Source: Escherichia coli
Lineage (GTDB): Bacteria; Pseudomonadota; Gammaproteobacteria; Enterobacterales; Enterobacteriaceae
Assembly (NCBI GenBank): GCA_011600865.1
Contig: GCA_011600865.1_4890.1
Strand: one strand, 5' to 3'
Length of the DNA: 52,276 nucleotides
Shown: in pieces, positions 1 through 52,276 of the stretch
How the letters are laid out: every line of letters starts with the position of its first letter
How positions within the stretch are numbered: position 1 is the first letter of the stretch
Program-made: the position numbers and the translations under genes
Notes under the pieces: generated by a model
The model's input: only the letters and a program-made list of their open reading frames with translations
What the model was told of the DNA's origin: nothing
Databases searched by the model: none

Positions 1-77
1 TTAAGTGCACTTAATTCGAAAAACACGGTTTATTTATTCCATAACTAGTCTACCGGAGCAAAAAGAGTATATAAAAT

Positions 78-109
78 AAGGGCTTACGTATTTTACTACA
101 TAAGCCCTT
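78..109 (-). terminator. Putative intrinsic terminator after the primase/helicase gene
   Basis: 9 bp inverted repeat aagggctta (78-86) / taagccctt (101-109) right after the minus-strand stop at 114; the flanking sequence is U-rich on the minus-strand transcript. The 14 nt loop is unusually large. Confidence 0.35.
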
Positions 110-113
110 GATT

Positions 114-2648
114 TTACTTAAGTTTCTTGGCTTCGTCGTATCCCCGTTCGGTTAAACAGTAGATATTTGCCGATTTCCCTCTTGTGGGTTTGTATATTTG
201 GACTGCTAAATAGTCCTGGTCAATCATATCCTGTAGCATACCGTCAATAACCTTGTTATTTGCGGTTATGTTAAAGCCGTAATTGGACTTGAACCAACTT
301 AATGATTGCCGGATAGCATATATGCTAAGCCCGTTCATTTTCAGATGGTCTTCCCGTAAGCTTCTTACAACACCTTCAGGATAATGCTTGACTATGCCAG
401 ACCATCCTCTTTTTGTGTAAAGGGCCAAAATGTCCCTGTAGACTTTGAGGAAGCCGTCAACTACTTCGGCGTTGGTAGTCGGAGGTGCGACTATTCTGCT
501 TGTGTTGTTGACCCAGGCGGTTATACAACGAAGAACGTATTTGTAAGCCCATTCGATGTTGTCCCTGGTCATTACAGGAGCATCCCAGTTGTCGAGTAAG
601 CCAATCAGTGCTGCTATGTTGAACACATACTCACCCATTCGGCCCACAAAGGCGGATGCTACTTCGTTGTCCCTGTAATACTGGCGCATGTCATTAATAT
701 TGCACTGGTACTCGTACAGGAAGTCATCATCATCCGATTCGTCGTAAATAGGAATCGGGTCGTGCCTTAGTTTACCGTTAGGCGGGATAGCATTCACATA
801 AGCGATTGCTTCCAGCTTCTCAATCAGCTCCTTTGAAAAGGATGTACGGCGAATCTGCTGGCGTCGTCCTACTTTCTCAGGTTTGGCAAACTCCGCTCGC
901 TCATAGTTCGGAATGAACAGGAAGCGGGGCAAAAAGCCACTTGAGAAGTCTTGCTTCCGGGTGTTGTCAAGAATAAGCTCTTGAGTGGAGTCACCCAGGA
1001 TAGAGTAGCACGGTTCGCTTACTGTCCTGACATCATTGTCCGCATTAGCACGTTTGATACCTGTCAGTATACCACCAACCTTACGCTTGGTTGAAGCGTC
1101 CATCAGAGCTTTCTGGAAGTTGTCCGGGTTGTTAGGATTCATGCGTAAGCCTGAACCTAAAGCCAGACCAAACTCAGGGTAGAACAACTGGACTGAATGG
1201 TATGACGGGTTAGCCATCAGTTCAGCAAACGTCCTGGTTGCAAAAGTCTGTTCCCTTGGAATACGATTAAGGCTGATAGGCGATGTGTCAGGTAAACTTG
1301 CCTGGATTTGTGGGAACATTTCGGTATACAACGATTTACCGATTGATGAGCCACCCACAAGAATGATGTTGGTTACCAGGAAGTTAGCATGACCGCCTAC
1401 TGGACAAACATACTTGCGACCAGCGCAGTTGCTCAGGATGTTAAGAGCTGTGCCAATTGCATAGTCGTTAACCCTGTTAGCCGGAGATATGTTATCCTGT
1501 ATCTCAGCAATAAGCCGTTTAAACCCGGACGGGGCCGTCTTGACAAATACGTCAGATGGCAGAATATCATCGTTAACTTTGAACTCAACGTTCTCAGCCA
1601 GTGAGACACCTGAATTCTTGGTTAACTCTTTGTTGATGTCAAGAGCAAACTTGGTCTTAACGAATAAGCCGTCACGTTGCAGCTCTTTCAGCACAGTCTT
1701 ACCGACACGACTGAACCACTGATGATACTTGTCAACAGACAAGTTATGCCGGCTAGGACGACGACCTTCGTATGCTGCAGCTTTGCTGGCCATGAAGATG
1801 CGTTGTGTAACTTCATAGTTACGGGTTACACGAAGCAAGTCTTTTAAGATACGGCTTAAACGTTCAGAACCGTCGTTACTCACACCAACACCGTCTGGTG
1901 CGTGCTCGTTCAGATAGTGCTCTAAAGCCCAGCGAGTATTGTCGGCTAACTGTTCGTACAGCTCTTTGTCATACTCTTCGCCACGGTCTTCGTCTTGCTC
2001 AAACTCAACGTCAATATCAGGTGCGCTTGATTCAAGAAAGAACTTCTCAATTGCTGCATGCCATTCACGGGCTGAAACAGGATTAGCATTGAACTCACTC
2101 AATACATTGCCTGTCATTACCAGGAACATCTCAGCCTTCTGGATTTTGATGTCCAGCTGTTCGTCTTTCTCTTTAGATGTTGCTGCAGTCCATGGTAAAG
2201 GGATTGCAATGTGTTGCCCTTTGCCTGAGATTGACGTCTCGGCATAAGCACCACGAGTCCCTTCAATTATCGCCTTGTGGGTAGCTTCAATGTCTGGGTT
2301 ATCTTCATGGTTGTCCAGGTCAACAAAGTACCACTGGCGAGGAACAACCAAAGCCGGCACAAAGGTGATATTCCCCTGTACAGCTTTAATCTTCATTTCA
2401 CGGTTGCGAATACAACGTACCAGGGCGTCGTCGAAAGTCATCCACTCTTCAGGCACTGTTGTGCTGAAGGAACGGCCTGATGGCGCTCTTGCAGGTTTCT
2501 TCGGTTTGGATTGAACTTCAAGAGTCTCGTCTTCGTACGTCAGCTCAAAGATAGCCCAGCGCTTCATATCTTTGAAGACTTGGGGAATTCCTTCTGGCTT
2601 AAAGTATTTCAGACCGAGAATATCACTCGGCTGACTCGTCATTGTCAT
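114..2648 (-). CDS. DNA primase/helicase (primase-polymerase-like N-terminal region fused to a P-loop NTPase)
   Basis: 844 aa ORF. N-terminal part has an acidic YFVDLDNHED motif and SGKGQHIAIP (primase-like). C-terminal half has a Walker A-like GGSSIGKS P-loop. It heads the replication region. Confidence 0.7.
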   Translation of the reverse strand: MTMTSQPSDILGLKYFKPEGIPQVFKDMKRWAIFELTYEDETLEVQSKPKKPARAPSGRSFSTTVPEEWMTFDDALVRCIRNREMKIKAVQGNITFVPALVVPRQWYFVDLDNHEDNPDIEATHKAIIEGTRGAYAETSISGKGQHIAIPLPWTAATSKEKDEQLDIKIQKAEMFLVMTGNVLSEFNANPVSAREWHAAIEKFFLESSAPDIDVEFEQDEDRGEEYDKELYEQLADNTRWALEHYLNEHAPDGVGVSNDGSERLSRILKDLLRVTRNYEVTQRIFMASKAAAYEGRRPSRHNLSVDKYHQWFSRVGKTVLKELQRDGLFVKTKFALDINKELTKNSGVSLAENVEFKVNDDILPSDVFVKTAPSGFKRLIAEIQDNISPANRVNDYAIGTALNILSNCAGRKYVCPVGGHANFLVTNIILVGGSSIGKSLYTEMFPQIQASLPDTSPISLNRIPREQTFATRTFAELMANPSYHSVQLFYPEFGLALGSGLRMNPNNPDNFQKALMDASTKRKVGGILTGIKRANADNDVRTVSEPCYSILGDSTQELILDNTRKQDFSSGFLPRFLFIPNYERAEFAKPEKVGRRQQIRRTSFSKELIEKLEAIAYVNAIPPNGKLRHDPIPIYDESDDDDFLYEYQCNINDMRQYYRDNEVASAFVGRMGEYVFNIAALIGLLDNWDAPVMTRDNIEWAYKYVLRCITAWVNNTSRIVAPPTTNAEVVDGFLKVYRDILALYTKRGWSGIVKHYPEGVVRSLREDHLKMNGLSIYAIRQSLSWFKSNYGFNITANNKVIDGMLQDMIDQDYLAVQIYKPTRGKSANIYCLTERGYDEAKKLK

Positions 2649-2955
2649 TGCTGGTTACCTTAGAAGTTGGCTTGTAGTAATAAGATGATTCAGTGTGTTG
2701 ACGTATTGTCAAATAGCCTTCCTCTACAAGTCGGTCAAGACCTTCCTTGATTTTAGCCCGGGCTGCTTCGGGGTCTTTATAATACTCCGCTGCAGGTACG
2801 AGTGTTAGTGGTGATTTAGTAAAGTAGCGAGTTGGTAACTCTTTATTGAACAGGCCGACTTTTGTGATACCGCGTTGCTTGCAGGCATATTCATTGCCTT
2901 CAGCGAGTAGCTTAATACCGTTGCGAATATGCCGCAACAGTTTTGGCTTTATCAT
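2623..2955 (-). CDS. Hypothetical protein, possible small DNA-binding regulator
   Basis: 110 aa basic ORF just upstream of, and overlapping by 26 nt, the primase/helicase start; read from the divergent AT-rich promoter region near 3000. Confidence 0.45.
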   Translation of the reverse strand: MIKPKLLRHIRNGIKLLAEGNEYACKQRGITKVGLFNKELPTRYFTKSPLTLVPAAEYYKDPEAARAKIKEGLDRLVEEGYLTIRQHTESSYYYKPTSKVTSNDNDESAE

Positions 2956-3048
2956 TGAGTCTCTCCTCTTGTTTGTGGGGCTCTCATTATATACACGTTA
3001 TTAAGCCAGAGTAAATAGACTTTTATGTATTTTATACATTTATATCTA

Positions 3049-3077
3049 TTTACTTTCCCCTCCTTTATATACATAAT
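3049..3077 (+). promoter_or_regulatory. Sigma70-like promoter for the first plus-strand early gene
   Basis: TTTACT (3049-3054), 17 nt spacer, CATAAT (3072-3077), about 30 nt upstream of the ATG at 3109. Confidence 0.4.
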
Positions 3078-3108
3078 AGACGTACATTCTGCTAAGGAGA
3101 TACAACCA

Positions 3109-3546
3109 ATGTTTCACACACTCAAGACCTTTCAGGGCGTCAGTCCTAATACCGACGAACAAGTAATTGTACAGCACTTTGTTACATTCAGAACCAGCGA
3201 CATCGTTGACATCAGCGTTGTTGTGCACAATGATGTTGCTGAAACTGTGTATCTTACTTTGCGCGGCACCCAGGACGAAGACGGCGCACCACCTTGCATG
3301 ACATTCCACCGTGACGGTCATACTGAAGCTGTTGAAGCGCTGGTTGCATTGCGTGATGCACTTCATATTACACCTACTTACTTCACTGACAATGACGGTA
3401 GCTTGTTCCCGTACAGCAACGTCATGTATGTCAACATCAAAACACGGACCATGCACCTGGTGAATGGTGTTGCTATCGCACTCACCAAAGCCGAGTTTGA
3501 CCGGTTCTATGACGAGTATCGTAACTGGATGGACTTATATAAATAG
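3109..3546 (+). CDS. Hypothetical protein
   Basis: In-frame ATG at 3109 preceded by AAGGAGA (3094-3100); the ORF-track start at 3025 lies inside the promoter region and has no RBS. 145 aa. Confidence 0.6.
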   Translation: MFHTLKTFQGVSPNTDEQVIVQHFVTFRTSDIVDISVVVHNDVAETVYLTLRGTQDEDGAPPCMTFHRDGHTEAVEALVALRDALHITPTYFTDNDGSLFPYSNVMYVNIKTRTMHLVNGVAIALTKAEFDRFYDEYRNWMDLYK

Positions 3547-3556
3547 GAGTAATTAA

Positions 3557-3925
3557 GTGAGTAATCAACCAGCTATGTCGTTAGTGTACCAGGCACCAGC
3601 TAAGACTGGTGAGTTTGCCGGTACCATTCACGTAATCCACGCGGAAGAAATCATCAGCATTGCATTCGTGGAAAAAACAAAGAAAGAAAAAGCTTTACGC
3701 GTCACCACTAAAAGTGGTATAATAGACATAACGGATATTGTTGCGGGCCAAGCCCTACGTACAATGTTCAATAACTATTGCGTACTGATCGGTGCAACTA
3801 TGCACATGCAACCTGAGGAAACAACTGATGGCACTGACCCCACAAGAACTGGAATCGATGGACACGGAACAGCTGTACGACAAGCTAGCGAATCTGAACC
3901 GCTGGATGGCGCAAGCGAAAGCTGA
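3557..3925 (+). CDS. Hypothetical protein
   Basis: GTG start at 3557 preceded by AGGAG (3546-3550). The 3' end overlaps the next gene by about 98 nt, so the extent is uncertain. Confidence 0.45.
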   Translation: MSNQPAMSLVYQAPAKTGEFAGTIHVIHAEEIISIAFVEKTKKEKALRVTTKSGIIDITDIVAGQALRTMFNNYCVLIGATMHMQPEETTDGTDPTRTGIDGHGTAVRQASESEPLDGASES

Positions 3926-4268
3926 CCAGGAGACATTGCGCCGGACCATTAAAGCACGTCTTGAACGTGACATGATTATCAACCGCGGTAAAGAAGGTAC
4001 ACAAACGGTTGAGTTCAGCATGCATGGCGTACCTGGTAAACTCAAGGTTGAGCAGAAGGTTAACCGCTCACTTGCTCAGAAGCTCGTGCCTGACGTAATG
4101 AAGAAGTTACCGAAGGCTGTTGTTGCCAAGCTGTTTAAAACCAAGTATGAAATGTCAGTTACTGCATACCGTAACCTGACACCAGAACAGCTGGCTATCG
4201 TCGACCCTGTTGTGAAGACTTCACCAGGTATTCCGACTGTAACATTCACACCGGCAGATACGGAATAA
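3828..4268 (+). CDS. Hypothetical protein
   Basis: ATG at 3828 with GAGGAA RBS 8 nt upstream; 146 aa; followed by a terminator hairpin. Confidence 0.55.
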   Translation: MALTPQELESMDTEQLYDKLANLNRWMAQAKADQETLRRTIKARLERDMIINRGKEGTQTVEFSMHGVPGKLKVEQKVNRSLAQKLVPDVMKKLPKAVVAKLFKTKYEMSVTAYRNLTPEQLAIVDPVVKTSPGIPTVTFTPADTE

Positions 4269-4283
4269 GCCGAGTAATTAAAC

Positions 4284-4311
4284 GGGGCTTAGCACAAGCC
4301 CCCTGACTTTT
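4284..4311 (+). terminator. Intrinsic terminator
   Basis: Stem ggggctt / aagcccc with loop agcac, followed by ctgactttt. Confidence 0.5.
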
Positions 4312-4321
4312 GGAGACTTTC

Positions 4322-4621
4322 ATGGTAAAGCATAACGGCAAGAAGTATAATGTTGAAGACCGTTACCGTCACCACCTCGGCATTCTCAAGTCAATTATGC
4401 GTACTGCAGGAATGGACGAGATGGAACCTCTTTGCAATATCCTTCCTCGTGTACGTCATATGGTACAGGATAATGTTGTGCTGAATAAAGCTATTGAGCA
4501 GGCACAGGCTGAGGGTGTTGCATTTATTCGTGTAACCCACAAAGATAATGGTATCAGCCTGGAAGTGGTTAACAGTCGTAACGTGGAGATCAAACGTGAG
4601 GATAGCTTATCTGATTCTTGA
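4322..4621 (+). CDS. Hypothetical protein
   Basis: ATG at 4322 with GGAG 6 nt upstream; 99 aa. Confidence 0.55.
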   Translation: MVKHNGKKYNVEDRYRHHLGILKSIMRTAGMDEMEPLCNILPRVRHMVQDNVVLNKAIEQAQAEGVAFIRVTHKDNGISLEVVNSRNVEIKREDSLSDS

Positions 4622-4689
4622 TGCCATACTCGTTGGGTGTGTGGTATACGGTTTGTACCTGGCAACACAAATAACGTGGTATATCATCC

Positions 4690-4992
4690 ATGGGCAATAA
4701 GCAGATGCATGTTATGTTTATGGGCAATCCTGGTCCGCATGACAAATGGCTGTTTGACAAGTTCAAAGAAAGTCTGATAGGCAAAGAGCTGGTTATTGAC
4801 TTTACTCCTGTTGAGAAAAGAGCGGCTGAAGTCTTTGGCTGTACAGGTAGTGCCCTCAGACCAGACTTTATCGTGGCCGACGATATTGTGGATAAGCCAA
4901 CAAAGAAAGAAGTCGGTACATATGCGGCCATGTTCGGCGTACCAAAGAAAACATATACCCCTCCACACAAACGTAAAGGTAAACGTAAATGA
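4690..4992 (+). CDS. Hypothetical protein
   Basis: 100 aa ORF with a basic C-terminus (KRKGKRK); start overlaps the next gene's start region. Confidence 0.5.
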   Translation: MGNKQMHVMFMGNPGPHDKWLFDKFKESLIGKELVIDFTPVEKRAAEVFGCTGSALRPDFIVADDIVDKPTKKEVGTYAAMFGVPKKTYTPPHKRKGKRK

Positions 4993-5279
4993 GCACTCTC
5001 GATTCTCGCGCTAAGCTGGCTAAGATTTGTAATGTGACTGTGAAGGAGTCATCTCTTCCGGAGCTCAAAGGTTGTCTCCTTTGCGGGTCAGGCTTCCAGC
5101 TTATCTGGGATCCGTATAAGAACAAGGACCAGGCTATGGATGTGCTAATCCATGCGGGTATCAACTTGCAGGTTAATGATACAGAAGTAGTCGCCAATGG
5201 TGAAGTGTTCCTGTTTGAGGACTACGACCGTGCTCATTATTGTTTGTGTGATGCTATTTGCACTTCTGCCTTAAAATAA
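4989..5279 (+). CDS. Hypothetical protein
   Basis: 96 aa ORF whose start overlaps the stop of the previous gene (coupled arrangement). Confidence 0.5.
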   Translation: MSTLDSRAKLAKICNVTVKESSLPELKGCLLCGSGFQLIWDPYKNKDQAMDVLIHAGINLQVNDTEVVANGEVFLFEDYDRAHYCLCDAICTSALK

Positions 5280-5393
5280 ATGTGTACGCCACCACTCACT
5301 AATGACATAATGTCTTTAACGGTTAAGCAATAAAGCACATGTGCAGGGAATGTCTCTGGCATACAATCAAACTGGTATACAAGGAAACAAGAA

Positions 5394-6302
5394 ATGACTA
5401 CAGTATTTGACCGCAGCTGTAAAGCACACGAAGCTCTGGGTTTTGTTATCTGTGTTGACGAGGGAAACACCTCTCTGCTAACGCAGGGCAAAGTGTATGC
5501 CAACCTCGGTACTTTCGGCGGTGCGTACGATAACTTATGGGTAATTGACGACCGTGGTCTGAAGCAGAACTTCAGTGTTGACCGTTTCGCTAAGTATGAA
5601 TCTGAAAAACACAACTGGGGCATCGCCCGCCGTTCTTATGCTAACCTGAAAGAAGGTAAGCTGTATCGTGTTGAGAAGAATCGTCCGGGCGTTCGTTCGC
5701 TGGATGGCACTAATCAGATTGCATGCATGGATGAGACTGGTAACTGGCTGACGTACAATGAAGACGTCTTCCGTCTGTGCCGTCCGTCTCATTCCGAACA
5801 GTACATGGTTGCTAAGCTCAAAGCGGCTGCACCTGTCAAGAACACTGCAATCAACTTCAAAGTTGAGGAAGAAGTTATTGCTGACGACAAGCTGAAGTTT
5901 GTAGGTGTTAAGTTTGAACCGAATGGCCGTGTGTACACTTACAAGTACATCGGCAAAGTAAGTGTAGGTGACAAAGCGGTTGTTGACGTTCGCAATGTTA
6001 ATTATCCGGAGCTGAACGGTACCAAGCTCGTTGATGTTGTGTCTGTAAGTGCAGCCAATACTTCCGGCTATAACACTGCAACTCTCAAATGGCTGGTTGA
6101 TGTACCTGATTTTAACAAGTATCAGCGCCGTCAGCAGGTTGAAGACTTACTGCGTGAAGCAACAGCACGCCTAGACCTTGAAGTTGAGAAAGAGCTGGAA
6201 CGTCGTCGTCAGTCAGTTGTTGCAGACCTGGCAGCATCTAACCCTGACATCAAAGCACTGCTCGATGGTATCGCTGCGCTGAAAGCAGAACTACTGCAAT
6301 AA
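5394..6302 (+). CDS. Hypothetical protein
   Basis: 302 aa ORF with a coiled-coil-like acidic/basic C-terminus; no motif I recognise. Confidence 0.65.
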   Translation: MTTVFDRSCKAHEALGFVICVDEGNTSLLTQGKVYANLGTFGGAYDNLWVIDDRGLKQNFSVDRFAKYESEKHNWGIARRSYANLKEGKLYRVEKNRPGVRSLDGTNQIACMDETGNWLTYNEDVFRLCRPSHSEQYMVAKLKAAAPVKNTAINFKVEEEVIADDKLKFVGVKFEPNGRVYTYKYIGKVSVGDKAVVDVRNVNYPELNGTKLVDVVSVSAANTSGYNTATLKWLVDVPDFNKYQRRQQVEDLLREATARLDLEVEKELERRRQSVVADLAASNPDIKALLDGIAALKAELLQ

Positions 6303-6306
6303 CTTT

Positions 6307-6324
6307 GGCGGGTAAAAGCCCGCC
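6307..6324 (+). terminator. Terminator-like hairpin
   Basis: ggcggg / cccgcc stem with loop taaaag directly after the stop at 6302; weak U-tract. Confidence 0.3.
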
Positions 6325-6347
6325 AGTCTTCCTCCCTGGAGAGTACT

Positions 6348-6794
6348 ATGGACCTGTTCAAAACTAAATATATTGTTTATAAAGCGCCAACTACTGAAGA
6401 GCATAACGTTGTGTATGCTGTTGATGTGCTAAACGTCAATGCCTTCTTCTCTTGTCGTTTCTTTATCAGTACAAAGGCACGTGCTGACCTCAAAACAGAG
6501 CTTACAGAACGTGTCGTGCACGGTATTGTTAACAGCGACGAGTTCCGTAACTTCTGGAGTAATAACGGCGTTGAGCTTCCGTCACGCGAGGATGGTAATC
6601 TTACTGTTGTACGTGTTGACAAGGCGCACAAACAACTATTTACGTTCAACGTATACAGTGACCATATGAAAGGCGTAACCATCCCATTGTGGGTAGAAGC
6701 ATACAATGAAGAGCATGCAGGAGTATTACTTGACGGAGTTATAGCTAATCTCGGTTTGTCGCGGTTATCGTGTCAAGCTGTTCGTGTAAAATAG
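6348..6794 (+). CDS. Hypothetical protein
   Basis: 148 aa ORF with an RBS-like GGAGAG upstream. Confidence 0.6.
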   Translation: MDLFKTKYIVYKAPTTEEHNVVYAVDVLNVNAFFSCRFFISTKARADLKTELTERVVHGIVNSDEFRNFWSNNGVELPSREDGNLTVVRVDKAHKQLFTFNVYSDHMKGVTIPLWVEAYNEEHAGVLLDGVIANLGLSRLSCQAVRVK

Positions 6795-6795
6795 T

Positions 6796-6828
6796 AGTGT
6801 ACATATCACATGTAAGTGGTGTATAATA
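6796..6828 (+). promoter_or_regulatory. Extended -10 promoter (shared AGTGGT-TATAAT motif)
   Basis: taagtggtgtataatat with TATAAT at 6823-6828; the same motif recurs upstream of genes at 8077, 10090 and 13221. Confidence 0.4.
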
Positions 6829-6854
6829 TACTCATACACATGAGGAGAGAGAAT

Positions 6855-7085
6855 ATGAGCATCCAAACTATCGAACAATTTCGTTCAACACGTAAGCTTG
6901 TTGCAAAAGATAACTGCGATTTATGGACATATGGCGTTCATCATGACTGGCACATCGTCGAGTCATTTGATGAACCCACAACGTACTCCGTCTGTGGCGA
7001 GGAGTTCGACACTCTGGAAGAAGCCGAAGAAGCTCTTTACCGTATGTATTGCGATGAGGAATCACTTTACGAGGACTACCATTAA
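6855..7085 (+). CDS. Hypothetical protein
   Basis: ATG at 6855 preceded by GAGGAGAGAG; 76 aa, acidic. Confidence 0.55.
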   Translation: MSIQTIEQFRSTRKLVAKDNCDLWTYGVHHDWHIVESFDEPTTYSVCGEEFDTLEEAEEALYRMYCDEESLYEDYH

Positions 7086-7969
7086 TGGTTCAGATTGTAT
7101 CTACTAAACAAGCCGTAGAAAATAAGCGACCTAAGGTCGCTATTTACGGCGCATCAGGTGTTGGTAAAACCACCCTGGCTAAGACCTTGCCTCATGACAA
7201 GGTTCTTGTCATTAACGCCGAAGGCGGTTTGATGTCAATTGCAGACGCTGACATTGACTCTACGCCAATTAATACGTTCAACGACATTCTGGCGTTGTAC
7301 AAATGGCTTACCGAAAGTAAGGATGCGCAGAAGTATGAGCATCTGATTTTCGACTCGCTGTCAGATGTGGCTGAAGTTTGTCTGGACTATGAGAAGTCGC
7401 AGGTTAACGACAAACGACAGGCATATGGTAACACCAACGACAAGATGATGTATATCATGCGCCAGTTCCGTGACTTGCCTTTCAGCGTTGCATACCTGTG
7501 CAAGCTTGAGAAGAACAAGGACGAGGTTACTGGTGCAATGTTGTACTCACCTCTTATGCCAGGTCAGCAGCTACCTAAACAGTTGCCGTATCTTATGGAT
7601 GCGGTACTTGCTTTACGTATGACTGCACCAGACGCCAACGGCAACAGCGAACGTTATATTCAGACACAACCTGACTATCAATGGGAAGCTAAGTGTCGTA
7701 ACGCACCAGGGCGTGAACTGGATGCACGTGAGCCTGCAGATCTGGGCTGGATTTATGATAAGCTACAAGGCTATCATCCTTACCAGCTGTGGTATTACCA
7801 CCCGGAGTCAGACAGCTACCTGCTTCTGACTGGTCGAGCTGCAGAACAAATGCAGAACGACGACCCGAATGTGCAACTCACTAAAATCGGTTCAGACGAA
7901 TCGAAAGAGAAGCACCAAGCCTGGATGGCGAAGAAAGCTGCTCAAGCTGAAAAAGAATCCGGCGAATAA
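7085..7969 (+). CDS. AAA/RecA-like ATPase (Sak4-like recombination protein)
   Basis: Walker A GASGVGKTT near the N-terminus and a hydrophobic stretch ending in D (LIFDSLSD, Walker B-like); sits next to SSB-like and exonuclease genes. Confidence 0.6.
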   Translation: MVQIVSTKQAVENKRPKVAIYGASGVGKTTLAKTLPHDKVLVINAEGGLMSIADADIDSTPINTFNDILALYKWLTESKDAQKYEHLIFDSLSDVAEVCLDYEKSQVNDKRQAYGNTNDKMMYIMRQFRDLPFSVAYLCKLEKNKDEVTGAMLYSPLMPGQQLPKQLPYLMDAVLALRMTAPDANGNSERYIQTQPDYQWEAKCRNAPGRELDAREPADLGWIYDKLQGYHPYQLWYYHPESDSYLLLTGRAAEQMQNDDPNVQLTKIGSDESKEKHQAWMAKKAAQAEKESGE

Positions 7970-7974
7970 AAGTG

Positions 7975-8004
7975 TTTACGCCATGATAAAAAGTGGCGTA
8001 TAAT
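7975..8004 (+). promoter_or_regulatory. Sigma70-like promoter
   Basis: TTTACG (7975-7980), 18 nt spacer containing AAGTGGCG, TATAAT (7999-8004). Confidence 0.45.
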
Positions 8005-8076
8005 AAGCATCACGGCCGAACGCTGCCGGTAAAGCGTTAAACGAAACTAAACTAAACTTAAACAGGATACCAAACA

Positions 8077-8622
8077 ATGGCTGAATTAAACTTCAACAGC
8101 TCTACCGTCGAACCGCAACAGTCTTTTGACCCAATCCCGAAAGGCTGGTACAACTTCATGATTGAAGAGGTTGAGCTGAAGCCGACTAAAGCAGGTACCG
8201 GTTCTTATCTGTCCCTGCGTTTGAAAGTGCAGGAAGGTGAGTTCGCTAACCGTGTTGTGTTTGACATGATTACTTACTCCAACCCTAACGCACAAGCTGT
8301 TGAAATCGGTCATCGCAAACTGTCTGCATTGTGCCGTGCTCTGGGTATTGTTGAACTGACTTCTACTGGCCTGCTGGAAAACCGTATCGTAGCTGGTAAA
8401 GTAGGTATTCGCGTTGACAAGACCGGTGAGTACGACCCACAGAACGATATTCGCGAATACAAAGCGTCAACTGAAGCAACTACTGCAGTAGGTGGTCAGT
8501 CTCAAGCAACTGCATCGACGACGAAGAAAGTAGGTGCAGGTGCGGGTACTTCAACGAAGGCGAATGCTACTGCAACGGCGCCTGGTGCTGATGATGGTGA
8601 AGCAGCTCCTTGGGAAGAGTAA
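8077..8622 (+). CDS. Putative single-stranded DNA-binding protein (DUF669-like partner of Sak4)
   Basis: 181 aa with a low-complexity Ala/Thr/Gly linker and an acidic C-terminal tail (DDGEAAPWEE), as SSB tails typically are; adjacent to the Sak4-like ATPase. Confidence 0.4.
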   Translation: MAELNFNSSTVEPQQSFDPIPKGWYNFMIEEVELKPTKAGTGSYLSLRLKVQEGEFANRVVFDMITYSNPNAQAVEIGHRKLSALCRALGIVELTSTGLLENRIVAGKVGIRVDKTGEYDPQNDIREYKASTEATTAVGGQSQATASTTKKVGAGAGTSTKANATATAPGADDGEAAPWEE

Positions 8623-8644
8623 TCCCTGCCGAGTAGATATTCAA

Positions 8645-8668
8645 TAGGGGCTTCGGCCCCTATTTTCG
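8645..8668 (+). terminator. Intrinsic terminator
   Basis: taggggc / gccccta stem with a ttcg tetraloop, followed by ttttcg. Confidence 0.55.
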
Positions 8669-8683
8669 TATACGGAGACTACC

Positions 8684-9169
8684 ATGCAAAAGAAGAAGAT
8701 GGACAAGTGGGACAAGCGCTTTATGCGCATAGCTTGTGAAGTTGCAAGCTGGTCTAAGGACCCGAAACGCCAAGTTGGTAGCGTTCTTGTAGACCAGAAC
8801 AAGCGTATTATTTCCACTGGATATAACGGCTTACCTACGCAGTTAGACTCTATAAGAATAGTGCCTAATAGCCTCAAGAACGCTCTAACTATTCATAGCG
8901 AGATAAACACCTTAGCTAATATAAGGAGTGAGTTAGACACTCCTTCTTTAGGCCCGGTTACCATCTACATAACCTACCCGCCGTGCGAACATTGTGCTGA
9001 CATGCTGATAGCCAACCTTAGCCTGGTACGTGTAGTTGCATTGGCACATACAGCTTCACAGTCCAAGTGGAAAGAGAGCATGGCAAATGCCGTCGCTCAT
9101 TTGTGGGCCCATAATATTGTATACGACGAATTCAGCATTGAGGAGTTTAATAATGCCCAGTCCGTTTGA
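8684..9169 (+). CDS. Deoxycytidylate (dCMP) deaminase
   Basis: CDA-fold zinc motifs HSE (HxE) and PCEHCA (PCxxC), plus the dCMP-deaminase-type N-terminal region VGSVLVDQNKRIISTGYNGLP. Confidence 0.85.
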   Translation: MQKKKMDKWDKRFMRIACEVASWSKDPKRQVGSVLVDQNKRIISTGYNGLPTQLDSIRIVPNSLKNALTIHSEINTLANIRSELDTPSLGPVTIYITYPPCEHCADMLIANLSLVRVVALAHTASQSKWKESMANAVAHLWAHNIVYDEFSIEEFNNAQSV

Positions 9170-10031
9170 CGACCTACAGAAGCGTATTGATGTCAAGATA
9201 GTCGAAGCCCACGAAAGAGAAGAACGACGCGGGCATCTTGGAGCATCACAGATAGGACACAACTGCTATCGCTATCTTTGGCACGTACTGCACTGGTCGT
9301 ACAAGGAGAAGTTTACCGCGAAGCAACTTCGTCTGTTTGAACGTGGTAACCTTGAAGAAAGCAGAATTGTGAAGTGGCTTCGTTCCGTATGTGATGAAGT
9401 GCTGGACGTCAACCCTAAAACAGGTAAGCAGTGGCGCATACACGATTTCAATGACATCTTCTCTGGGTCTTGTGACTGTGTAATCAAATACAAAGGCGTA
9501 TGGGCACTTGCTGAATTCAAAACGCATGGTGATAAGTCGTTTAAAGAACTAATCAAGCTCAAGTCTGTTAAGGCCAGCAAGCCGGTGCATTATGCTCAGA
9601 TGCAGGTATACATGCGGAAGCTTAAGCTGAATCAAGCCGTGTACATTGCAATCAATAAGAACACCGATGAGATGTATTTTGAAGTGGTCGAGATTGACTT
9701 ACTGGAAAGTGACATACAACTAAGTAAAGCAGAGGCTGTCGTATATGCGGAATCTGGTTTGGATATGCCGAAGATTTCTGAGTCGCCTATTTGGTGGGAG
9801 TGCAAGCCCGGAATGTGCGAGTACCACCACTTGTGCCACAAAGGAGCAATGCCCGACAGGAACTGCAGAACCTGCCATTACAGTAAACCGCTTCAGGGCA
9901 AAGTGTGGTATTGTAACAAGCACCAGAAAGAGCTCGAAACAATCGAAGAGCAATTAGCAGCTTGTGATGATTATCGCCCTGCTGATGTCTTCCCGCAGGA
10001 TGAGAAGCCCGTTAAACTTTCCTTAAAATAA
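9153..10031 (+). CDS. PD-(D/E)XK recombination exonuclease (YqaJ/lambda-exo-like) with a C-terminal Cys-rich domain
   Basis: Start refined to the ATG at 9153 (GAGGAG RBS; overlaps the deaminase stop). GASQIG motif, acidic/lysine core around ALAEFKT and a QMQ motif; seven Cys and several His in the last 60 residues. Confidence 0.65.
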   Translation: MPSPFDDLQKRIDVKIVEAHEREERRGHLGASQIGHNCYRYLWHVLHWSYKEKFTAKQLRLFERGNLEESRIVKWLRSVCDEVLDVNPKTGKQWRIHDFNDIFSGSCDCVIKYKGVWALAEFKTHGDKSFKELIKLKSVKASKPVHYAQMQVYMRKLKLNQAVYIAINKNTDEMYFEVVEIDLLESDIQLSKAEAVVYAESGLDMPKISESPIWWECKPGMCEYHHLCHKGAMPDRNCRTCHYSKPLQGKVWYCNKHQKELETIEEQLAACDDYRPADVFPQDEKPVKLSLK

Positions 10032-10039
10032 AAGTATAC

Positions 10040-10063
10040 TTTACCACAAGGAAGTGGTATAAT
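10040..10063 (+). promoter_or_regulatory. Extended -10 promoter (AGTGGTATAAT)
   Basis: TGGTATAAT with TATAAT at 10058-10063; TTTACC lies upstream but with a short spacer. Confidence 0.4.
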
Positions 10064-10089
10064 ATATAAAGTTAATGAGGAGATGATAA

Positions 10090-11760
10090 ATGGCTTTTGA
10101 AGCTCGCTGGTATCAACAAGAAGCGGTCACGGCTTGGTGGTCGTACTTCAATTCTTATAGTGGTAATCCACTTATTGTCATGCCAACAGGTTCAGGTAAA
10201 TCACCTGTGCTTGGTATGTTGATGAAGGATATTCTTACCAGCTATCCCCGTCAGCGCATTCTTATATTGACACACGTCAAGGAGCTGGTAGAACAAGACG
10301 CCAGAGCGATTGTTCGCCACTGGCCACAAGCACCAGTATCAATCTACTCTTCAGGCGCAGGACACAAAGACTTTTCAGGTCGTATCGTTGTAGCGTCAGT
10401 ACAGTCGATTATTAAGAACCTGGAAGAAGCAGGTAAGTTCAATCTTATATTCATTGACGAAGCCCATCTCGTTCCTGAGAAGTCTGAAACAACATACCGT
10501 AAGGTTATTGCTCATTTCAAAGAGCTTAATCCTAAGGTAAAGGTAACAGGTCTTACAGCAACTCCGTACCGCCTGGCAGGTGGTCACTTACTTGACTGCG
10601 GTATATTTACCGACATCTGCTATGACCTTACAACACCTGACGCATTCACCAGACTGGTAAATGAAGGCTTCCTGTCTCGCCTGGTCAACAAGAAAGTGTT
10701 AACCAAGATTGACACCAGCAATGTTGGCGAAAGGATGGGTGACTACATACCGTCAGAGCTTGAGAAGGTAGCCAACCAACACAGCATAACAGTTGCGGCC
10801 ATCAGGGAGATGATGCACTACGGTAAAGACAGGAGTCACGTCCTTGTATTCGCCACAAGTGTTGAACACGCCCACAACGTGGCTGACGAGTTTAATTTAC
10901 GCGGATGGCAAACTGTTGTTGTACACGGCGGTCTTACAAAGAAAGAACGTGAAGCGACACTGGAAGAGTTTACAAGCGGACGAGCACGGGTATGTGTAAA
11001 CGTAAACGTACTTACAACAGGATTTGACTATCCTGAAATTGATATGCTCGGTATCTTGCGCCCGTCCACGTCTGTTGCTTTGTGGGTGCAGATACTCGGC
11101 CGAGGATTACGTACAGCGCCTGGTAAGCATGACTGTCTTGTCATGGACTTTACATCTAATACCATTGACCTTGGTCCTATCGACGACCCGGCAGTTCCGC
11201 CACGTCTTGGTAAGAAGAAAAAGAAACGGTCAGAGAAAACACCTGGTGGTAAAGAGTGCCCTGTCTGCCACCAGGTAAGTGGTTATGCCGCCCGTACATG
11301 TAAGCATCCGGCTAAAGGAAGTACGCCGGACGAGAATGGTGTATATCCGATGTGCGGTCATGAATTTGAGTTTACAGTTAACGGACCTGCTATTGCCTTC
11401 ACTTCATCAGAAGAAGAGGTAATGACCAACGGTCAGCTTCGTGTTGTGGATAAGGATGTTACGCTGGTAAACTATTCTTTATTCCAGAAGCAGGGACGGC
11501 CTGACAGTATAAAGGTTGTGTACTACTCAAACCTGGAAGTGTATACAACATGGGTAAATATAGAGGCCCATGGTAATGCTAAGCAAATGGCAGATGCCTG
11601 GTGGCGTAATGCTGCAGGAACCGAACCGCCTGAAACATGCGACGAGTTTATTCGCCGTAAGGGTGAGCTGGCTATTCCTAAGCGCATAAAGGTATGGATT
11701 AAACGACCTTACCCACAAATCATGAACTACGATTGGGGGAATGGCTATGGCGCTCGATGA
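10090..11760 (+). CDS. Superfamily 2 DEAH-box DNA helicase with a C-terminal zinc-ribbon-like domain
   Basis: Walker A PTGSGKS and motif II FIDEAH; C-terminal region has Cys/His pairs (CPVCHQ, CKHP, MCGHE). Confidence 0.85.
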   Translation: MAFEARWYQQEAVTAWWSYFNSYSGNPLIVMPTGSGKSPVLGMLMKDILTSYPRQRILILTHVKELVEQDARAIVRHWPQAPVSIYSSGAGHKDFSGRIVVASVQSIIKNLEEAGKFNLIFIDEAHLVPEKSETTYRKVIAHFKELNPKVKVTGLTATPYRLAGGHLLDCGIFTDICYDLTTPDAFTRLVNEGFLSRLVNKKVLTKIDTSNVGERMGDYIPSELEKVANQHSITVAAIREMMHYGKDRSHVLVFATSVEHAHNVADEFNLRGWQTVVVHGGLTKKEREATLEEFTSGRARVCVNVNVLTTGFDYPEIDMLGILRPSTSVALWVQILGRGLRTAPGKHDCLVMDFTSNTIDLGPIDDPAVPPRLGKKKKKRSEKTPGGKECPVCHQVSGYAARTCKHPAKGSTPDENGVYPMCGHEFEFTVNGPAIAFTSSEEEVMTNGQLRVVDKDVTLVNYSLFQKQGRPDSIKVVYYSNLEVYTTWVNIEAHGNAKQMADAWWRNAAGTEPPETCDEFIRRKGELAIPKRIKVWIKRPYPQIMNYDWGNGYGAR

Positions 11761-11968
11761 CAGAGAACTATTTGAACGGGTAGCAACCCAGGCTAAAGCT
11801 TTACCGCGGCATGTTCGCCGGCAGCTTATTATATACCTGCAGGATATGAGCTGTGCGAACTGCCGTAGCTTTCAGGCAGGAGGCTGTCTATTATCCGGAG
11901 GCAAAACACCACCGCCGGCAGTCCTGTCTTCCGGATGTAAACTTTTTGACTATGACGTGCCTTTCTAG
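11741..11968 (+). CDS. Hypothetical small Cys-containing protein
   Basis: 75 aa ORF overlapping the helicase 3' end; contains a CANC motif. Could be spurious. Confidence 0.35.
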   Translation: MAMALDDRELFERVATQAKALPRHVRRQLIIYLQDMSCANCRSFQAGGCLLSGGKTPPPAVLSSGCKLFDYDVPF

Positions 11969-11997
11969 ACACTAATGAAAAAAGTTTAAAAAAGGTG

Positions 11998-12026
11998 TTT
12001 ACACACTCTTTTAAATGACGTATATT
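11998..12026 (+). promoter_or_regulatory. Sigma70-like promoter
   Basis: TTTACA (11998-12003), 17 nt spacer, TATATT (12021-12026). Confidence 0.5.
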
Positions 12027-12074
12027 AACTCACGTAACGAACAAACATTAAGCCCTGTAGACGAGGAAAAAATT

Positions 12075-12542
12075 ATGAGTGAGAAACTGACTTTTGTGAC
12101 TGGTAAAGAAGAAGTTAACGGCGTACTGTACCCAGCAGCAGGTACTGGCGCACGTTACGTATGGGACCTGGCTGACAAAGCCCACGAAGAAGGCAAGTCC
12201 AGCTCTGACGTTATGGACGAAGTTGTTGCTACTACCGAAATGTCCCGTGGCACTGTTTCTTCTCAGCTGACCTACTGGCGTAAAGCCACTGGTAAGGTTC
12301 TGGCTAAGCGCGTTGATACCGCTAAAGCAGAACGCGATGCTGCTAAAGCCGCTGAAAAACAGCGTAAAGCTGAAGAGCGTGCACGCATCAAAGCTGAAAA
12401 AGCCGAAGCGAAAGCTGCTGAGCAGATTCGCAAAGCTGAAGAGAAAGCTGAAAAAGCTCGCCAGAAAGCAGAAGCTGCTAAAGCTGAAGCCGCTAAACTG
12501 GCTGGCGCGATCGAAGGCGACAACGAAGAAGTCGCTGAATAA
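12075..12542 (+). CDS. Hypothetical protein with a Lys/Ala/Glu-rich repetitive C-terminal tail
   Basis: ATG at 12075 with GAGGAAAA RBS; the C-terminal 70 residues are (AEKA/KAE)n low complexity. Confidence 0.6.
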   Translation: MSEKLTFVTGKEEVNGVLYPAAGTGARYVWDLADKAHEEGKSSSDVMDEVVATTEMSRGTVSSQLTYWRKATGKVLAKRVDTAKAERDAAKAAEKQRKAEERARIKAEKAEAKAAEQIRKAEEKAEKARQKAEAAKAEAAKLAGAIEGDNEEVAE

Positions 12543-12558
12543 TAGCGCTGAAATGAAC

Positions 12559-12576
12559 GCACCTCTACGGAGGTGC
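12559..12576 (+). terminator. Terminator-like hairpin
   Basis: gcacctc / gaggtgc stem with a tacg tetraloop after the stop at 12542; no strong U-tract. Confidence 0.35.
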
Positions 12577-12787
12577 ATTCAATGGACATCCTTACATCTC
12601 TCTTCTTATCAACAATCAATTAAGCCTGGTGTGTTGAAACAGTGAGGGTGTCCAGTGAATGCAGTTCAATTCTGCTCGCTGACCGAGATTTGGTAAAAGC
12701 CGTGATGTGTGAGGTTCGATTCCTCCGACGCTGAAAAGGGTATTGGCTCGCTACCTTGACCCCAGGCGCCTGGTGTAGACGGCGGTC

Positions 12788-13059
12788 ACAATTTTAGTTG
12801 TGGTGTTTTGGCGTATCTTTTTGACACCCGTCGGGTGCAGGTTATCCACAGTAACTCAGGTGCTAAGACACCACAACTAAGGTTGTACTCGCTGTGTGCT
12901 TTTGCCACTACAACTGTGTGATAAGTGCAACGCTATATACTTTTCATGTGGTAAGAGCACACAGCAAGTAACGCATATGTGATTGGCTACTTGACGGTAC
13001 CTCCTTTCTGACTCGTCGCGGGGATTAAGTCGGTCAGTCCTTTAGCCAATCTCATATGC
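12788..13059 (+). ncRNA. Candidate structured noncoding RNA (function unknown)
   Basis: No credible ORF on either strand across 12577-13111. Two long inverted repeats: 12788-12805 / 12869-12886 (18 bp with two positions that pair only as G-U on the plus-strand transcript) and 12973-12989 / 13043-13059 (17 bp, one mismatch). Closed by the strong terminator at 13112-13146. Confidence 0.3.
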
Positions 13060-13111
13060 GCTGCCCGGTTGCATAACTGCGATTCCTTGTATCTCCTTAC
13101 GCCACCCTGCC

Positions 13112-13146
13112 AAAAGGACCAGTTAACGCTGGTCCTTTTTATTTTA
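13112..13146 (+). terminator. Strong intrinsic terminator
   Basis: Perfect 10 bp stem aaaggaccag / ctggtccttt with loop ttaacg, followed by a T-run. Confidence 0.75.
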
Positions 13147-13166
13147 CCCGAAGCATAAAAAGTGCT

Positions 13167-13194
13167 TTACCACTAGAGAGTGATGTGGTATAAT
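13167..13194 (+). promoter_or_regulatory. Sigma70-like extended -10 promoter
   Basis: TTTACC (13167-13172), 16 nt spacer, TGGTATAAT (TATAAT at 13189-13194). Confidence 0.5.
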
Positions 13195-13220
13195 AAGTTA
13201 TCTTTTAGAGGAGAGATACA

Positions 13221-13619
13221 ATGAATCTACAACGTGTCGCTGAAGCTTATTATAGAATTTGGGTACTTCGTCTTGAAGGTCAAATTGACTACGTAAACAC
13301 TGTCGGTCGTGAAGACTACCTGCCTGCATCCTCTTTCCATGAGGTATGCAACCTTGCTCAAACACTCGAGCATGAATTTGATAAGGTTAAATTTACACGC
13401 GAAGCGCAAAATAACTTTATCAAATTTGAAACAACCATGCGTTGCAAGTTCCCGTTTATCAAGCGTATATCTCGTACCGGCCTTTTCATTGTCCCCTTTC
13501 CTGTGGGTAAAGACCGTTGGGACGTATTAGAGAAGGCCCGACATATAATCTGGTCTACTGAAACAAAACGTAAGTTTATCGAAACTGTTTGTAAGGAGTT
13601 AAGAAATGCGATTCAGTAA
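13221..13619 (+). CDS. Hypothetical protein
   Basis: 132 aa ORF with GGAGAG RBS; overlaps the start of the next gene. Confidence 0.6.
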   Translation: MNLQRVAEAYYRIWVLRLEGQIDYVNTVGREDYLPASSFHEVCNLAQTLEHEFDKVKFTREAQNNFIKFETTMRCKFPFIKRISRTGLFIVPFPVGKDRWDVLEKARHIIWSTETKRKFIETVCKELRNAIQ

Positions 13620-14199
13620 AATTGCTGCAGGTGTTACAGCTTTCCACGAGAAGTTTGACCTCAAGCCAATTAGCCAAGGTGGTAAGCCAGAGTTCAAACT
13701 TCGTTATGACCGTCTTATTGAAGAGATGGATGAAATTAAACAAGCTAAGAAGGAAGGCGATAAAGCTGGATTCTTAGACGGTATTGTAGACTTAATCTAT
13801 ATTGCTGCAGGTACGTTATACCTGTATGACCAGACAGCATGGTTCACCAACGAATTTGAGTATCCGATTCTGTTGACTACGCCCTGCGGATTTATGGACC
13901 GCTTTGACGCTGAAGGTCTTATCGTGTATGTTAAGGATACCGAAGACACTCATTGCGATCGTTTGGCGCAGTTAATTATCCACCTGATTACCTGGTGTGC
14001 AAACAACAACTGGCCACTTGACGACGCATGGGATGCGGTACAGGCCGCTAACATGGCGAAAGAACGCGCCAAGCCTGATGCAAGCAATAGTAAGCATAAG
14101 TCTGGTCAGGATATTGTTAAGCCTGAAGGATGGAAAGCACCTGATATTCAGGCAATCATCGACGCACACGTTAACCCGGCCCAAAAGGAACTGTTTTAA
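13606..14199 (+). CDS. MazG-like nucleoside triphosphate pyrophosphohydrolase
   Basis: 197 aa; acidic metal-binding type motifs EEMDE and DGIVDL typical of all-alpha MazG/HisE-like NTP pyrophosphatases; stop overlaps the start of the thymidylate-synthase-fold gene. Confidence 0.6.
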   Translation: MRFSKIAAGVTAFHEKFDLKPISQGGKPEFKLRYDRLIEEMDEIKQAKKEGDKAGFLDGIVDLIYIAAGTLYLYDQTAWFTNEFEYPILLTTPCGFMDRFDAEGLIVYVKDTEDTHCDRLAQLIIHLITWCANNNWPLDDAWDAVQAANMAKERAKPDASNSKHKSGQDIVKPEGWKAPDIQAIIDAHVNPAQKELF

Positions 14200-15083
14200 T
14201 GAAAACATACAGCACTGTCGATTCTCTTTACAGCGACATCATTTCGTTTATCCTGCGTAAGGGTGAAGATGTCGAAGACCGTACAGGTGTTGGTACACGC
14301 CGTTGTTTTGGTACAGCGTTTAAGCTGGCTTTCAAGGACAACAAACTGATGGTGCCGGTATTTAAACCTGTTAACATCAAAGCTGTTGCTGCTGAGCTTT
14401 ATTGCTTTATTAACGGCATTTCAAATGTCGATACACTCAAAGGTTTTGGCTGCAACTGGTGGGAAGGTAATCTGCAAGATGCAAACAAACGTTGGGGTAC
14501 ACCAGACAACCGTGATTTAGGGCCTGTGTACGGCGTGCAGTGGGTTAAGCCATTCTATAAGAATGGTGTTCTCACTAACCAGCTTAAAGATGTTATTGAA
14601 ACGCTGAAGGTTAAACCTACCGACCGCCGGGCATACATTACGGCATGGAACCCACAAGAGATGGACGCCATGGCCCTTCCGCCTTGCTACCATGGTTTTC
14701 AGCTGTTCATTAACAACCGTAATGAATTAGAGCTGATGTTCCATATGCGTAGCGCGGATGTTATTCTGGGTCTGCCTCATGACATTCTGCTACATCAGAT
14801 GTTGCAGATTACCATCGCAGCAGAGCTGGGTGTTGGGGTAGGGGATATGACTGTAACCTTGGGTGATTATCATATCTATAAGAACCATATCGACGCTGCC
14901 AAGATTTTCTTACAGCGCATCGTGAGCAATACAGACACCACGCTGGACACTAACTTTGAAGGCCGTCCTGACATTAACGCGATTTACGACGTGTCAGTAT
15001 TTGACTTCACTCCTGCCGCTGTTACGCCAATGGTTGAGAAGTACAAGCCAATGCCAAACATCAAACTCCAAATGGCCGTATAA
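14199..15083 (+). CDS. Thymidylate synthase family enzyme; specificity residue suggests a dCMP C5-hydroxymethylase or dCMP methylase rather than canonical ThyA
   Basis: 294 aa with ThyA hallmarks DRTGVGT, DLGPVYGVQW, YITAWNP, catalytic Cys163 in PPCYH (TGC 14685-14687) and GDYHIYKNH. The residue aligning with E. coli ThyA Asn177 (GLPFN) is Asp195 (GLPHD, GAC 14781-14783). Alignment done by eye against ThyA recalled from memory. Confidence 0.8.
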   Translation: MKTYSTVDSLYSDIISFILRKGEDVEDRTGVGTRRCFGTAFKLAFKDNKLMVPVFKPVNIKAVAAELYCFINGISNVDTLKGFGCNWWEGNLQDANKRWGTPDNRDLGPVYGVQWVKPFYKNGVLTNQLKDVIETLKVKPTDRRAYITAWNPQEMDAMALPPCYHGFQLFINNRNELELMFHMRSADVILGLPHDILLHQMLQITIAAELGVGVGDMTVTLGDYHIYKNHIDAAKIFLQRIVSNTDTTLDTNFEGRPDINAIYDVSVFDFTPAAVTPMVEKYKPMPNIKLQMAV

Positions 15084-15090
15084 GATGGAG

Positions 15091-15106
15091 CGGGGCTCCG
15101 GCCCCG
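15091..15106 (+). terminator. Terminator-like hairpin
   Basis: cggggc / gccccg stem with a tccg tetraloop between the TS-fold gene and the next gene. Confidence 0.3.
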
Positions 15107-15113
15107 TTATACT

Positions 15114-16109
15114 ATGAGCAAGTTTAACTATGACACCAAACAAATACAGACTGCCGTTCAACAAGCTCGTCCCATCAAGTATACTGATAGCGGTCTTATG
15201 GGCAAAATATGGATTGCAGACGGAACAATCCATTCATACTACAAGAACGTATTACTACGAGCACCATGTAAAGGATTCCCCGACCTGCAAGTGGATGCTG
15301 AATCGTTTCGTAAGGCCGTTAATGCGGCAAGAACTGAAGAGATTACTTTTAACATTACAGCAGCTGGAAACCTCACAGTCACAGCAGGCGTACTTAAAAC
15401 AAGAATGCAAGCGCTTAATGAACCAATACCACCGCTTGCTACAGTTAACAACTGGTATTCAGCTCATGGCGAATTACTACCGGTATTAACAGCCCTGGCC
15501 AAATGGGTACCTAACGAGGCACCGCAGGTATGGGCAACATCTTTACTTCTGCGCGATGGCTATGCTTACGCTACTAACGGCAAGTATATGATTCGTGAGA
15601 AGCTGAATGTTGATTTTGAATTTGAATGTGCCATAGCCAAGCCAATGCTTGAGGCTTTGGTTAAGCTGAAGATGGAACCCACAAGTGTAGGATACGCCCG
15701 CGGTCAGATGTTCTTCGGCTTTGCAGACGGCGTACAAATGGATGCTCCGGTACTGGCGGCTAAATGGCCAGACGTATCGAAGTTCTTCAATATGGAAATG
15801 GATATGCAGGCCATCACTCCTGAGTTCCTGGAAGTTATGGACCAGCTTACAGGTTACGATGAAGGTCAAGCCATTCTGGAGATAACTGGCGAGTCAACAG
15901 CAAAAGCAGATTTACCAGACAAGATTATTCCGAAGATGTCCGTCGACATTAAGTTCCAGTCGACTAAGTTTAGTAAACCGTTCAACTGTGTTATTAGCCA
16001 GATGAGTAAACTGGCTAAAGGCATGGAAAGAATAGGACTTGGTAGTCAGGCGCTCAAAATGGAAAACTCAACTCGTACAGTTGTAATCGCGTATGTGAGA
16101 GGGGACTGA
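15114..16109 (+). CDS. Hypothetical protein, possibly a DnaN-like sliding clamp
   Basis: 331 aa directly upstream of, and start-stop coupled with, the DNA polymerase. YAYATNGKYMI resembles the beta-clamp ATDGHRL motif and the C-terminus VVIAYV resembles the DnaN C-terminus; the product call is tentative. Confidence 0.55.
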   Translation: MSKFNYDTKQIQTAVQQARPIKYTDSGLMGKIWIADGTIHSYYKNVLLRAPCKGFPDLQVDAESFRKAVNAARTEEITFNITAAGNLTVTAGVLKTRMQALNEPIPPLATVNNWYSAHGELLPVLTALAKWVPNEAPQVWATSLLLRDGYAYATNGKYMIREKLNVDFEFECAIAKPMLEALVKLKMEPTSVGYARGQMFFGFADGVQMDAPVLAAKWPDVSKFFNMEMDMQAITPEFLEVMDQLTGYDEGQAILEITGESTAKADLPDKIIPKMSVDIKFQSTKFSKPFNCVISQMSKLAKGMERIGLGSQALKMENSTRTVVIAYVRGD

Positions 16110-18076
16110 TGAGCTTTTTATTCGATAGCTTTGAAGGTGCAAAGAATGTTAAACCTATCAGCCGTCCTATACCATACGTCAGGGATACTGGATGGCGGCC
16201 GCGCGCGCATTACCCGGATTTGTCTTCTGCGAAGATTATCGGTCTTGACTGTGAAACATACGACCCAGGGATGGATACAAATGGTAGTGGTTGGGCCAGG
16301 AGGGAAGGTCATATCGTTGGAGTTAGTATCGCTACGGACAATGGCTTCAAGGCTTACTACCCAATCAGACACGAGCTCGGCGAAGAGGATAACCTTCCAG
16401 CTGAGGAAGTACTTGGTTGGCTTCGGCGCGAACTCTCGCGACCTAACCAAGTTAAAGTCGGTGCTAACATCACATATGACTTGGGCTGGCTTGCAGCAGA
16501 AGGCGTGGAAGTCAAAGGATTGTGCATGGATGTACAATTCGCGGAAGCATTACTCGACCCAGGCGCGCGTGTTGCACTTGAAGGACTTGGACGAAAATAT
16601 GTAGGCGAAGGTAAAGACTCAGCCGAGATGTACCAATGGATTTCAGATGCTTATGGATGTAAGCCAACAGGTGAAGCCAGAAAGTACATCTACAAAACGC
16701 CTCCTCGTCTTGTGGGTTACTACGCTGAATCTGACGCCGACTTACCAATACACATTATCAAAGCCCAGTGGCCTTTGTTAAGTCGCTGGTGTTTAACAGA
16801 CGTATTCTATATGGAGTGCAAGCTCATTCCATTAATGCTTAAGATGCGTTTTGCAGGTGTGCGTGTTGACCTTGACAAAGCCAAAGAGGCTGATGATACG
16901 CTTAGCGCTGAAATAAGGAAAATGCACCAGCAGATTAAAGACCAGATTGGCTTTAATATTAACGTTAACTCAGGTCCTGATTTAGCACTTGCATTTGACC
17001 ATTTAGGTCTGGAGTACTTCAAAACAGCGGCGGGTAATCCGTCGTTTACGGCAGACTTCTTAGCAGGTTTGCACCATCCGTTCGCGGAACTGGTGTCTGA
17101 GATTAAGTCTTATGAGAAAATCCAGTCCACGTTTATTCGTGGCTATATATTGGGGATGAATACAAATGGCTTCCTTCACGGTCAATTCCATCAAATGCGC
17201 GGTGATGACGGTGGAACCGTTAGTGGTCGGTTTAGCTCATCTGACCCTAATCTGCAGAATATACCGTCTCGACACAAAATACTGGGACCACTCCTTCGTG
17301 CTTGTTTCGTACCGGACGTCGGACACAGATGGGGATCAGCAGACTACGCCCAAATTGAATATAGATTCATGGCGCATTTTGCAGTCGGCCCGGGCGCTGA
17401 TGAGTTACGAGCAATTTTCGCGGCTAACCCGGAAGCAGATTACCACAATGTTATGGTCGATATTATCAAGGAAGCATCAGGTCACGTTATAGAGCGTAAA
17501 CCGGCTAAGACCATCAACTTTGGTTTGTTATACGGCATGATGCTTAATGCTCTTGCCCGTAAGTTAGCAATGACGCCTGAAGAAGCAGAACCTGTTCTGA
17601 AGGCGTATCATCAGGGTGCGCCATTTATCGGCGCTACCATGAAGCACTACGAGGATTTATGCTATAGCCAGGGGTACGTAGAAACCTTTATGGGCCGGAA
17701 GACATGGTTCAACAAATGGGTTCCAAAGCGTGGTGGATTCGGTAAGATGCCTTTGCCATTTGAAGAAGCACGTCAGGAGTACGGTCCGAACATTAAACTG
17801 GCAGACACCCACAAGGCAATCAACCGAGTGCTGCAAGGGTCGTCAGCGGACCAGATGAAGTCTGCAATGCTGAAAGGATATGAAGACGGTTACTTCGACG
17901 TGATTGGCGTACCTCGCCTGACGGTACACGATGAGCTTAACTTCTCTCTACCAGCTGGTAAGCAAGCAGAAGATGGATTCTATGATTTCGTACGGGTCAT
18001 GGAAACTGTGCTACCGCTTCGTGTACCTGTTCTTACTGATGCTAAGATAGAAAGTAACTGGGCAGAGGCACACTAA
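16109..18076 (+). CDS. Family A DNA polymerase with 3'-5' exonuclease domain
   Basis: Exo I motif LDCETYD; polymerase motif A DYAQIEYR, motif B RKPAKTINFGLLYGM and motif C VHDE. Confidence 0.92.
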   Translation: MSFLFDSFEGAKNVKPISRPIPYVRDTGWRPRAHYPDLSSAKIIGLDCETYDPGMDTNGSGWARREGHIVGVSIATDNGFKAYYPIRHELGEEDNLPAEEVLGWLRRELSRPNQVKVGANITYDLGWLAAEGVEVKGLCMDVQFAEALLDPGARVALEGLGRKYVGEGKDSAEMYQWISDAYGCKPTGEARKYIYKTPPRLVGYYAESDADLPIHIIKAQWPLLSRWCLTDVFYMECKLIPLMLKMRFAGVRVDLDKAKEADDTLSAEIRKMHQQIKDQIGFNINVNSGPDLALAFDHLGLEYFKTAAGNPSFTADFLAGLHHPFAELVSEIKSYEKIQSTFIRGYILGMNTNGFLHGQFHQMRGDDGGTVSGRFSSSDPNLQNIPSRHKILGPLLRACFVPDVGHRWGSADYAQIEYRFMAHFAVGPGADELRAIFAANPEADYHNVMVDIIKEASGHVIERKPAKTINFGLLYGMMLNALARKLAMTPEEAEPVLKAYHQGAPFIGATMKHYEDLCYSQGYVETFMGRKTWFNKWVPKRGGFGKMPLPFEEARQEYGPNIKLADTHKAINRVLQGSSADQMKSAMLKGYEDGYFDVIGVPRLTVHDELNFSLPAGKQAEDGFYDFVRVMETVLPLRVPVLTDAKIESNWAEAH

Positions 18077-18091
18077 TTAAAGGTCTATAAT

Positions 18092-18367
18092 ATGTCTAAG
18101 ATAGGTTTAGAGTATGAGGCAGATGAAACGCTTAAGTTAAGGGCGAAGGAGATACTAGACGCCTCAGGCTGCACGTCAGGCCTGGACTGGTTTACGAAGA
18201 TATTCCAGGAAGAACCAGAAGCTGTTGCCAAAAAGATTTACAAGAGTAATACTTTACGACAGGATATTCCTGTGCTGTGCTTCCAGATACGTGGCGATGA
18301 TGATTGCTGGACGCAACAGCTATGCGATGAATTAGAAACCCTGTATTGTGAAGAAGAGGGAAAATAA
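18092..18367 (+). CDS. Hypothetical protein
   Basis: 91 aa acidic ORF after the polymerase gene. Confidence 0.55.
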   Translation: MSKIGLEYEADETLKLRAKEILDASGCTSGLDWFTKIFQEEPEAVAKKIYKSNTLRQDIPVLCFQIRGDDDCWTQQLCDELETLYCEEEGK

Positions 18368-18591
18368 TGATTGAGACTACACGCACATCAGACCTTAATG
18401 ATATGGCGGCAGAAGCTGAACAAGTGGCCCGTGACACAGCACTGTTAAACCGTGTCAGATATACAGGCGTAAGTCCGCTGATGTGTTACCAGTGTGGGGA
18501 TGATATTGAAGAAAAGCGTCGTCAGCTTTTACCTGGTACAGTATTGTGCGCGGCGTGTGCGCAGTATAACGAACTAAAAGGTAAACGTTAA
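18367..18591 (+). CDS. TraR/DksA-like C4 zinc-finger protein
   Basis: 74 aa with CYQC ... 17 aa ... CAAC spacing typical of the TraR/DksA zinc finger. Confidence 0.6.
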   Translation: MIETTRTSDLNDMAAEAEQVARDTALLNRVRYTGVSPLMCYQCGDDIEEKRRQLLPGTVLCAACAQYNELKGKR

Positions 18592-18596
18592 TAAGC

Positions 18597-18619
18597 AAGG
18601 GGCCTTCACTCGGCCCCTT
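18597..18619. terminator. Bidirectional intrinsic terminator between convergent gene blocks
   Basis: Perfect 8 bp stem aaggggcc / ggcccctt with loop ttcactc, between the plus-strand stop at 18591 and the minus-strand stop at 18606. Confidence 0.5.
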
Positions 18620-18914
18620 TGTTGCTCCAGTTAATTATGCTGTCCATCTTGTCTGCACAGTCATCAAGAGCTGTTCCGCGTTCAATAGCTAACTGGCCTA
18701 TTGCTTTCCAGGTATTACCGGTTAATTCAGGCTTATGGCATTTAACCATGTAGGCGCCAGGCGGATAAACCTTGACTATCCTGTCAACATAAACAACTTC
18801 AGGCTTATCAGCGCACGAGGTCAAGAACGGCAGAAGGAGCAACGGTATTAGCACACGAATCATCTTTTGTCGCTTCGTCATATTTACCTTTCTTATCACG
18901 CAGTTGTTGTTCAA
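18606..18914 (-). CDS. Outer-membrane spanin (o-spanin, Rz1-like lipoprotein)
   Basis: Signal peptide with lipobox-like LTSC (MIRVLIPLLLLPFLTSC); the true start is probably an internal Met (MTKRQK or MIRV). Overlaps the 3' end of the i-spanin gene. Confidence 0.6.
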   Translation of the reverse strand: MNNNCVIRKVNMTKRQKMIRVLIPLLLLPFLTSCADKPEVVYVDRIVKVYPPGAYMVKCHKPELTGNTWKAIGQLAIERGTALDDCADKMDSIINWSNKGAE

Positions 18915-19137
18915 GCTCAGCTATCTTACTGGCGCGTTTGGCTGAAGCCTCACGCTCATCCTTTACGGAGTTAATCAGCGTTTGATTAGCAGCAGATAAC
19001 TCGCCATTGGTTTTGTTAAGCTGTTTGATTGTACCGTCGCGGTCGGCAACATCACCTTTCAGCTCACGTACCCACAAAGACAAGAACATAATGGCGATGC
19101 CGAGAATAGCTGCAATTATTGCGCCGGTTTTAGACAT
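18808..19137 (-). CDS. Inner-membrane spanin (i-spanin, Rz-like)
   Basis: N-terminal transmembrane helix IIAAILGIAIMFLSLWV followed by a charged coiled-coil region; position after the endolysin. Confidence 0.6.
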   Translation of the reverse strand: MSKTGAIIAAILGIAIMFLSLWVRELKGDVADRDGTIKQLNKTNGELSAANQTLINSVKDEREASAKRASKIAELEQQLRDKKGKYDEATKDDSCANTVAPSAVLDLVR

Positions 19138-19691
19138 AAAGCTTTTTCCTTTTGCTTACGTATTGTCAAGCCCCTGTACTTGCCACCCATATCCCAGTCA
19201 GTTATGCGATTACACATTTCCGTCCAGTTTTGTTTACGAGCAGCAGTATATATTTTGGTAGGCGAGCCATCCTTGTTCTTACGGAGTCTAGTGCAGCCAT
19301 GGTTGAATACCATAGATGTCATGGCACTGAACTGATTGGTGTTCATATCTTTACCGTGGAACCAGTCATTAACACACTTTTCAGCCTCTTGAATATTCTT
19401 GACCCAGCGGTCAGCAATCTCCTGGTCTGTCAAGCCTTCGCGGCGTACAGCGGGCTCATCGTTGTAGATGCGGCTACCAATACCAACTGTTAAATAACCA
19501 GTAGGGCACACATACGGGTTGCGCATACAACCTTCTGCATTACCGATTATCTCAAGACCTTCTTTATTAGTACGGACATGCGTACTTGTCATCGACAGAA
19601 CAAGCCCGATGATAGCGAGCACGCTACAGCCTCCTTTAGTCGCTGCTGATTTCAGACTCACGCAACACCTCTTCTTTCGATGCGACTTCAT
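19116..19691 (-). CDS. SAR endolysin (T4 lysozyme family, P1 Lyz-like with cysteine regulation)
   Basis: N-terminal weakly hydrophobic SAR-like segment CSVLAIIGLVLSMTS; lysozyme core EGLEIIGNAEGC...YVCPTGYLTVGIGS with Glu, Thr and GIG of T4 lysozyme, but Cys at the position of catalytic Asp20 and an EGC cysteine. Confidence 0.85.
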   Translation of the reverse strand: MKSHRKKRCCVSLKSAATKGGCSVLAIIGLVLSMTSTHVRTNKEGLEIIGNAEGCMRNPYVCPTGYLTVGIGSRIYNDEPAVRREGLTDQEIADRWVKNIQEAEKCVNDWFHGKDMNTNQFSAMTSMVFNHGCTRLRKNKDGSPTKIYTAARKQNWTEMCNRITDWDMGGKYRGLTIRKQKEKALCLKPAQ

Positions 19692-19896
19692 CCTCTATCG
19701 GCTTCTTACGATTGTAATAATCCGACATAATTTTGGTTCGCCGTGTTTGGTTATACGTAACAACAATAAGCATCACTAACGAGCTGAGTATACCGATAAT
19801 AGTACCCCAATCACTTAGTGATAAAGTACTTACTGTTATTGTTACCCAAGCCACAAACTGGCCAATAAGGGAAGGCTTGTCGTTGTAGTCAAACAT
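19636..19896 (-). CDS. Holin (pinholin-like, two transmembrane segments)
   Basis: Start refined to the ATG at 19896 with GGAGAT RBS; two hydrophobic helices (FVAWVTITVSTLSL and GTIIGILSSLVMLIVVTY) and a charged C-terminus; directly upstream of the SAR endolysin. Confidence 0.55.
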   Translation of the reverse strand: MFDYNDKPSLIGQFVAWVTITVSTLSLSDWGTIIGILSSLVMLIVVTYNQTRRTKIMSDYYNRKKPIEDEVASKEEVLRESEISSD

Positions 19897-19998
19897 CCCA
19901 TATCTCCGGTTTATTGTACACCCAGAGTGGATTATAGCACGACTCAAGCATAAAAGAAATGCTACCAGCAACTGCACAAGCTTGCTGGTAGCAATTAG

Positions 19999-20502
19999 TT
20001 ATGGTCGTACAGGCCAGTCAATATGCGGCGCATCTGACATTACAAGCAACATCAAATCAGCACGGAATTTATGCAAAGCGATGATACGTTCTTCATCCTC
20101 TTCAGTGTCGAGTTGCTCTTCAACCCAAGCCTGTTCTTCCTGCAGGCGCTCTTCTGCAATTGCTAACTGCAGTTCCGAGTGCTTAACGAATTTGCCATTA
20201 ACGTAAGACCACTCGTAATAGCAATCCGCAAACTTATCAGCAGGCACAGAGTCAACAATATGCAAATCACAGTTAACAGGAAACAGCAACGTAGGATTGT
20301 TAGAATACGCCGCCACAGCATTGTACTTATCCACAACAATATAGTGAACCAGCTCTTTATTCTTAGCCAGCTCTTTAGCCAACTTGCGCCAGTCATTACC
20401 GTTGTTATCCTTGATGAATACAACGCCTTGCTTAATCAGCGGAAGTGTCTCCGCCGTCCTTTGTGGGTTGTATTCTGTAAAGTTGAAAAATGACAGTTGC
20501 AT
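19999..20502 (-). CDS. Tail fiber assembly protein (Tfa chaperone), paralog 2
   Basis: 167 aa; clear paralog of the adjacent 180 aa protein (FFNFTEYNPQ vs FRNFTMYHPE; NDWRKLAKEL vs RDWYNLAKEL); Tfa-like C-terminus ending DWPVRP. Confidence 0.65.
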   Translation of the reverse strand: MQLSFFNFTEYNPQRTAETLPLIKQGVVFIKDNNGNDWRKLAKELAKNKELVHYIVVDKYNAVAAYSNNPTLLFPVNCDLHIVDSVPADKFADCYYEWSYVNGKFVKHSELQLAIAEERLQEEQAWVEEQLDTEEDEERIIALHKFRADLMLLVMSDAPHIDWPVRP

Positions 20503-20505
20503 GGT

Positions 20506-21048
20506 TTACTCCGGCATAGGTGGAACAACCATAGCGGAACCAAGATTAACGTCAAGACGATTGACAGCAATCCTGTAATCACGCCATTTAGCAAACAGCT
20601 CTTTTTCTTCATCGGTAGCATTGCCACTATCAACTGTGTCGCGTAAAACACTGACCTTGGTCGAAGCGATGGACAGAGCTTGTTCTTTACGCTCACGAGC
20701 AATCTCCTTCATCATTGGTGCGTTAAGCGTAAACTCTTTACCGTCGAAAAGCCATTCGCCGACAGTCTCGAAGATATTGAAAGGCGGGTCGTATGTTACA
20801 ACCATATCACAACCCACAGGATGGAACATAGTCGGGTCGGTATGTGCAGCAATTACAACTCCGTTCTTATCTATCTGCAAGAACGTTGCGCCTTCGTATT
20901 TGATAACTAACTCTTTTGCGAGATTGTACCAGTCGCGACCTTCCTCATCCTTGAGGAAGATTGCACCAGCATTTACAATGTTCTCGTTCTCTTCTGTTAC
21001 CTCAGGATGGTACATGGTAAAATTACGGAACACCTTATGCTTAGTCAT
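20506..21048 (-). CDS. Tail fiber assembly protein (Tfa chaperone), paralog 1
   Basis: 180 aa immediately downstream of the tail fiber gene; Tfa-like C-terminal region WRDYRIAVNRLDV...PPMPE. Confidence 0.65.
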   Translation of the reverse strand: MTKHKVFRNFTMYHPEVTEENENIVNAGAIFLKDEEGRDWYNLAKELVIKYEGATFLQIDKNGVVIAAHTDPTMFHPVGCDMVVTYDPPFNIFETVGEWLFDGKEFTLNAPMMKEIARERKEQALSIASTKVSVLRDTVDSGNATDEEKELFAKWRDYRIAVNRLDVNLGSAMVVPPMPE

Positions 21049-21057
21049 AGTAAACCT

Positions 21058-22398
21058 TTACGATACGTTGCTTACGTTAATCCAAGTGCCGTTGATATAA
21101 TACTGTAACGGCGCTGACCAGTACGAGCCACCGCGCAGCTCTTTTTTATCGCCGAAGCGCCAGCCAGTCATTACATGCCCACGGTAGAACGTTGACTCGG
21201 ATACACCAGCAGCAATACGAGCGCCGAGTCGAATACCCCGAACGTTACCGGCTGAAGTATCGATAGGCTGCGGGTTGTTAGGTGAATATACTCTAACACC
21301 ATTCTCGCATAAAATAAAGCTGTTTGTGGTAGTTACTCTGCTGTTAAGGCCATCTACCTGCAAAGCTACTGTACGACGGTCGGCAATACCACCAGGGCGA
21401 CACACTGCCATGTTAATCTGGGTGGCACCACCTGCCGTAAGAATGTGCTGGATATGTGACATAGGCACAGAACCCCAGCAAGCCGCAGTGATAACGTTAC
21501 TGTTAGCCGCAACAGAAACAGAAGTCAGCAACTCCTGAACAGCAGTACCGCCTGCAATGTTACCGGAGTACTCAACAGTACCTACGCCGGCGGAGTTAGC
21601 AGCACGCAGCAAGTCGGAAGTAGTACGTGCAATATGTAACCAGCCGATAGTACCTAAGTTACCACGGATTGAGTCAGAACCATCCATAGGGATGAAGTCC
21701 TGGTTAATACCCAGCTCAGCGGCCGTAGGTTTATTGTCAGGCCCGTAAGAGTATGACCAGCCACCCCAGGTATTGTTAACCTTCTCACGCATAGCAATTA
21801 CGCGCTTACCTTTGGTTCGTGCCCACTGTGAAGCGTTATTAGCATCCCAGTTGATGTGCAGAATCTCAGTCTCAACGCCGTTAGTAGGTCCGCCAGTACC
21901 TGACGCTGGAAGCTGATAGATACCGTCATCTGTAATGCTGTTAGCATTAGTAACGACTTCAGCATTACCACCTAAGCCAAACGCTCCAACCTGGATTACG
22001 TTACCAGAGGCTTTACCTATCTGACGTGCTGCAGCAGACGCAGCGGTCAGGTCGAGTACAGGACGCCACTGCGTGGGGTTAGCCGACGGTACCATGTTAA
22101 TATTTTGCACCAGACAACGGTACAGCATATTGTCAGCATTAACTTTAACCAGTGCACCAACCGGGTAGGTCTCAGTTTCTACCCATACGTCAACACCCTG
22201 CTGTAGGATGTAGTGGATACCTTTGTCAGTACGGTTACCGATAAAGTTAAACCACTCCATCGGAGGAATACCTTCCGAGTAGCCGAGGGTTGCACCCCAG
22301 CCTCGAGCAAGGTCACCGAACGGCAGCAGTTCACCAGTACCCGCTGAGCTGGCGAAGATGTCGTTATCGGGTCTTGTTTGTACATCAGCCATATACAT
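21058..22398 (-). CDS. Tail fiber protein
   Basis: 446 aa Gly/Ala/Thr/Asn-rich protein upstream of two Tfa chaperone genes and downstream of the baseplate genes. Confidence 0.6.
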   Translation of the reverse strand: MYMADVQTRPDNDIFASSAGTGELLPFGDLARGWGATLGYSEGIPPMEWFNFIGNRTDKGIHYILQQGVDVWVETETYPVGALVKVNADNMLYRCLVQNINMVPSANPTQWRPVLDLTAASAAARQIGKASGNVIQVGAFGLGGNAEVVTNANSITDDGIYQLPASGTGGPTNGVETEILHINWDANNASQWARTKGKRVIAMREKVNNTWGGWSYSYGPDNKPTAAELGINQDFIPMDGSDSIRGNLGTIGWLHIARTTSDLLRAANSAGVGTVEYSGNIAGGTAVQELLTSVSVAANSNVITAACWGSVPMSHIQHILTAGGATQINMAVCRPGGIADRRTVALQVDGLNSRVTTTNSFILCENGVRVYSPNNPQPIDTSAGNVRGIRLGARIAAGVSESTFYRGHVMTGWRFGDKKELRGGSYWSAPLQYYINGTWINVSNVS

Positions 22399-23044
22399 TC
22401 ACCTGTGCTGGTAAGTTTACAGTAGCATAACGGTACAGGCTATCTGTAACGTCAACGCTCGTATTAAGTTCAATCTTCACCCCTGTGGGGCGCGGAAGAA
22501 TATCGTAGTTCTGAATCAACACTTGCTTAAGCGGAGTCAGAGTACTGTATATCTCCAGAGTCATTGTCATATCTTCGTTGTCAGTTATAACGAAGTTATT
22601 CATTCCGAAGAATTCAATCAGGAAGTCAATTAAATACGGCATAGTACCGTCTTGCATGTTCTTCCAGATTTTCATCTTGATGTAAGTACGCAGGTCAATA
22701 TCATCAAGAATTACCGGGTCCCATATTGATGCACCGTAACGGTAGAACGGACCGCCTTTATTACCAGACGAACCGCCGAAGCCAAGCACGTCTGGTACTT
22801 TATTGGTAAAACCGAAGAACTTACGGTCTACGCCTTTTTTAAGAACACGAGAGGCACCAACTCGGGCTGCAACATTATCAAGACCTTTACCGAAAGCTTT
22901 ATCAATATTAAGACTATCAACAACTTGTTGTGCGCCATCCCAGATGCCTTGAATAGCATCATCGAAGCCTTGAATAGTTGCAACAGCTTTTGGTTTATCA
23001 GCGTACTGCTGAATAAGTAGTTTATGATATTCAGCCATCAGCAT
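22385..23044 (-). CDS. Baseplate-associated protein (DUF2612-like)
   Basis: 219 aa between the baseplate J-like gene and the tail fiber gene; assignment by position and general resemblance to Mu-type baseplate clusters. Confidence 0.4.
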   Translation of the reverse strand: MLMAEYHKLLIQQYADKPKAVATIQGFDDAIQGIWDGAQQVVDSLNIDKAFGKGLDNVAARVGASRVLKKGVDRKFFGFTNKVPDVLGFGGSSGNKGGPFYRYGASIWDPVILDDIDLRTYIKMKIWKNMQDGTMPYLIDFLIEFFGMNNFVITDNEDMTMTLEIYSTLTPLKQVLIQNYDILPRPTGVKIELNTSVDVTDSLYRYATVNLPAQVNVYG

Positions 23045-24203
23045 TCACCACTGCAATAGTGATACGGTTCGCAGCGAATATTGCACGCTCAAGAGCAGTG
23101 ATACGCAGAATCGTGTCTGTTGACGGATTAGGTGTTTTACCCACAAAGAACGTCTTGATGTAGAAGTTCGGGCTTACACCGTTAGCTTCTTGAATCAGCT
23201 GGCCCAGTTCGTAAGTCGATACCTCTTCACCGATATTGTATACCTTGGACAGAATAGCATTCTTAATAAGGTCCTCGGAAACGTCGGTAAACAGTTCCTT
23301 ACGAGCTACAACGAGTGAAGCATACGCCTCAACATAAGTAGGCTGACTCCATTTCATTGTGCGCTGTGTACCTGATTTATCCGTAATCTGATACGACACA
23401 GTACCAATCTGCGTACAGCCATTAGTCTTACGACGGAAGATACAGTCAGCAATAGCAGCAGGCGAACCGCCATCCACAACAATCTGCATACTGTGAGGAG
23501 GTAAGCCAGTTAACGGGTCTTGTGTGCTTTCTTCGTTCTCGTAACCGTTACATGCGATAACATCAGTCATCTGACGAATCTCAGCAACAATACCATCGAC
23601 GCTGTTCGTGCCAGGTTTGCCGTAAGAAGCATATGCCCGGTCTATTGCCTCAGAGTCGAGTTCAGTGGACGCACCGCCAGACGACACTTGCATGTTTGTA
23701 ACTTTACGTACACCAGAAACAATAGTCTGTGGCTTAAGCTCGTCGTTTGCAAGTACGACAAAGCGTCCAGTCTTAACAGAGCTGAAGCTTGTTTCAACTA
23801 CACCGTTATCATCCAGCGCAACGGTGGAGTTAAGCTGGTACACGTTATTCGAGCTGTCAGTTACATAGTAAGGAGTACGTATAATAGTGTTACGGTCACC
23901 TTCAATCTTAACCCTGGTCAACAGCGTTGACATCTCGCCTTTACGCTGAAGCGCTACGTAGGCAAGGAACTGGTCTACGTACACACCAGACGCCTGGTTA
24001 GGGTCAAGCATAGAAAACAGAATTGCAACTTGCTCGTCCTGGTCTGCAAACATCTGCGCCAGAATACCAACCATTTGTCCGTCAGCAGACTTAGCTGACA
24101 AATCAATATCCGCGCCATACACACGACGGAAGAGCGTTTCGAATCTGCTGATCCAGTCGTCGAGCTTGACGGGAACATAGCCTGTGCTAGTTACAGAGCC
24201 CAT
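23031..24203 (-). CDS. Baseplate J-like protein
   Basis: 390 aa in the gp45-gp46-gp47-gp48-like order of Mu/P2-type baseplates; assignment mainly positional. Confidence 0.5.
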   Translation of the reverse strand: MGSVTSTGYVPVKLDDWISRFETLFRRVYGADIDLSAKSADGQMVGILAQMFADQDEQVAILFSMLDPNQASGVYVDQFLAYVALQRKGEMSTLLTRVKIEGDRNTIIRTPYYVTDSSNNVYQLNSTVALDDNGVVETSFSSVKTGRFVVLANDELKPQTIVSGVRKVTNMQVSSGGASTELDSEAIDRAYASYGKPGTNSVDGIVAEIRQMTDVIACNGYENEESTQDPLTGLPPHSMQIVVDGGSPAAIADCIFRRKTNGCTQIGTVSYQITDKSGTQRTMKWSQPTYVEAYASLVVARKELFTDVSEDLIKNAILSKVYNIGEEVSTYELGQLIQEANGVSPNFYIKTFFVGKTPNPSTDTILRITALERAIFAANRITIAVVNADG

Positions 24204-24574
24204 CAGTTTTCTCCGGTTAAATTAATACTTCTGTTAATAGAGGTTGTGTTGTGATAAATATCATTAACCTCAACCGAATAAACAGCGTGACGGGAGTCAG
24301 GGTCGAAGCTTAGGGTAAAGCTCTCGATAGAACTAACTCCATACTCCGCAAGTATTGCTGTCTTGATTGCAGCCTCCAGGTCAGCCCATCGAACAGGCTT
24401 CTCCATTAGTCCGAACCAGTCAATGCCATAGTCCAGGTCATGTACCCAGTCCATAGTATAACAGCGGAGTATCTGCACGATACGTTGTTCAATGGACTCA
24501 GACGTATCGGCGTAGTCAAGTCGGCCACGCCCAAAATTCCAGTCCCAGTTTGAATCGAGTCGTCTAGTTCGCAT
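24203..24574 (-). CDS. Baseplate protein (Mu gp46-like / GPW-like)
   Basis: 123 aa ORF start-stop coupled to the J-like gene. Confidence 0.4.
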   Translation of the reverse strand: MRTRRLDSNWDWNFGRGRLDYADTSESIEQRIVQILRCYTMDWVHDLDYGIDWFGLMEKPVRWADLEAAIKTAILAEYGVSSIESFTLSFDPDSRHAVYSVEVNDIYHNTTSINRSINLTGEN

Positions 24575-24584
24575 TGTGGGTTAC

Positions 24585-25232
24585 CTAGTTTTGCGGGCCA
24601 TTAGTAATACCACCACCGTCACCGTTTTCTTGGTGTCTGTGTTCGGACATCTTAACGCCGCCAATGTCAACTTCTTTAAACTTGGCTTCTGTGTTTGGTG
24701 CATTAAGTGTTGGTGTATCAAGCAAGTCCACTGCTGTAGCCTTTATCGATACCTTGCCAGCATTGTTAATATTGATATAGTGGCTACCATCAACCTTACG
24801 GATAGTTACACCTTCCATCCAGTTTGTTATCTTCAGAGGTTTAGGTCTGAAGCCCACAAGACAGAAGCAGTCTGACATGTCGTTCTGTCGGAAGTCACCT
24901 GGTATAGCGTTTTCAGCCAGCTCATACCATACGTCAATACACCTGTCAGCAACAAGAAGTAAGCACGGGTCGCCTTTCTTCGGTTCGAGCGTTATAACAA
25001 AATCACCGCCGCCTAGCTGGAATAAAGGAACATCAGCTGCTGGCGGTAACTGCCTCATTGAACCATCTTCGTTTTCGGCGCTAACCATAGGCTCAACAAC
25101 AACAGTCTGTAGGTCACTGTTAAACGATACTATACGACCGGGTAAACAGTGGCGCTTACCAATCATTGCAGCAAACAGTGCGGCCTCAATGGCCTCGTCA
25201 AGTGTTGCTGTGTTATAGTCAATAGCTGACAT
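24585..25232 (-). CDS. Baseplate assembly protein (gpV / central spike-like)
   Basis: 215 aa, Gly-rich C-terminus, position upstream of the gp46/J-like genes. Confidence 0.4.
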   Translation of the reverse strand: MSAIDYNTATLDEAIEAALFAAMIGKRHCLPGRIVSFNSDLQTVVVEPMVSAENEDGSMRQLPPAADVPLFQLGGGDFVITLEPKKGDPCLLLVADRCIDVWYELAENAIPGDFRQNDMSDCFCLVGFRPKPLKITNWMEGVTIRKVDGSHYININNAGKVSIKATAVDLLDTPTLNAPNTEAKFKEVDIGGVKMSEHRHQENGDGGGITNGPQN

Positions 25233-26212
25233 CAGCTACCTCCGCCTACTGTATGGTCAACACCGGGTTCAGTAACATAGTCGTACTCAATCTTAGACAG
25301 TTTGCGTGGCTTCTTGAGTCTACGAACTTTCTTCGCGAACTGTCCACCAAGAACCGTCAAGTCAGCACGCCACGGTCCTTTCGGTTTATTGTCACCCCGA
25401 AATCTTATAGTGTCGATTTTATACTGTCCGTTGTACTGTGTAAACATAGAATTTACTTGTACGAGACCACCAATGGCCAGAGTAGGATTCAGGTTACAAG
25501 TAACCTCAAGACCTTTGTCTGTGCCGCGAGGAGCACCAATCATACCAGACGATTCTGACAGCACAACAACGTCATAGTCAGTAGCAGAGTCGTTAGGAAT
25601 GATATTGAGTTTATTGTCTTGTATAGACCAGGTAGCCTTGTTGGCAGCAGCAACCTGGTCGAGTACACTGTGCGTTTGTCCGAACAGAGTACGTGCCCGT
25701 AGGAAAGCTGGTTTGTTGTTATCAAGGCAGACATACCCTTCTTCAACGTTTGGCATACTAGCCAGGCAAACGTCAACAACACTGTCATACGTAGAGCCAG
25801 CGGCCAGCGTCGTATTAACAAAGCCATCGTTGTAAGACTTACGGGCATCGCCACATTCGAGAACAGTCTGAATATCAAGGCCGTTTCGTTGGTCATTAGC
25901 ACGAGTAATATCACCTTCGAATATCAAGCGATAAACTATGTTGTCAAGACCGTAACCCACAGAGAGGCGGACGTAATCCCAGGTACCTGACGCCAACTTA
26001 TAACGGTTGGATTCAGTCAAGTTGAACACTGTGATTGTCGCTTTATTTGGATGCTTCGTGTTACCCTTTTGAATGTCAAAGGTAACACGAAGATTTGAGA
26101 TGATTATACCTTCATCTTTACCGTTGCTGACCTCAAGCTTTAACGCGCGGCCAAACTGACGGGTAGGCTGTTTTGTCGACGATGTAGACACTGCAACGTC
26201 CTCCCATGTCAT
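25232..26212 (-). CDS. Tail/baseplate protein
   Basis: 326 aa in the tail morphogenesis block; its 5' end overlaps the upstream ORF by about 80 nt, so the true start may be an alternative codon further downstream. Confidence 0.4.
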   Translation of the reverse strand: MTWEDVAVSTSSTKQPTRQFGRALKLEVSNGKDEGIIISNLRVTFDIQKGNTKHPNKATITVFNLTESNRYKLASGTWDYVRLSVGYGLDNIVYRLIFEGDITRANDQRNGLDIQTVLECGDARKSYNDGFVNTTLAAGSTYDSVVDVCLASMPNVEEGYVCLDNNKPAFLRARTLFGQTHSVLDQVAAANKATWSIQDNKLNIIPNDSATDYDVVVLSESSGMIGAPRGTDKGLEVTCNLNPTLAIGGLVQVNSMFTQYNGQYKIDTIRFRGDNKPKGPWRADLTVLGGQFAKKVRRLKKPRKLSKIEYDYVTEPGVDHTVGGGS

Positions 26213-26525
26213 CTGTAGTCATAGGACCGATGCGGCTGGAGGATTTGTCACTTACCAGCAACGCTATACGCGTGTCCCAGTTACCAAAAGCAATACGCCC
26301 ATATTGTAAAGCATAACTGGAACAAAGTACAGCATTACTTGATACGTCAGTCACTGTAGCCTGCCAGAGCTGACCTACCGTGTTATAGTACAACTCAATG
26401 TTATACGTATATCCAGCGATAGAAATTGATATTGATTGCTTACCTTCGGAGGTAGGTTCCAAGTCGTAAATACCAGAACCATCATTACCTATAATGTCAA
26501 GGAAAGCAGTTGTGGTAAATATCAT
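26133..26525 (-). CDS. Small tail protein
   Basis: 130 aa ORF in the tail block; coupled to the upstream gene. Confidence 0.4.
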   Translation of the reverse strand: MIFTTTAFLDIIGNDGSGIYDLEPTSEGKQSISISIAGYTYNIELYYNTVGQLWQATVTDVSSNAVLCSSYALQYGRIAFGNWDTRIALLVSDKSSSRIGPMTTDDMGGRCSVYIVDKTAYPSVWPRVKA

Positions 26526-27421
26526 CAGAAAATACCCCGTAGGTTAAAGCCGAACATGTCACCAAGCGTTACACCGAATCCGCGGTTATCGTTTACACGT
26601 TTCTCGCTAATCGACGTAGTTGTGTTTATGTCCTTCTTACTGACGGCATCGCCCTGACCTTGTGCCCGTCCGCTCTTCTTGGTACCATTGTTAGCCGGGC
26701 GACCTGTCGACTTAGCAGCTACAGCGTTTGTAACTACGATAGGCACTTCGATGACTTCACGGAACGTAAGGGTAAACGTCGCTGAACCATCTTTCTCCTG
26801 TACAACACGAACAGACTTCAAAAGCATATTCGTATACTTGAAAATACCAGTGTCAACGTCACAGTAGATAACGTTTTTCTGTAAATCCAGCAAGGTACGG
26901 TATACCTGTTCAATCCTCATATTATCCGAAGACTTAAGCTGTTCAGCTATACTAAAGTCAGGAAGCCATGGAACTAAAGAGCGTGAAATGGTAGCGTCTA
27001 AACCGCCCCAGTCTATGAATGAGGCTAGCTTGTTAACAGCAAAGTCCCTTGTTCCTTCTAGAGCAGTAGACACTACCTGTGGAAGCTGAATATCATCCAA
27101 GAAATCCATAGACCGTAGACCGGTTACATCCTTAATTGTTGACTCTTGAATTGACTCGTCGATATAACCAACTACCACGCCAGTGACTGTAATAACTTTC
27201 GGTTGTACAGCGGCATGGTCCGAAGCCTTAGCCCCGGACTCAAGTTCGTTGTCAGCGATGTCAAGGTCAGACTGATGTTCTTCGTTAGTGACAGCATCCA
27301 TCTTAATGCCTCCGCAGTTGCGGAAGCGTAAGGTGGTTGTACCGTCGCCCATGAGTCTGTCACGGGCATCTTGGTACAAGTCGTTGGCAGCATCAGTAAT
27401 TCCAGCAAAGATGTCACTCAT
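26525..27421 (-). CDS. Tail protein (DNA-circulation / baseplate hub-like)
   Basis: 298 aa immediately downstream of the tape measure gene. Confidence 0.4.
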   Translation of the reverse strand: MSDIFAGITDAANDLYQDARDRLMGDGTTTLRFRNCGGIKMDAVTNEEHQSDLDIADNELESGAKASDHAAVQPKVITVTGVVVGYIDESIQESTIKDVTGLRSMDFLDDIQLPQVVSTALEGTRDFAVNKLASFIDWGGLDATISRSLVPWLPDFSIAEQLKSSDNMRIEQVYRTLLDLQKNVIYCDVDTGIFKYTNMLLKSVRVVQEKDGSATFTLTFREVIEVPIVVTNAVAAKSTGRPANNGTKKSGRAQGQGDAVSKKDINTTTSISEKRVNDNRGFGVTLGDMFGFNLRGIF

Positions 27422-29079
27422 TGTGTTACCGCCGTTTTGTTGTTGGCCCTTACAGTAGCGTTCTCTTTCTGCGCCTGTTTGACCTGGTCGTTGACCTCAC
27501 GACCTACTTCTTGTGGGTTCTGTACACCGGTAATAGTAGCATCAACTTTAACGCTATTATCCTGATGGATAACAGTTGCGTTCTGTTGTTGGTTTTGCTT
27601 AGCAGTATTTATCGCCGACTGCATAGCCTGGCCGCCAGCTGTCATCTCCCCTGTAATAGGGTTGAAGTTACGCATAGACCAGTTGAGTACCCTACTCCAG
27701 AAGCTTCCGCCCTGGTCAGTGGTAGGCGACACAGCATTGACAGTAGCCTCCGCCCCTGTCACAAGTTTGTTACCAGCAAAGCCCAGGGTAGAATCGAGCT
27801 TACCAAATAACGCCATCAAGAACTTACCACCAGGCAGCTGGTAAAGCGCTTCAGACAACCACAGTTTTATTTGCTCTATGCCTTGCTTAACTTCACCAAG
27901 GAAACCTTGCCACCAGTTACCGAGTCGGTTCCATAAGCGGCCGTCAAATATTGACAGAATAAAGTCTGCAATAACTACGATGTACTGTTTAACAAGCCCC
28001 CATGCAGCAACAACGTCTTTTGACCACTTAACAACTGTCTCACGTCCTGCCAGAGCATCATCGAGGTCGGCGAGTACAGCAATAACTGCGCCGATAGCAA
28101 GTACAATCCACGTGAGCGGGTTCATAAGTATTTTGGCAGCTAAACCCACAAAGGCGTTGCCGACCTTAGTCAGCACGGGAATAAGTGCCAGCAGTGCGTA
28201 AGAGGTTATTGCAACCATTAACGGGAAGTTATCCCCGATAACGTAGATAAGTCGTTTTATATTTTCAATTGTATTGAATACAATTTCGTCGAACTTTTTA
28301 AATGCTGCAGTAAGCGTGGTATCGTTAAGCACTGCGGTAAGTGACTTAACCATATTTATCGCGCCTTTGGTTACCTCGTCCCATACTCGGGTCTGGGTAA
28401 TCTTAGAACGAGCAGCATACCAAATTGTACTCAGGTTAGTTAACTGCGCTTTGAGTGTCTGCGACACTTCGTGGGCAATTGGTTTTAAACGTTCGGCTTC
28501 TTGTTTCAGCGCGCTAGTCAGTATGTCGGCAGTAATTTTCTTCTGCCGCATCATATCCTGAAGCTCGCCGAGTTGCTTACCAGTGTAACGGGACAATGCG
28601 CCCCAGATGTCAACACCGGCGTTAATGAACTGGTTCTTTTCCTGGCCCTGCAATGAACCCATCGCAGTCGCCTGGCCGTACGCAACAATGGTACGTGCCA
28701 AATCACCGCCTGTTGCAGCAGTGATTGTTTTGAGCATTTGTAGCGAACCGTTTAACGGGTCAACGCCATACGATTTAAGTTTAGTAAAGCCGTCGAGTGC
28801 CTCCTGGAATGGTGTACCCATTTGCAGAGACATGTCCATCAGCGTTTTCCACGTCGATTCGACGTCGTAGCCGAAGCCTTTAATCTTGGCGGCGAGTACG
28901 TCAGCCTCTAACGCAGGCGCAAACATCCTACCGAGCGCACCAGCGGCACGCTCAGCAAGATTGATTACATCGCCGAGGGTAATCACAAAACGGCGGGACA
29001 GCTGGTCGAAGAGGTCAAAGCCAGAACTATCAGCTTTACTCTCAAGCGTTACCAGAAAGCTATCGATTATGGTCGCCAT
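27418..29079 (-). CDS. Tail tape measure protein
   Basis: 553 aa, largely helical, with hydrophobic membrane-like segments (LMVAITSYALLALIPVL, WIVLAIGAVIAVL); sits between the chaperone and baseplate genes. Confidence 0.6.
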   Translation of the reverse strand: MATIIDSFLVTLESKADSSGFDLFDQLSRRFVITLGDVINLAERAAGALGRMFAPALEADVLAAKIKGFGYDVESTWKTLMDMSLQMGTPFQEALDGFTKLKSYGVDPLNGSLQMLKTITAATGGDLARTIVAYGQATAMGSLQGQEKNQFINAGVDIWGALSRYTGKQLGELQDMMRQKKITADILTSALKQEAERLKPIAHEVSQTLKAQLTNLSTIWYAARSKITQTRVWDEVTKGAINMVKSLTAVLNDTTLTAAFKKFDEIVFNTIENIKRLIYVIGDNFPLMVAITSYALLALIPVLTKVGNAFVGLAAKILMNPLTWIVLAIGAVIAVLADLDDALAGRETVVKWSKDVVAAWGLVKQYIVVIADFILSIFDGRLWNRLGNWWQGFLGEVKQGIEQIKLWLSEALYQLPGGKFLMALFGKLDSTLGFAGNKLVTGAEATVNAVSPTTDQGGSFWSRVLNWSMRNFNPITGEMTAGGQAMQSAINTAKQNQQQNATVIHQDNSVKVDATITGVQNPQEVGREVNDQVKQAQKENATVRANNKTAVTQ

Positions 29080-29241
29080 GGATTTCCTCTAACTCGGCAT
29101 AGTCCAGAATAGCAATATGCAGGTCGCACAAATCACACAAGCTGTAAGACGACTTTAATTCTGCAAGGGTCACATGACCCTTGAGAATAGGAAGCCAAAC
29201 GAACCAGTCAGTTTCTTGCGTCCCTGACTGTTGCTTGCGTT

Positions 29242-29670
29242 TTATTTCGTCAAGGGCGTGGCTAGACCCGCTAGACCTGACAGGCCATTCCCTTTGAAAA
29301 AATCCGCGAACTGATATACCAATCCCTCCTTGAGCACACCGAAGATGTGGCTACGATATGCGTTGAAGTGCTGGTCTTTACAGTCAGACAGCTTACGCGG
29401 TTTGCCATCAACTACAACAACAGTATTGCGGAAGATTAATTCCTCAATAGCTGTCATCTCGTCAGAACCTGCGTTCTCCAGAACAGCGTCCAACAGGACT
29501 AGCATTGCTTTCTTACCGTCCACTTTGCCGTCTTTACCCACAATGTCCGCGTTACCAATGCCTTTGAACAGCTTACCTGCTTTTTTCAGGACTGTCCAGG
29601 CTTGCAGCGCGTTTGCGAGTGTCATGTTGTACGTTACGTCGTCGATGTCAAATGATTTGGGCTCAGTCAT
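29242..29670 (-). CDS. Tail assembly chaperone
   Basis: 142 aa ORF between the tube and tape measure genes, the usual chaperone position. Confidence 0.4.
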   Translation of the reverse strand: MTEPKSFDIDDVTYNMTLANALQAWTVLKKAGKLFKGIGNADIVGKDGKVDGKKAMLVLLDAVLENAGSDEMTAIEELIFRNTVVVVDGKPRKLSDCKDQHFNAYRSHIFGVLKEGLVYQFADFFKGNGLSGLAGLATPLTK

Positions 29671-29688
29671 TTGTGCTTTCCTTTATTG

Positions 29689-30120
29689 TTACTGGTCAAA
29701 GCCTTCAGTCAACTGCATGCCACCTTGGTGGAACACAATAGAGAAGGTAGTCGGGTTATGGCCGTTACCACGAGTCCACGGGGAACCGTCGGTAAAGTAA
29801 CCTTTTTTACCCCATGCCAAATCCTGGTTTAGCAGGTCTTTAGCTTGCAGCACAAACGGGACGAATCCACGAATGTTGTTACGCTGCAGGTTGTACTGGT
29901 CGTTAAGCCATTTGGCGTCCGGACCACTTTGCTTAACTTTGATAGTCAGCTTAATGGCTTTGGACGGGTTCATAATCTGGATACCACCGCCATCAGCGCC
30001 TGCAAGATAGGTGGAAGCTGGGTCCACCCATTGCACGTCAATGACATCGGCACCGTCTGCCCAGTCGGACAGCTGAACACCATTCAGGCTCAACACGCAT
30101 TCAGAAGAATCGATGATCAT
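29689..30120 (-). CDS. Tail tube protein
   Basis: 143 aa directly downstream of the sheath-like gene. Confidence 0.5.
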   Translation of the reverse strand: MIIDSSECVLSLNGVQLSDWADGADVIDVQWVDPASTYLAGADGGGIQIMNPSKAIKLTIKVKQSGPDAKWLNDQYNLQRNNIRGFVPFVLQAKDLLNQDLAWGKKGYFTDGSPWTRGNGHNPTTFSIVFHQGGMQLTEGFDQ

Positions 30121-30131
30121 TGATCTGCTCC

Positions 30132-31271
30132 TTAGCGAGTGAAGTTAATCAGGATGTCACTGGAATGGATTGCACCCGCCAGCTTAATCGCGATTTGCAT
30201 TACAACGGCCTGACGAGCTTCACGCTCATCCAGAGGCTGATCATCTACGTCAGGGATGTAGATGTAGAAACCTGTTTCTAGTCGGTCACCATAAGACAGT
30301 GTACCAAACTCATCACCGTACCAGATACCAGGCGCAACCAAGCCGTTGTCGACAGCCTGCTGACAAGCAACAGCTGCAGCACCGGTAAGGCGCTCGTGAC
30401 CTTTGTTCGTCTGCGGCACCTTCGTGGGTGACGTAGCAATTGAGTTGAAGACGTAAGTCTGAACTGCATTGCAGAACCAGTCTAGACCGTGTACTTCATC
30501 CCAGAAGCGAGGCGGGTTGGATGTACCGAGAACAGTGCCCTCCGCAAGCATAGCAAAGGTGCTGTAGTAGGTGTACCAGTTAATACCCAGCGCTTTACAC
30601 TTGTTAGCTTCAGTAAGCGTTAAAGTGTTGTTCGGTGTAATACCAGGCTCTTGTTTGAACTTCATGGTAATCGTGGTGCGGTTACCAGAGAAGTTAACGG
30701 ACAGAGCACGAGCCATAGCAGAGATGTCTGCGTAGTATTGGTTGTTCTTATCGTACTGAAGCCACATATTGTTGTAGCCTTTACCCGCCAGAACTTTAAT
30801 CGGGTTGGAGTCGCTGTTTTCAATATGAGTTGCTTTAGTGGTAGTATAGCTGCAACGCTTTTTATCGTAAGCAGCAACAGTTGACGCCAGCAAATCGATG
30901 TCAGCGTCAGATAGCTCACCAGTAGGTGGAAGCGGACGCAGAACATACCAGTCAGGGTACACATCGTTGAATGCACTAATAGCCGCATCCAGAGTAGAGG
31001 TGCTGTCCCATGAGGCGATAACTACTGAGCGAGGACGCGGAGATTGTGCAAAGAAAATCTTCAACGCGCCAAGCACAACTGAACCTGTACCCCAATAAGA
31101 CTCGGCGTCAGCGTAGCTGCCGATTTCAACATAGTGTCCGTTGTCGCTGTCAGGAAAAGCAGTGCCAGGGTCCTGAGTTAAAAGAGCCAGCTTACCGAAG
31201 CCACCTTTGCTGATACCAGTTGGAGTGTTGTTCAGTTGAACGTTTACAATCTGGTTTACATTCAACGGCAT
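30132..31271 (-). CDS. Tail sheath protein (short sheath type)
   Basis: 379 aa immediately upstream of the tube gene, with an intergenic gap before the Ig-like genes. Confidence 0.5.
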   Translation of the reverse strand: MPLNVNQIVNVQLNNTPTGISKGGFGKLALLTQDPGTAFPDSDNGHYVEIGSYADAESYWGTGSVVLGALKIFFAQSPRPRSVVIASWDSTSTLDAAISAFNDVYPDWYVLRPLPPTGELSDADIDLLASTVAAYDKKRCSYTTTKATHIENSDSNPIKVLAGKGYNNMWLQYDKNNQYYADISAMARALSVNFSGNRTTITMKFKQEPGITPNNTLTLTEANKCKALGINWYTYYSTFAMLAEGTVLGTSNPPRFWDEVHGLDWFCNAVQTYVFNSIATSPTKVPQTNKGHERLTGAAAVACQQAVDNGLVAPGIWYGDEFGTLSYGDRLETGFYIYIPDVDDQPLDEREARQAVVMQIAIKLAGAIHSSDILINFTR

Positions 31272-31357
31272 TTTTGTTTACCTCTTGGGTGGACTTTCCG
31301 GCCATTATACTCAGTAAGTTTAACCAAGTAAATGGCCGAGGCAAAGTTAATTAATTT

Positions 31358-33490
31358 TTATGCTGCATCGACGGACTGATAAGAGCTGTCCGACGCTGTA
31401 GCGTTTCTCACAGTTACTGTGGCACCAATACGACATCCACCGTCACCAACGCCAGTAATAACACCAGTATTACTTACAGTAGCGACAGTATCGTCTGTAG
31501 TTGTATACTGAATGTTATAGCCCGGGTCTGTCTTAGCGTATTCAGGACTAACAGTTACAACGAGCTGCTGAGTGTTACCAACAGTAAGTGCAGGCAGCGA
31601 ATCAGTAGTAACAGAAAGCTCAGACACGTAAGGAGATGTTGTATCAGAAGCAGCAACACCATTCATTACAACGTTAGCAGTAATAGCTGCTGAACCTTCA
31701 GAGTTAGCAGTCATCAAGCCATTTGCATCTATGCTAATGATAGAGTCATCTGACGAGCTATAAGTAACAGTAACGCTCTTAGAGTCCGACGGATAAATCT
31801 CAACACCAAGTTGTTTGGTGTTACCCACAAGCCATTCATCGTACTGCAGGTATACCTGTACCCTCTCAGAAATTTGTGCCCAAGCAGCTGAGCTAATGTC
31901 AGCGCCATTACTAGTTGCGTAAATCCAGATATTACATCCGCCCTCAGCAACACCAGTTACAACGCCAGACGAATCAACAGTCGCAATAGCTGGGTCAGCA
32001 GATTCATAACGAATATCAGTTAGATCCGCATCAGACGGGCTAACAGTATAAGTGAACTGCTGAGTACCACCAATTGGAATACCACCAAGACCATCTGGTG
32101 TAATAACAGCCACCTCCGTGCAAGTCGCTACAAATGAAGCCTCAAGCCCACCGTCGTCTGTTGTAACTGTAATAGTCGAAGTTCCAGGAGATTGACCGTA
32201 TATAACTCCGTTAGTGTCAACAGTAACAGCGCTTGGGTTTGAGCTGTTATAACTGACTTCTTTATTGGTTGCGTTGTCAGGTGTTATAACAATTTTAGTT
32301 TGCACCTGATGACCAGCACTCACTTTAGTCGGAGAATCAGGAGCCCATGCAACGCCTGTAACTGCGATGCTAGGGTCTGTAACGTTAACCTCAATGCTAT
32401 CGGTAAAGCCCCCGTCATTAGTCATAACAGTAACGTCAATTAAGCCTGCAGCGTTAGCAGTTACCAAACCAGCTTCAGTCACAGACGCAACTTCTGACAC
32501 AGGAGCACTCCATACAACAGATGGGTCAGTAGCATTTTCAGGAGTCACGGTGGCATGCAGCTGAAGAGTGTCTCCAACTTCCATGGAGGCTGTAGCGCCT
32601 TCATCAATACTTACACCGGTAACATTTACAGCAGGCACCCTGACTATAATATCAAGAGTGTCAGTCTTATCGCCGTCATTCGTCTTAACAGTAACAGTGG
32701 CATTACCAGCTACAATACCAGTAACATTTCCGTCAGTATCCACAGTTGCTACATCAGGCTCACTGCTTTCGTACGTCACTGTTTTGTCAGTGGCGTCTTC
32801 TGGCGATATACGAATACTCGTCTCAGCTGTGCTTCCGATATTAACGTTAAGAGGTGACTGAGTAAGAAACTCAACTCCTGTAACGTGCACAACAGGAGGA
32901 ATAACAGTTACTGTACAGCTATCGAATATAGAGCTGTCAACACCGTACTGTACGTTTACAGTTGTTTCGCCATCTCCAATTGCAGTGACGAGCCCGCTGT
33001 CGCTAACGACAGCAACAGACTCATCATCTGAAATCCAGTAGAAATCAGTATTATCTGCATTAACAGGTAAATAGGTGTATGTCAGACGTTGAGTCTCACC
33101 CTCTTCAAGCGTCACGCTTGTGGGAGACACTGTAACAGATTCAACAAGGATAGGTGCTTGAGCAACATTGAACTTTGCTCGTACAGTATAACCGCCATCA
33201 ACAGACGTACCAGTCACGTATGCAACACCTTCCGCCAGCGGCTTTGCAAATCCGAGCTCATCAACGGTGATAACGTCTGAGTCGCTAGATTCCCATACCA
33301 TACCACGCTCAGTAGCGTTGGTTGGAATGTAGAGCACAGCTAGCTGAACAGGGTCATCATCCGCAACGATTGAGTACTCGTAGTTGTAAAGCATTATGCC
33401 TTCCAGCGGAACATTGGGGGTAAAACCTTTACCCCCGTTGCTCTTACTGAACTGGACGTCGACAACCTCATCAAGTGGAAGCGACATCAA
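31358..33490 (-). CDS. Virion protein with tandem bacterial Ig-like (Big_2-type) domains
   Basis: 710 aa with at least six roughly 80-90 aa repeats following the pattern VTGV...L.VG.T.QL...V.P..AT...V.W.S.....ATV...G.VT....G...I. Confidence 0.75.
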   Translation of the reverse strand: MMSLPLDEVVDVQFSKSNGGKGFTPNVPLEGIMLYNYEYSIVADDDPVQLAVLYIPTNATERGMVWESSDSDVITVDELGFAKPLAEGVAYVTGTSVDGGYTVRAKFNVAQAPILVESVTVSPTSVTLEEGETQRLTYTYLPVNADNTDFYWISDDESVAVVSDSGLVTAIGDGETTVNVQYGVDSSIFDSCTVTVIPPVVHVTGVEFLTQSPLNVNIGSTAETSIRISPEDATDKTVTYESSEPDVATVDTDGNVTGIVAGNATVTVKTNDGDKTDTLDIIVRVPAVNVTGVSIDEGATASMEVGDTLQLHATVTPENATDPSVVWSAPVSEVASVTEAGLVTANAAGLIDVTVMTNDGGFTDSIEVNVTDPSIAVTGVAWAPDSPTKVSAGHQVQTKIVITPDNATNKEVSYNSSNPSAVTVDTNGVIYGQSPGTSTITVTTDDGGLEASFVATCTEVAVITPDGLGGIPIGGTQQFTYTVSPSDADLTDIRYESADPAIATVDSSGVVTGVAEGGCNIWIYATSNGADISSAAWAQISERVQVYLQYDEWLVGNTKQLGVEIYPSDSKSVTVTYSSSDDSIISIDANGLMTANSEGSAAITANVVMNGVAASDTTSPYVSELSVTTDSLPALTVGNTQQLVVTVSPEYAKTDPGYNIQYTTTDDTVATVSNTGVITGVGDGGCRIGATVTVRNATASDSSYQSVDAA

Positions 33491-33498
33491 TCAGCTCC

Positions 33499-34137
33499 TT
33501 ACTCGTCAGTAACAGTTACTGACGCGGTGTCAGTGAAGCTGCCATCAGCTGTTTTGACAGTGATGGTGACGTCGCCAGCTGCGATACCAGTCACCAGACC
33601 AGTTTCGCTAACTGTAGCTTTATCCTGGTCGCTTGATTCGTAGGTAACAGCTTTGTTAGTAGCGTCAGCAGGCAGCACAGTTGCAGTCAGTTGTACAGTA
33701 GATTCTACTACAACGCTGGTCGACTTAGGCTCTAACGTAACACCAGTAACAGCTACAGGCGGAACAGTTACTGTAATTGCTACGGTATCGGCTTTAGTAG
33801 GGTCAAGCTTGGATTTAGCAGTAATAGTTGCTGAACCTTCATTGATACCTTGAACACGACCTGCACCATCAACAGTGGCATTAGCAGGTGTATCACTTTC
33901 CCACAACACGGTGACGTCATCTGCGTCTGCCGGGGCCACTACTGCTGTCAGAGTAGTAAACTCACCAACAACAATTGTCTTAGTTTTAGGGGTGACAGTT
34001 ACACTGGTAACTGGAGTTGGAATGAACTTTCCGTCCTCGTCAAGCTTGGTAGGCTTGGATAATGGGAACTGAGTAACCGACTCTTGACGCAGGTCTGCGT
34101 CTTCAATAGGACGGTTGGCTGTAGTACGTTTTGCCAT
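33499..34137 (-). CDS. Virion protein with Ig-like (Big_2-type) domains
   Basis: 212 aa with two Ig-like repeats similar to those in the 710 aa protein. Confidence 0.7.
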   Translation of the reverse strand: MAKRTTANRPIEDADLRQESVTQFPLSKPTKLDEDGKFIPTPVTSVTVTPKTKTIVVGEFTTLTAVVAPADADDVTVLWESDTPANATVDGAGRVQGINEGSATITAKSKLDPTKADTVAITVTVPPVAVTGVTLEPKSTSVVVESTVQLTATVLPADATNKAVTYESSDQDKATVSETGLVTGIAAGDVTITVKTADGSFTDTASVTVTDE

Positions 34138-34204
34138 CTGGAGAATCCTCTTATTGGGTGCGCCAGCTTATTATAGGCTGGCGCCTCGGTTAAGTAAATA
34201 GTGG

Positions 34205-37162
34205 CTACGGGCCTAAATCATAAATATCTGCTTTAGTCCCTTTGTTTTTGTACAGTAAGTATAACCCCAGCCCTCGTAATATTTCACCAGAGTAAAAGCC
34301 AAAGTACATGGCATTGCTTTCAGGTCCGCTACCAGTACTCAGGCGCAGAGCAGGTGACCAACCACCATCCATTACATGACCAGGAATACCTGTTATGTCG
34401 TAATGGTCTTCTAGCTCGTTGACAAGCATATCCATCAGCTTATCAAGGCCTGAAACTGTCGACCCACAAAGGGCTGACATAGATGCGCCTGCCAGCCATA
34501 AGCCACACATGTGACCAGTGAAGTCTGTCGGGTCTGGCAGAGCAACACCTTCTTGCGGGAAGTTAGTAGGCGATACACCACCTGACCTTTCCATAAAGTC
34601 CAGCAACCATCTCGACCAGTTATCCACGTAAGCGATAAGCTTACTAGGAACTGGCTTACCACGGTTTACTAACTCATACCAACCACGTGCTGCGGCGAAG
34701 TAAGCACGAGGCTGGTAACCTGACCATGCACTACCATTACCCCAGTGATACATAGTGAACGTGTCAGGTACACCGTACTTAAAGTTATCCCAACGGTTCC
34801 AGATATAAGCAGACGCACCAGGACCGAGCTGACCAAGCTTCTTAAAGTACCATTGCTGAGAATCGTATAAGAAGTCAACCATGTTGTTAAGCCTGGTCGT
34901 ACCAGCTGCAGTATCATCATGCGTAAATATAAACGGATACTGATAGCCAGGGTAAGGTAGACCATGCCAGCCGTCAAACTGCTGAGAGTCAGTGTTATAA
35001 ATGTTGGAGAACGGAATAACACCAGGCGTATATGCAAGGTTATCATTCTCATAGTCCAGCACAGTACAGTCACCTAGCTTAGCTGTGTACGGGTTATCAG
35101 CCGATAAAGTAAGACGGTACTTAATCGTATAACCAATCGGCCAGTTATAGCGAGGCGGAACGTCATTTACACAGTACCAGCTGATACTTGTCGGCGTATT
35201 AACACCATCGGGCAGTACAAGCGAGAACTGCTTAATCTCGCCGAATCGTGGGCTTGTAGGCGGTGTACCTGGGTTTTCCTGGTATGACGCCAGCCTGAAC
35301 TCGCTGGTGCGAATCTGCTGAGTTACCCATCCTGGTGCGGCAGGTAAGTCACGTACCCAACTCCAGCCCTGTGCGTCAGTTACTTTGATGAGCAACGGAC
35401 CTGTAGAAGTATACGTTAGCGAGTTTAAAGGTGCCTGGGAAGATTCCAGTAACCAAAAGCCTATAATAGCACCTGACGAACTATCCGGTATTGTCATACG
35501 AACAGTGTTGCCACGTCTGCCGTCAAGTATGTCAGTACGGTAAGACACCGCAATAGTGGCATTGCCATAATCAGTGGATGAACGAATATCAGCTAAGATA
35601 TACTCAGAACCGTCCGGCTTAGTACCTGCAACAAAGTCGCTTAACGGAATATCGTAGTTAGCAGGTGAAGCGCCAAGTGCAGGTAGCTGCGCGACAAAAC
35701 GATAGATGTTTTGCTCAACATCAACCTTTTCACGGTTCATGTACATTTCCACCTTGACACTGATGTTCTGACCAGCATCATCTTTGCCACCTACCTCTGT
35801 ACGTATCTTAGCTGTTGGCTTACACTTAAACCATACAGCCTGCTGCTCCAGAGATGATTGAGCTTTTTCGTTCTGACGTAGAACTATATAACCATTTTCA
35901 TCACGTGAATATATAGCTTGTGCCAGTTCAGGATAAGACCAATCATAAGAGATGCCATCAGTAAACGGAGACGACGCGTGAGTGTCTTGTCGGAAGAACT
36001 GGTCTTGTCTATCAATGTCAATATACTCCTCCAGTGTAAACAGGACAGCTTGCCAAGCGTTGTAATACTTTTGCTCGTTAGTAATTCGCCACAGCATATA
36101 GCAGCAGTCACAGAACCACAGCTCAGCATCAGCAGCATTACCGCGCTGAAGCTCGCCGTGCAGTGGAACGTTCACAGGTCTGTTGTGCCATACTTCATTT
36201 CGCTTGAGCAAATAACCACCGTGTTCAACAGGAAGCTTAACAGCATAGTTAAGCAGGTACACACCATTGACAGTATGGTCACGAAGCTGAATCTCACCTT
36301 TACGTGAACTGGGTAAACCAGTTTCCAGAATCTCACCACCCCATAGCTCGTCGTTCTTACCTGGCAGTACACCAATTCTGTTACCAGTCCATGCAACGAT
36401 ATATTCTATTAGCTGCAACGGAGGCTCAGGAGAAGACCAGTCAACTGTGTACGACGGTTTACCAAGATAGCGTGGCCAATCAATCCAGGCTAACTGATTC
36501 CATGGGTCAGCTGGCATGGTAGTGATGCGATAATTGTTGTAAATATCATCCCAGTTAACGTTATCTTTAATAACACGGACCCCACCGTTAATAGCAGGCC
36601 ATGCCATGTGTCCCCTGTGGGCCCAAGTAGCAACATCCAGGTACTCGCCCCAGAAAGGAGAACCATGAGGGATTTGTGCTTTGCCGTTAACAAATTTAAC
36701 TGGCACATTTTTATATCCACCCTGTGTTGGTGAATCAGGGTTGATCGGGAAGCTGGCTAGCACAGGCTCTTTGCCATTACAAAGCCAGTTAGCGATCCAG
36801 CGACGAGGAGTATCAGGGATTGGGTCACCTTCGTAATAGTATTCGACGTAAGCATTGAAGTACTCAATTGCTTTGTCCAGATACCGCTGTTCCTTAGTAG
36901 CAAGGTAGGCGTGAATTTCGCCGAGTATCAGCAGCGACTGACTTTCAGACGGAGCATCACCGTTAGGTTGGTACTCCATCATAGTGTGCGCAATAAAATG
37001 GCGGTTGTTCGACACTACTCCTTCTGGGTTGAAGATATAGTGCTGACGCGTAGCGTCGTCAGTTCTACCAGTATTGCGCTCAAGAAAGTGGTGGTGACCT
37101 TCGATAAGGCTTTCGACATTAGCTCGATGGTCTGATCCGTCTTTAAGCAACATCGTGTGCAT
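34205..37162 (-). CDS. Large virion-associated protein, possibly a carbohydrate-active enzyme (depolymerase-like)
   Basis: 985 aa and very rich in Trp/Tyr/Gly; the C-terminal third (WYFKKLG...YIWNRWDNFKYG...GHMCGLWLAGASMSALCG...YFGFYSGE) resembles alpha/alpha-barrel glycoside hydrolase or lyase folds. The ORF is secure; the function is speculative. Confidence 0.45.
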   Translation of the reverse strand: MHTMLLKDGSDHRANVESLIEGHHHFLERNTGRTDDATRQHYIFNPEGVVSNNRHFIAHTMMEYQPNGDAPSESQSLLILGEIHAYLATKEQRYLDKAIEYFNAYVEYYYEGDPIPDTPRRWIANWLCNGKEPVLASFPINPDSPTQGGYKNVPVKFVNGKAQIPHGSPFWGEYLDVATWAHRGHMAWPAINGGVRVIKDNVNWDDIYNNYRITTMPADPWNQLAWIDWPRYLGKPSYTVDWSSPEPPLQLIEYIVAWTGNRIGVLPGKNDELWGGEILETGLPSSRKGEIQLRDHTVNGVYLLNYAVKLPVEHGGYLLKRNEVWHNRPVNVPLHGELQRGNAADAELWFCDCCYMLWRITNEQKYYNAWQAVLFTLEEYIDIDRQDQFFRQDTHASSPFTDGISYDWSYPELAQAIYSRDENGYIVLRQNEKAQSSLEQQAVWFKCKPTAKIRTEVGGKDDAGQNISVKVEMYMNREKVDVEQNIYRFVAQLPALGASPANYDIPLSDFVAGTKPDGSEYILADIRSSTDYGNATIAVSYRTDILDGRRGNTVRMTIPDSSSGAIIGFWLLESSQAPLNSLTYTSTGPLLIKVTDAQGWSWVRDLPAAPGWVTQQIRTSEFRLASYQENPGTPPTSPRFGEIKQFSLVLPDGVNTPTSISWYCVNDVPPRYNWPIGYTIKYRLTLSADNPYTAKLGDCTVLDYENDNLAYTPGVIPFSNIYNTDSQQFDGWHGLPYPGYQYPFIFTHDDTAAGTTRLNNMVDFLYDSQQWYFKKLGQLGPGASAYIWNRWDNFKYGVPDTFTMYHWGNGSAWSGYQPRAYFAAARGWYELVNRGKPVPSKLIAYVDNWSRWLLDFMERSGGVSPTNFPQEGVALPDPTDFTGHMCGLWLAGASMSALCGSTVSGLDKLMDMLVNELEDHYDITGIPGHVMDGGWSPALRLSTGSGPESNAMYFGFYSGEILRGLGLYLLYKNKGTKADIYDLGP

Positions 37163-37785
37163 TATTCAATCCATCCACCGTTAAAGAAACCCATCCAAGT
37201 TGCTCCTGAGTCAAAGGTAAGCAACGTAACAACATCTGTGTAACCCACAAGGAATGACAGAACGGGCTTTCTGTTGTTTGCCCATTTTATTCTGGGGTCC
37301 CAAGTGGTCACCTTGTTAGAACCAGTACCTTGCTTAATAGCAATAGTAATCTGACGCGCAACAGTAGACGGGTCAGACACATCACCGATATTAATTACGG
37401 TGTTTGGCTGGTTAAGAGTAAGACTGACAATTGTTTTAGATGCAGCTGGTATAGTCACTGTAGCTGCACTTGCAACGTTGCCGTACTCATAGATTGCTGA
37501 CGTCGAAGATACTGTAGCCTGTTCAGCTGCAGTTTCTGCAGCATTCTTGGCTTCTATAGCAGCATCACGAGCAGCACGAGCCTGTATAGCAGCTTCGTTA
37601 GCACTTTCAAAGTTTGGTATAGCTTCATTGATTGCAGCGTTAATGCCTTCGAGTGTGCGTATGACACCACCTTCCGGGTTAGGGATGTTTGGGTCGTCTG
37701 ACATACCGAAGTCATGAATGAGCTGGACAGCAGTTGTTAGCTTATCCAGCTGCGCTTGCAGTTCCGGGTCTACTTCAGTTGCCAT
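37162..37785 (-). CDS. Hypothetical virion protein
   Basis: 207 aa, Ala-rich helical N-terminal half; coupled to flanking structural genes. Confidence 0.5.
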   Translation of the reverse strand: MATEVDPELQAQLDKLTTAVQLIHDFGMSDDPNIPNPEGGVIRTLEGINAAINEAIPNFESANEAAIQARAARDAAIEAKNAAETAAEQATVSSTSAIYEYGNVASAATVTIPAASKTIVSLTLNQPNTVINIGDVSDPSTVARQITIAIKQGTGSNKVTTWDPRIKWANNRKPVLSFLVGYTDVVTLLTFDSGATWMGFFNGGWIE

Positions 37786-38312
37786 TACGGTTCCTCTACT
37801 GTACCAGTCGCTTCGTTACCGTTATCATCCATACAAGTGATGTCAACCTTATAGATGTACGGTTGCTCAATCTTAACTTTATGCACATAGCTAATGTCAA
37901 CAGTCAGCATTGACTTCTGAGCATAGCCTGCACCGATAGCACCACCGACATTATCAATCTTCGATATTTTGGTTATTGCATAATGTCGTAAACGGTTAAA
38001 CTGCTTAGCTGGTGAACTACCAAGTGCTATGTGTAGCTTACGCATTAGCTCAGCAGCATTCTTACCAACGGCTGTAATGCGTACAGCCGTCATCATTGGC
38101 TTGCTGACGTACTCAAAGCCATCAGAGCCTTGTCTGGTTCTAGGAGGTCCGAAGTCATATGCGTCGCCAGGGCGCAGATAAACATACGGTGTACCATCAA
38201 CTGTACCAGACTCTTCACCAATAATACATGAACCGTCAGGTAATGTTAAAAGCTTCTGAACGAGCTCCCTGAGGTCCTTTATGGAGAATTGCTGTAACGT
38301 AGTAGTGGCCAT
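37785..38312 (-). CDS. Hypothetical structural protein
   Basis: Start placed at the internal Met (MATTTLQQF) to reduce overlap with the upstream gene; the ORF-track start is 38342. Confidence 0.45.
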   Translation of the reverse strand: MATTTLQQFSIKDLRELVQKLLTLPDGSCIIGEESGTVDGTPYVYLRPGDAYDFGPPRTRQGSDGFEYVSKPMMTAVRITAVGKNAAELMRKLHIALGSSPAKQFNRLRHYAITKISKIDNVGGAIGAGYAQKSMLTVDISYVHKVKIEQPYIYKVDITCMDDNGNEATGTVEEP

Positions 38313-38613
38313 GACGACTCCATGGGTCGATACGGAATACACGGTATGGCTGGTCTTCGTATATAACGAAGTCTCCGAGCTTCAGCTCTTGTCCACAGTA
38401 TATCGCAATACGTGGGAACTCATGCTCGCCATCGTCTTTAGTCAACAGGTTAGGCTGGTTGGTAGCTGCACCAGGTTGAATGTTACACAGATACTTTGCA
38501 GCTGTATATTCGTCTTCGAAGTCACCGTTTGGTAAGCGCGAATCATTTCGGAGAAGAACATCTGTTAATGCCACAAAGGACTTATCCTTCATTAGCGAAG
38601 TTATCTTGAGCAT
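38236..38613 (-). CDS. Hypothetical structural protein
   Basis: 125 aa ORF in the head completion/connector block. Confidence 0.45.
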   Translation of the reverse strand: MLKITSLMKDKSFVALTDVLLRNDSRLPNGDFEDEYTAAKYLCNIQPGAATNQPNLLTKDDGEHEFPRIAIYCGQELKLGDFVIYEDQPYRVFRIDPWSRHGHYYVTAILHKGPQGARSEAFNIT

Positions 38614-39101
38614 TATAGCCTCCAGTTTCTGCCAACTTTGTACCCTATCGAATCATACAACTGCATAGATTCTCTAAGTGTACCTGGCCCGCTTTTGCGT
38701 TCTTCTGTCAGCTCGGTGTTAGGGGGCGGCACGTCACTGTCCATTCTGTCGTGAACAGCATCAACAAGCATACGACCTATTCTGTCATTAAGCTCATGCG
38801 CAGTCATGCTTCCTCTGAGAACCGCAGGTACATTATCGCGGAAAACTTTGTTTATTGCCTGTCGGCCTTTACCCCTGCCACCAACAGCACTACGAAGAAA
38901 GCTTCGTTCTGGCAGACCGTTGAGACCGTATTCATGCACCATTGCTAGCTCTGCGTTTGTTATACGGTCCCTTGGATTTATACGTCTGTTGTGTTCTGGG
39001 TGAACACCTACTGATACGCCTTGACCTTCAAACGACTTAAAGGCACGGTAGGTGAACTCGAACTTTTGTTTGTCGCGCCGTTCAAGGCGTATGCGAATCA
39101 T
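38613..39101 (-). CDS. Head-tail joining / neck protein (tentative)
   Basis: Start refined to the ATG at 39101, which overlaps the upstream stop in a TAATG arrangement; 162 aa. Confidence 0.45.
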   Translation of the reverse strand: MIRIRLERRDKQKFEFTYRAFKSFEGQGVSVGVHPEHNRRINPRDRITNAELAMVHEYGLNGLPERSFLRSAVGGRGKGRQAINKVFRDNVPAVLRGSMTAHELNDRIGRMLVDAVHDRMDSDVPPPNTELTEERKSGPGTLRESMQLYDSIGYKVGRNWRL

Positions 39102-39601
39102 TATACTCTCCGCGTTCTCAGTGATGCACCCACAAGGTGCTTGAGCATGACCTTGGCGCCTGAAGTCCAAAGGTCAGTTGCGCCGGTAACGCCTGACTTG
39201 GAGTCGAAGTATTCAATCTCCAGGTTACCAACCTTCTTACGGCGCAAAGCCTGGTCACCGCGTACACCTTCCTCGCCGGCGTAGCTCAATACGCTAGCCA
39301 GCATATAAAGCTGTGCCAGCTTAACTTCTCGCGGAATTACAGATTCCGCTATATCAACATTACACGCACCGAGGCCTGTACGCGGCCAGGCCATGTTCTG
39401 TGTTTTGCTGACCTTACGACCTAACCAGTTAAATTGGTTATCCAGTCGAATAGCTACTTTAGCAGCCTGGTAGTATGGGTCAGTTCCTGGCTGAATGAGA
39501 ATACCTTCGTTAGTGATAAACTCATCTACTTCTGTAGCGCTAACATACGAGTTAGCCCCCGGAACGATTGAACCGTCTTCCACAACAAGTGTGTATGCCA
39601 T
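39101..39601 (-). CDS. Head-tail adaptor protein (tentative)
   Basis: 166 aa ORF immediately downstream of the major capsid gene. Confidence 0.45.
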   Translation of the reverse strand: MAYTLVVEDGSIVPGANSYVSATEVDEFITNEGILIQPGTDPYYQAAKVAIRLDNQFNWLGRKVSKTQNMAWPRTGLGACNVDIAESVIPREVKLAQLYMLASVLSYAGEEGVRGDQALRRKKVGNLEIEYFDSKSGVTGATDLWTSGAKVMLKHLVGASLRTRRV

Positions 39602-39705
39602 ACAAAGCCTCCAGCAAGTTTAGTCCGATTATATACCAGAACTTTATACGTGTAAATAAAAAAGGCGAGCTCGTCAGCTCGCCTTTTGTTAGTCCCGTTT
39701 GTGGG

Positions 39706-40683
39706 TTAGATTGCAGACTTAGCCAGCAGCATAACACCAGCGGTGTCTTTGTTGGAAGTCGCAACTTTAGACCAGGACTCCTGAGCAGCCAGGTCTTCAT
39801 CAGTCGGAGACTGACCAGCTTTGTGACCGACCCAGCTGTAGCCTTTCAGCGACACGTTGAAGTCGTATTCACCCTGCATCTGACGCAGGATGTTTTCACC
39901 ACCGGTTTGCTCGGAGGTAACCATATCGTACAGGCCGCCGACCTGAACGATTGCAGCAGACGGGGTCAGACCCAGAGTGCGGTAATTAGCGGAAGCACCG
40001 GCGCCATCAACCAGAGCCGGGATGTCGGAAACAACATAGCGACGACCCAGGAAGTCTTTGTATACGTTCAGGTCACCAATCTGGAACAGGTGTTCTGTGT
40101 TGTTGATGGCCTGGTCGATGAGGGAGTGGAACGCAGTAGAGTGCATGATGTACGCACGAATCTGCTGAGAACGGTCACCCATCTTCGCGTTGACTTTGTT
40201 CAGGTTCTGCATAGTGATGTTTGCAGCAGCACCGGAGCCTGAAGTTACATCCAGAACAACATCACTGTTTGCGCCGATAGCAGCTACCAGACATGCAGCA
40301 GTGGTGTTCAGGTAGTCCTGGAACATCGCAGCAGAAGCCTGTGCAGCGACAACAGCTGCTGGTTCAGTATCACCTGCACCGATGCGACGCATCATAGTAC
40401 CGGTAATGTTCAGCGGACCAACACGGCCGTCGATCTTAACAGAACGGTCCAGAATCTGGCCCAGAGTCTGCGCATCAACTTTGGTGGTGCCTGCGTAAGC
40501 GTTACGACGAGTAGCGATACCGTCAACCAGCTGCCACATTGCCTGCTCAACGTAGTCCCCGATTACGTACTGGTTACCCAGAATAAGGGTACCTGCAGAA
40601 GCTTCGTTAAACTTCTGTACGTCCTGGTCGACCAGTTCGGTGGCGGTAGAACGTACTTGTTCGTTAAAAATATACAGTGACAT
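39706..40683 (-). CDS. Major capsid protein
   Basis: 325 aa Ala/Gly-rich protein right after the scaffold gene and downstream of the portal, the usual capsid position and size. Confidence 0.75.
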   Translation of the reverse strand: MSLYIFNEQVRSTATELVDQDVQKFNEASAGTLILGNQYVIGDYVEQAMWQLVDGIATRRNAYAGTTKVDAQTLGQILDRSVKIDGRVGPLNITGTMMRRIGAGDTEPAAVVAAQASAAMFQDYLNTTAACLVAAIGANSDVVLDVTSGSGAAANITMQNLNKVNAKMGDRSQQIRAYIMHSTAFHSLIDQAINNTEHLFQIGDLNVYKDFLGRRYVVSDIPALVDGAGASANYRTLGLTPSAAIVQVGGLYDMVTSEQTGGENILRQMQGEYDFNVSLKGYSWVGHKAGQSPTDEDLAAQESWSKVATSNKDTAGVMLLAKSAI

Positions 40684-40686
40684 AAA

Positions 40687-41400
40687 TTATTTGCCCCATT
40701 GTGTGTTTTGGATTTTAGCACGAGCACGTGCTATGCGGTCATCCCCGCCTCCGAAAGTGTGCTGTTCGCCACCGCCGTTCCCACCAGGATTAGCTCCGCC
40801 GCCGTTGGCACCGCCACCGCCAGCCTTGGTTCCACGCACAAGAGGTGCAAACTGCTTATCAGCGCGCATATGTTCCACTAGCTCATCTGGCGTTGTAGCA
40901 GTCGGGTTACCCATAACATCCACGACAGTAGTACGCCACTTACCATCAATTTCCTGAGCGCGCAGTCGGGCCTTGATGTGTGGCATAATAAGTGCCGGGG
41001 TGTCAGAGAGTTGGTTAGCCAGGTTCAGCGCCAGGTTATCAACCATTTGCGCTTCCAGCTGAGCTTGCAGCTGTGCCTGACGATTAGTATACTGTTCCAG
41101 TTCAGCCTGATGCTTCTCTTTGATAGAACGCTCAAGAGATTCAACATCACGCTCACGACGTGCGCGTTCTTCTTCAGCCAGGCGAGCACGTTCAGCTTCT
41201 TTTTTCTTTTCTTCGAGAAGCTTTTTGGTGTGCTGTTCCATACGCTGTTTTTCTTTGCGCAGGTCTTCTAATTCTTTCAGCGTTTTTTCGTCTGGTTCAA
41301 CGTCCAGACGGAATGCGCCAGATGCTTCGTCTTTGATATACAGGCCACGGAAGCCTTCATCAACTTCGGTAAGGTCAGTTACAACTGTTTTAAGTGCCAT
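40687..41400 (-). CDS. Scaffolding protein
   Basis: 237 aa highly charged coiled-coil protein (EEKKKEAERARLAEEERARRERD...) between the portal and capsid genes, with a Gly-rich C-terminus. Confidence 0.6.
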   Translation of the reverse strand: MALKTVVTDLTEVDEGFRGLYIKDEASGAFRLDVEPDEKTLKELEDLRKEKQRMEQHTKKLLEEKKKEAERARLAEEERARRERDVESLERSIKEKHQAELEQYTNRQAQLQAQLEAQMVDNLALNLANQLSDTPALIMPHIKARLRAQEIDGKWRTTVVDVMGNPTATTPDELVEHMRADKQFAPLVRGTKAGGGGANGGGANPGGNGGGEQHTFGGGDDRIARARAKIQNTQWGK

Positions 41401-41577
41401 AATTTTACAATCCTATATGAGAGGGGCTCAATCCACTCAAGTGGGCTCTGAACAGGTTTGGGTCAAACCGCGCAGCCAGCCATCCGAAATCCACTGAGCC
41501 CTGCAGACTCTCGTGGCCGGCTGTTGCGCGGTTGACATGAAGGATTATATAGCCAGGTAAACCGAAAGTAAATAGCT

Positions 41578-43140
41578 TTATTCAGTTTTTTCTGGATTAT
41601 TTTCCTGCCCATCGCTGTTCTTAGCTGCTTGAGCATTCTTTTCTGCTTCTTTTGCTACCTCACGCGCATCACGTTCAGCCAGCTCTTCATCAATTAGCTT
41701 CTTGGCTTCTTCGTCAGTGAGTTTAGCAATGCCAGCCTGTTTGAGATTACTACGCATCTCACTGAACGTGATAGCACCAGCAATCCATTCGTTAACCAGC
41801 TGTTGGCGTTCTTGGTACGTCAACTGGCTATAGATGAAGTTGTAGCTGAGGTTAATCGTAATCTCTTCTTTAGGGTGTCCGTAGAACAGGCCACACCACT
41901 CGATTGCTTTACGATAAGCAGCTTCAACGTTCTGCGCAACAGTTACGATAAGCGAAGCTTCAGATGCAGCTTCATTCTTAATCTCAACTTCGCGTCGTTC
42001 TACCTTACCGTTCTCACGAATCAGTCGAGCACCGATTGCAATCATCTGCGCTTCTTTTTGCTTCATCGCTTCAAACGGCTGGGTGTTAGGATTGGTCTGG
42101 ATAATACCTACAGCTGCGTTAGCCGGCAGCGGAATACCACCAAACGAACCGAGTCGCAGTTCACCCTTCAGAACGTCTTCAACCCATGCTTCAGTAAGTC
42201 CAGACGCCCATACTGTGGGTTGACCTGTTACGAAGCATGATTCTTCGTAGTCAGCAGAGTTACGGTAGTGTGCGATATTAAGCACAGCTAAGTCGTACAT
42301 CGGCGGCGGGTCAATCTCAGCGCTGTTTGTTTCAGAACCAATAAACTGGAACGGAATAAACTTCAGCGGTAAGCCATTGGAGTCGCGTAGGACAACATTC
42401 TCTTGCGTGACATACAACGCACCACCGGAGACGTTCTGTGCATTCTTGTCGCCCTTGTTAACCCACAAAGACTGGTTGCAATTGCCTTCTTCATCCAGGT
42501 AAAGGTGACGCCACACGGGTGTGTAGTCTTGCTGAAAGCCATCAGTAACCCCCGGTATCTGTTCGCAAATGACAACTTGAGTTAGCATCACTTTACCGTT
42601 GCGATACTCTTCTCGCCAGTTTATAATTTGCCATGGCATGTACAGCGTTACTGTCGGCTGTACTTCTCCATCCATCAGTTCTTTACGGGTAAAACCAATG
42701 GATTCACCAAACTCACCGATACGTGCTTTTGGAAAGTCAGTCAGCAATCCTGCTCGTCCAAACGCAAGCACTGATTTAAAGCACTTACGCATTTGCTGAA
42801 TAGCACCGATACCTGCACCGTCGATATTTACTTTCAGCACTTCCATATCGTCAGGCATCAGCATTTCAGGTTGCTGCTGGAATACCAGGCCAGTCATACC
42901 CGAAAGAGTTCGCTGCAGTACGTTATAGAACACAGCGCGACGCAGGTACGAATTGTACCGCATCAGGTTTTCTTCTGTGCAGTTCGTAGGGTCAGGACGA
43001 GGCAGATAAAAATCACCGCGTGCTTTAATAGCTTCCTGACCCTCGATGCAGTCCTTAATCATTCGGTACTTACCAGCGTTCTTAGTCAGCTCAGGACGCT
43101 GGTATCCGACGTTAGGCGTGCTGCTTGGGGTTATCGACAT
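41578..43140 (-). CDS. Portal protein
   Basis: 520 aa directly downstream of, and coupled to, the large terminase; acidic helical C-terminus. Confidence 0.75.
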   Translation of the reverse strand: MSITPSSTPNVGYQRPELTKNAGKYRMIKDCIEGQEAIKARGDFYLPRPDPTNCTEENLMRYNSYLRRAVFYNVLQRTLSGMTGLVFQQQPEMLMPDDMEVLKVNIDGAGIGAIQQMRKCFKSVLAFGRAGLLTDFPKARIGEFGESIGFTRKELMDGEVQPTVTLYMPWQIINWREEYRNGKVMLTQVVICEQIPGVTDGFQQDYTPVWRHLYLDEEGNCNQSLWVNKGDKNAQNVSGGALYVTQENVVLRDSNGLPLKFIPFQFIGSETNSAEIDPPPMYDLAVLNIAHYRNSADYEESCFVTGQPTVWASGLTEAWVEDVLKGELRLGSFGGIPLPANAAVGIIQTNPNTQPFEAMKQKEAQMIAIGARLIRENGKVERREVEIKNEAASEASLIVTVAQNVEAAYRKAIEWCGLFYGHPKEEITINLSYNFIYSQLTYQERQQLVNEWIAGAITFSEMRSNLKQAGIAKLTDEEAKKLIDEELAERDAREVAKEAEKNAQAAKNSDGQENNPEKTE

Positions 43141-43141
43141 T

Positions 43142-44590
43142 TTACCGTCCCATATTTATTTTGAGCTTGGTAGTATAACGGTTGATGCCACGCAACACCA
43201 TGTAACGACAATCATCGTATACGTGGTCTTCAGAGTTCGTGTCGACATCTTCCGTGTTGTTCTTGTCACGCGGCAGAACCGGCAACGTGTTTATGGCTGC
43301 TGGACAGTTTTCCATGAAATAAATGCCCGGCTTTTCCGTTTCGTCCATCTTAACATTTTTCAGAAGCTGACGGAATAGCTCTAAGCCATTTATTCTCGAA
43401 CCTTGTGACTTGTCGGCCTTGACCCAGGTTACGCCTTCGTCTTCCATTTTCTTCGCGATAGTCTCAACGTCTTTTTCCTTGCACGCATAAATTTGACTAT
43501 CAGCCGGACCAGGATTAACGTTGCTTTGAATCCAGCCACCAGCTTGCAGATTTTCCTGTAAGCGGAGAATGCCTTGAGCAACTTCGGCAGCAGAAAGTTT
43601 AATACCTCTGTTAGCTTCTTTTTCAGAGCACCCATACCATTCAGCTATACGTATAATGGAACCACGCGGAATAAAGTACTCATTGCCTTCGTCGTCTGTA
43701 AGCGAAGCGCCATTTGCAATAGCCCAGATACCAACAGAGAACGGGTGGGTAGAGCCCCAGTCAAGAGAGCGTTCAATGGTCCAACCTTTCGGAATACGCA
43801 TACGCGGCAGAATGCACTTGGTTGACCATACATCGTCGAGTGCACCACCTGCAACAATATCCCAGTCGCCTTCTTTCATCGCGGCAACAAGCGCCGGGTC
43901 ACCAAGACCTTCAAGACGGTCGCCGTAGTCAGGGTCGTTTTCCATCAACGTAGGGTTATCAGTCATCTTAGCTGGTATGTACTGACGCGCCATACCGCCT
44001 TCGCGTTTTTCCTGCTTAACTATTTTCATCGGAGGAGCAGCAGTTACGAAAGTACGCTTAACCCAGTTGTGACCAACACCGCCGGGGTTTGACCCACAAA
44101 AGATGAGTGGCAGTGGCCGGAAAAAGTTCTCAGGGACTTTGAGAGCACCGAGTCGGACACGGTTACGCAAGAAGCGGTACATCGTTTCTGTGAAGTGAGT
44201 AAGCTCATCCATCAGCAGAACGTGAATTTCCGCACCCTGGTAGGTATAAATATCTTTTTCGTACTGGAGGTGACAAAGCTTGATGTTCGCGCCGTTCCAG
44301 AATTTAATCGTGTTGCTCGAGTAGTTAATCTTGCACTTGCCAGCTTTGCACATACCATCCAGCAGAGCAGGATAACTTGTGGGACCAACCATGTGGTTAG
44401 CCGTAAGGTCGTTATAGTTTCGGCGGAAAAGGTAAATCTGCAAGTCAGGTATCATGCAGCACATGATAATCGACATTACACGCATAAGGTGAGACTTACC
44501 ACCACCAGCGGCACCACCGTACAGAATCTCAGTTGCCTGAGACTGTAGAGCTGCACCTTGTCTGTCATGCAGGTGAAAGTCAAGGTTCAT
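43142..44590 (-). CDS. Terminase large subunit
   Basis: Walker A YGGAAGGGKS near the N-terminus and a hydrophobic stretch ending in DE (VLLMDE, Walker B-like); 482 aa. Confidence 0.9.
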   Translation of the reverse strand: MNLDFHLHDRQGAALQSQATEILYGGAAGGGKSHLMRVMSIIMCCMIPDLQIYLFRRNYNDLTANHMVGPTSYPALLDGMCKAGKCKINYSSNTIKFWNGANIKLCHLQYEKDIYTYQGAEIHVLLMDELTHFTETMYRFLRNRVRLGALKVPENFFRPLPLIFCGSNPGGVGHNWVKRTFVTAAPPMKIVKQEKREGGMARQYIPAKMTDNPTLMENDPDYGDRLEGLGDPALVAAMKEGDWDIVAGGALDDVWSTKCILPRMRIPKGWTIERSLDWGSTHPFSVGIWAIANGASLTDDEGNEYFIPRGSIIRIAEWYGCSEKEANRGIKLSAAEVAQGILRLQENLQAGGWIQSNVNPGPADSQIYACKEKDVETIAKKMEDEGVTWVKADKSQGSRINGLELFRQLLKNVKMDETEKPGIYFMENCPAAINTLPVLPRDKNNTEDVDTNSEDHVYDDCRYMVLRGINRYTTKLKINMGR

Positions 44591-44593
44591 TTA

Positions 44594-44884
44594 TTACTCT
44601 TCCTCAGTAACGTCTACCACTTTCTGGTCACCGATTGTAATATTCAGGTTAACGCCGTTACCAGACAAGTTCTGGTCGATGTCAGCTTTAACAACGGATT
44701 CTTTCAGCTTAGGATACATGTACGGCATAACGCCCAGTGCACCATCCATCATCGCTTTGTAGTCGTCTTCACGTTCAGCAAGTATGATAGCTCGTTGCAT
44801 AACTTCCAACGGGTCCAGCTGGATACGTCGCATCGTGGCCAACAGCTCTTCTGTTGCCTCACGGGTTTTTTTCGGTTTTGCCAT
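44594..44884 (-). CDS. Putative terminase small subunit / DNA-binding protein
   Basis: 96 aa ORF immediately upstream of, and coupled to, the large terminase gene; the call is positional only. Confidence 0.35.
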   Translation of the reverse strand: MAKPKKTREATEELLATMRRIQLDPLEVMQRAIILAEREDDYKAMMDGALGVMPYMYPKLKESVVKADIDQNLSGNGVNLNITIGDQKVVDVTEEE

Positions 44885-45061
44885 GGGTATCGTCCTCGTT
44901 AATCCGGATAGTCGGGATTATAACGAGTTACGCGGAGTAAGTAAACAGAATATAAAAATGGAGTGTCTAGAGAGATGATGAGAAAGTCTACAGTAGAAAG
45001 GCGAATAAGTAGCTTATATAGATGAAGAACTAGCTTAGACGCCTTTATATTTATCCGGTTT

Positions 45062-45352
45062 TTAGGCCATTTCTACCAGAAACGGGAACCATTTACCTTC
45101 GAAGTAACCGCGCTCATCTACAAGAAAAGGCATTACATCTTTTCCGTATTTAATAACGTTCTCGTCGGCTATGGTTGTGATAGCGTTGTACAGGTGAGTG
45201 CACATCGGATGTTCGCTATGGCCTCCATAATATGCAATCTGCCCATTGTGGGTTACAGCAGGTTTGCCTGCTACGAATTCATCCCAGTTAAATGGCTTAG
45301 CTTCAGCCAAGCCATTTACTTCAGGATGTTCGACCATATCGAACAAGTCCAT
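45062..45352 (-). CDS. Hypothetical protein
   Basis: 96 aa ORF start-stop coupled to the upstream gene. Confidence 0.5.
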   Translation of the reverse strand: MDLFDMVEHPEVNGLAEAKPFNWDEFVAGKPAVTHNGQIAYYGGHSEHPMCTHLYNAITTIADENVIKYGKDVMPFLVDERGYFEGKWFPFLVEMA

Positions 45353-46053
45353 CAGATTACTCCATCCATATGCTTACGGATAATTTTAAGACGATTTGCC
45401 AGGTCGTCTGCACGACGTTTTTCAGCGTCACGCTGGGCAATAAGCGCTTTACGCTCTTCACTGAAAGCACGGTTGTTAGCAACAGCTGTACCGTTAAGAC
45501 TACGAATCTCAGCCTCATATTCTTCAGCGCGTTTGCCCATCAGTTGCTGCAGGTCGTTAATCTGTCGCTTATAGGCAGTAATAAGCTCAGACGCGTCTTT
45601 ATTGCAGCTTTCCAGCTTGCAGATATGCTCCTGCAGCATCTGCACATGCGCCCAGCCTTTAGCAATTTCGCGAGCTGACATATCAGCTAACATACGGTCT
45701 GGCATAGGAGCGCCAGCGTAGTTTGAAGCCTTGCACAAGTACCAGTTTAGCGCACTGCTGAACATCTCACCGGTACGATATTCCAGCTCGTCGTTGAACT
45801 TTAGTTGTTCACTAATTTCATCGTCAGAAGTAGTAATGCTGATGCTTTCGTCATAACCCTCGATGTTAATCTCAATGCTGACGCCTTCAGTACCAGTCAC
45901 TTCGTTGTCTTCAAGCGCACGTTTAGCCAGACGTAACAGGTCGTCACCTGACAGGTTCGGGTTAGTTGAACCCACAGTAACGGTCTTGTTGACTTCTCCT
46001 ACAGTTGCGGACAGGGTGATTGTGCTATTGTGTACAGGGCTCATTTGTTCCAC
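45352..46053 (-). CDS. Hypothetical protein (coiled-coil C-terminus)
   Basis: 233 aa; the C-terminal half is charged and helical. Confidence 0.5.
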   Translation of the reverse strand: MEQMSPVHNSTITLSATVGEVNKTVTVGSTNPNLSGDDLLRLAKRALEDNEVTGTEGVSIEINIEGYDESISITTSDDEISEQLKFNDELEYRTGEMFSSALNWYLCKASNYAGAPMPDRMLADMSAREIAKGWAHVQMLQEHICKLESCNKDASELITAYKRQINDLQQLMGKRAEEYEAEIRSLNGTAVANNRAFSEERKALIAQRDAEKRRADDLANRLKIIRKHMDGVI

Positions 46054-46547
46054 TCCTTATTAATACGTTCGTTGATGTATTCAAGAGCTGCTTCAGGACC
46101 GTCTTCTTCAACAGTCCAGTCATAGATGAAGAACTGCTTGCTCATCAGAACCAGTTCGTCAATGAGGTTGTCATACTGGTTGTATAACGCCTCAAGATTT
46201 TCCACAACGCCAGGCATCTCGTCTTTTGTAGTTGCCAGTACCTTTTCAACAGGTGGCATACAAAAGATAACGATGGCGTTGTCACACATATCTGCTACAT
46301 GTGATACATTAATATTGATGACAGGCGTACGTTGAAGAACCAGACAATAGATATACTCAGATATAACAGCGCTGCGGTCATAAATACAATCGCCTTCCAA
46401 CGCGTTTTCTTTGGCCTGTTTAGCCATGACCGATTCGGGATCTTTGTCAACAGTATTATGAATAACACTGCGGCCAGTACGAGATTTAAGGAACTCAATA
46501 AGTGTACTTTTACCAGCATTGTCCGGGCCCTCGATTATGATGTTCAT
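46041..46547 (-). CDS. Thymidylate-kinase-like (deoxy)nucleoside monophosphate kinase
   Basis: P-loop IEGPDNAGKST at the N-terminus and a DR motif (YDRSAV) about 50 residues later, as in TMP kinases; 168 aa. Confidence 0.65.
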   Translation of the reverse strand: MNIIIEGPDNAGKSTLIEFLKSRTGRSVIHNTVDKDPESVMAKQAKENALEGDCIYDRSAVISEYIYCLVLQRTPVININVSHVADMCDNAIVIFCMPPVEKVLATTKDEMPGVVENLEALYNQYDNLIDELVLMSKQFFIYDWTVEEDGPEAALEYINERINKEWNK

Positions 46548-47218
46548 TTGTGTAAACTCCTGTACCGTTGTATCAGAACTTGTTTGTTATCAACATATTC
46601 ATCATTATATGTAAAGTCGCTATCAATGTACATCATTAATTTGTTACAATCCATTAAAATATCACTTGGACCTGAATGCTTAATTGTACTGATAAACATG
46701 TTGTCGATACGGAGCAAGTCTTTTGCATGTTCTTCAAGGGCCGAAAGTATCAATTCGGCACCACCTACAATCCAGACGTCAGTACCTCTGGATTCAAGGT
46801 CTGCTGCCATCTCACCCAAATTATTGTAGCCTTCTGAAGCCATAATCTGACGAGATACCGGCAGCAGTATTCTGTGGGCTGACATAGGCAGACTCATAGT
46901 CATATACGTGTTACGACCGGCTAACAATACACTATGCCCTACCATTTTTACCGTTACGTCTGCTATCATGTTTCGCAACTGGTCATTTGAGAACTGTCCA
47001 CGTAGTTGCTGATACGCATTATAGCCTGGTTCTGTCGCAATTGAATTAGTCATAGTCCTGAAAAAGAGCATGTCTGACGGACATTTCCAGGGGAGACCCG
47101 ATTTAGGAAGCGCACGGACCTCTTCCATGGTCTTGCACGAGTCCACCTGATGCTTCATGAACTCCGGGGACAACCCGAATTCCCCATTTTGGCCCATTGC
47201 AAAGATAATATTAATCAC
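46544..47218 (-). CDS. Dihydrofolate reductase-like protein
   Basis: N-terminal MINIIFAMGQNGEFG, a GLPW motif and a later IVGG motif resemble DHFR (compared from memory with T4 Frd), with insertions; 224 aa. Confidence 0.55.
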   Translation of the reverse strand: MINIIFAMGQNGEFGLSPEFMKHQVDSCKTMEEVRALPKSGLPWKCPSDMLFFRTMTNSIATEPGYNAYQQLRGQFSNDQLRNMIADVTVKMVGHSVLLAGRNTYMTMSLPMSAHRILLPVSRQIMASEGYNNLGEMAADLESRGTDVWIVGGAELILSALEEHAKDLLRIDNMFISTIKHSGPSDILMDCNKLMMYIDSDFTYNDEYVDNKQVLIQRYRSLHK

Positions 47219-47711
47219 CTAAAAAGTCCCCGTTGTCAGATAAAAGCGAATCCATAACGTCTTCAGACTGTGGTAGTATTACAGGATGATTGCCTGTTTC
47301 GATTTTTGGCTTATGTTTTGGCGCTTTTTTGCGCTCCAGGTACTCATCATGGGCCTTACAAATGGCATTTACGACGAAATCATGCTGATATGCGTACCAT
47401 TCGTCGTTTTCTGTGTCGTATTTAAGCCCTACATAGTTCATCAGCGACGACATTACGTGAATGCCTTCGTGGGAAATTGTGCTGTACTTAAGGTCGTCCG
47501 GGTGGTACAGTTCTACGACGATTAACAGGTACGGATAGTTAACGCGAGAGAACGTAAAAGTAGATGCATTACGCGTTTCCCGGTCATTCCAGTTGCCAAA
47601 ATCAGGCAAATCCATCAGTTTTTGAAGCTCTTCGTGCTCTTTTTCACTGCAAACGATAGCCAATTGAGGCGGATATGGCTCTAATTGAACAATTTTCATA
47701 ATGTTACCCAC
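47211..47711 (-). CDS. Hypothetical protein with an HExxH motif
   Basis: 166 aa; HEGIH could be a minimal zinc-hydrolase motif, but no other zincin features are evident. Confidence 0.45.
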   Translation of the reverse strand: MGNIMKIVQLEPYPPQLAIVCSEKEHEELQKLMDLPDFGNWNDRETRNASTFTFSRVNYPYLLIVVELYHPDDLKYSTISHEGIHVMSSLMNYVGLKYDTENDEWYAYQHDFVVNAICKAHDEYLERKKAPKHKPKIETGNHPVILPQSEDVMDSLLSDNGDFLGD

Positions 47712-47942
47712 AAGTAGGAGACCGTGAGGCCGTTTGATGATTCACATTAATGATAGCGCGTGGAGGAGAGAAAGTACACCACTTTTTAGTGAGTGTCTAC
47801 ACAATTTCCGAAAAATATAAAAAAATTTTAGAGGGGCCTCGTTTAGTATTGTGTTAAGCAAAAGGTTAGCTCCTGTCGTATCAATCTGATGATGATTGGT
47901 CCTGATAAGGAGAAAATAGAGAAAAAAATAAAAAATTTTGCT

Positions 47943-48184
47943 GGCTCCTGGCAGGTAGCACCCCTGCGAAATTACCCCCCGCCGCACCTATTTCGATTGA
48001 AATGATTACTCTGGTAACTATTGCGATTGATACAATTACCGGGTGAACTACTTCGGCCGTTATAGTACAAAGCGTCTATAATTCAGATTGAAATTATATT
48101 TTTATAAATAATTTCGCCGGCTCCGTTGAGTAGCACCCCTACGTTACTATAACCCCCGCCGACCATTTTGGATTGAGTAATTAC
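47943..48184. repeat. Two copies of an approximately 68 bp direct repeat in the large noncoding region
   Basis: Copy A 47943-48010 and copy B 48119-48184 share the blocks GGCTCC, GTAGCACCCCT, ACCCCCGCCG and GATTGA..ATTAC in the same order. Confidence 0.5.
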
Positions 48185-48240
48185 ATGTGAAACTATATCA
48201 ATTGCATATGAGAACCACTCTCAATCGCAAGTGATTATCA
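47993..48240. promoter_or_regulatory. Iteron-like array of GATTGA-N3-5-ATTA(C) motifs (candidate origin or operator sites)
   Basis: Direct copies starting at 47995, 48025, 48086 and 48171 and an inverted copy at 48222-48240, in AT-rich noncoding DNA between divergent gene blocks. Confidence 0.4.
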
Positions 48241-48251
48241 TTTCTAAAAAC

Positions 48252-48283
48252 TTGCATAAACTTACAAATAAAAGGTGTACAAT
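48252..48283 (+). promoter_or_regulatory. Candidate extended -10 promoter for the plus-strand early block
   Basis: AAGGTGTACAAT (TG + TACAAT at 48276-48283), related to the AGTGGTATAAT motif at the other plus-strand promoters; weak -35. Confidence 0.3.
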
Positions 48284-48547
48284 CAATAGGGATTGGACTA
48301 TTATATATTTATTGAATGTGATGACTGATTGACCAGTCAACTGGTCTGGAGGGTATTGGTATGGTTTAATTTGGGTAGGTAGTACTTAACCAGTCAACAG
48401 GTACATCTGGTAGATGTCAATGGTACCTTATGCTCTTTAACAATCTGGTGACATGTTTCTTGTTGATAGTAACACTAGTAATAGTTTCAACCAGTGACTA
48501 TTGGTAACAGTAGTCACAACTGGAAACTAATACAAGAGGTGACTATT

Positions 48548-48697
48548 ATGAAGGACAACTATACACTTTGGTATGATACCAATGAAGGGCTTTGGTGTGT
48601 CAATATCAATAATGGTCCAGTTCCAGACTTTGAGTCAATGGATGTGGAAGATTGTGTTGACTTTATCCAATCCCAAGTTGTTAAATATCAGGAGTAG
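48548..48697 (+). CDS. Hypothetical small acidic early protein
   Basis: ATG at 48548 with AGAGGTGA RBS; 49 aa. Confidence 0.5.
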   Translation: MKDNYTLWYDTNEGLWCVNINNGPVPDFESMDVEDCVDFIQSQVVKYQE

Positions 48698-48701
48698 TAA
48701 G

Positions 48702-48875
48702 ATGAAAGTTTTAGAATTGTCCCAAGAAGAACTGGAATTATTGGTTGACCAATTGGACACCACTTTATTTATGGAAAGTGACCTGTTGGAATATGACAGG
48801 GAGAGTGGAAGGGATGTCAAAGACCAGGAAGTGAGGGTCAAGTTACTCCAATCAATTCTGGATAAGTTGAAGTAA
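48702..48875 (+). CDS. Hypothetical small acidic helical protein (paralog family member)
   Basis: ATG at 48702 with AGGAG RBS; 57 aa; N-terminus MKVLELSQEELELLVDQL resembles the products of 49602-49760 and 50020-50193. Confidence 0.5.
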   Translation: MKVLELSQEELELLVDQLDTTLFMESDLLEYDRESGRDVKDQEVRVKLLQSILDKLK

Positions 48876-48879
48876 TTTC

Positions 48880-48915
48880 CAACAATGGGGACTTGGTAAA
48901 AGTCCTCATGATTGG
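48880..48915 (+). promoter_or_regulatory. Conserved intergenic hairpin element R1 (CAACAATG - 8 bp stem-loop - ATGATTG)
   Basis: CAACAATG at 48880-48887; stem 48887-48894 pairs with 48900-48907 (one G-U), loop ggtaa; followed by ATGATTGG at 48908. Confidence 0.5.
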
Positions 48916-48970
48916 ACTTACTTGTCAAGGATTGACACTTATCAAAAATTCTATCAATGAGGATACATCA

Positions 48971-49537
48971 ATGACTACTATCAACTATGTTTACCTGACT
49001 TCCGCCTTTTCTGTTGAGTCTGTAAAATCTGGTCTGACTACTGAAAGTCTTGGGACTATTGTAGTGCAGATGGATAGTCTTCAGTACTTTGCCAATAACC
49101 AAATCATTAAGATGATCAAGTCCCTTAATGATGAAAGTTCTGTAAGTGTCAAAGACTCAAAAGAAGTGCTGGTGAAAGCCCTGTTTGATGAGCTTAACCA
49201 ACTGGAAGTTGAAGAGGTCAAAGTTGTGGCATCAAGATCTTCCAATGGCGGTGCCCGGAAATCTTCATCTGGTCCATCAACAAAAGATACTTGTTATCTG
49301 GTGTTCAAAGATTACAACTTGATGGATAAAGAAGACTCAAAATTGGCACTTGTTGATGCCATGAAAGCCTGTGGGATGGAAGCGGATGACATCAAAGCCA
49401 AAAGAGTTATCCAGTCATATATGTCATACTACCGGAATGATGTAAAATCTGGTAAAGTGACTGAGGGCAAGTCAGTAACTGGTGAAAAACCTGAAACTGA
49501 AGAAAAACCTGAAACCCAAGAAACTACTGAAGAGTAA
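48971..49537 (+). CDS. Hypothetical protein with an acidic C-terminal tail
   Basis: ATG at 48971 with GAGGA RBS; 188 aa; C-terminus GEKPETEEKPETQETTEE. An in-frame ATG at 48908, right after hairpin R1, is an alternative start. Confidence 0.55.
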   Translation: MTTINYVYLTSAFSVESVKSGLTTESLGTIVVQMDSLQYFANNQIIKMIKSLNDESSVSVKDSKEVLVKALFDELNQLEVEEVKVVASRSSNGGARKSSSGPSTKDTCYLVFKDYNLMDKEDSKLALVDAMKACGMEADDIKAKRVIQSYMSYYRNDVKSGKVTEGKSVTGEKPETEEKPETQETTEE

Positions 49538-49544
49538 TTTTTGA

Positions 49545-49586
49545 GATGGCACTCAAGTAGTGCCATCAATTGAAATTATTCACAAT
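49545..49586 (+). promoter_or_regulatory. Intergenic hairpin element R4 (8 bp stem-loop followed by AATTGAAATTATTCACAA)
   Basis: Perfect stem atggcact / agtgccat (49545-49552 / 49558-49565), then the same 17-mer TTGAAATTATTCACAA that follows hairpin R3. Confidence 0.45.
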
Positions 49587-49601
49587 CAACAGGAGAGAAA
49601 C

Positions 49602-49760
49602 ATGCTTAAAATCAAACTGACCAAAGACCAGGCGATGGCTTTGCGGGATATGATGATCGAGTTAGAGAAGATGGGCACTTTTTCTGATAGTTCTCACGCT
49701 TCAACTCTTGACTATATTGTTGAAGCCATTGACGACAAATTTTCAGGTTCTGAGGAGTAA
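49602..49760 (+). CDS. Hypothetical small acidic helical protein (paralog family member)
   Basis: ATG at 49602 with AGGAGAG RBS; 52 aa; MLKIKLTKDQAMALRDMMIELE. Confidence 0.5.
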   Translation: MLKIKLTKDQAMALRDMMIELEKMGTFSDSSHASTLDYIVEAIDDKFSGSEE

Positions 49761-49765
49761 TCAAA

Positions 49766-50023
49766 ATGACTGATATTGAGATGAAAAAAGAACTGGACTT
49801 TTATGCCGAACAGTATTGGGCTGAATGGGATGAAGGTTCGCAGGAATTTGCGGAACTGGTGATAGATTCAGGAATTGATGAAGTGCGGGAACATTCCTAC
49901 ATCATCAACATGAATCTGGCGTCAATTATGGGAATAATCGCCAGCGAATTTTCTGATGGCGAGCGGGACCATGAAGACGTTGTAAGACTGGCAAAAGTTA
50001 TGGTTTGGGTGGATACATTATGA
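49766..50023 (+). CDS. Hypothetical acidic protein
   Basis: 85 aa; stop overlaps the next start in an ATGA arrangement. Confidence 0.5.
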   Translation: MTDIEMKKELDFYAEQYWAEWDEGSQEFAELVIDSGIDEVREHSYIINMNLASIMGIIASEFSDGERDHEDVVRLAKVMVWVDTL

Positions 50024-50193
50024 AAGACCTGAAATTGACTGAAGACGAATTGGCGCACCTGATTGAATTACTGGAATCAAATGCCCAAATCGTGAAAGAT
50101 CAAATATCTGACGCTGTTGGCGGTTCCAAAGAGTTTGACGACTTGATGGAAGACTTCAGGCTGACAATTCAGATCGCAACAAAGCTCGCATAG
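50020..50193 (+). CDS. Hypothetical small acidic helical protein (paralog family member)
   Basis: ATG at 50020 overlapping the upstream stop (ATGA); 57 aa; MKDLKLTEDELAHLIELLE. Confidence 0.5.
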   Translation: MKDLKLTEDELAHLIELLESNAQIVKDQISDAVGGSKEFDDLMEDFRLTIQIATKLA

Positions 50194-50196
50194 TTT

Positions 50197-50254
50197 CAAC
50201 AATGAACTATCCAAAATTGTGATAGTTCATGATTGAAATTATTCACAACAAGAG
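50197..50254 (+). promoter_or_regulatory. Conserved intergenic hairpin element R3 (CAACAATG - 8 bp stem-loop - ATGATTGAAATTATTCACAA)
   Basis: CAACAATG at 50197-50204; perfect stem gaactatc / gatagttc (50204-50211 / 50221-50228) with a 9 nt loop; same architecture as R1 and R2 but a different stem sequence. Confidence 0.5.
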
Positions 50255-50264
50255 AGAGAGAAAC

Positions 50265-50654
50265 ATGTACAGTGCAAAATGCGAAGATGGCACCTATACC
50301 GTATACTGTGATGGTGAAGTCCTCAAAGTTCTGCCAAACGCCTTCAAGTTTGAGCAATTCATGACGGTGTTGTGGGAGAACCAGGAGATTAGTCGGGAAG
50401 ACATTATTGACCTGATGAATCCTTTGATGGGGTACCATCCAATCCGCGAGTTTGACAGTCGTCCAACTTGGTATAAGCTGGAAGATGGTAAAGTCTGGGA
50501 ACAAGCCTGGGACAAATTTGAAGGTGGTTACGGCCACTGGACAGTTTATGTCGATGGCGATGATGCCCAACGTTACTGGGAGGCAATCAAAAATTGTGCG
50601 ACCCGGGACGTGACTGATCCGGAATATGACGAGTCAAAATTTGAGGTTAAGTGA
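50265..50654 (+). CDS. Hypothetical acidic protein
   Basis: ATG at 50265 with GAGAGAGAGA RBS; 129 aa. The ORF-track start at 50229 is the ATG right after hairpin R3 and would add a MIEIIHNKRERN leader. Confidence 0.55.
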   Translation: MYSAKCEDGTYTVYCDGEVLKVLPNAFKFEQFMTVLWENQEISREDIIDLMNPLMGYHPIREFDSRPTWYKLEDGKVWEQAWDKFEGGYGHWTVYVDGDDAQRYWEAIKNCATRDVTDPEYDESKFEVK

Positions 50655-50854
50655 TGCCGCTGGTCAAATTTACTACGGTAGACCTTGCCAATGGACTACC
50701 ACCCAAAGCTGAGCAAAAATTCTTGACAGTTGAGGAATGGAATGTCTGGTGCCAGTCAGCTCTAAAATCTGGGGCTAAACGCACAAATGGAGGAAAGGTG
50801 TTTACCCGCTTCAATAAAGAGTGTATAATAGTAGTACAGATAATGATTGAGTGA
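50654..50854 (+). CDS. Hypothetical small protein
   Basis: ATG at 50654 overlapping the upstream TGA (TGATG coupling); 66 aa, basic. Confidence 0.45.
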   Translation: MPLVKFTTVDLANGLPPKAEQKFLTVEEWNVWCQSALKSGAKRTNGGKVFTRFNKECIIVVQIMIE

Positions 50855-50856
50855 TT

Positions 50857-50892
50857 CAACAATGAGGATTTGCCAAAAGTCCTCATGATTGA
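50857..50892 (+). promoter_or_regulatory. Conserved intergenic hairpin element R2 (CAACAATG - 8 bp stem-loop - ATGATTGA)
   Basis: CAACAATG at 50857-50864; stem 50864-50871 pairs with 50877-50884 (one G-U), loop gccaa; followed by ATGATTGA at 50885. Confidence 0.5.
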
Positions 50893-51030
50893 ATTAACCC
50901 ACAAGTGGAGGCCTTATGTACCGCCGTAAACATGTTGTTGAGTATTCTGTTGTGAATCCTGCATATGCTGAAGGTCGGGCTATGAGGAAGCTGGTAGTGG
51001 TTTTTATGATAATTCTTATGGTATTGGCTT

Positions 51031-51276
51031 ATGTTTTCTAAGGATGACTTATATGACATTGCTCGACGTGTTAATCAACGCGATTTATCTGGTGTTACCG
51101 ATCTTTTTTCTGCCGGCACTTCTGACGATGCGGTATTACGCGAAGCGGAGCGGCGCCAAGCAGAAATACAAAGAACTGCAAGCTGCTGGAATTATCAACC
51201 CCCGAAAACTGTACCGTTAACCTGGGTTGACATGACAGTGTGGCTATTGAATAAACTTGGAATAAGGAGCAAATAA
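51031..51276 (+). CDS. Hypothetical protein
   Basis: 81 aa ORF with an ATG at 51031. Confidence 0.5.
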   Translation: MFSKDDLYDIARRVNQRDLSGVTDLFSAGTSDDAVLREAERRQAEIQRTASCWNYQPPKTVPLTWVDMTVWLLNKLGIRSK

Positions 51277-51455
51277 TGTTTAAATTCTTACAACGTAACC
51301 CTGTCAAAGGTGGCATGCAATACTGGGTGGACATCCATGGCGGTGAGTATATGATGATCGTCCGCGACGGTAAACCTGCTGAAAGCTCTTTCGCTAAAGG
51401 TTGCAACGTTTACAACCAATTGTTTGAGTTCCTGGTTGAAGGCGATTACTTGTGA
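51276..51455 (+). CDS. Hypothetical small protein (59 aa, below the ORF-track length cut-off)
   Basis: ATG at 51276 overlapping the upstream TAA (TAATG), strong RBS AAGGAG 7 nt upstream; reads MFKFLQRNPVKGGMQYWVDIHGGEYMMIVRDGKPAESSFAKGCNVYNQLFEFLVEGDYL. Confidence 0.5.
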   Translation: MFKFLQRNPVKGGMQYWVDIHGGEYMMIVRDGKPAESSFAKGCNVYNQLFEFLVEGDYL

Positions 51456-51637
51456 TTGGCTTAATCCTGGCAACATGCGTGGCTACTCATGATTGTAGTT
51501 ACAAAATTGTTGAATCCAAACCTGAATGGACTACCGTTGAACAATGTGCTACCGATAGTCCATACACCTTGCTAAATCTTGGTATTATCCCCGCCAAAAA
51601 TCAGCGTGTTATTTGTGACGAGCTGAAACAAGATTAA
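51452..51637 (+). CDS. Hypothetical small Cys-containing protein, possibly membrane or lipoprotein-like
   Basis: GTG start overlapping the upstream TGA; N-terminus MIGLILATCVATHDC is hydrophobic with a lipobox-like LATC; 61 aa. Confidence 0.4.
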   Translation: MIGLILATCVATHDCSYKIVESKPEWTTVEQCATDSPYTLLNLGIIPAKNQRVICDELKQD

Positions 51638-52065
51638 TTGACGTGATACTGAGTGCCGGGCGCAACGTAATAGTTGTAGACCCGGCAAAATTGTTCCCAT
51701 GTTAATTCTACTAGACCCACAAAGAGGCGATTCGATGCCTCGTTAAAAGTCGTGCCACTTGGAAAGCAGTCAATCACATCAGCCTTATTCATCACCACGG
51801 TAGGCTGTTTTCTTGGTAGTTCGTATATCAGTACCGGCATCTTGTTCTGAGCCTTTGCTGATGCCGCACACTGTCTCCACCATGTTCCGATAGACTTGGT
51901 ATTGTGCTTCTTCAGTTCAACACTGAAAAACGGCACACCCAACAAGTCATCCCCGCCATTAATAGACTGTTGAAGATTGCGCTCAACAGTTAATCCGAAC
52001 GAGCTATTGAACTTCTTAGCCATTTTGCGCTCAAAGTTCTGTCCTTTCTGCCTTATATTAACCAT
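51634..52065 (-). CDS. Putative PD-(D/E)XK-type nuclease (possible resolvase-like endonuclease)
   Basis: 143 aa; GGDDLLGVPFFSVELKK gives a D-x11-E-x-K arrangement; convergent with the plus-strand early genes. Confidence 0.4.
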   Translation of the reverse strand: MVNIRQKGQNFERKMAKKFNSSFGLTVERNLQQSINGGDDLLGVPFFSVELKKHNTKSIGTWWRQCAASAKAQNKMPVLIYELPRKQPTVVMNKADVIDCFPSGTTFNEASNRLFVGLVELTWEQFCRVYNYYVAPGTQYHVN

Positions 52066-52276
52066 TTATTCAGCCTCGTATACAATTCAAAGTTTTGGTA
52101 ATCAGCAACATTGATAAATATTGTAGCACATCTATTTTATAGTGTAAACGTCTACAGATTTATTTATCAATCCGGTTTTTTATTATTTTTCGCCGGCGTA
52201 AATTTTTTTCATCCGGTTCTGATATTAATAAAGAGATAAACCGGATCATACATATAGACGCCTCTAAGTAGCTGTT

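What the first reader, a model, noticed from the sequence alone, without database searches (positions are those of the whole stretch)
12577..13146. 535 bp ORF-free segment with two long inverted repeats, a 13 bp palindrome and a strong terminator: candidate structured RNA
No credible ORF spans 12577-13111 on either strand, unusual in an otherwise tightly packed genome. It holds an 18 bp inverted repeat (12788-12805 / 12869-12886) in which two positions pair only as G-U on the plus-strand transcript, and a 17 bp repeat with one mismatch (12973-12989 / 13043-13059). The G-U requirement favours a folded plus-strand RNA over a DNA cruciform. Inside the first loop is the palindrome CACCCG-T-CGGGTG (12825-12837), a possible protein-binding site. 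The segment ends at the strongest terminator in the window (13112-13146). A tRNA-like T-loop motif GGTTCGATTCC (12713-12723) is present, but I could not fold a cloverleaf around it.
Basis: seen in the sequence. Interest (0 to 1): 0.6.

Follow-up and report, generated by a model that had tools for sequence, protein, structure and literature searches.

The report
Phage tRNA-mimic RNA among structured hairpins
The ORF-free stretch is a plus-strand non-coding RNA cassette: a chain of conserved hairpins around a 132-nt tRNA-like small RNA that sits where sister phages carry two real tRNA genes, and that RNA belongs to an apparently undescribed family found in the tRNA gene arrays of unrelated phages.

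Summary
Window 12543-13146 has no credible ORF. On the + strand it folds far better than shuffles (z -11.7, against -4.8 for the - strand). It is a back-to-back series of helices: H0, H1, a 132-nt module I call X (12658-12789), H2, H3, H4 and a terminator.

H0/H1 and H2 are supported by compensatory changes and conserved G·U pairs in related phages.

Relatives use the slot between H1 and the next hairpin in three ways. Some carry X, some carry tRNA-Pro(UGG)+tRNA-Gln(UUG), and some carry nothing.

X is not a tRNA (ARAGORN and Rfam negative). It has two T-arm-like hairpins, closed acceptor-like hairpins and GG loops. This is the permuted T–acceptor–D order known from bacterial YrlA Y RNAs, but X lacks a Ro-binding module and no Ro60-like protein was found among the large ORFs tested.

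The X core also occurs in unrelated uncultured phages, usually 2-3 nt after a tRNA gene.

A viable isolate (rivia) has lost most of X and half of H2, so both are accessory.

The tRNA-elbow mimic or decoy role, and hairpins as processing or stability elements, are inferred, not shown.

The parts
11998..12026 (+). Sigma-70-like promoter (TTTACA-17-TATATT) of the upstream gene. It is the presumed start of the transcript that runs through the non-coding cassette.
   Evidence: The equivalent promoter is annotated in phage BP63. No promoter-like site was found between the gene's stop codon and the terminator.
12015..12542 (+). Upstream gene of unknown function (PHROG 28664). The likely real start is the ATG at 12075. 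The cassette follows its stop codon directly.
12559..12576 (+). H0: a 7-bp G+C-rich hairpin with a UACG tetraloop, 17 nt after the stop codon.
   Evidence: Helix 1: 99.2% of cells paired and 2 pairs with changes on both sides (A-U / C-G / U-A). UACG or UUCG loops occur in several groups.
12577..12660 (+). H1: long hairpin with lower stem 12577-12595/12642-12660. Its apex carries the conserved motif GCCUGGUG (12624-12631).
   Evidence: In the 16 lower-stem pairs tested, 11 have changes on both sides, and a U·G pair is kept in 15 of 17 sequences. The apical motif is present in groups A-D; in groups E and F a related motif sits in the hairpin downstream of the slot.
12658..12789 (+). Module X, the tRNA-mimic small RNA.
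- P1, T-arm-like: 12661-12675.
- Closed acceptor-like hairpin CUCG/CGAG: 12675-12687. Its loop UGACC (12680-12684) pairs with GGUCA (12784-12788); this pairing is P0.
- GG loop AUUUGGUAAAA: 12688-12698.
- P4: 12699-12703/12779-12783.
- P5, a variable stem-loop with the conserved CGCUACC loop: 12729-12768.
- GG segment CCUGGUGUAG: 12769-12778.
   Evidence: In my manual alignment of 7 sequences, 165 of 168 cells are standard pairs and 12 of 24 pairs take two or more standard pair types. A covariance model built only from groups C and D finds X in the window at 59.9 bits, E about 8e-15, full length. A sequence-only model scores 41.0 bits. Homologues occur in unrelated phage contigs.
12788..12886 (+). 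H2: a 25-bp lower stem (12788-12812/12862-12886) topped by a junction with two small hairpins. H2a is the palindrome at 12825-12837. H2b is 12840-12856, and its loop region contains TTATCCACA (12842-12850).
   Evidence: 6 pairs have changes on both sides, and G·U is invariant at columns 31/92. H2 lies before X in group C and after X in groups A and B.
12886..12970 (+). H3: long hairpin with arms 12886-12908/12948-12970 and a GUGUG/CACAC core.
   Evidence: 18-21 contiguous pairs in 4 relatives, whose upper stems differ in sequence. By eye, hairpins with the same core follow the tRNAs in groups E and F.
12972..13060 (+). H4: long hairpin with arms 12972-12989/13043-13060. It is present only in the Rosemountvirus group.
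   Evidence: It is absent from ZCSE2, SE4, the KE25 group and SOI901. BP63 changes one pair from U-A to U·G. No covariation test was possible.
13112..13146 (+). Intrinsic terminator: a 12-bp stem, 4-nt loop and T-run, marking the end of the cassette.
   Evidence: It is conserved in every relative, with compensatory changes in the stem (ACCAG/CTGGT becomes CCTGC/ACAGG).
13166..13194 (+). Promoter of the next gene (TTTACC-17-TATAAT with an extended -10 TG). It marks the downstream edge of the cassette.
   Evidence: It is nearly invariant across the family.

Best explanation
The segment is the untranslated, plus-strand tail of an early transcript. It starts at the promoter near 12000, passes the 155-175-aa gene and ends at the terminator at 13112-13146.

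It is built from separate RNA modules placed back to back. Between hairpin H1 and the following hairpins lies a 'cargo slot'. Sister phages fill that slot with tRNA-Pro(UGG)+tRNA-Gln(UUG) or leave it empty. This phage fills it with X, a 132-nt RNA.

X has tRNA parts in a permuted order, repeated twice: a T-arm, then a closed acceptor-like hairpin, then a GG loop that could dock on the T-loop. It has no free acceptor end and no anticodon loop. That makes it a mimic of the tRNA body and elbow, not a decoder. It is built like the tRNA-like domain of bacterial YrlA Y RNAs, which are thought to derive from dimeric tRNA transcripts.

Shown here:
- the structures and their covariation;
- the strand;
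- the three alternative cargos;
- the family-wide and cross-family conservation of X;
- its dispensability in one viable isolate.

Inferred, not shown:
- X is released from the transcript, with the long 18-25-bp stems acting as RNase III-type processing and 3'-end-protecting elements;
- X acts in trans by binding a host factor that recognises tRNA elbows. Candidates are a tRNA-processing or tRNA-modifying enzyme, or a tRNA-directed defence protein. X would then serve as a decoy or recruiter that helps the phage in some hosts.
For: Strand and structure:
- z -11.7 on the + strand against -4.8 on the - strand.
- Covariation in H0/H1 and H2, with conserved G·U pairs.
- Helices abut with 0-1 nt linkers.

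Cargo slot:
- tRNA-Pro+tRNA-Gln lie in the syntenic gap in SOI901, L013, L014, L017, L018, L023 and L025.
- X fills the gap in groups A-D.
- Neither is present in L021 and L026.
- X-bearing KE25 and tRNA-bearing SOI901 share 80% identity in the neighbouring protein. That is more than SOI901 shares with other tRNA-bearers, so the cargo has been swapped.

Selection on X:
- The flanking protein is 41% identical between the window and KE25.
- Over the same distance the X core is nearly invariant and its helices change by compensation.
- A structured model built without groups A and B finds X in them full length and scores 19-25 bits above a sequence-only model. In unrelated phages the gain is 4-21 bits.

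X as a discrete unit elsewhere:
- It starts 2-3 nt after tRNA-Ser, tRNA-Thr or tRNA-Phe, or precedes tRNA-Ser, in contigs of 29-124 kb.
- It is followed by T-runs in L029/L040, L031/L036 and L041.
- One subfamily shows clean T / tetraloop hairpin / UGGU-loop hairpin units. The D-like stem covaries: CCAU/AUGG, CCGU/ACGG, CCCU/AGGG.

Topology: the T-then-closed-acceptor-then-D order and the dimeric-tRNA origin model are described for YrlA (PMC4201824; bioRxiv 10.1101/312249).

Possible origin: P1 differs from the sister phages' tRNA-Pro T-arm only by loss of one base pair (GCAG-UUCGAGU-CUGC against GCAGG-UUCGAGU-CCUGC). It is followed by GCUGACC, against GCCGACC in the tRNA.
Against: - There is no transcript, processing or binding data of any kind.
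- X alone is not thermodynamically unusual (z +0.06 to +1.28). MFE folds recover only part of my comparative model.
- My X alignment was made by hand from about four or five independent lineages. That favours pairing.
- P1 and the CUCG/CGAG hairpin never vary, so they are untested.
- The pseudoknot (P0) rests on one covarying position seen in two lineages.
- The T-loop/GG-loop docking is an analogy, not a result.
- Hairpins H1 and H3 persist in relatives with an empty slot. They must therefore do something other than release cargo.
- H4 has no comparative support.
- Rivia grows without intact X and H2. Any function is therefore conditional.
Confidence: 0.55

Rival explanations
1. The region is only a cis-acting 3' untranslated structure. 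The hairpins process and stabilise the upstream mRNA, shield the untranslated RNA (for example from Rho or nucleases) and insulate the next promoter. X is one more structural spacer with no function of its own.
For: - H0, H1, an H3-like hairpin and the terminator persist in relatives whose slot is empty (L021, L026).
- H0 sits directly after the stop codon.
- No internal promoter was predicted.
- Modules are gained, lost and reordered between lineages.
Against: - X recurs with a nearly identical 40-nt core in unrelated phages in quite different gene contexts, inside tRNA arrays or as a unit followed by a T-run.
- X is held constant while neighbouring proteins fall to about 40% identity.
Confidence: 0.2
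2. The region is a DNA-level element, such as a replication origin or DnaA-binding region. The inverted repeats would act as cruciforms or single-strand hairpins.
For: - A perfect DnaA box, TTATCCACA, lies at 12842-12850 in an invariant stretch.
- The window has 4 perfect boxes where about 0.4 are expected, plus a local cluster of near-matches between 11445 and 13984.
- The locus lies among replication and nucleotide-metabolism genes.
Against: - Conserved G·U and U·G pairs and the difference in z-score between strands point to plus-strand RNA.
- The box exists only in lineages that have H2 and is absent from groups D, E and F.
- Rivia deletes the 5' half of H2, which abolishes the H2 stem, together with most of X, yet is a viable phage. 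The box itself remains.
- There is no GC-skew turn here.
- Real tRNA genes occupy the same slot in relatives.
Confidence: 0.08
3. X and the T-loop motifs are decaying remnants of the tRNA-Pro/tRNA-Gln pair. They would be pseudogenes with no present function.
For: - Real tRNAs sit at the same place in sister phages.
- P1 resembles the tRNA-Pro T-arm.
- tRNA finders are negative.
- Rivia tolerates the loss.
Against: - Pseudogenes do not keep a nearly invariant core and compensatory helix changes across lineages whose proteins are 40% identical.
- Pseudogenes do not recur in unrelated phages next to intact tRNAs.
Confidence: 0.07
4. X is an unconventional, permuted pre-tRNA that is processed into a working tRNA.
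For: The T-then-acceptor-then-D order is also that of circularly permuted tRNA genes (discussion in bioRxiv 10.1101/312249). X also lies within tRNA arrays.
Against: - The acceptor-like hairpins are closed by stable tetraloops (UUCG, GAAA, GGAA) or by large variable inserts.
- There is no anticodon stem-loop.
- From background knowledge, no bacterial pathway for circular-permuted tRNA maturation is known.
- Rfam's tRNA model and ARAGORN do not match.
Confidence: 0.04
5. The segment encodes one or more small proteins.
For: Some GenBank records annotate 1-4 short 'hypothetical proteins' here.
Against: - ORFs are at most 40 aa.
- The annotated ones differ in strand and position between records.
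- The substitution pattern is helix-compensating.
Confidence: 0.02

Closest known systems
YrlA (Y RNA-like A) of Salmonella Typhimurium and other bacteria: the tRNA-like effector domain of bacterial Y RNAs
   Same: - Both have tRNA parts in permuted order: a T stem-loop 5' of a closed, variable acceptor-like stem-loop, then a D-like GG loop, all closed by a stem that stands in for the anticodon stem.
- Neither has a CCA end or an anticodon loop.
- Both are proposed to derive from dimeric tRNA transcripts.
- Both are sometimes encoded next to tRNAs (PMC4201824; bioRxiv 10.1101/312249).
   Different: - X has no 5'/3' Ro60-binding stem and no GNCGAAN0-1G motif.
- No Ro60/TROVE match was found among the 10 large ORFs tested.
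- The T- and D-stem sequences differ from the YrlA sequence printed in the paper.
- X has two such units in tandem and a probable pseudoknot.
- Its D-like elements are 3-6-nt GG loops or a single strand, not a 4-bp/7-nt D-arm.
- No Rfam family matches X.
Phage tRNA gene arrays and the stable RNAs of unknown function encoded within them (phage T4 species 1 and 2 RNAs; from memory, not checked here)
   Same: Small, stable-looking non-tRNA RNAs embedded in or beside phage tRNA genes, co-transcribed with them and dependent on host processing.
   Different: There is no detectable sequence similarity. A BLAST of X against 50,697 phage records hits only the Rosemountvirus/Loughboroughvirus family. 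I did not compare structures with the T4 RNAs.
RNase III processing stems (phage T7 early-region sites; rRNA operon stems). From background knowledge.
   Same: Stems of 18-25 bp lie between functional units of one transcript, and a hairpin is left at the 3' end of the upstream mRNA.
   Different: Cleavage is untested. These stems are nearly perfect and carry structured apical domains with conserved motifs, which classical T7 sites lack.
tRNA-like element plus hairpin transcripts of murine gammaherpesvirus 68, and MALAT1-mascRNA. From memory.
   Same: A tRNA-like structure next to long hairpins or a long RNA, where the tRNA-like fold recruits tRNA-processing enzymes to cut the transcript.
   Different: Those are eukaryotic systems with different enzymes, and their tRNA-like parts have the normal order with an open acceptor stem. 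This is an analogy only.
Large ornate phage-associated RNAs found near tRNAs (ROOL, GOLLD)
   Same: A structured non-coding region of several hundred nucleotides in a phage, associated with tRNA genes.
   Different: Nothing in Rfam 15, whatever its large-RNA families, reached E<=10 on this region. The region is a string of exchangeable modules, not one conserved fold.

Membership tests
tRNA | Cloverleaf with an open 7-bp acceptor stem, D-arm, anticodon arm and T-arm, detectable by tRNA finders | tested here: not met
   ARAGORN finds 0 genes in the window and in the X-bearing relatives. Rfam RF00005 gives no match at E<=10 on 12400-13300. The same tools find the real tRNAs in sister phages.
tmRNA | tRNA-like domain formed by the 5' and 3' ends, with a tag reading frame and pseudoknots | tested here: not met
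   ARAGORN, which includes permuted tmRNA, finds nothing. Rfam gives nothing at the gathering threshold or at E<=10.
YrlA / bacterial Y RNA | T stem-loop 5' of a closed acceptor-like stem-loop 5' of a D-like GG loop, enclosed by a stem | tested here: met
   In the window the order is P4 - P3 (T) - P5 - GG segment - P4'. In the L049-type relatives it is a clean T / tetraloop hairpin / UGGU hairpin closed by P0. The feature is defined in PMC4201824 and bioRxiv 10.1101/312249.
YrlA / bacterial Y RNA | Ro60/Rsr-binding module: a stem formed by the 5' and 3' ends, with GNCGAAN0-1G near the 5' end | tested here: not met
   X begins with the T-arm-like P1, and no 5' strand pairs with the 3' end. The nearest string, GACCGAG, does not fit the motif (sequence).
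YrlA / bacterial Y RNA | Encoded within a few kb of, and on the same strand as, a Ro60 (TROVE) gene | tested here: not met
   Ten of the 13 ORFs of 330 aa or more gave no TROVE match in Pfam. The other three were not scanned here; two of them correspond to the helicase and DNA polymerase annotated in BP63. Smaller ORFs were not scanned, and the host genome was not examined.
YrlA / bacterial Y RNA | tRNA-type tertiary contacts (T-loop/GG docking, Levitt pair, UA linker) and modification by TruB or DusA | not testable with these tools
   Only the motifs are present: UUCRANY or UUNGANU loops, and GG in each D-like element. No 3D or modification data exist.
RNase III processing site | About two turns (20 bp or more) of double-stranded RNA within a transcript | tested here: met
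   Lower stems of about 19-25 bp in H1, H2 and H3, and 18 bp in H4.
RNase III processing site | Cleavage by RNase III in vivo or in vitro | not testable with these tools
   No data.
Intrinsic terminator | G+C-rich hairpin followed directly by a U-run, on the transcribed strand | tested here: met
   13112-13139 has 12 pairs and a 4-nt loop, followed by TATTTTA. It is conserved with compensatory stem changes.
DnaA-dependent replication origin | Cluster of DnaA boxes next to an A+T-rich unwinding element, conserved among relatives | tested here: not met
   There is one perfect and one near-perfect box in the segment. The box is absent from groups D, E and F. GC content here is 0.45-0.48, with no skew turn. 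The structure around it is disrupted in viable phage rivia.
Any curated Rfam family, whichever large structured RNAs, ribozymes and sRNAs it holds | Match to a covariance model | tested here: not met
   No match at the gathering threshold in the whole window. Only chance-level hairpin or terminator matches at E<=10. Nothing on X in five other X-bearing loci.

The most novel reading that the evidence does not exclude
X defines a new, Ro-independent family of phage tRNA-elbow mimics. They are carried as 'extra members' of phage tRNA arrays and are interchangeable with real tRNA pairs at one genomic slot. They would act in trans on a conserved host tRNA-recognising factor, for instance as decoys against tRNA-directed immunity or as hijackers of tRNA-processing enzymes. 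The Rosemountvirus locus and its sister phages, carrying a tRNA dimer, X or nothing between the same hairpins, would then be a natural snapshot of how permuted tRNA mimics such as Y RNAs arise from dimeric tRNAs.
Probability: 0.3. Interest if true: 0.8.

Novelty: new variant of a known kind. Interest (0 to 1): 0.6.

Why it matters
- Phage tRNA genes are now seen as counter-measures to host tRNA-cleaving defences. A conserved RNA that mimics the tRNA body but cannot decode, and that travels with those tRNA genes, would point to another layer of that conflict, or to a new way of recruiting host tRNA enzymes.
- It would extend the YrlA type of permuted tRNA mimic beyond Ro60 systems.
- It would give the dimeric-tRNA origin model a concrete test case.
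- This phage family is described in the literature as having no tRNA genes (PMC7432712, PMC9343928). Its largest non-coding region has been left unannotated or filled with spurious small ORFs.
- Members of the family are being developed for Salmonella and E. coli biocontrol, so an accessory host-interaction RNA is relevant to host range.

Tried and rejected
- tRNA and tmRNA: ARAGORN and Rfam were negative.
- Rfam at a permissive threshold gave only generic hairpin hits (mir-957, E 0.029) and terminator look-alikes. I rejected these as chance.
- Hammerhead-like reading of CUGACCGAG: rejected by eye. There is an extra C and no GAAA/stem III, and Rfam is negative.
- Reading X as 'T-arm plus acceptor 3' strand' of a normal or permuted tRNA: no complementary 5' strand was found.
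- Origin of replication or DnaA site: considered because of the perfect DnaA box, and down-weighted.
- Coding potential: rejected.
- The second covariance-model hit in the window (17507-17611; 19 bits) lies inside the DNA polymerase gene at the KTINFGLLYG motif. It is chance.
- Two of the three genome contigs matches to the 20-mer (Planctomycetota MAGs) lack the rest of X and are chance. The third is a Rosemountvirus contig binned into a Bacillota MAG.
- A sigma-70 promoter or simple terminator scan around stand-alone X copies found nothing convincing. 'Own promoter' is therefore not claimed; only the T-runs read in the sequence are.
- Flanking proteins gave only PHROGs of unknown function.
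- The YrlA supplementary alignments are not held. Comparison with YrlA therefore rests on the one printed sequence and the papers' descriptions.
- MAFFT and the covariance model mis-register P3 in the window because of a 5-6-nt insertion and a U·C mismatch. I aligned X by hand.
- An automatic extraction of H3 from groups E and F failed. For those groups H3 was compared by eye only.
Full report
**What is there**

The window is a phage of the Rosemountvirus type: 56 GenBank phage records match the segment at 80-99% identity.

The segment lies between a gene of unknown function that ends at 12542 and a gene that starts at 13221. Both are on the + strand, within the helicase / nucleotide-metabolism / DNA polymerase block.

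- ORFs inside the segment are at most 40 aa.
- ARAGORN finds no tRNA or tmRNA in the whole window.
- Rfam finds nothing at gathering thresholds. At E<=10 it finds only generic hairpin or terminator look-alikes.
- The + strand RNA folds at -238.6 kcal/mol, against -176.4 +/- 5.3 for shuffles (z -11.7). The - strand gives z -4.8.
It also shows a short hairpin just after the stop codon and the terminator.

Read together, the segment is a chain of helices with 0-1 nt between neighbours:

- H0, 12559-12576
- H1, 12577-12660
- a 132-nt module I call X, 12658-12789
- H2, 12788-12886
- H3, 12886-12970
- H4, 12972-13060
- the terminator, 13112-13146

A promoter-like site precedes the upstream gene (11998-12026) and another follows the terminator (13166-13194). 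None lies inside the segment. The segment is therefore most simply the tail of the upstream gene's transcript. This is an inference.

**Relatives**

I collected the syntenic gap from 22 further genomes or contigs. Sources were GenBank relatives, IMG/VR and metagenome loci found through the downstream protein, and Logan assemblies reached through homologues of that protein. They fall into six groups:

| Group | Members | Content of the slot |
|---|---|---|
| A | Rosemountvirus, including the window | X |
| B | Loughboroughvirus | X |
| C | KE25, fHy-Eco03 and similar | X |
| D | L012, L019, L020, L024 | X |
| E | Erwinia phage SOI901, L013, L014, L017, L018, L023, L025 | tRNA-Pro(UGG) followed by tRNA-Gln(UUG), at exactly the place of X |
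| F | L021, L026 | neither: H0, H1, an H3-like hairpin, a short conserved stretch, then the terminator |

X and the tRNA pair never occur together.

Judged by the neighbouring 132-aa protein, X-bearing KE25 is 80% identical to tRNA-bearing SOI901. That is closer than SOI901 is to other tRNA-bearers (70-73%). Groups A and B are only about 40% identical to all the rest. The cargo between the hairpins has therefore been exchanged more than once.

Modules also move or come and go:

- H2 lies before X in group C and after it in groups A and B.
- H4 exists only in group A.
- L023 has an extra 180 nt or so.

**The hairpins are RNA structures on the + strand**

H0 and H1 (17 sequences):

- The 7 pairs of H0 and the 16 lower pairs of H1 are 96.7% paired, against 39-50% when partners are slid by 1-3 columns.
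- 13 of the 23 pairs change on both sides.
- No shuffle reached any of the five measures.
- One U·G pair is kept in 15 of 17 sequences.

H2 (8 sequences):

- The 26 pairs counted (the 22-pair lower stem plus 4 invariant H2b pairs) are 98.6% paired, against 32-51% for slid partners.
- 6 pairs, all in the lower stem, change on both sides between groups A/B and C.
- One G·U pair is invariant.

The other elements:

- The 13-bp palindrome is the small hairpin H2a. Relatives keep it as CATCC-TCGCG-GGATG, a compensatory C-G to U-A change.
- H3 has 18-21 contiguous pairs in four relatives whose upper stems differ. By eye it shares a GUGUG/CACAC core with the hairpin that follows the tRNAs in groups E and F.
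- H4 cannot be tested comparatively.

**Module X**

All X copies share a nearly invariant 5' part: AAUGCAG-UUCRANU-CUGC-UCGCUGRCCGAG-AUU(N)GGUAAA. My comparative model for groups A-D has these parts:

- P1 is a T-arm-like hairpin with a 4-bp stem and a 7-nt UUCRANY loop.
- A short hairpin, CUCG/CGAG, follows. Its loop UGRCC pairs with GGYCA at the 3' end of X; I call this pairing P0.
- A GG loop comes next.
- P4 closes a three-way junction.
- In the junction, P3 is a second T-arm-like hairpin.
- P5 is a variable stem-loop with the conserved loop CGCUACC.
- A single-stranded GG segment lies between P5 and P4.

In a hand alignment of seven sequences, 165 of 168 cells are standard pairs. Twelve of 24 pairs take two or more standard pair types. 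Examples:

- P4: GCCGU/ACGGC, GCCAU/AUGGC, GCCCU/AGGGC, GUUGU/ACAAC, GCUAU/AUAGC.
- P3: GAGG/CCUC, CUGGG/CCCGG, GCCUG/CAGGC, ACCGG/CCGGU.

As a less hand-made test, I built a covariance model from groups C and D only.

- It finds X full length in groups A and B at 58-64 bits.
- A sequence-only model built from the same alignment scores 38-41 bits on the window, ZCSE2 and SE4.

**Cautions on the X model**

- X alone is not more stable than shuffles (z +0.06 to +1.28), and MFE folds recover only parts of the model.
- P1 and CUCG/CGAG never vary, so they are untested.
- P0 rests on one covarying position, although in two separate lineages.

**X outside this phage family**

Exact searches for the core in IMG/VR found X in uncultured phage contigs of 5-124 kb that show no other relation to this family. 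Most contigs longer than 20 kb differ from its roughly 52 kb in length, at 29-124 kb. The structured model confirms these copies at 31-62 bits. It scores 4-21 bits above the sequence-only model, which matches only the 5' core.

Where X sits in these contigs:

- In six contigs it starts 2-3 nt after tRNA-Ser(UGA).
- In one it starts after tRNA-Thr(CGU), and in one after tRNA-Cys/tRNA-Phe.
- In two it directly precedes tRNA-Ser(GCU).
- In L029/L040, L031/L036 and L041 it is followed at once by a run of T.

Where X was not found:

- Among 50,697 GenBank phage records it occurs only in the Rosemountvirus/Loughboroughvirus family.
- Among 5,426 complete E. coli genomes it occurs only on two 52-53-kb 'plasmids' that match this locus at 99% and have the size of this phage's genome.

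One subfamily (L049, L050, L054) shows the design most clearly. After the common 5' part comes a T hairpin, CCCG-UUCGAUU-CGGG. Next is a tetraloop hairpin of variable sequence: GACC-UUCG-GGUU, GCGC-GAAA-GCGU or GCGC-GGAA-GCGU. Last is a hairpin with a UGGU loop whose stem covaries: CCAU/AUGG, CCGU/ACGG, CCCU/AGGG. The whole is closed by P0.

**What X resembles**

A T-arm, then a closed acceptor-like hairpin, then a D-like GG loop, all enclosed by a stem: this is the permuted tRNA-like domain described for bacterial YrlA Y RNAs (PMC4201824; crystal structure paper, bioRxiv 10.1101/312249).

Those authors propose that YrlA arose from dimeric tRNA transcripts. In their model the T-arm comes from the first tRNA, the D-arm from the second and the acceptor-like hairpin from the spacer.

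The present locus fits that idea unusually well:

- Sister phages carry a tRNA dimer in the same slot.
- P1 of X equals the T-arm of their tRNA-Pro minus one base pair.
- P1 is followed by GCUGACC, where the tRNA has GCCGACC(A).

Because the X core is also found in unrelated phages, I cannot say whether X arose here or arrived by exchange.

X is not a YrlA by the family's own criteria:

- It has no Ro-binding stem and no GNCGAAN0-1G motif.
- No TROVE/Ro60 protein was found among the 10 large ORFs tested.
- Its T and D sequences differ from the printed YrlA sequence.
- It has two T/acceptor-like/GG units rather than one.
- No Rfam family matches it.

**How it most likely works**

Shown: a plus-strand structured RNA made of exchangeable modules, and a conserved tRNA-like cargo that cannot decode because it has a closed acceptor and no anticodon loop.

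Inferred:

- The cassette is transcribed with the upstream gene.
- The 18-25-bp stems are cut by RNase III or otherwise serve as processing and protective elements. This leaves H0 as the 3' cap of the mRNA and frees the cargo, which is tRNAs in some phages and X in this one.
- X then binds a host factor that recognises the tRNA elbow.

The near-identity of the 40-nt core across phages from very different settings argues for a conserved, sequence-reading partner. Which one is unknown.

Salmonella phage rivia is a viable isolate with a 145-bp deletion (window 12695-12839) that removes most of X and the 5' half of H2. X and H2 are therefore accessory, as expected for a host-interaction or anti-defence function and not for an essential origin.

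**Rivals**

- *Purely cis-acting untranslated structure.* This explains the hairpins, which persist even when the slot is empty. It does not explain the independent life of X elsewhere.
- *DNA-level origin.* It is suggested by a perfect DnaA box in H2 and by an excess of such boxes in the genome. Against it stand the strand-specific wobble pairs, the absence of the box from three of the six groups, the rivia deletion and the flat GC skew.
- *Decayed tRNA pseudogenes, an unconventional pre-tRNA, and small proteins.* All are unlikely, for the reasons given under each rival.

**Literature**

Papers on this phage family state that it has no tRNA genes. The paper read in full (PMC7432712) does not mention intergenic regions, non-coding RNA or hairpins. 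I found no description of an RNA like X. My search was limited to the held library and to Rfam 15.

**Verdict**

The most interesting part is X. It is a probable new family of phage tRNA mimics with YrlA-like topology that alternates with a real tRNA pair at one locus. All functional statements remain inference until transcripts, processing and partners are measured.

Noticed in passing
window 4887-4895(-), 11445-11453(-), 12842-12850(+), 20327-20335(+): There are four perfect DnaA boxes (TTATCCACA) where about 0.4 are expected. With one-mismatch boxes, six sites cluster between 11445 and 13984. The one at 12842 is in the H2b loop and occurs only in lineages that have H2.
   Followed up: partly
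L045 (Salmonella phage rivia) versus window 12695-12839: A natural 145-bp deletion between GGT microhomologies removes most of X and the 5' half of H2 in a viable isolate.
   Followed up: yes
window 13150-13220 and all relatives: The promoter region of the downstream gene (GCTTTACC..TAGAGAGTGATGTAGTATAAT) is almost invariant across groups whose proteins are about 40% identical. That conservation is more than a plain -35/-10 would need, which suggests an added regulatory site.
   Followed up: no
window 12624-12631 and 12768-12775; L007 about 2371-2390; L021 about 2266-2283: A D-loop-like motif, GCCUGGUG(Y)GUUGGUGUAG, sits in the apex of H1 in groups A-D, but in the apex of the hairpin downstream of the slot in groups E and F. 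A 9-mer copy (GCCUGGUGU) recurs inside X in the window. Its role is unknown.
   Followed up: partly
window 17507-17611: A weak match (19 bits) of the X model lies inside the DNA polymerase gene at the KTINFGLLYG motif. I judged it chance.
   Followed up: yes
GenBank PP583539.1; RefSeq NZ_JBVNBN010000003.1 and NZ_CP067310.1; JAEWER010000021.1 (L042): A record named 'Listeria phage', two E. coli 'plasmids' of 52-53 kb and a contig of a Bacillota MAG all carry this locus at 95-99% identity. They are probably genomes of this phage family filed under other labels.
   Followed up: no
L023 662-845; L028 20-155: L023 has about 180 extra nucleotides between H1 and tRNA-Pro. L028 has a 136-nt stretch that matches Rfam's tRNA model end to end at 37 bits, possibly a tRNA with an insertion.
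   Followed up: no
window 12015-12075: The upstream gene probably starts at the ATG at 12075 rather than 12015. The promoter-like -10 ends at 12026, the PHROG match begins at residue 21, and BP63 annotates the shorter form.
   Followed up: partly

Follow-up and report, generated by a model that had tools for sequence, protein, structure and literature searches.

The DNA of phage XP12 contains 5-methylcytosine (5mC) at all of its cytosines, and the thymidylate synthase (TS) homologue of this phage was demonstrated to make 5-methyldeoxycytidine (5mdC) in vivo (10.1101/2024.12.05.627091). In the same study, five of seven metagenomic TS homologues with Asp at the position of Escherichia coli ThyA Asn177 made 5mdC in vivo and two did not, and PRA-PH and PolA were among the domains most often located near Asp-type TS genes on modified-cytosine contigs. 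Experimentally characterised homologues have supplied residue rules for enzymes of this kind (PMC13326640, PMC8670742). According to Liu & Santi 1992 and Hardy & Nalivaika 1992, the N177D change (E. coli numbering) makes dCMP instead of dUMP the substrate of TS. Conservation differs most between modified-cytosine and unmodified contigs at Asn177 and His147 (PMC8670742), and a non-acidic residue at position 143 excludes water and leads to a methyl product (PMC13326640). The XP12 genes for the PRA-PH protein, TS, deaminase, and dihydrofolate reductase (DHFR) are contiguous, and homology to a counterpart in the DNA described here is detectable for each.

The window, i.e., the whole stretch of 52,276 nucleotides that we analysed, is that of a Rosemountvirus-like myovirus. 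We propose, with a probability of about 0.72, that positions 13606-15083 are central to a pre-replicative pathway of the XP12 type by which 5mC replaces cytosine in virion DNA. Systems of this kind have already been described (XP12, MetaGPA in 2021, and a 5mC-deaminase preprint of 2024), and the window is a further XP12-type 5mC case that reveals no new kind of biology. A reading made earlier from the sequence only had suggested a candidate cytosine C5-modification pathway at this locus; alignment, clade membership, a structure model, synteny, the parallel with XP12, and published restriction data on relatives now all argue for such a pathway.

The TS-family gene (14199..15083, + strand) encodes a 294-aa predicted dCMP C5-methyltransferase. 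Its product matches Pfam PF00303 (Thymidylat_synt) at 211.7 bits against a cut-off of 24.3, over residues 11-294 and profile positions 3-266 of 266, and has the TS fold; a six-frame search for further TS-family genes found this one only. As noted in the sequence-only reading, Cys163 (TGC, 14685-14687) is the catalytic cysteine, aligning with Cys146 of E. coli ThyA (the reference used for alignment is identical to NC_000913 thyA). The phosphate-binding arginines Arg21, Arg126, Arg127, and Arg166 of ThyA correspond to Arg28, Arg143, Arg144, and Arg184. Asp195 (GAC, 14781-14783) had been placed opposite Asn177 by eye, and formal alignment upheld that placement: in HMMER comparisons with solved TS structures, SADVILGLPHD lies opposite SCDMGLGVPFN without gaps, and alignment with ThyA, T4 gp42, and XP12 TS also puts the Asp of gp42 (GFRND) and of XP12 TS (GLPYD) in the Asn177 column. 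In the O4 water network, Tyr164 stands in for His147 and Met183 for Gln165, and His194 corresponds to an F176H change.

The enzyme therefore shares with E. coli and human ThyA the fold, the catalytic Cys, the Arg quartet, Glu58, Trp80, Tyr94, Leu143, Asp169, His207, Tyr209, and the C-terminal Val, with 8 of the 12 residues within 6 Å of dUMP C5 identical, but it differs in the first shell by N177D, H147Y, Q165M, and C168A, plus F176H, and it is predicted to act on dCMP in place of dUMP. The counterpart of Trp83 is Trp in one alignment and Asn91 in another, and because the result varies in this way, its conservation was left unused. Sequence and structure prediction support a complete TS-type catalyst, with its Cys nucleophile, C-terminal lid, phosphate-binding arginines, and residues for folate binding and hydride transfer preserved, and likewise a base-recognition network rebuilt for cytosine through N177D, H147Y, Q165M, and F176H.

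Could the gene instead encode an ordinary thymidylate synthase converting dUMP to dTMP, with the restriction resistance of relatives (described below) arising from an unrelated cause? The protein scores 173.8 against the TIGR03284 equivalog, above the cut-off of 108.35, and in both sequence and fold it is nearest to canonical ThyA; dCMP deaminase, DHFR, and a TMP-kinase-like protein also make up the classical dTMP set, which is how the authors of the phage S144 study read them (PMC7432712). However, it falls 140-350 bits under the cut-offs of five other ThyA equivalogs (NF002497, NF002496, NF002499, NF002495, and NF002498), and all three residues that recognise uracil O4 and N3 (Asn177, His147, and Gln165) are replaced, including the two that distinguish modified-cytosine contigs and the one whose change to Asp reportedly switches the substrate to dCMP. 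Genes for DpdA/7-deazaguanine or DNA methyltransferase functions, as another source of resistance, were absent from the ORFs screened. We consider an ordinary TS very unlikely.

Database searches placed the protein in a clade of 31 proteins distinct from canonical ThyA, to which identity is at most 38%. Asp occupies the Asn177 column in 29 of these and in all phage relatives checked; the two remaining members have Asn, a point in favour of ordinary TS activity. The Asp equivalent to Asp169 is invariant in the clade. The gene order, with the deaminase gene upstream and then pyrophosphatase, TS, clamp, and PolA, is conserved together with the stop/start overlap of the pyrophosphatase and TS genes down to 54% TS identity. 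A TS-family gene of at least 60% identity is found in at least 56 genome records, and the GenBank label in the records inspected was plain "thymidylate synthase".

With regard to the product formed, Leu143 is kept as Leu160, a non-acidic residue as in methyl-forming homologues, and the C-terminal tail is intact (...PNIKLQMAV) and conserved across the clade; the intact tail and the DHFR-like gene described below fit reductive methylation. The diagnostic residues thus predict a 5-methyl-dCMP synthase, with Asp at 177 pointing to dCMP, Leu at 143 to a methyl rather than a hydroxymethyl group, and Asp at 169 against 5-hydroxylation. The position-143 rule is correlative, and the XP12 methylase itself has Gln or Asn in that column in our alignment. 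We give hardly any credence to a 5-hydroxy-dCMP synthase that depends on flavin, as RB69 gp48 and DLP3 gp80 do: the D169N change of those enzymes is absent, the corresponding Asp187 being kept clade-wide, position 143 is Leu and not Glu, and the ORFs screened include no cluster of arabinosyl or glycosyl transferase genes.

A dCMP hydroxymethylase of the T4 gp42 type, yielding 5-hydroxymethylcytosine (5hmC) in the virion with possible further decoration, would explain why Asp at 177 and Met at 165 are common to gp42 and the window enzyme. The two proteins nevertheless part at position 143, where gp42 has an acidic residue (Asp) and the window enzyme Leu160, and at the C-terminal lid, which is present in the window enzyme, whereas in the alignment gp42 stops some 45 residues short of it. 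Together with the restriction data discussed below, these differences make a hydroxymethylase quite improbable.

The MazG/PRA-PH-type pyrophosphatase gene (13606..14199, + strand; 197 aa) ends in a TAATG stop/start overlap with the TS gene, so the overlap with a MazG-like gene reported earlier stands, at family level. The product matches Pfam PRA-PH (PF01503) at 32.2 bits (cut-off, 21.3) and has the four-helix all-alpha fold, and the acidic residues of its metal-binding helices (Glu39, Glu40, Glu43, Asp58, and Asp62) are invariant in 22-24 homologues. It is an all-alpha NTP pyrophosphohydrolase of the PRA-PH/MazG superfamily. Its fold is closest to dimeric d(C/U)TPases, with dUTPases as its nearest structural relatives; identity to the dimeric all-alpha dUTPases and d(C/U)TPases (C. 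jejuni, L. major, staphylococcal phage) and to MazG/HisE proteins is about 10%, and the Pfam assignment is PRA-PH and not dUTPase_2. Comparison with T4 gp56 by blastp and hhalign gave no significant match, and we therefore do not claim homology to gp56; the two proteins share only structural class. Conversion of dCTP to dCMP and PPi is the candidate role of this enzyme.

Other genes of the window may complete the pathway. The deaminase-family gene (8684..9169, + strand), identified earlier as a dCMP deaminase, matches PF00383 at 76 bits as well as MafB19-deam; its product is 33% identical to the XP12 deaminase, has the PBCV-1 dCMP/dCTP deaminase (7fh4) as its best solved-structure match, and may act on 5-methyl-dC nucleotides to give thymidylate, or on dCMP to give dUMP. 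The gene at 46041..46547 (- strand), annotated as thymidylate kinase, had been called TMP-kinase-like: its presence is borne out by phrog_761 at 94 bits, and curated models back the assignment only weakly, since Pfam, NCBIfam, and PDB matches stay at the P-loop level. A role as a dNMP kinase acting on 5-methyl-dCMP to give 5-methyl-dCDP is accordingly a weak assignment. The DHFR-like gene (46544..47218, - strand), which has an internal insertion, was recognised correctly; it matches phrog_316 at 92 bits and Pfam DHFR_1 at 28.9 bits (cut-off, 25), and has an LPW..P.D..FF motif, in which LPWKCPSDMLFFRTMT aligns with DHFR LPWHLPADLAYFKRVT. Its product probably recycles the dihydrofolate left by reductive methylation. 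The family A DNA polymerase (PolA) gene lies at 16109..18076 (+ strand), and its product is weakly similar to XP12 PolA.

In the pathway that we propose, the TS-family enzyme would convert dCMP and methylene-tetrahydrofolate (THF) to 5-methyl-dCMP and dihydrofolate, from which the DHFR-like protein would regenerate THF. The translationally coupled pyrophosphatase would hydrolyse dCTP, and possibly dUTP, to the monophosphate, thereby feeding the methylase and keeping unmodified cytosine out of DNA. The phage P-loop kinase and host NDK would then raise 5-methyl-dCMP to the triphosphate for incorporation by phage PolA. As proposed for XP12, deamination of some of the 5-methyl-dC nucleotides by the phage deaminase would supply thymidine nucleotides, and a dUMP-specific TS would therefore not be needed. 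The resulting DNA should resist cleavage at most cytosine-containing type II restriction sites.

The likeness to XP12 is seen at several levels. As in XP12 (and PaMx74), Asp stands in the Asn177 column and the His147 and Gln165 network is replaced; a PRA-PH gene lies directly upstream of the TS gene, and the genome also codes for a deaminase and a DHFR and has a family A polymerase gene nearby. The differences are also clear. The window TS is only 29% identical to XP12 TS and nearer to cellular ThyA, at 36%; it keeps Leu143 and the full ...MAV tail; the pyrophosphatase has an insertion of about 60 residues and is without the C-terminal extension of its XP12 counterpart; the deaminase and DHFR genes are dispersed (5 kb and 32 kb off) and not contiguous; and the host is enterobacterial and the virion that of a myovirus. 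In a neighbour-joining tree, the window clade stands beside canonical ThyA and not with XP12, which suggests that the TS-family clade originated separately from the XP12 lineage.

Restriction analyses of two relatives, S144 (sister genus) and fHy-Eco03 (an unclassified relative), bear directly on the modified base. The TS proteins of S144 and fHy-Eco03 are 74% and 61% identical to that of the window, respectively, and have the identical active-site signature. The only enzymes that cut S144 DNA were SspI and PacI, both with AT-only sites (PMC7432712). DNA of fHy-Eco03 resisted nine of ten enzymes; ScaI alone cut, yielding exactly the predicted fragments (PMC8145870). Both groups of authors left the resistance unexplained. 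With XP12 5mC DNA, ScaI cleaves partially, and all of the resisted enzymes with a tabulated result are blocked (MauBI is not in the table), whereas ScaI is fully blocked on T4gt 5hmC DNA (PMC7653180). The relatives thus show the resistance pattern of XP12 DNA, with the difference that ScaI cut fHy-Eco03 DNA completely and XP12 DNA only partially. The S144 data alone fit 5mC and 5hmC alike; the combined pattern of fHy-Eco03 and S144, including ScaI cleavage, agrees with that of 5mC DNA but not with that of 5hmC DNA. The sequence-only reading had left both bases open, and of the two, the methyl form is the one retained: 5-methyl is favoured over 5-hydroxymethyl because Leu143 and the C-terminal tail are kept, DHFR is present, and ScaI cuts the DNA of a relative. 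The best parallel is therefore XP12 and not the T4 gp42/gp56 pair, part of the gp42/gp56/gp1/Cd/Frd set to which the genes had been likened. Counted against the 5mC reading is that McrBC-type systems would be expected to restrict DNA in which every cytosine is 5mC.

It is also conceivable that 5-methyl-dC, or another C5 product, is an intermediate that phage ORFs convert fully or partly to a different or hypermodified base; about half of the early ORFs are without a recognisable family, the S144 and fHy-Eco03 authors offered no explanation of their own for the modification, and phage 5mC dioxygenase routes have been described (PMC8256090). The transferases invoked earlier for further modification found no support, in that screening of 31 ORFs of at least 90 aa outside the structural region (PHROGs/Pfam), along with the RefSeq annotation of phage yarpen, revealed no 7-deazaguanine, DNA methyltransferase, glycosyltransferase, or dioxygenase genes, nor did the ORFs screened include other transferase or sugar-nucleotide genes. 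Moreover, the exact ScaI fragments of fHy-Eco03 speak against bulky adducts, and plain 5mC already accounts for the full restriction pattern. Further conversion of the base thus seems unlikely, and plain 5mC remains the reading that we prefer.

For the true Rosemountvirus phages swi3, vB_SenM-1, PA13076, ZCSE2, and AV127, the literature contained no restriction or modification data. Palindrome avoidance in the genome did not differ between AT-only and G/C-containing sites. When sites were grouped by cleavable or blocked status on XP12 DNA, the one-sided p value was 0.045 (0.08 without GATC), compared with 0.17 for grouping by 5hmC statuses, a weak trend that is suggestive at most. We considered whether the GenBank host of phage CF2, MG1655 (McrBC+), could serve to test for 5mC; CF2 was propagated on ExPEC CP9 in its source paper, and the host record is therefore uninformative.

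Rosemountvirus, Loughboroughvirus, and their kin are among the most frequently isolated candidates for biocontrol and therapy of Salmonella and E. coli, and a comparative paper of 2025 stated that nucleotide-modifying enzymes are absent from Rosemountvirus, Loughboroughvirus, and related genera. The XP12-type 5mC route has not been recognised before in the Rosemountvirus-like group. If present, it would explain the published restriction-resistant DNA of S144 and fHy-Eco03, and it would predict evasion of classical restriction-modification together with vulnerability to type IV systems, which bears on host range and cocktail design. It would also be a warning that base-calling of nanopore reads, cloning with restriction enzymes, and genome engineering may give artefacts. 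These phages would, in addition, be an easily grown E. coli or Salmonella source of fully 5mC DNA, and biotechnology would gain from them a dCMP methylase resembling ThyA and, possibly, a deaminase selective for 5mC.

Upstream of the pyrophosphatase gene lies an ORF of 132 aa (ORF132; 13221..13619, + strand), which matches phrog_36727, a family with no assigned function. Its last 14 nt are shared with the start of the pyrophosphatase gene, and the two genes are probably co-transcribed; S144 and fHy-Eco03 have homologues of ORF132 at the same position. We tentatively raise a broader idea, itself doubtful: the clade may have arisen by convergence, independently of the XP12 lineage, with an enzyme like ThyA becoming a dCMP methylase that, with the deaminase, makes 5mC and all thymidine from dCMP without host ThyA or dUMP, while a conserved early ORF such as ORF132 shields the 5mC genome from type IV (McrBC/McrA-like) restriction. 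The preceding transcription unit is closed by an intrinsic-terminator-like hairpin (13112..13139, + strand) that has a T-run after its 12-bp stem. A putative sigma-70-like promoter (13166..13194, + strand; TTTACC-17-TATAAT, extended TG, 10/12 matches), recognised by consensus match, is the likely start of the ORF132/pyrophosphatase/TS unit. A GC-rich hairpin (15089..15106, + strand) with an 8-bp stem and no T-run separates the stop codon of the TS gene from the start of the clamp gene; the surrounding 51 nt have a predicted dG of -19 kcal/mol (z -2.1).

A pre-replicative 5-methylcytosine (5mC) pathway of the type found in Xanthomonas phage XP12, whose DNA carries 5mC throughout, is the best explanation for the thymidylate synthase (TS)-fold gene at 14199-15083 (+) and its neighbors, with a probability of about 0.7. 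The sequence-only reading proposed a TS-fold enzyme turned to dCMP, acting with a pyrophosphatase in cytosine C5-modification; this core was supported and the feature is real. Such a pathway is already known from XP12 and is not a new principle, yet recognizing it has value for a phage group in heavy use. Salmonella and E. coli Rosemountvirus phages, among them IntR, emiel, yarpen, SE13, BP63, and LPSEYT, show 93-96% identity to the window (52,276 bp; GC 46%).

The 294-aa enzyme, the only TS-family product found in six frames, matches Pfam Thymidylat_synt end to end (211.7 bits versus a cut-off of 24.3) and also the PHROG thymidylate synthase family. Its segment SADVILGLPHD pairs gap-free with SCDMGLGVPFN in HMMER alignments to solved TS structures, and Cys163 aligns with Cys146 of E. 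coli ThyA. Asp had been assigned by eye to the ThyA Asn177 position, and rightly: Asp195 (GAC, 14781-14783) was placed there by HMMER and by alignment with a ThyA reference confirmed to be identical to NC_000913 thyA. Asp occupies this column also in T4 dCMP hydroxymethylase gp42 (GFRND) and the XP12 TS homologue (GLPYD), and Asn177 to Asp is reported to shift the TS substrate from dUMP to dCMP (Liu & Santi, Hardy & Nalivaika, and Graves, as cited in later papers). A canonical TS, as the homologous enzyme of phage S144 was taken to be (PMC7432712), would agree with sequence identities of 36% to E. coli ThyA, 29% to XP12 TS, and 22% to gp42, and with a neighbor-joining tree in which the clade adjoins canonical ThyA, not XP12 or gp42. 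Comparison scores were 26-29 for canonical TS, 23.7 for MilA CMP hydroxymethylase, 21.1 for flavin-dependent dCMP monooxygenase, and 18.1 for T4 dCMP hydroxymethylase. Database homologues divided sharply into 31 proteins at 50-97% identity, on phage-sized contigs of 45-54 kb, versus canonical 264-aa ThyA at no more than 38%. The clade is set apart from ThyA by the fixed signature H147Y, Q165M, F176H, and N177D (Asp at 177 in 29 of 31 members), and keeps R21, E58, W80, Y94, R126, R127, L143, C146, R166, S167, D169, H207, Y209, and the C-terminal ...MAV. Among the 12 residues within 6 Å of dUMP C5 (list from PMC13326640), positions H147, Q165, C168, and N177 are the sole differences. P0013 and P0021, nested within the Asp-type clade on contigs of only 1.0-1.6 kb, have Asn at 177 and R127K while keeping Y147, M165, and H176, and might represent natural reversion or variants that act on dUMP.

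The diagnostic positions come from the literature, where experiments support them. When metavirome contigs with modified cytosine were set against unmodified ones, positions 177 and 147 were reported to differ most in conservation (PMC8670742). A bulky hydrophobic residue at position 143 has been associated with a methyl product, and Asp or Glu there with a hydroxymethyl one; flavin-dependent 5-hydroxy-dCMP synthases are marked by D169N (PMC13326640). The 294-aa enzyme has D177, Y147, L143, and D169, a combination predicted from sequence to be that of a 5-methyl-dCMP synthase; 5-hydroxy-dC, the product that a flavin-dependent relative would give, is a further alternative, and its D169N mark is here D169. 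In our alignments the XP12 enzyme has Gln or Asn at 143, and therefore the L143 rule is sufficient, not necessary, for methylation. Hydroxymethylation is opposed by the C-terminal lid, which is intact here but missing from gp42 and fits reductive methylation. Folate is oxidized to dihydrofolate only in methyl transfer, so that retention of the DHFR-like gene (46544-47218, -) would likewise fit methylation rather than hydroxymethylation. This 224-aa protein has an insertion of about 35 residues after its LPW..P.D..FF motif and is matched only piecewise by DHFR profiles; its weak NCBIfam matches are trimethoprim-resistant DfrA variants.

The pyrophosphatase (13606-14199, +; 197 aa) scores above the Pfam PRA-PH threshold, has a structure model with pLDDT 90, and shares a TAATG stop/start overlap with the TS ORF; E39, E40, E43, D58, and D62 are invariant across its homologues. 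T4 dCTPase gp56 (Pfam dUTPase_2) has a structural class in common with it, and direct comparison of the two gave no significant similarity. The substrate of the 197-aa protein would be dCTP, dUTP, or both. Upstream, ORF132 (13221-13619, +; phrog_36727, no Pfam match) runs 14 nt into the pyrophosphatase gene, and stops and starts overlap through all three genes. ORF132 sits behind the promoter of the unit, is kept in S144 and fHy-Eco03, and may belong to the modification pathway or to anti-restriction. A terminator-like hairpin (13112-13139, +) and a well-matching sigma-70-like promoter (13166-13194, +) precede it, and a stable GC-rich hairpin without a T-run (GCGGGGCUCCGGCCCCGU; 15089-15106, +) stands in the gap that separates the TS stop from the clamp gene. 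S144 has a promoter annotated in the equivalent gap. The order deaminase ... pyrophosphatase, TS, clamp, PolA and the TAATG junction are kept in S144 (TS 74% identical) and in metagenomic relatives at 54-59% identity. In fHy-Eco03 (L008 1116-4257), GenBank notes record LC-MS/MS detection of TS, pyrophosphatase, the ORF132 homologue, and PolA in purified virion preparations, and thus these proteins are expressed.

XP12 carries PRA-PH, TS, deaminase, and DHFR genes in one row with PolA nearby, and homology to the window counterparts is detectable for each, the kinase (46041-46547, -) excepted. The pyrophosphatase homologue in XP12, mis-named "hydrolase (HAD superfamily)", reaches 55.7 bits for PRA-PH and lies directly upstream of the TS homologue. 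In a recent preprint, XP12 TS and five of seven Asp-type homologues made 5mdC in vivo, a linked deaminase converted 5mdCTP to dTTP, and the domains most co-localized with dCMP deaminases on modified-cytosine contigs were Thymidylat_synt, MafB19-deam, PRA-PH, and DNA_pol_A (10.1101/2024.12.05.627091). The closest solved relative of the window deaminase (8684-9169, +) is 7fh4, which that preprint also names as the best solved relative of its 5mC-selective enzyme. We infer the product of the 294-aa enzyme, the pyrophosphatase specificity, the kinase substrate, and the role of the deaminase. Window PolA (16109-18076, +) is weakly similar to XP12 PolA (L007 928-3216; tblastn 2e-6). A 2025 paper likened PolA of the XP12 family to that of Rosemountvirus/Loughboroughvirus and stated that nucleotide-modifying enzymes are absent from these genera. 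There are hints of a common history of replication and nucleotide-modification genes across unrelated virion types.

Of the enzymes tested on S144 DNA, SspI and PacI (AT-only sites) alone cleaved it, and seven C/G-containing enzymes did not; the authors called the DNA "modified on the cytosine" and found no responsible gene (PMC7432712). fHy-Eco03 DNA resisted nine of ten enzymes, ScaI alone cutting, and the modification was called unknown (PMC8145870). Both phages have an active-site signature identical to that of the 294-aa enzyme and an adjacent pyrophosphatase. NcoI, NotI, SphI, AflII, EagI, Sau3AI, SmaI, XhoI, GGCGCC cutters, SacII, and PspOMI are blocked on XP12 5mC DNA (PMC7653180); this comparison, from systematic NEB tables, covers the enzymes that the relatives resisted, where a result is tabulated, together with tested isoschizomers, all of them blocked. 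ScaI cuts XP12 DNA partially and is completely blocked on T4gt 5hmC DNA (PMC7653180). The combined pattern fits 5mC, and, ScaI included, it argues against virion DNA carrying 5hmC, as gp42-type chemistry would give, and against the bulky adducts of further cytosine hypermodification. No DpdA/7-deazaguanine gene, DNA methyltransferase, glycosyltransferase, or dioxygenase was found among 31 of the ORFs of at least 90 aa (PHROGs or Pfam) or in the yarpen RefSeq annotation, and the literature searched contained no paper tying these phages to 5mC.

GATC is extremely avoided in the window (1-52276; 26 observed versus 155 expected, z = -13), an avoidance absent in XP12; 5mC would not protect these sites, because MboI and DpnII still cut 5mC DNA there. 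GATATC (EcoRV) is absent (12.8 expected) and CTAG occurs 37 times versus 75. CF2 (L010, KY608966), a Rosemountvirus-like phage of 53 kb, is UNVERIFIED in GenBank and filed under Straboviridae/Tequatrovirus; its host is entered as MG1655, but the source paper grew it on ExPEC CP9, so that the entry is uninformative on 5mC versus McrBC. In all GenBank records inspected the TS-fold gene is labeled "thymidylate synthase", and the pyrophosphatase gene of relatives is hypothetical, "Cof hydrolase", or "nucleotide pyrophosphohydrolase". PRA-PH pyrophosphatases (L002 46207-46980) are also found as "Cof hydrolase" or "HAD superfamily hydrolase", XP12 included. The 294-aa enzyme passes NCBIfam TIGR03284, the thymidylate synthase equivalog, and hence pipelines will go on calling it ThyA.

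Follow-up and report, generated by a model that had tools for sequence, protein, structure and literature searches.

A divergent beta-type sliding clamp encoded directly upstream of a family-A DNA polymerase in a 52-kb Rosemountvirus genome

Gene order around the clamp

The window, by which we mean the whole stretch of 52,276 nucleotides that was analysed, is a Rosemountvirus genome; around the clamp it is about 96% identical to myoviruses of Salmonella and Escherichia, phage ciri (MT074442) among them. It holds exactly one clamp gene, an open reading frame flanked by a gene for a thymidylate-synthase-fold protein (TS-fold, TS-like) and by the gene for a family-A DNA polymerase, hereafter PolA (Table 1). 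That the frame is a real gene follows from its homologues, which span 99% to about 17% identity over 3452 cluster representatives. At the downstream junction, the TGA of the clamp (16107-16109) and the ATG of PolA (16109-16111) have one base in common, reading gacTGATGagc, and a Shine-Dalgarno-like stretch, GAGAGGGGA, lies before the PolA start at 16097-16105; the overlap together with this stretch indicates that the two genes are translationally coupled. The first-pass annotation had placed the frame between the TS-fold gene and the polymerase and had described its stop as coupled to the polymerase start, and the coordinates confirm both statements.

Upstream of the clamp, the space after the TS stop contains GGAG and a GC-rich hairpin. 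Its predicted stem of 8 bp has paired arms at 15089-15096 and 15101-15108, and the clamp ATG follows 5 nt past the stem, or 7 nt past the six G-C/C-G pairs of its core. The hairpin is retained in phages ZCSE2 and SOI901 despite a changed sequence; it may act as a weak terminator or else form part of a ribosome-binding site bridged by structure.

Table 1. Positions of the clamp gene, its junctions and other features considered here, numbered along the window
Feature	Position	Strand	Remarks
75-aa Cys4 protein ending DYDVPF-COOH	11741..11968	+	PHROG 23504; after the helicase
MazG-like nucleotide pyrophosphohydrolase gene	13606..14199
QKELF at the C-terminus of the MazG-like protein	14182..14196	+
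TS-fold (TS-like) gene	14199..15083		PF00303 at 1.5e-62 (Pfam)
GGAG and GC-rich hairpin	15087..15108	+	Between TS stop and clamp ATG
Clamp gene	15114..16109	+	DnaN-like, phage beta-type; 331 aa; pI 6.8; ATG start
YAYATNGKYMI codons	15561..15593	+	Clamp residues 150-160; hhalign to E. coli beta 168-178
WPDVSKFF codons	15765..15788	+	Clamp residues 218-225; aligned with E. coli beta 241-248
Coupling junction	16097..16111	+	SD-like stretch within the clamp 3' end and TGA/ATG overlap
Family-A DNA polymerase (PolA) gene	16109..18076	+	655 aa; PF00476 at 1.5e-63; 3'-5' exonuclease PF01612
PolA N-terminal peptide MSFLFDSFE	16109..16135	+	Candidate clamp-binding motif; Rosemount-type variant of [GS]-hydrophobic-[FL]-[WF]-x-[DNSG]-hydrophobic

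The clamp belongs to a replication module that the window has in common with its annotated relative KE24, comprising a primase (844 aa, DUF3987), a Sak4-like AAA_24 ATPase, a DUF669 SSB-like protein, a dCMP deaminase, a Cas4-like exonuclease, an SF2 helicase, a MazG-like pyrophosphohydrolase, the TS-like enzyme, the clamp and PolA. PADLOC returned no match. The window clamp is 100% identical to a protein of phage brorfarstad, and in many near-identical Rosemountvirus records it is labelled "DNA polymerase beta subunit" or "DNA polymerase processivity factor". The earlier description of the protein as unassigned is thus superseded by public records, and its annotation as a beta clamp is already known from GenBank Rosemountvirus records and PHROGs.

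Sequence homology and predicted fold of the 331-aa protein

The window clamp found no match in Pfam (E<=1), in NCBIfam (E<=10) or in a single-sequence search of the PDB, and among 61 relatives only six gave weak matches of the central domain to Pfam DnaN models, the best at 6e-4 and below threshold. Having no match to Pfam DNA_pol3_beta, _2 and _3 or to NCBIfam, the protein is a remote homologue that lies outside the curated DnaN families. The phage family PHROG 947, "DNA polymerase processivity factor", aligns with residues 1-328 of the clamp at E 1.4e-47 (profile positions 2-351 of 368). From a collection of 5.8 billion proteins, 20 homologues were obtained at 99% to about 20% identity; a 15-sequence profile then recovered cluster representatives at E<=1e-3 in the number given above (3452), and nearly all of the best 150 of these are about 310-335 aa long. 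The same profile run against the PDB found the DnaN of Deinococcus (D. radiodurans) at 1.3e-5, and a 61-sequence profile matched 39 distinct PDB sequences, beta clamps only, with a best value of 7.4e-14. Aligned by hhalign with E. coli DnaN, the sequence of which was checked and is identical to 1mmi_A, the clamp profile reached a probability of 95.1% and an E of 3e-8 over window residues 10-230.

Two segments of this alignment coincide with the pocket of the E. coli clamp. YAYATNGKYMI is aligned with RTVATDGHRLA, which holds the pocket residues T172, G174, H175, R176 and L177, and WPDVSKFF with FPDYRRVL, which holds P242, R246 and V247. T154, N155, W218 and P219, which fall in these segments, are near-invariant and are the most conserved positions across the phage clamp family.

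The AlphaFold2 model, built from the 15-sequence alignment (pLDDT 89.9, pTM 0.84), contains three repeated domains, each with two helices and two sheets. The domains extend approximately over residues 1-110 (I, helices 8-18 and 62-71), 113-225 (II, helices 121-129 and 176-185) and 228-331 (III, helices 236-246 and 294-301). In a Foldseek search of the PDB with this model, the best 50 matches were all bacterial DnaN, aligned essentially over their full length, with TM values of 0.73-0.80 (query-normalised), an E of about 1e-18 and 10-15% identity; among the viral models of BFVD, phage and viral beta clamps were matched. A clamp of the PCNA/T4 gp45 type, which has two domains and forms a trimeric ring, was rejected, there being three domains per chain here and DnaN alone among those best 50 matches.

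These results decide between the two proposals of the first-pass annotation. A novel nucleotide- or DNA-modifying enzyme is rejected because the predicted fold is that of a non-catalytic clamp. The other proposal, a phage-encoded beta sliding clamp, is upheld by PHROG 947, by profile matches confined to DnaN, by the profile-profile alignment with E. coli DnaN and by the three-repeat model with its full-length superposition on DnaN. Of the two motifs on which that proposal drew, YAYATNGKYMI proves to be in register with the E. coli pocket segment; for the C-terminal VVIAYV the sequence alignments stop short and the likeness is not recovered by them, and it gains indirect backing from the predicted structure, which superposes along the whole chain. 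We regard it as virtually certain that the 331-aa protein is a beta-clamp homologue of a highly divergent three-domain type.

Compared with bacterial DnaN (E. coli 2pol/1mmi, B. subtilis 4tr6), the phage clamp has the same three tandem domains with six inner helices per protomer, superposes over its full length at TM 0.75-0.80, and retains the pocket segments ATxG and [FW]PD at matching positions. In contrast to DnaN, it is about 35 residues shorter (331 vs 366 aa), is only 11-15% identical, stays below the Pfam and NCBIfam thresholds, and works, as we suppose, with a polymerase of family A where DnaN serves one of family C, in a phage genome with no cognate loader.

The clamp family and the N-terminus of PolA

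By tblastn, the clamp family is present in 172 phage records, including Queuovirinae (CAjan, Seurat, PaMx25, VpKK5), BcepGomr, and Stenotrophomonas, Achromobacter, Erwinia and Vibrio phages; outside the Rosemount group the clamps are variously labelled "replicative clamp" or "DNA polymerase III beta subunit". Experimental work on the PHROG 947 family was absent from the literature searched, which treats it at the level of annotation only ("replicative clamp", PMC4559383).

Gene order is strongly conserved on one side of the clamp. In 11 of 11 named phages, which include Queuovirinae, BcepGomr, and Stenotrophomonas and Achromobacter phages, PolA is the next gene after the clamp or comes after one or two intervening small ORFs; in seven of these phages the two codons at the junction, stop and start, overlap or are no more than 2 nt apart. 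Among 80 viral contigs gathered by a search with the clamp profile, 78 have a PolA gene downstream, in the same orientation and no more than about 1.1 kb away, and the other two contigs end at the clamp. In the clamp-bearing phage R26L the clamp is two genes from PolA, and the N-terminus of the polymerase is unclear. The other side varies. Just upstream of the clamp, Queuovirinae-type phages and BcepGomr have DpdA or the 7-deazaguanine cluster, and there the stop codon often touches the start of the clamp gene; Rosemount-like phages have the TS-like gene, with a MazG-like gene before it, and Achromobacter phage ART has a gene for a hypothetical protein. The constant neighbour of the clamp across loci is PolA, and the upstream genes vary by lineage.

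The Rosemount-type phages and the other phages with PHROG 947 clamps (Queuovirinae, BcepGomr, Stenotrophomonas and Achromobacter phages) have one clamp family at one usual site directly upstream of PolA, and the same module of primase, AAA_24 protein, DUF669 protein, Cas4-like exonuclease and SF2 helicase. They differ in that the Rosemount-type clamps are only 17-30% identical to the others, that TS and MazG-like genes stand upstream instead of a 7-deazaguanine cluster, and that the Rosemount-type PolA carries SFLFDSF where the others have G-[LFM]-F-W-x-D.

This last difference concerns a short peptide at the start of the polymerase. Of 67 unique N-termini of clamp-adjacent PolAs, 65 have a motif of the form [GS]-hydrophobic-[FWL]-[WF]-x-[DESGN] in about their first 12 residues. 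Its typical form is M-R-x-D-[AS]-[ILV]-G-[LFM]-F-W-[EDQ]-D, in which G, F, W and D are each found in 65-66 of 70 sequences, and it is common to these polymerases despite their two different types of exonuclease domain. Rosemount-like PolAs have a shortened peptide, MSFLFDSF in the window and MSFLFDGF, MSFLFDDF, MSFLFEGF, MLFENF or MLFSDF (with a TTG start) elsewhere, so that the relatives retain either MSFLF(D/E)xF or MLF(E/S)(N/D)F. After the peptide comes a linker of variable sequence, basic and rich in proline (roughly 18 residues in the window), and after that a second conserved segment, PDTGWRPxxYPDL, immediately ahead of Exo I. No clamp motifs are present at the C-terminus of PolA.

As a control, 80 PolA relatives were retrieved with an alignment led by a Mesyanzhinovviridae polymerase. 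None of the 80 loci has a clamp homologue within 4.5 kb, none of the 80 polymerases has the G-hydrophobic-F-W motif, and the complete genome of phage Ab18, a member of this group, contains no clamp homologue even with the HMMER filters off. Instead, 55 of 70 unique N-termini in the control group start with Qxx[LMIF][FLIM] (MQFPLF, TQIPLF, LQMAMF, MQLPLL), which is the canonical bacterial clamp-binding pentapeptide. It sits 20-23 residues before Exo I in these clamp-less PolAs, as against 36-40 residues for the peptide of the VpKK5- and window-type clamp-bearing PolAs in which Exo I could be located. The polymerases with and without a clamp form separate clades, the latter about 31% identical to the window PolA, and the co-variation of motif and clamp may for this reason reflect only one or two evolutionary events. 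In an AlphaFold2 prediction of PolA(1-40) fused to the N-terminus of the clamp the peptide was disordered (pLDDT about 30) and did not dock; the construct being an artificial fusion modelled as a monomer with no alignment depth for the peptide, this was a weak test, and it lends docking no support either way. Taking motif conservation and co-variation together, we hold the case for the PolA N-terminal peptide as the contact with the clamp to be evenly balanced.

We found no paper describing an N-terminal clamp-binding motif in a phage PolA, in a literature search of incomplete coverage. A related case is the QxxLF of actinobacterial PolA2/APEX, described as the first beta-clamp-binding motif identified in bacterial family-A polymerases (PMC12926913, a 2026 survey). 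The two cases are alike in that a family-A polymerase has a motif for a beta clamp. The motif of PolA2, however, is internal, on a loop within an exonuclease domain that is no longer active, and binds the host clamp, whereas the candidate motif of the phage PolA is at the extreme N-terminus of a proofreading-competent enzyme and departs from QxxLF where the phage has a clamp. This N-terminal motif, changing with the presence of the clamp, is the most useful new element of the analysis.

Loading, partners and role of the clamp

According to a survey by Kazlauskas and Venclovas (2011), phages of 40-140 kb are typically without clamp homologues, and the pairs of PolA and polIII-beta known at that time came from large phages in which a gamma subunit is encoded as well (PMC3201878). 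Two phages considered there, Ma-LMM01 and RSL1, resemble the present one in that their family-A polymerase was proposed to use a bacterial-type beta clamp, but their genomes exceed 150 kb and include the gamma clamp-loader subunit, whereas the window phage has 52 kb and no loader. Clamp-loader families were not detected among the replication-module proteins of the window and KE24. The Sak4-like AAA_24 ATPase was discarded as a candidate loader, its match to a clamp-loader PHROG (4e-4) being confined to the P-loop and not real.

One explanation of this arrangement would be a clamp fold that has no need of a loader, either binding DNA directly as a monomer or open dimer, like herpesvirus UL42 and UL44, or having a weak interface and loading itself or threading on at the linear genome ends; PolA might serve as its chaperone. 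The lack of a loader in the 52-kb genome speaks for it, as do the domains shorter than those of DnaN (331 vs 366 aa in all) and a pI of 6.8 compared with 5.25 for E. coli beta; among viral processivity factors at large, loaders accompany fewer than half, and some factors form no ring (PMC4889955). By the criterion of Kazlauskas and Venclovas (2011), however, loader-independent viral factors are basic (PMC3201878), and neither the window clamp, with a near-neutral pI of 6.77, nor four Queuovirinae-type and BcepGomr relatives, at 5.4-5.9, has the high pI of the UL42/UL44 type; on that criterion the phage clamp looks like a ring clamp that needs loading. The model, too, superposes on full DnaN protomers and has the crescent shape needed for a dimeric ring. 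Hosts, moreover, supply the DnaX loader, which uses the same pocket of beta (the delta-beta interaction). We consider a loader-free mode of action unlikely. For a phage that lacks a loader, the simplest agent to propose is the DnaX complex of the host, and its loading of the phage clamp is a possibility to which we give less than an even chance.

Dependence on host factors could also be read in the opposite direction, with the clamp as a decoy for host takeover that sequesters the loader, Pol III or clamp clients, or poisons host beta through mixed dimers. Phage proteins that target host beta exist, and, in a phage without a loader, any loading of the clamp has to involve contact with host factors. 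Against this, the close and old association with PolA in phages that have diverged widely, and an N-terminal motif specific to that polymerase, argue for a partnership in replication, and mixed dimers are themselves unlikely given the 11-15% identity to host beta. A role as decoy is in our view highly improbable.

Two further proteins of the window have C-termini of possible relevance. The last residues of the MazG-like pyrophosphohydrolase are NPAQKELF, so that its chain terminates in what looks like a canonical pentapeptide for binding a beta clamp. Every close homologue has a tail of the form Q-[LMQK]-E-[LM]-x-[FLV] (QLELL, QMELL, GGQMEMDV, GGQQELDL, and QLELPL in L178), and the distant homologues have no such tail and stop right after the conserved VKPEGW core. 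Such a tail suggests a possible second client, either for the phage clamp or for that of the host. The 75-aa protein ends in DYDVPF, which resembles the C-terminal tip of SSB, and a (V/I)PF-COOH end is kept in ZCSE2, SOI901, L178, VpKK5 (QIDIPF) and Birtae (NDEIPF). In E. coli, the tip of SSB binds the chi subunit of the clamp loader. By this likeness the 75-aa protein could connect the phage replisome to host factors, and a function as an adaptor to host replication factors, the clamp loader included, is possible. Both the MazG-like tail and the DYDVPF protein are leads rather than findings.

The MazG-like tail also bears on the view that processivity is not the primary task of the clamp and that it chiefly provides a mobile platform on which other phage enzymes dock (MazG-like, TS-like, or DpdA-type in related phages), or that it acts in late transcription as in the case of T4 gp45. 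A modification or nucleotide-metabolism gene lies directly upstream of the clamp in most of the named phages, and QKELF has its counterparts in the tails of close homologues; clamps are known as tool-belts (PMC9690074), and phage Mu uses beta for late transcription (PMC12867686). Across loci, however, it is PolA that is invariant and not any given modification gene, and it is the N-terminal motif of PolA that tracks the presence of the clamp; by our estimate, a proteome as large as this one should contain roughly one terminal QxxLF through chance. The roles of hub and processivity factor are, in addition, not mutually exclusive. That docking should be the main role is improbable.

We conclude that the clamp probably serves as the processivity clamp of PolA itself. 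The fold, the homology, the synteny, the coupling and the motif statistics are results of the analysis; the dimeric ring, the binding of the peptide in the pocket and the loading by the host are what we infer. The clamp would be co-produced with the family-A polymerase by way of the overlapping stop and start codons and, by homology with bacterial beta, would form a head-to-tail dimeric ring around duplex DNA. PolA would be tethered to this ring by its N-terminal MSFLFDSF in the pocket between domains II and III, as motif conservation and co-variation suggest, and tethering would make the replication of the 52-kb genome processive. The ring would, on the simplest view, be opened and loaded by the host DnaX complex. 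Speculatively, the SSB-tip-like 75-aa protein may assist in this, and the clamp may recruit the MazG-like pyrophosphohydrolase through the C-terminal QKELF of that enzyme.

A broader scenario, which we put forward tentatively, sees the PolA peptide as a motif with two states: (i) phages without a clamp keep QxxLF for use of host beta, and (ii) phages with a clamp use a private motif (G-[LFM]-F-W-x-D, or SFLFDSF in Rosemountvirus) on a longer linker, giving an orthogonal pair that would be loaded by host DnaX, with the DYDVPF protein possibly helping in loading and the QKELF-bearing MazG-like dNTP pyrophosphohydrolase as a second client at the fork.

Accessory factors that confer processivity on a phage replicative polymerase are well known from other systems. 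In T7, host thioredoxin is bound at the thumb insertion of the gp5 polymerase; in T4, gp45 has two domains per chain, forms a trimer and is loaded by the phage's gp44/62, and the polymerase binds it through a C-terminal peptide. The clamp of the window phage would be a functional analogue of these, and differs in that it is a three-domain clamp of the beta type and that the candidate binding peptide is N-terminal.

The gene call itself is routine. What it adds is a clear case, in a mid-sized genome of 52 kb, of a family-A polymerase with a bacterial-type clamp and no loader, a combination that has been flagged as unexplained (PMC3201878, PMC4889955). The switch of the PolA peptide between a host-type QxxLF and a private motif offers a handle on the evolution of clamp specificity, on orthogonality and on loading, and a compact, orthogonal pair of PolA and clamp could be of interest as a processive polymerase system.

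Genes and structures next to the clamp

In the Queuovirinae-type phages and related contigs compared here (L002, L003, L005, L009 and L180), the gene upstream of the DnaN-like clamp varies. DpdA, a DNA-modification enzyme annotated as queuine tRNA-ribosyltransferase, is encoded directly 5' of the clamp in L003, L005 and L009, where the stop and start codons of the dpdA-clamp-polA run touch or overlap. A small hypothetical ORF separates the two genes in CAjan (L002), and the 310-aa gene upstream of the clamp in L180 has no Pfam match. The clamp gene itself is annotated in two pieces in Salmonella phage rivia (MT074438), for which the BFVD models are 186 and 150 aa long, and Salmonella phage SPHG1 has a 214-aa fragment; the genomes are near-identical apart from this, and the split and short clamps reflect either frameshifts or sequencing errors.

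In the window, the clamp ATG is preceded by a predicted hairpin (Table), with 5 nt between the 8-bp stem and the ATG, or 7 nt if counted from the six G-C/C-G core pairs, and a fold z-score of only -1.3. Phages ZCSE2 and SOI901 also have a hairpin in this place, but its sequence differs and a T-rich tail comes after it; Erwinia phage RF1 has none. The structure may represent a structure-bridged ribosome-binding site; alternatively, it may be a weak terminator.

Table. Window features 5' of the clamp gene
Feature	Position	Remarks
75-aa Cys4 protein	11741-11968	Directly 3' of SF2 helicase gene; PHROG 23504; C-terminal DYDVPF-COOH
MazG-like nucleotide pyrophosphohydrolase	13606-14199	C-terminal QKELF-COOH at 14182-14196
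TS-like gene	14199-15083	Thymidylate synthase motif variant, from alignment
GGAG, then GC-rich 8-bp hairpin	within 15084-15116	Upstream of clamp ATG

Conserved C-terminal tails

The tail of the MazG-like nucleotide-pool enzyme is a canonical-looking candidate for a beta-clamp-binding motif. In every close homologue the C-terminus reads Q-x-E-[LM]-x-[FLV], a tail that is absent from the more distant ones. The end of the 75-aa Cys4 protein resembles the SSB C-terminal tip, DDDIPF; its (V/I)PF terminus is kept in six distinct related phages or contigs, VpKK5 and Birtae among them, counted without the window and the near-identical KE24.

A possible dCMP-modifying enzyme

The dUMP specificity of thymidylate synthase is set by an Asn (N177 in E. 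coli, N229 in L. casei). T4 dCMP hydroxymethylase has Asp at this position, as do the N229D mutants that are active on dCMP. In the alignment, GLPHD replaces the canonical motif G(V/L)PFN in the window TS-like protein, and the PCH following the catalytic Cys becomes PCY. The dUMP-specifying Asn is therefore Asp here, as in the T4 enzyme and the N229D mutants. With the MazG-like pyrophosphohydrolase and dCMP deaminase genes nearby, the enzyme may modify dCMP instead of synthesizing dTMP.

Polymerases outside the clamp-PolA arrangement

Dinoroseobacter phage R26L (L015) is an exception to the synteny, with a distant clamp homologue (E 3e-16) two genes upstream of the family-A polymerase, PolA. 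Its PolA N-terminus (MVGLNNGELII...) matches neither the motif class of clamp-bearing phages nor that of clamp-less ones, and an additional ORF downstream, annotated as 'putative DNA polymerase III', does not match the clamp profile.

Most of the clamp-less PolA relatives (L098-L177, L012 and L013) open with a host-type canonical clamp-binding pentapeptide (MQFPLF, TQIPLF, LQMAMF and others), placed 20-23 residues ahead of the Exo I motif. The presence of this N-terminal peptide suggests that these phage family-A polymerases use the host beta clamp.

Follow-up and report, generated by a model that had tools for sequence, protein, structure and literature searches.

The caging of the P1 endolysin Lyz by a disulfide, and its activation, have reportedly been described residue by residue. 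This SAR/disulfide paradigm is summarised in PMC3556154 and PMC9239132. A SAR N-terminus is defined by 2-3 basic residues ahead of a TMD that is uncharged, weakly hydrophobic and made up largely of small residues (PMC9239132), and the catalytic triad of GH24 is defined as Glu-x8-Asp/Cys-x5-Thr (PMC3556154). Pinholins are defined functionally, i.e., they make holes of nm scale, kill and depolarise the cell and cannot release a cytoplasmic endolysin (PMC9025707).

Haemophilus phages HP1 and HP2 have a hol-lys pair, i.e., a pinholin plus a SAR endolysin, and experiments supported that HP1 Hol is a pinholin; its partner is a SAR endolysin that is 49% identical to P1 Lyz (PMC7312051). For the active form of HP1 Hol, an unusual topology (N-in/C-out) is reported. 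The evidence for this pinholin comes mostly from overexpression. In lambdoid phage 21 (S21 68 and R21), release of the SAR endolysin is brought about by a class II holin, the TMD1 of which is weak.

The window, i.e., the whole stretch of 52,276 nucleotides that was analysed, is a Rosemountvirus-like myophage (records of the BP63 group are 95-97% identical). Its lysis cassette consists of four genes on the minus strand: holin, endolysin, i-spanin and o-spanin (Table 1). It is the ordinary late lysis gene set of such a phage. Very likely, this set combines a P1-type SAR endolysin caged by a disulfide, a pinholin-like holin and spanins; tethering, non-cleavage, disulfides and hole size are deduced from homology. 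The endolysin is a routine case of the P1 Lyz type, in an HP1-like lysis cassette, and its mechanism is without novelty. The label "SAR-endolysin" is already found on related database records, and a literature search gave no paper pairing «Rosemountvirus» with «SAR endolysin». The value of the present analysis is one of annotation; its biological significance is small.

Table 1. Positions of the lysis cassette features in the window.
Feature	Position	Strand	Remarks
Holin gene	19636..19896	-	86 aa, class II, two TMDs; probable pinholin
Holin TMD1 (LIGQFVAWVTITVSTLSL)	19816..19869	-	Thr/Ser-rich, weakly hydrophobic
Holin TMD2 (WGTIIGILSSLVMLIVVT)	19756..19809	-	after turn motif SLSDWG
ATG of the 191-aa ORF	19689..19691	-	probably no start; 10 codons too far upstream
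Shine-Dalgarno-like AAGAGGT	19667..19673	-	5 nt upstream of GTG 19661
SAR endolysin gene, corrected	19116..19661	-	GTG start, 181 aa + stop; GH24 lysozyme, P1 Lyz type
Predicted SAR segment GGCSVLAIIGLVLSMTST	19581..19634	-	18 uncharged residues, 50% Gly/Ala/Ser/Thr/Cys; Cys12 codon 19626-19628
GTG of most GenBank Rosemountvirus records	19620..19622	-	168 aa; probably not the main start
Catalytic/regulatory motif E43-G-C45-x6-C52-x5-T58 (EGCMRNPYVCPTGYLT)	19488..19535	-	from sequence, P1 Lyz alignment and homologue alignments; codons (181-aa numbering): Glu43 19533-19535, Cys45 19527-19529, Cys52 19506-19508, Thr58 19488-19490
i-spanin gene	18808..19137	-	109 aa, N-terminal TMD, coiled coil
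o-spanin lipoprotein gene	18606..18881	-	ATG 18881 (91 aa) or ATG 18863 (85 aa)

The endolysin and its cysteines

The endolysin matches Pfam PF00959 with 71.9 bits (cut-off 22.3, E 7.7e-20), and phmmer against the PDB gives P1 Lyz (1XJT, E 2e-42), with an alignment that reaches into the SAR segment. Given these two results, the resemblance to P1 Lyz (UniProt Q37875) is not due to chance. Identity is 45.9% by tblastn, i.e., about 46% over the full length, SAR segment included. The NCBIfam search of the lysozyme gave a weak match to a GTA endolysin only.

Sequence and structure comparisons lead to the conclusion that the endolysin is homologous to P1 Lyz along its full length, including the N-terminal segment, and has the same three regulatory or catalytic Cys: (i) C12 in the SAR helix; (ii) C45, i.e., Glu43+2; (iii) C52 at the position of the Asp of T4 lysozyme. 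The spacing of the triad, Glu-x8-Cys-x5-Thr, is of the T4 lysozyme type, and Cys replaces Asp as in P1 Lyz. The first-pass annotation had proposed a SAR endolysin of the P1 Lyz type, in which one Cys takes the place of the catalytic Asp of T4 lysozyme and another one comes two residues after the catalytic Glu. Both Cys were found in 94/94 database homologues, the triad spacing is exact, and the GH24 fold and the SAR Cys, present and conserved, support the proposal as a whole. P1 Lyz (1XJT), with which it had suggested an alignment, is the best match by sequence as well as by structure.

Conservation is not limited to these positions. The seven Cys (C12, C45, C52, C96, C123, C150 and C176) are all conserved in 93/94 homologues, and E43 and T58 in 93-94 of the 94. 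C12 is found in 93/94, the sole exception being an N-terminally truncated annotation. The seven Cys are also invariant in a 55-sequence alignment, the mean column identity of which is 45%.

The AF2 model of the endolysin (pLDDT 89.8) has a lysozyme fold, and its best fold match is 1XJT (active P1 Lyz), with a TM of 0.79-0.81 over 175 columns, SAR helix included; this support is not independent, since 1XJT is in the AF2 training data. The inactive form 1XJU is a poorer fit (TM 0.57-0.67). The model also matches the R21, P22 and T4 lysozymes.

Besides the triad, P1 Lyz and the endolysin of the window share the Glu+2 Cys, a single SAR helix Cys and the four remaining Cys. They differ in the position of the SAR Cys. 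In the window it comes 3 residues after the final Lys, close to where the 18-residue uncharged stretch has its cytoplasmic end, whereas in P1 Lyz it is deeper, in an uncharged stretch of 24 residues. There are also two small length changes in the C-terminal lobe. HP1/HP2 Lys is of the P1 Lyz type as well (SAR Cys, EGC and CP motifs) and is 40% identical to the endolysin of the window. R21 is only a distant match (18-19% identity in the fold alignment); it has no regulatory Cys and has Asp in its triad.

Lyz103 of Erwinia phage ERA103, which is reportedly caged by a disulfide, also has a SAR segment Cys and the Glu+2 Cys. However, it has C-E-G-C around the catalytic Glu and Asp in the triad, whereas the endolysin of the window has N-A-E-G-C and a triad Cys (29% identity). 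The latter thus follows the P1 scheme and not the Lyz103 scheme; the pair of Cys in C-E-G-C together with a triad Asp, i.e., the mark of Lyz103-type caging, is absent from the endolysin of the window.

Start codon and N-terminus of the endolysin

As judged from sequence conservation, the endolysin almost certainly starts at GTG 19661 and has 181 aa. A start codon (GTG or ATG) is kept at this position in 9/9 genomes compared, and it is the sole start position common to all. The motif AAGAGGTG upstream of it is also found in SE4, S144 and S1.

The ORF considered by the first-pass annotation, from ATG 19691 (191 aa), is 10 codons too long. This ATG is not conserved: it is missing in SE4, an in-frame TAG is found downstream of it in S144 and S1, and in KE25, fHy-Eco03 and SOI901 the ORF opens just 4 codons before the conserved start. 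Moreover, no spacer separates this ATG from the GAGG in front of it. Among the three N-terminal Cys that had been listed in the 191-aa numbering, C22 is the conserved C12 of the SAR segment; C9 and C10 are almost certainly not translated.

GTG 19622 is the annotated start in BP63, in the «Listeria» phage record and in SE4. It is preceded, 7 nt upstream, by a near-perfect Shine-Dalgarno sequence (AAGGAGG), directly after the stop codon of the holin gene. As main start, it would lead to a soluble cytoplasmic lysozyme of 168 aa, without functional SAR segment or SAR Cys, freed through the large holes of a canonical holin. This is highly improbable. The codon is missing in S144, S1, KE25 and fHy-Eco03. 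The homology with P1 Lyz, and with 93 further homologues, extends upstream of it, invariant Cys included, and this extension scores well in AF2 (block pLDDT 93 for residues 11-20). The SAR segment would be cut to 14 uncharged residues and the invariant Cys lost. The product would begin with a hydrophobic stub of 14 residues, which is not a TMD and is not normal for the N-terminus of a soluble protein either. The sequence MSLKSAATKGGCS is expected at the endolysin N-terminus with start 19661 and not with start 19622.

Some Gram-positive endolysins have been described with secondary translation products. The gene might, in a comparable manner, yield two products in the BP63 subgroup, to which the window belongs: the 181-aa SAR form from GTG 19661 and a 168-aa form from GTG 19622. 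The short form, devoid of the SAR Cys and of half the SAR helix, could then be an isoform, cytoplasmic or regulatory, by which the timing of lysis is adjusted. Such a double use of the gene is considered very improbable.

With start 19661, and only with it, the endolysin has the N-terminus of a SAR protein as defined above. MSLKSAATK, which contains two Lys, precedes the SAR segment. The composition and hydropathy of this segment are comparable to those of P1 Lyz and Lyz103, i.e., proven SAR domains. In the AF2 model it is helical (residues 14-24; block pLDDT 93 and 85).

The same N-terminus also shows the layout of a signal peptide (n-region, h-region and small residues), with possible signal peptidase sites (-3/-1) after the hydrophobic core, i.e., VLS/M and TST/H. 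Endolysins with cleavable signals are known (mentioned in PMC7312051). After cleavage of a Sec signal peptide, the enzyme would be a processed, soluble periplasmic lysozyme (cf. Lys44 of oenococcal phage fOg44), controlled otherwise, e.g., by membrane energisation alone. Two observations make this very unlikely: the homologous N-terminus of P1 Lyz is experimentally uncleaved and is kept in the active crystal structure 1XJT, and an invariant Cys in the h-region (93/94) is sensible only if the segment stays in the mature protein. An uncleaved SAR segment is thus the preferred reading, and SLKSAATKGGCSVLAIIGLVLSMTSTHVR is the N-terminal stretch expected with start 19661 in that case.

In most public Rosemountvirus records, the endolysin start is placed 13 codons late, which deletes the regulatory SAR Cys and half the SAR helix. 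Cloning antimicrobial «endolysins» by the annotated coordinates would give a protein truncated at its N-terminus. About 60 genomes of related phages can be re-annotated on this basis, with respect to the endolysin start as well as to the link between the holin and the family of HP1 pinholins.

The holin

The holin gene is directly upstream of the endolysin gene and overlaps it by 26 nt. A Shine-Dalgarno sequence (GGAG) is located 7 nt upstream of its ATG, and no dual-start motif was found in the gene. The first-pass annotation had noticed a small membrane protein with two helices at this place. It has indeed 86 aa and two hydrophobic segments (residues 10-27 and 30-47), after which comes RRTK...RKK. 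The small size and the two TMDs, together with the charged tail at the C-terminus and the positive region next to the membrane, make up the layout of a class II holin. The summed dG (Hessa scale) is +2.6 for TMD1 vs. -0.6 for TMD2. It should be noted that the database records differ: the BP63 protein has only 1 TMD (TMHMM/Phobius) and the S144 protein has 2, with N-in/C-in topology. The turn motif SLSDWG is conserved, and it is common to HP1-family holins.

The holin matches phrog_1350 «holin» (E 7e-15). With Pfam it stays below the gathering cut-offs: 14.2 bits for PF04971 (cut-off 26, E 0.044) and 13.1 bits for PF16080 (cut-off 28.8, E 0.096). The NCBIfam search of the holin gave nothing meaningful. 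An exhaustive profile search among 1.84 billion representatives gave only 4 proteins at E<=1e-3; the holin subfamily is therefore narrow. Two out of three distant relatives of the holin exceed Pfam cut-offs, namely those of PF16080 (HP1 holin) and PF04971 (P21 S).

Using hhalign, the holin profile was matched to HP1-type holins (PHL101 ORF8 and P0102, both above the PF16080 cut-off) with 97% probability (E 7.8e-11), and to the single HP2 Hol sequence with 78%. Compared directly, the holin and the S21 pinholin give a weak match (5-7%). HP1-type holins match S21 with 86%, thus the relation of the holin to S21 is transitive only, and a direct homology to S21 68 was not retained. On the basis of sequence profiles, the holin belongs to the HP1 branch and not to the S21 family, because the direct S21 match is only 5%. 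Homology to the P1 pinholin LydD was rejected (hhalign 0.4%).

The hol-lys locus of HP1/HP2 has the same gene order as the window, with overlapping genes. Its holin is also of class II, with an S-L-x-[DE]-W turn between the TMDs and no dual start. Nevertheless, the similarity is remote (BLASTP, 36% identity over 28 residues), and the C-terminal tail of the holin of the window is longer and acidic. With S21 68, the holin shows a local similarity around SxSxW-xxIG-LxSLV, in addition to the sub-threshold PF04971 match; the window differs in having no dual-start antiholin. The two-step logic is the same as in phage 21.

The first-pass annotation had called this protein a pinholin-like partner. Class II topology, the weak TMD1 and the HP1-type match agree with that; the Pfam scores below the cut-offs and the poor direct match to S21 do not. 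To regard the holin as a pinholin is reasonable, and we infer it from remote homology and gene context. The endolysin may instead be of the P1 type and be released by the collapse of the membrane potential that a canonical large-hole holin produces. Any depolarisation releases SAR endolysins, which also work with large-hole holins: P1 Lyz does so with the canonical LydA and LydC (PMC9025707). Hole size is unreadable from sequence, holins and pinholins being alike (PMC9025707), and the holin fails the cut-offs of both the S21 and HP1 families. A large-hole holin is a possibility to be kept in mind, albeit the less probable one. The nearest recognisable relatives of the holin of the window are of the HP1 family, and HP1 Hol killed cells without release of beta-galactosidase (PMC7312051). 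Moreover, the holin of the window shares with S21 68 the class II topology and a TMD1 of weak hydrophobicity, and pinholins usually adjoin a SAR endolysin (PMC9025707).

The cassette and the proposed course of lysis

The two genes downstream of the endolysin gene, the first of which overlaps it by 22 nt, have the features of a two-component spanin, i.e., an i-spanin with an N-terminal TMD and an o-spanin lipoprotein with a lipobox (LTS-C), encoded by adjacent or overlapping genes. The i-spanin matches PF10828 (DUF2570) with 31.7 bits (cut-off 26.6) and phrog_214 (Rz-like spanin). The o-spanin matches PF23793 (LysC, E 5e-20) and phrog_456. DUF2570 and LysC are both above their own Pfam cut-offs. 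The scan for promoters and terminators around the cassette gave nothing above the shuffled expectation.

The endolysin is probably kept inactive by a disulfide until its small partner depolarises the membrane. By analogy with P1 Lyz, it would be exported by Sec and tethered to the inner membrane, N-in/C-out, by its uncleaved and weakly hydrophobic SAR helix. In this tethered state C52 would be locked in a C45-C52 disulfide, with the enzyme inactive and C12 buried in the bilayer. Upon depolarisation of the membrane the SAR helix would exit the bilayer. C12 would then attack the caging disulfide, so that C12-C45 is formed and C52 is freed, and the domain would refold to the active conformation. 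The timed depolarisation would be the task of the upstream holin, a putative divergent member of the HP1 family. This holin most likely forms small holes, because the endolysin can cross the membrane without large ones. Disruption of the outer membrane by the two-component spanin would come next.

The genomic context differs from that of P1, in which lydD, an unrelated pinholin gene, comes after lyz and the gene of the main holin is unlinked; in the window, holin, endolysin and spanins form a compact cassette. The small genes upstream of three other P1-type endolysins were compared with the holin of the window. Two of them encode small proteins with two TMDs, which gave no significant match to the narrow holin profile. 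The third one (L015) is a PF16080-type holin in a four-gene cassette as in the window. The same order of four genes (PF16080 holin, P1-type lysozyme, DUF2570 and LysC), with similar overlaps, is found in a Pasteurellaceae prophage.

The lysis cassette and its surroundings

The 1.4 kb around the lysis genes are 95-97% identical to BP63-group phages of Salmonella and Escherichia, and the window is a Rosemountvirus-like myophage. Four overlapping genes lie between a pair of tail-fibre assembly genes and a DksA-like zinc-finger gene that runs towards them; together, the four form the standard lysis cassette of a phage with a Gram-negative host.

Features of the lysis region and its neighbours, with the candidate endolysin starts
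Feature	Position	Strand	Remark
DksA/TraR-type C4 zinc-finger gene	18367-18591	plus	converges on o-spanin gene end (18606)
o-spanin, LysC/Rz1-like lipoprotein	18606-18881 (or -18863)	minus	
i-spanin, DUF2570	18808-19137	minus	
GH24 lysozyme ORF (endolysin)	end at 19116	minus	
in-frame start GTG	19622	minus	168 aa; used in BP63 and most GenBank relatives
in-frame start GTG	19661	minus	181 aa; conserved position
in-frame start ATG	19691	minus	191 aa; used in the first-pass annotation
membrane protein (holin)	19636-19896	minus	86 aa
tail-fibre assembly (chaperone) genes, tandem pair	19999-20502, 20506-21048	minus	directly upstream of the lysis cassette
tail-fibre gene	21058-22398		446 aa; adjoins the two assembly genes

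The o-spanin ORF of the window speaks for a length of 85-91 aa (start at ATG 18863 or ATG 18881) and includes the signal MTKRQKMIRVLIPLLLLPFLTS-C. In the BP63 RefSeq record (L002 1507-1725) the o-spanin is annotated with 72 aa, starting at or after the lipobox, and the signal sequence is thus missing. The BP63 annotation also places a bidirectional rho-independent terminator between the ends of the zinc-finger and o-spanin genes; at the equivalent junction (18367-18620 region), a simple search for terminators in the window gave none. Caudo_TAP matches only the first of the two tail-fibre assembly genes, and weakly (E 0.0018, below cut-off). ARAGORN found zero tRNA genes in the whole window (1-52276).

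It should be noted that PP583539.1 (L001), «Listeria phage 220426122051» with Listeria monocytogenes as stated host, matches Salmonella and E. coli Rosemountviruses at about 95-96% identity throughout the lysis region, and that its cassette is of the Gram-negative type (spanins and SAR endolysin). The stated Listeria host looks doubtful.

Identity and start of the endolysin

The motif string EGCMRNPYVCPTGYLT of the first-pass annotation is encoded exactly as given. With phmmer against all PDB sequences, the top match is P1 Lyz, the SAR endolysin of phage P1 (active form 1XJT, E 2e-42; inactive form 1XJU, E 9e-39), aligned from the N-terminal hydrophobic segment through the C-terminus; Pfam PF00959 is matched well over its cut-off. 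Residue conservation was read from an alignment in which P1 Lyz, Lyz103 (SAR endolysin of Erwinia phage ERA103) and T4 lysozyme stand beside 94 database homologues. Of these 94, 93-94 keep the catalytic Glu, the Thr and the two cysteines pointed out in the first-pass annotation, i.e., at the position of T4 Asp20 and two residues past the catalytic Glu, and likewise the lone N-terminal Cys and four more Cys common with P1 Lyz. All these residues are also invariant in an alignment of 55 sequences, in which column identity averages only 45%. Because of this conservation, the cysteine/triad pattern is real and far beyond chance. Glu-x8-Cys-x5-Thr is the P1 variant of the published T4-type triad spacing (PMC3556154). 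The Lyz103-type scheme is ruled out: the endolysin has no C-E-G-C, and its triad contains Cys rather than Asp.

Every testable character of a P1 Lyz-type SAR endolysin was found, and the sequence supports this assignment, as proposed at first reading. In related GenBank records the gene already bears the label «SAR-endolysin», with similarity to Q37875 given; a literature search found no paper discussing a SAR endolysin for Rosemountvirus.

The starts were compared in nine genomes (window, BP63, «Listeria» phage record, SE4, S144, S1, KE25, fHy-Eco03, SOI901). All nine share a start codon at the 19661 position alone: GTG behind AAGAGGTG in one group, ATG in KE25, fHy-Eco03 and SOI901, whose proteins begin MSLKSTATKAGGITCSV. 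The 181-aa start is already annotated in S144 and S1 (labelled «SAR-endolysin» in S1). ATG 19691 was rejected as unconserved, its equivalent being absent in SE4 and followed by an in-frame TAG in S144 and S1, while the ORF of the KE25 group opens just 4 codons ahead of the conserved start. A soluble endolysin translated from GTG 19622 is highly improbable: a 14-residue hydrophobic stub would be left, the invariant Cys would be deleted, and the codon is missing in S144, S1, KE25 and fHy-Eco03. The endolysin start is likely GTG 19661, judging from these comparisons; C9 and C10 of the 191-aa ORF, counted at first as N-terminal cysteines, are therefore most likely untranslated, and only C22 (= C12 of the 181-aa form) stands.

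The 168-aa internal-GTG annotation (window 19620-19661 equivalents; L001, L002, L008) is found in BP63, SE4, the «Listeria» phage record, SPHG1 and others, so the correction applies to many public records. It drops 13 codons, the invariant SAR cysteine among them; one such shortened entry nevertheless carries the label «SAR-endolysin».

Translation from GTG 19661 gives MSLKSAATK and then an uncharged stretch of 18 residues, GGCSVLAIIGLVLSMTST, in which Gly, Ala, Ser, Thr and Cys make up one half; the SAR domains of P1 Lyz and Lyz103, both proven, are closely similar in composition. An N-terminus so placed also accords with how SAR domains are defined in practice, i.e., two to three basic residues, then a weakly hydrophobic TMD (PMC9239132). 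An AlphaFold2 model on the family alignment (mean pLDDT 89.8) predicts residues 14-24 as helical (block pLDDT 93 and 85). Its top PDB match is 1XJT (TM 0.79/0.81, rmsd 2.9 A, 175 columns), 1XJU being second (TM 0.57-0.67), then other GH24 endolysins including R21 (phage 21 endolysin) and T4 lysozyme. The predicted structure agrees with the sequence evidence but is not independent of it, as the model was trained on data that include 1XJT. A cleaved signal peptide, for which possible -3/-1 sites are present, is very unlikely, given the invariant Cys within the hydrophobic core and the helix retained in 1XJT.

The holin and HP1-type lysis modules

The small two-helix holin noted upstream of the endolysin is confirmed: it matches phrog_1350 «holin» and has two hydrophobic segments with a very short turn in between. 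Of the two, TMD1 is rich in Thr and Ser and clearly the weaker (summed values on the scale of Hessa et al. 2005: +2.6 for TMD1 vs. −0.6 for TMD2), in line with the records, where BP63 has one TMD and S144 two. The holin has no dual-start motif. Pfam matches are sub-threshold (PF04971, P21 S, E 0.044; PF16080, HP1 holin, E 0.096). A profile of Rosemountvirus and Loughboroughvirus holins retrieved only three distant relatives among 1.84 billion representatives, one above the PF16080 cut-off and another above that of PF04971. In profile-profile comparisons, HP1-type holins (Mannheimia phage PHL101 ORF8 and P0102) reach 97% probability (E 7.8e-11), Haemophilus HP2 Hol 78% and the S21 family (phage 21 pinholin) 5%; the P1 pinholin LydD gave no match. 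The turn motif SLSDWG (SLHEW in HP2) is common to the holin and HP1-type holins. This link of the holin to the HP1 pinholin family is a useful by-product.

HP1 hol is directly upstream of, and overlaps, a SAR endolysin gene whose product is 49% identical to P1 Lyz; in experiments, HP1 Hol proved to be needed for phage release and killed cells without lysis or beta-galactosidase release, and the authors of that study consider it a pinholin (PMC7312051). The SAR-Cys, EGC and CP pattern recurs in HP2 Lys, and in a Pasteurellaceae prophage the four genes come in the order of the window cassette (PF16080 holin, P1-type lysozyme, DUF2570, LysC). Since holin profile, HP1/HP2 features and prophage gene order agree, the cassette can be assigned to HP1-like lysis modules, here in an enterobacterial myophage. 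As regards the holin alone, the canonical type with large holes is rather unlikely, although the sequence does not reveal hole size and canonical holins also serve P1 Lyz (PMC9025707).

Proposed mechanism and related observations

What the analysis of the window shows is homology, motif conservation, SAR-like composition, a likely start codon, gene order and overlaps. The model for the endolysin steps is the P1 Lyz mechanism, reportedly established by Xu et al. in 2004 and 2005. By analogy, the endolysin would be inserted in a Sec-dependent manner and tethered N-in/C-out by its uncleaved SAR helix, a C45-C52 disulfide occupying the catalytic Cys. The holin, as in HP1 and phage 21, would cause timed depolarisation via small holes, upon which the SAR helix would exit the bilayer; C12 would then resolve the caging bond to form C12-C45, leaving C52 free as the endolysin refolds. 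The spanins would complete lysis last. The P1 Lyz mechanism is summarised in PMC3556154 and PMC9239132.

The holin/endolysin overlap (19636-19661) comprises 26 dual-coding nt. The last holin residues (ES-I-SD) are kept even in the divergent KE25/SOI901 group, whose holin tails are otherwise different, likely because the same bases encode the endolysin start MSLKS. For fHy-Eco03 (MW602648.1), LC-MS/MS of the phage particles led to a «virion associated» remark on the homologues of holin, endolysin and i-spanin, and the endolysin and spanins are among the proteins detected for S144 (PMC7432712, Table 2); this association is probably due to co-purified membrane debris.
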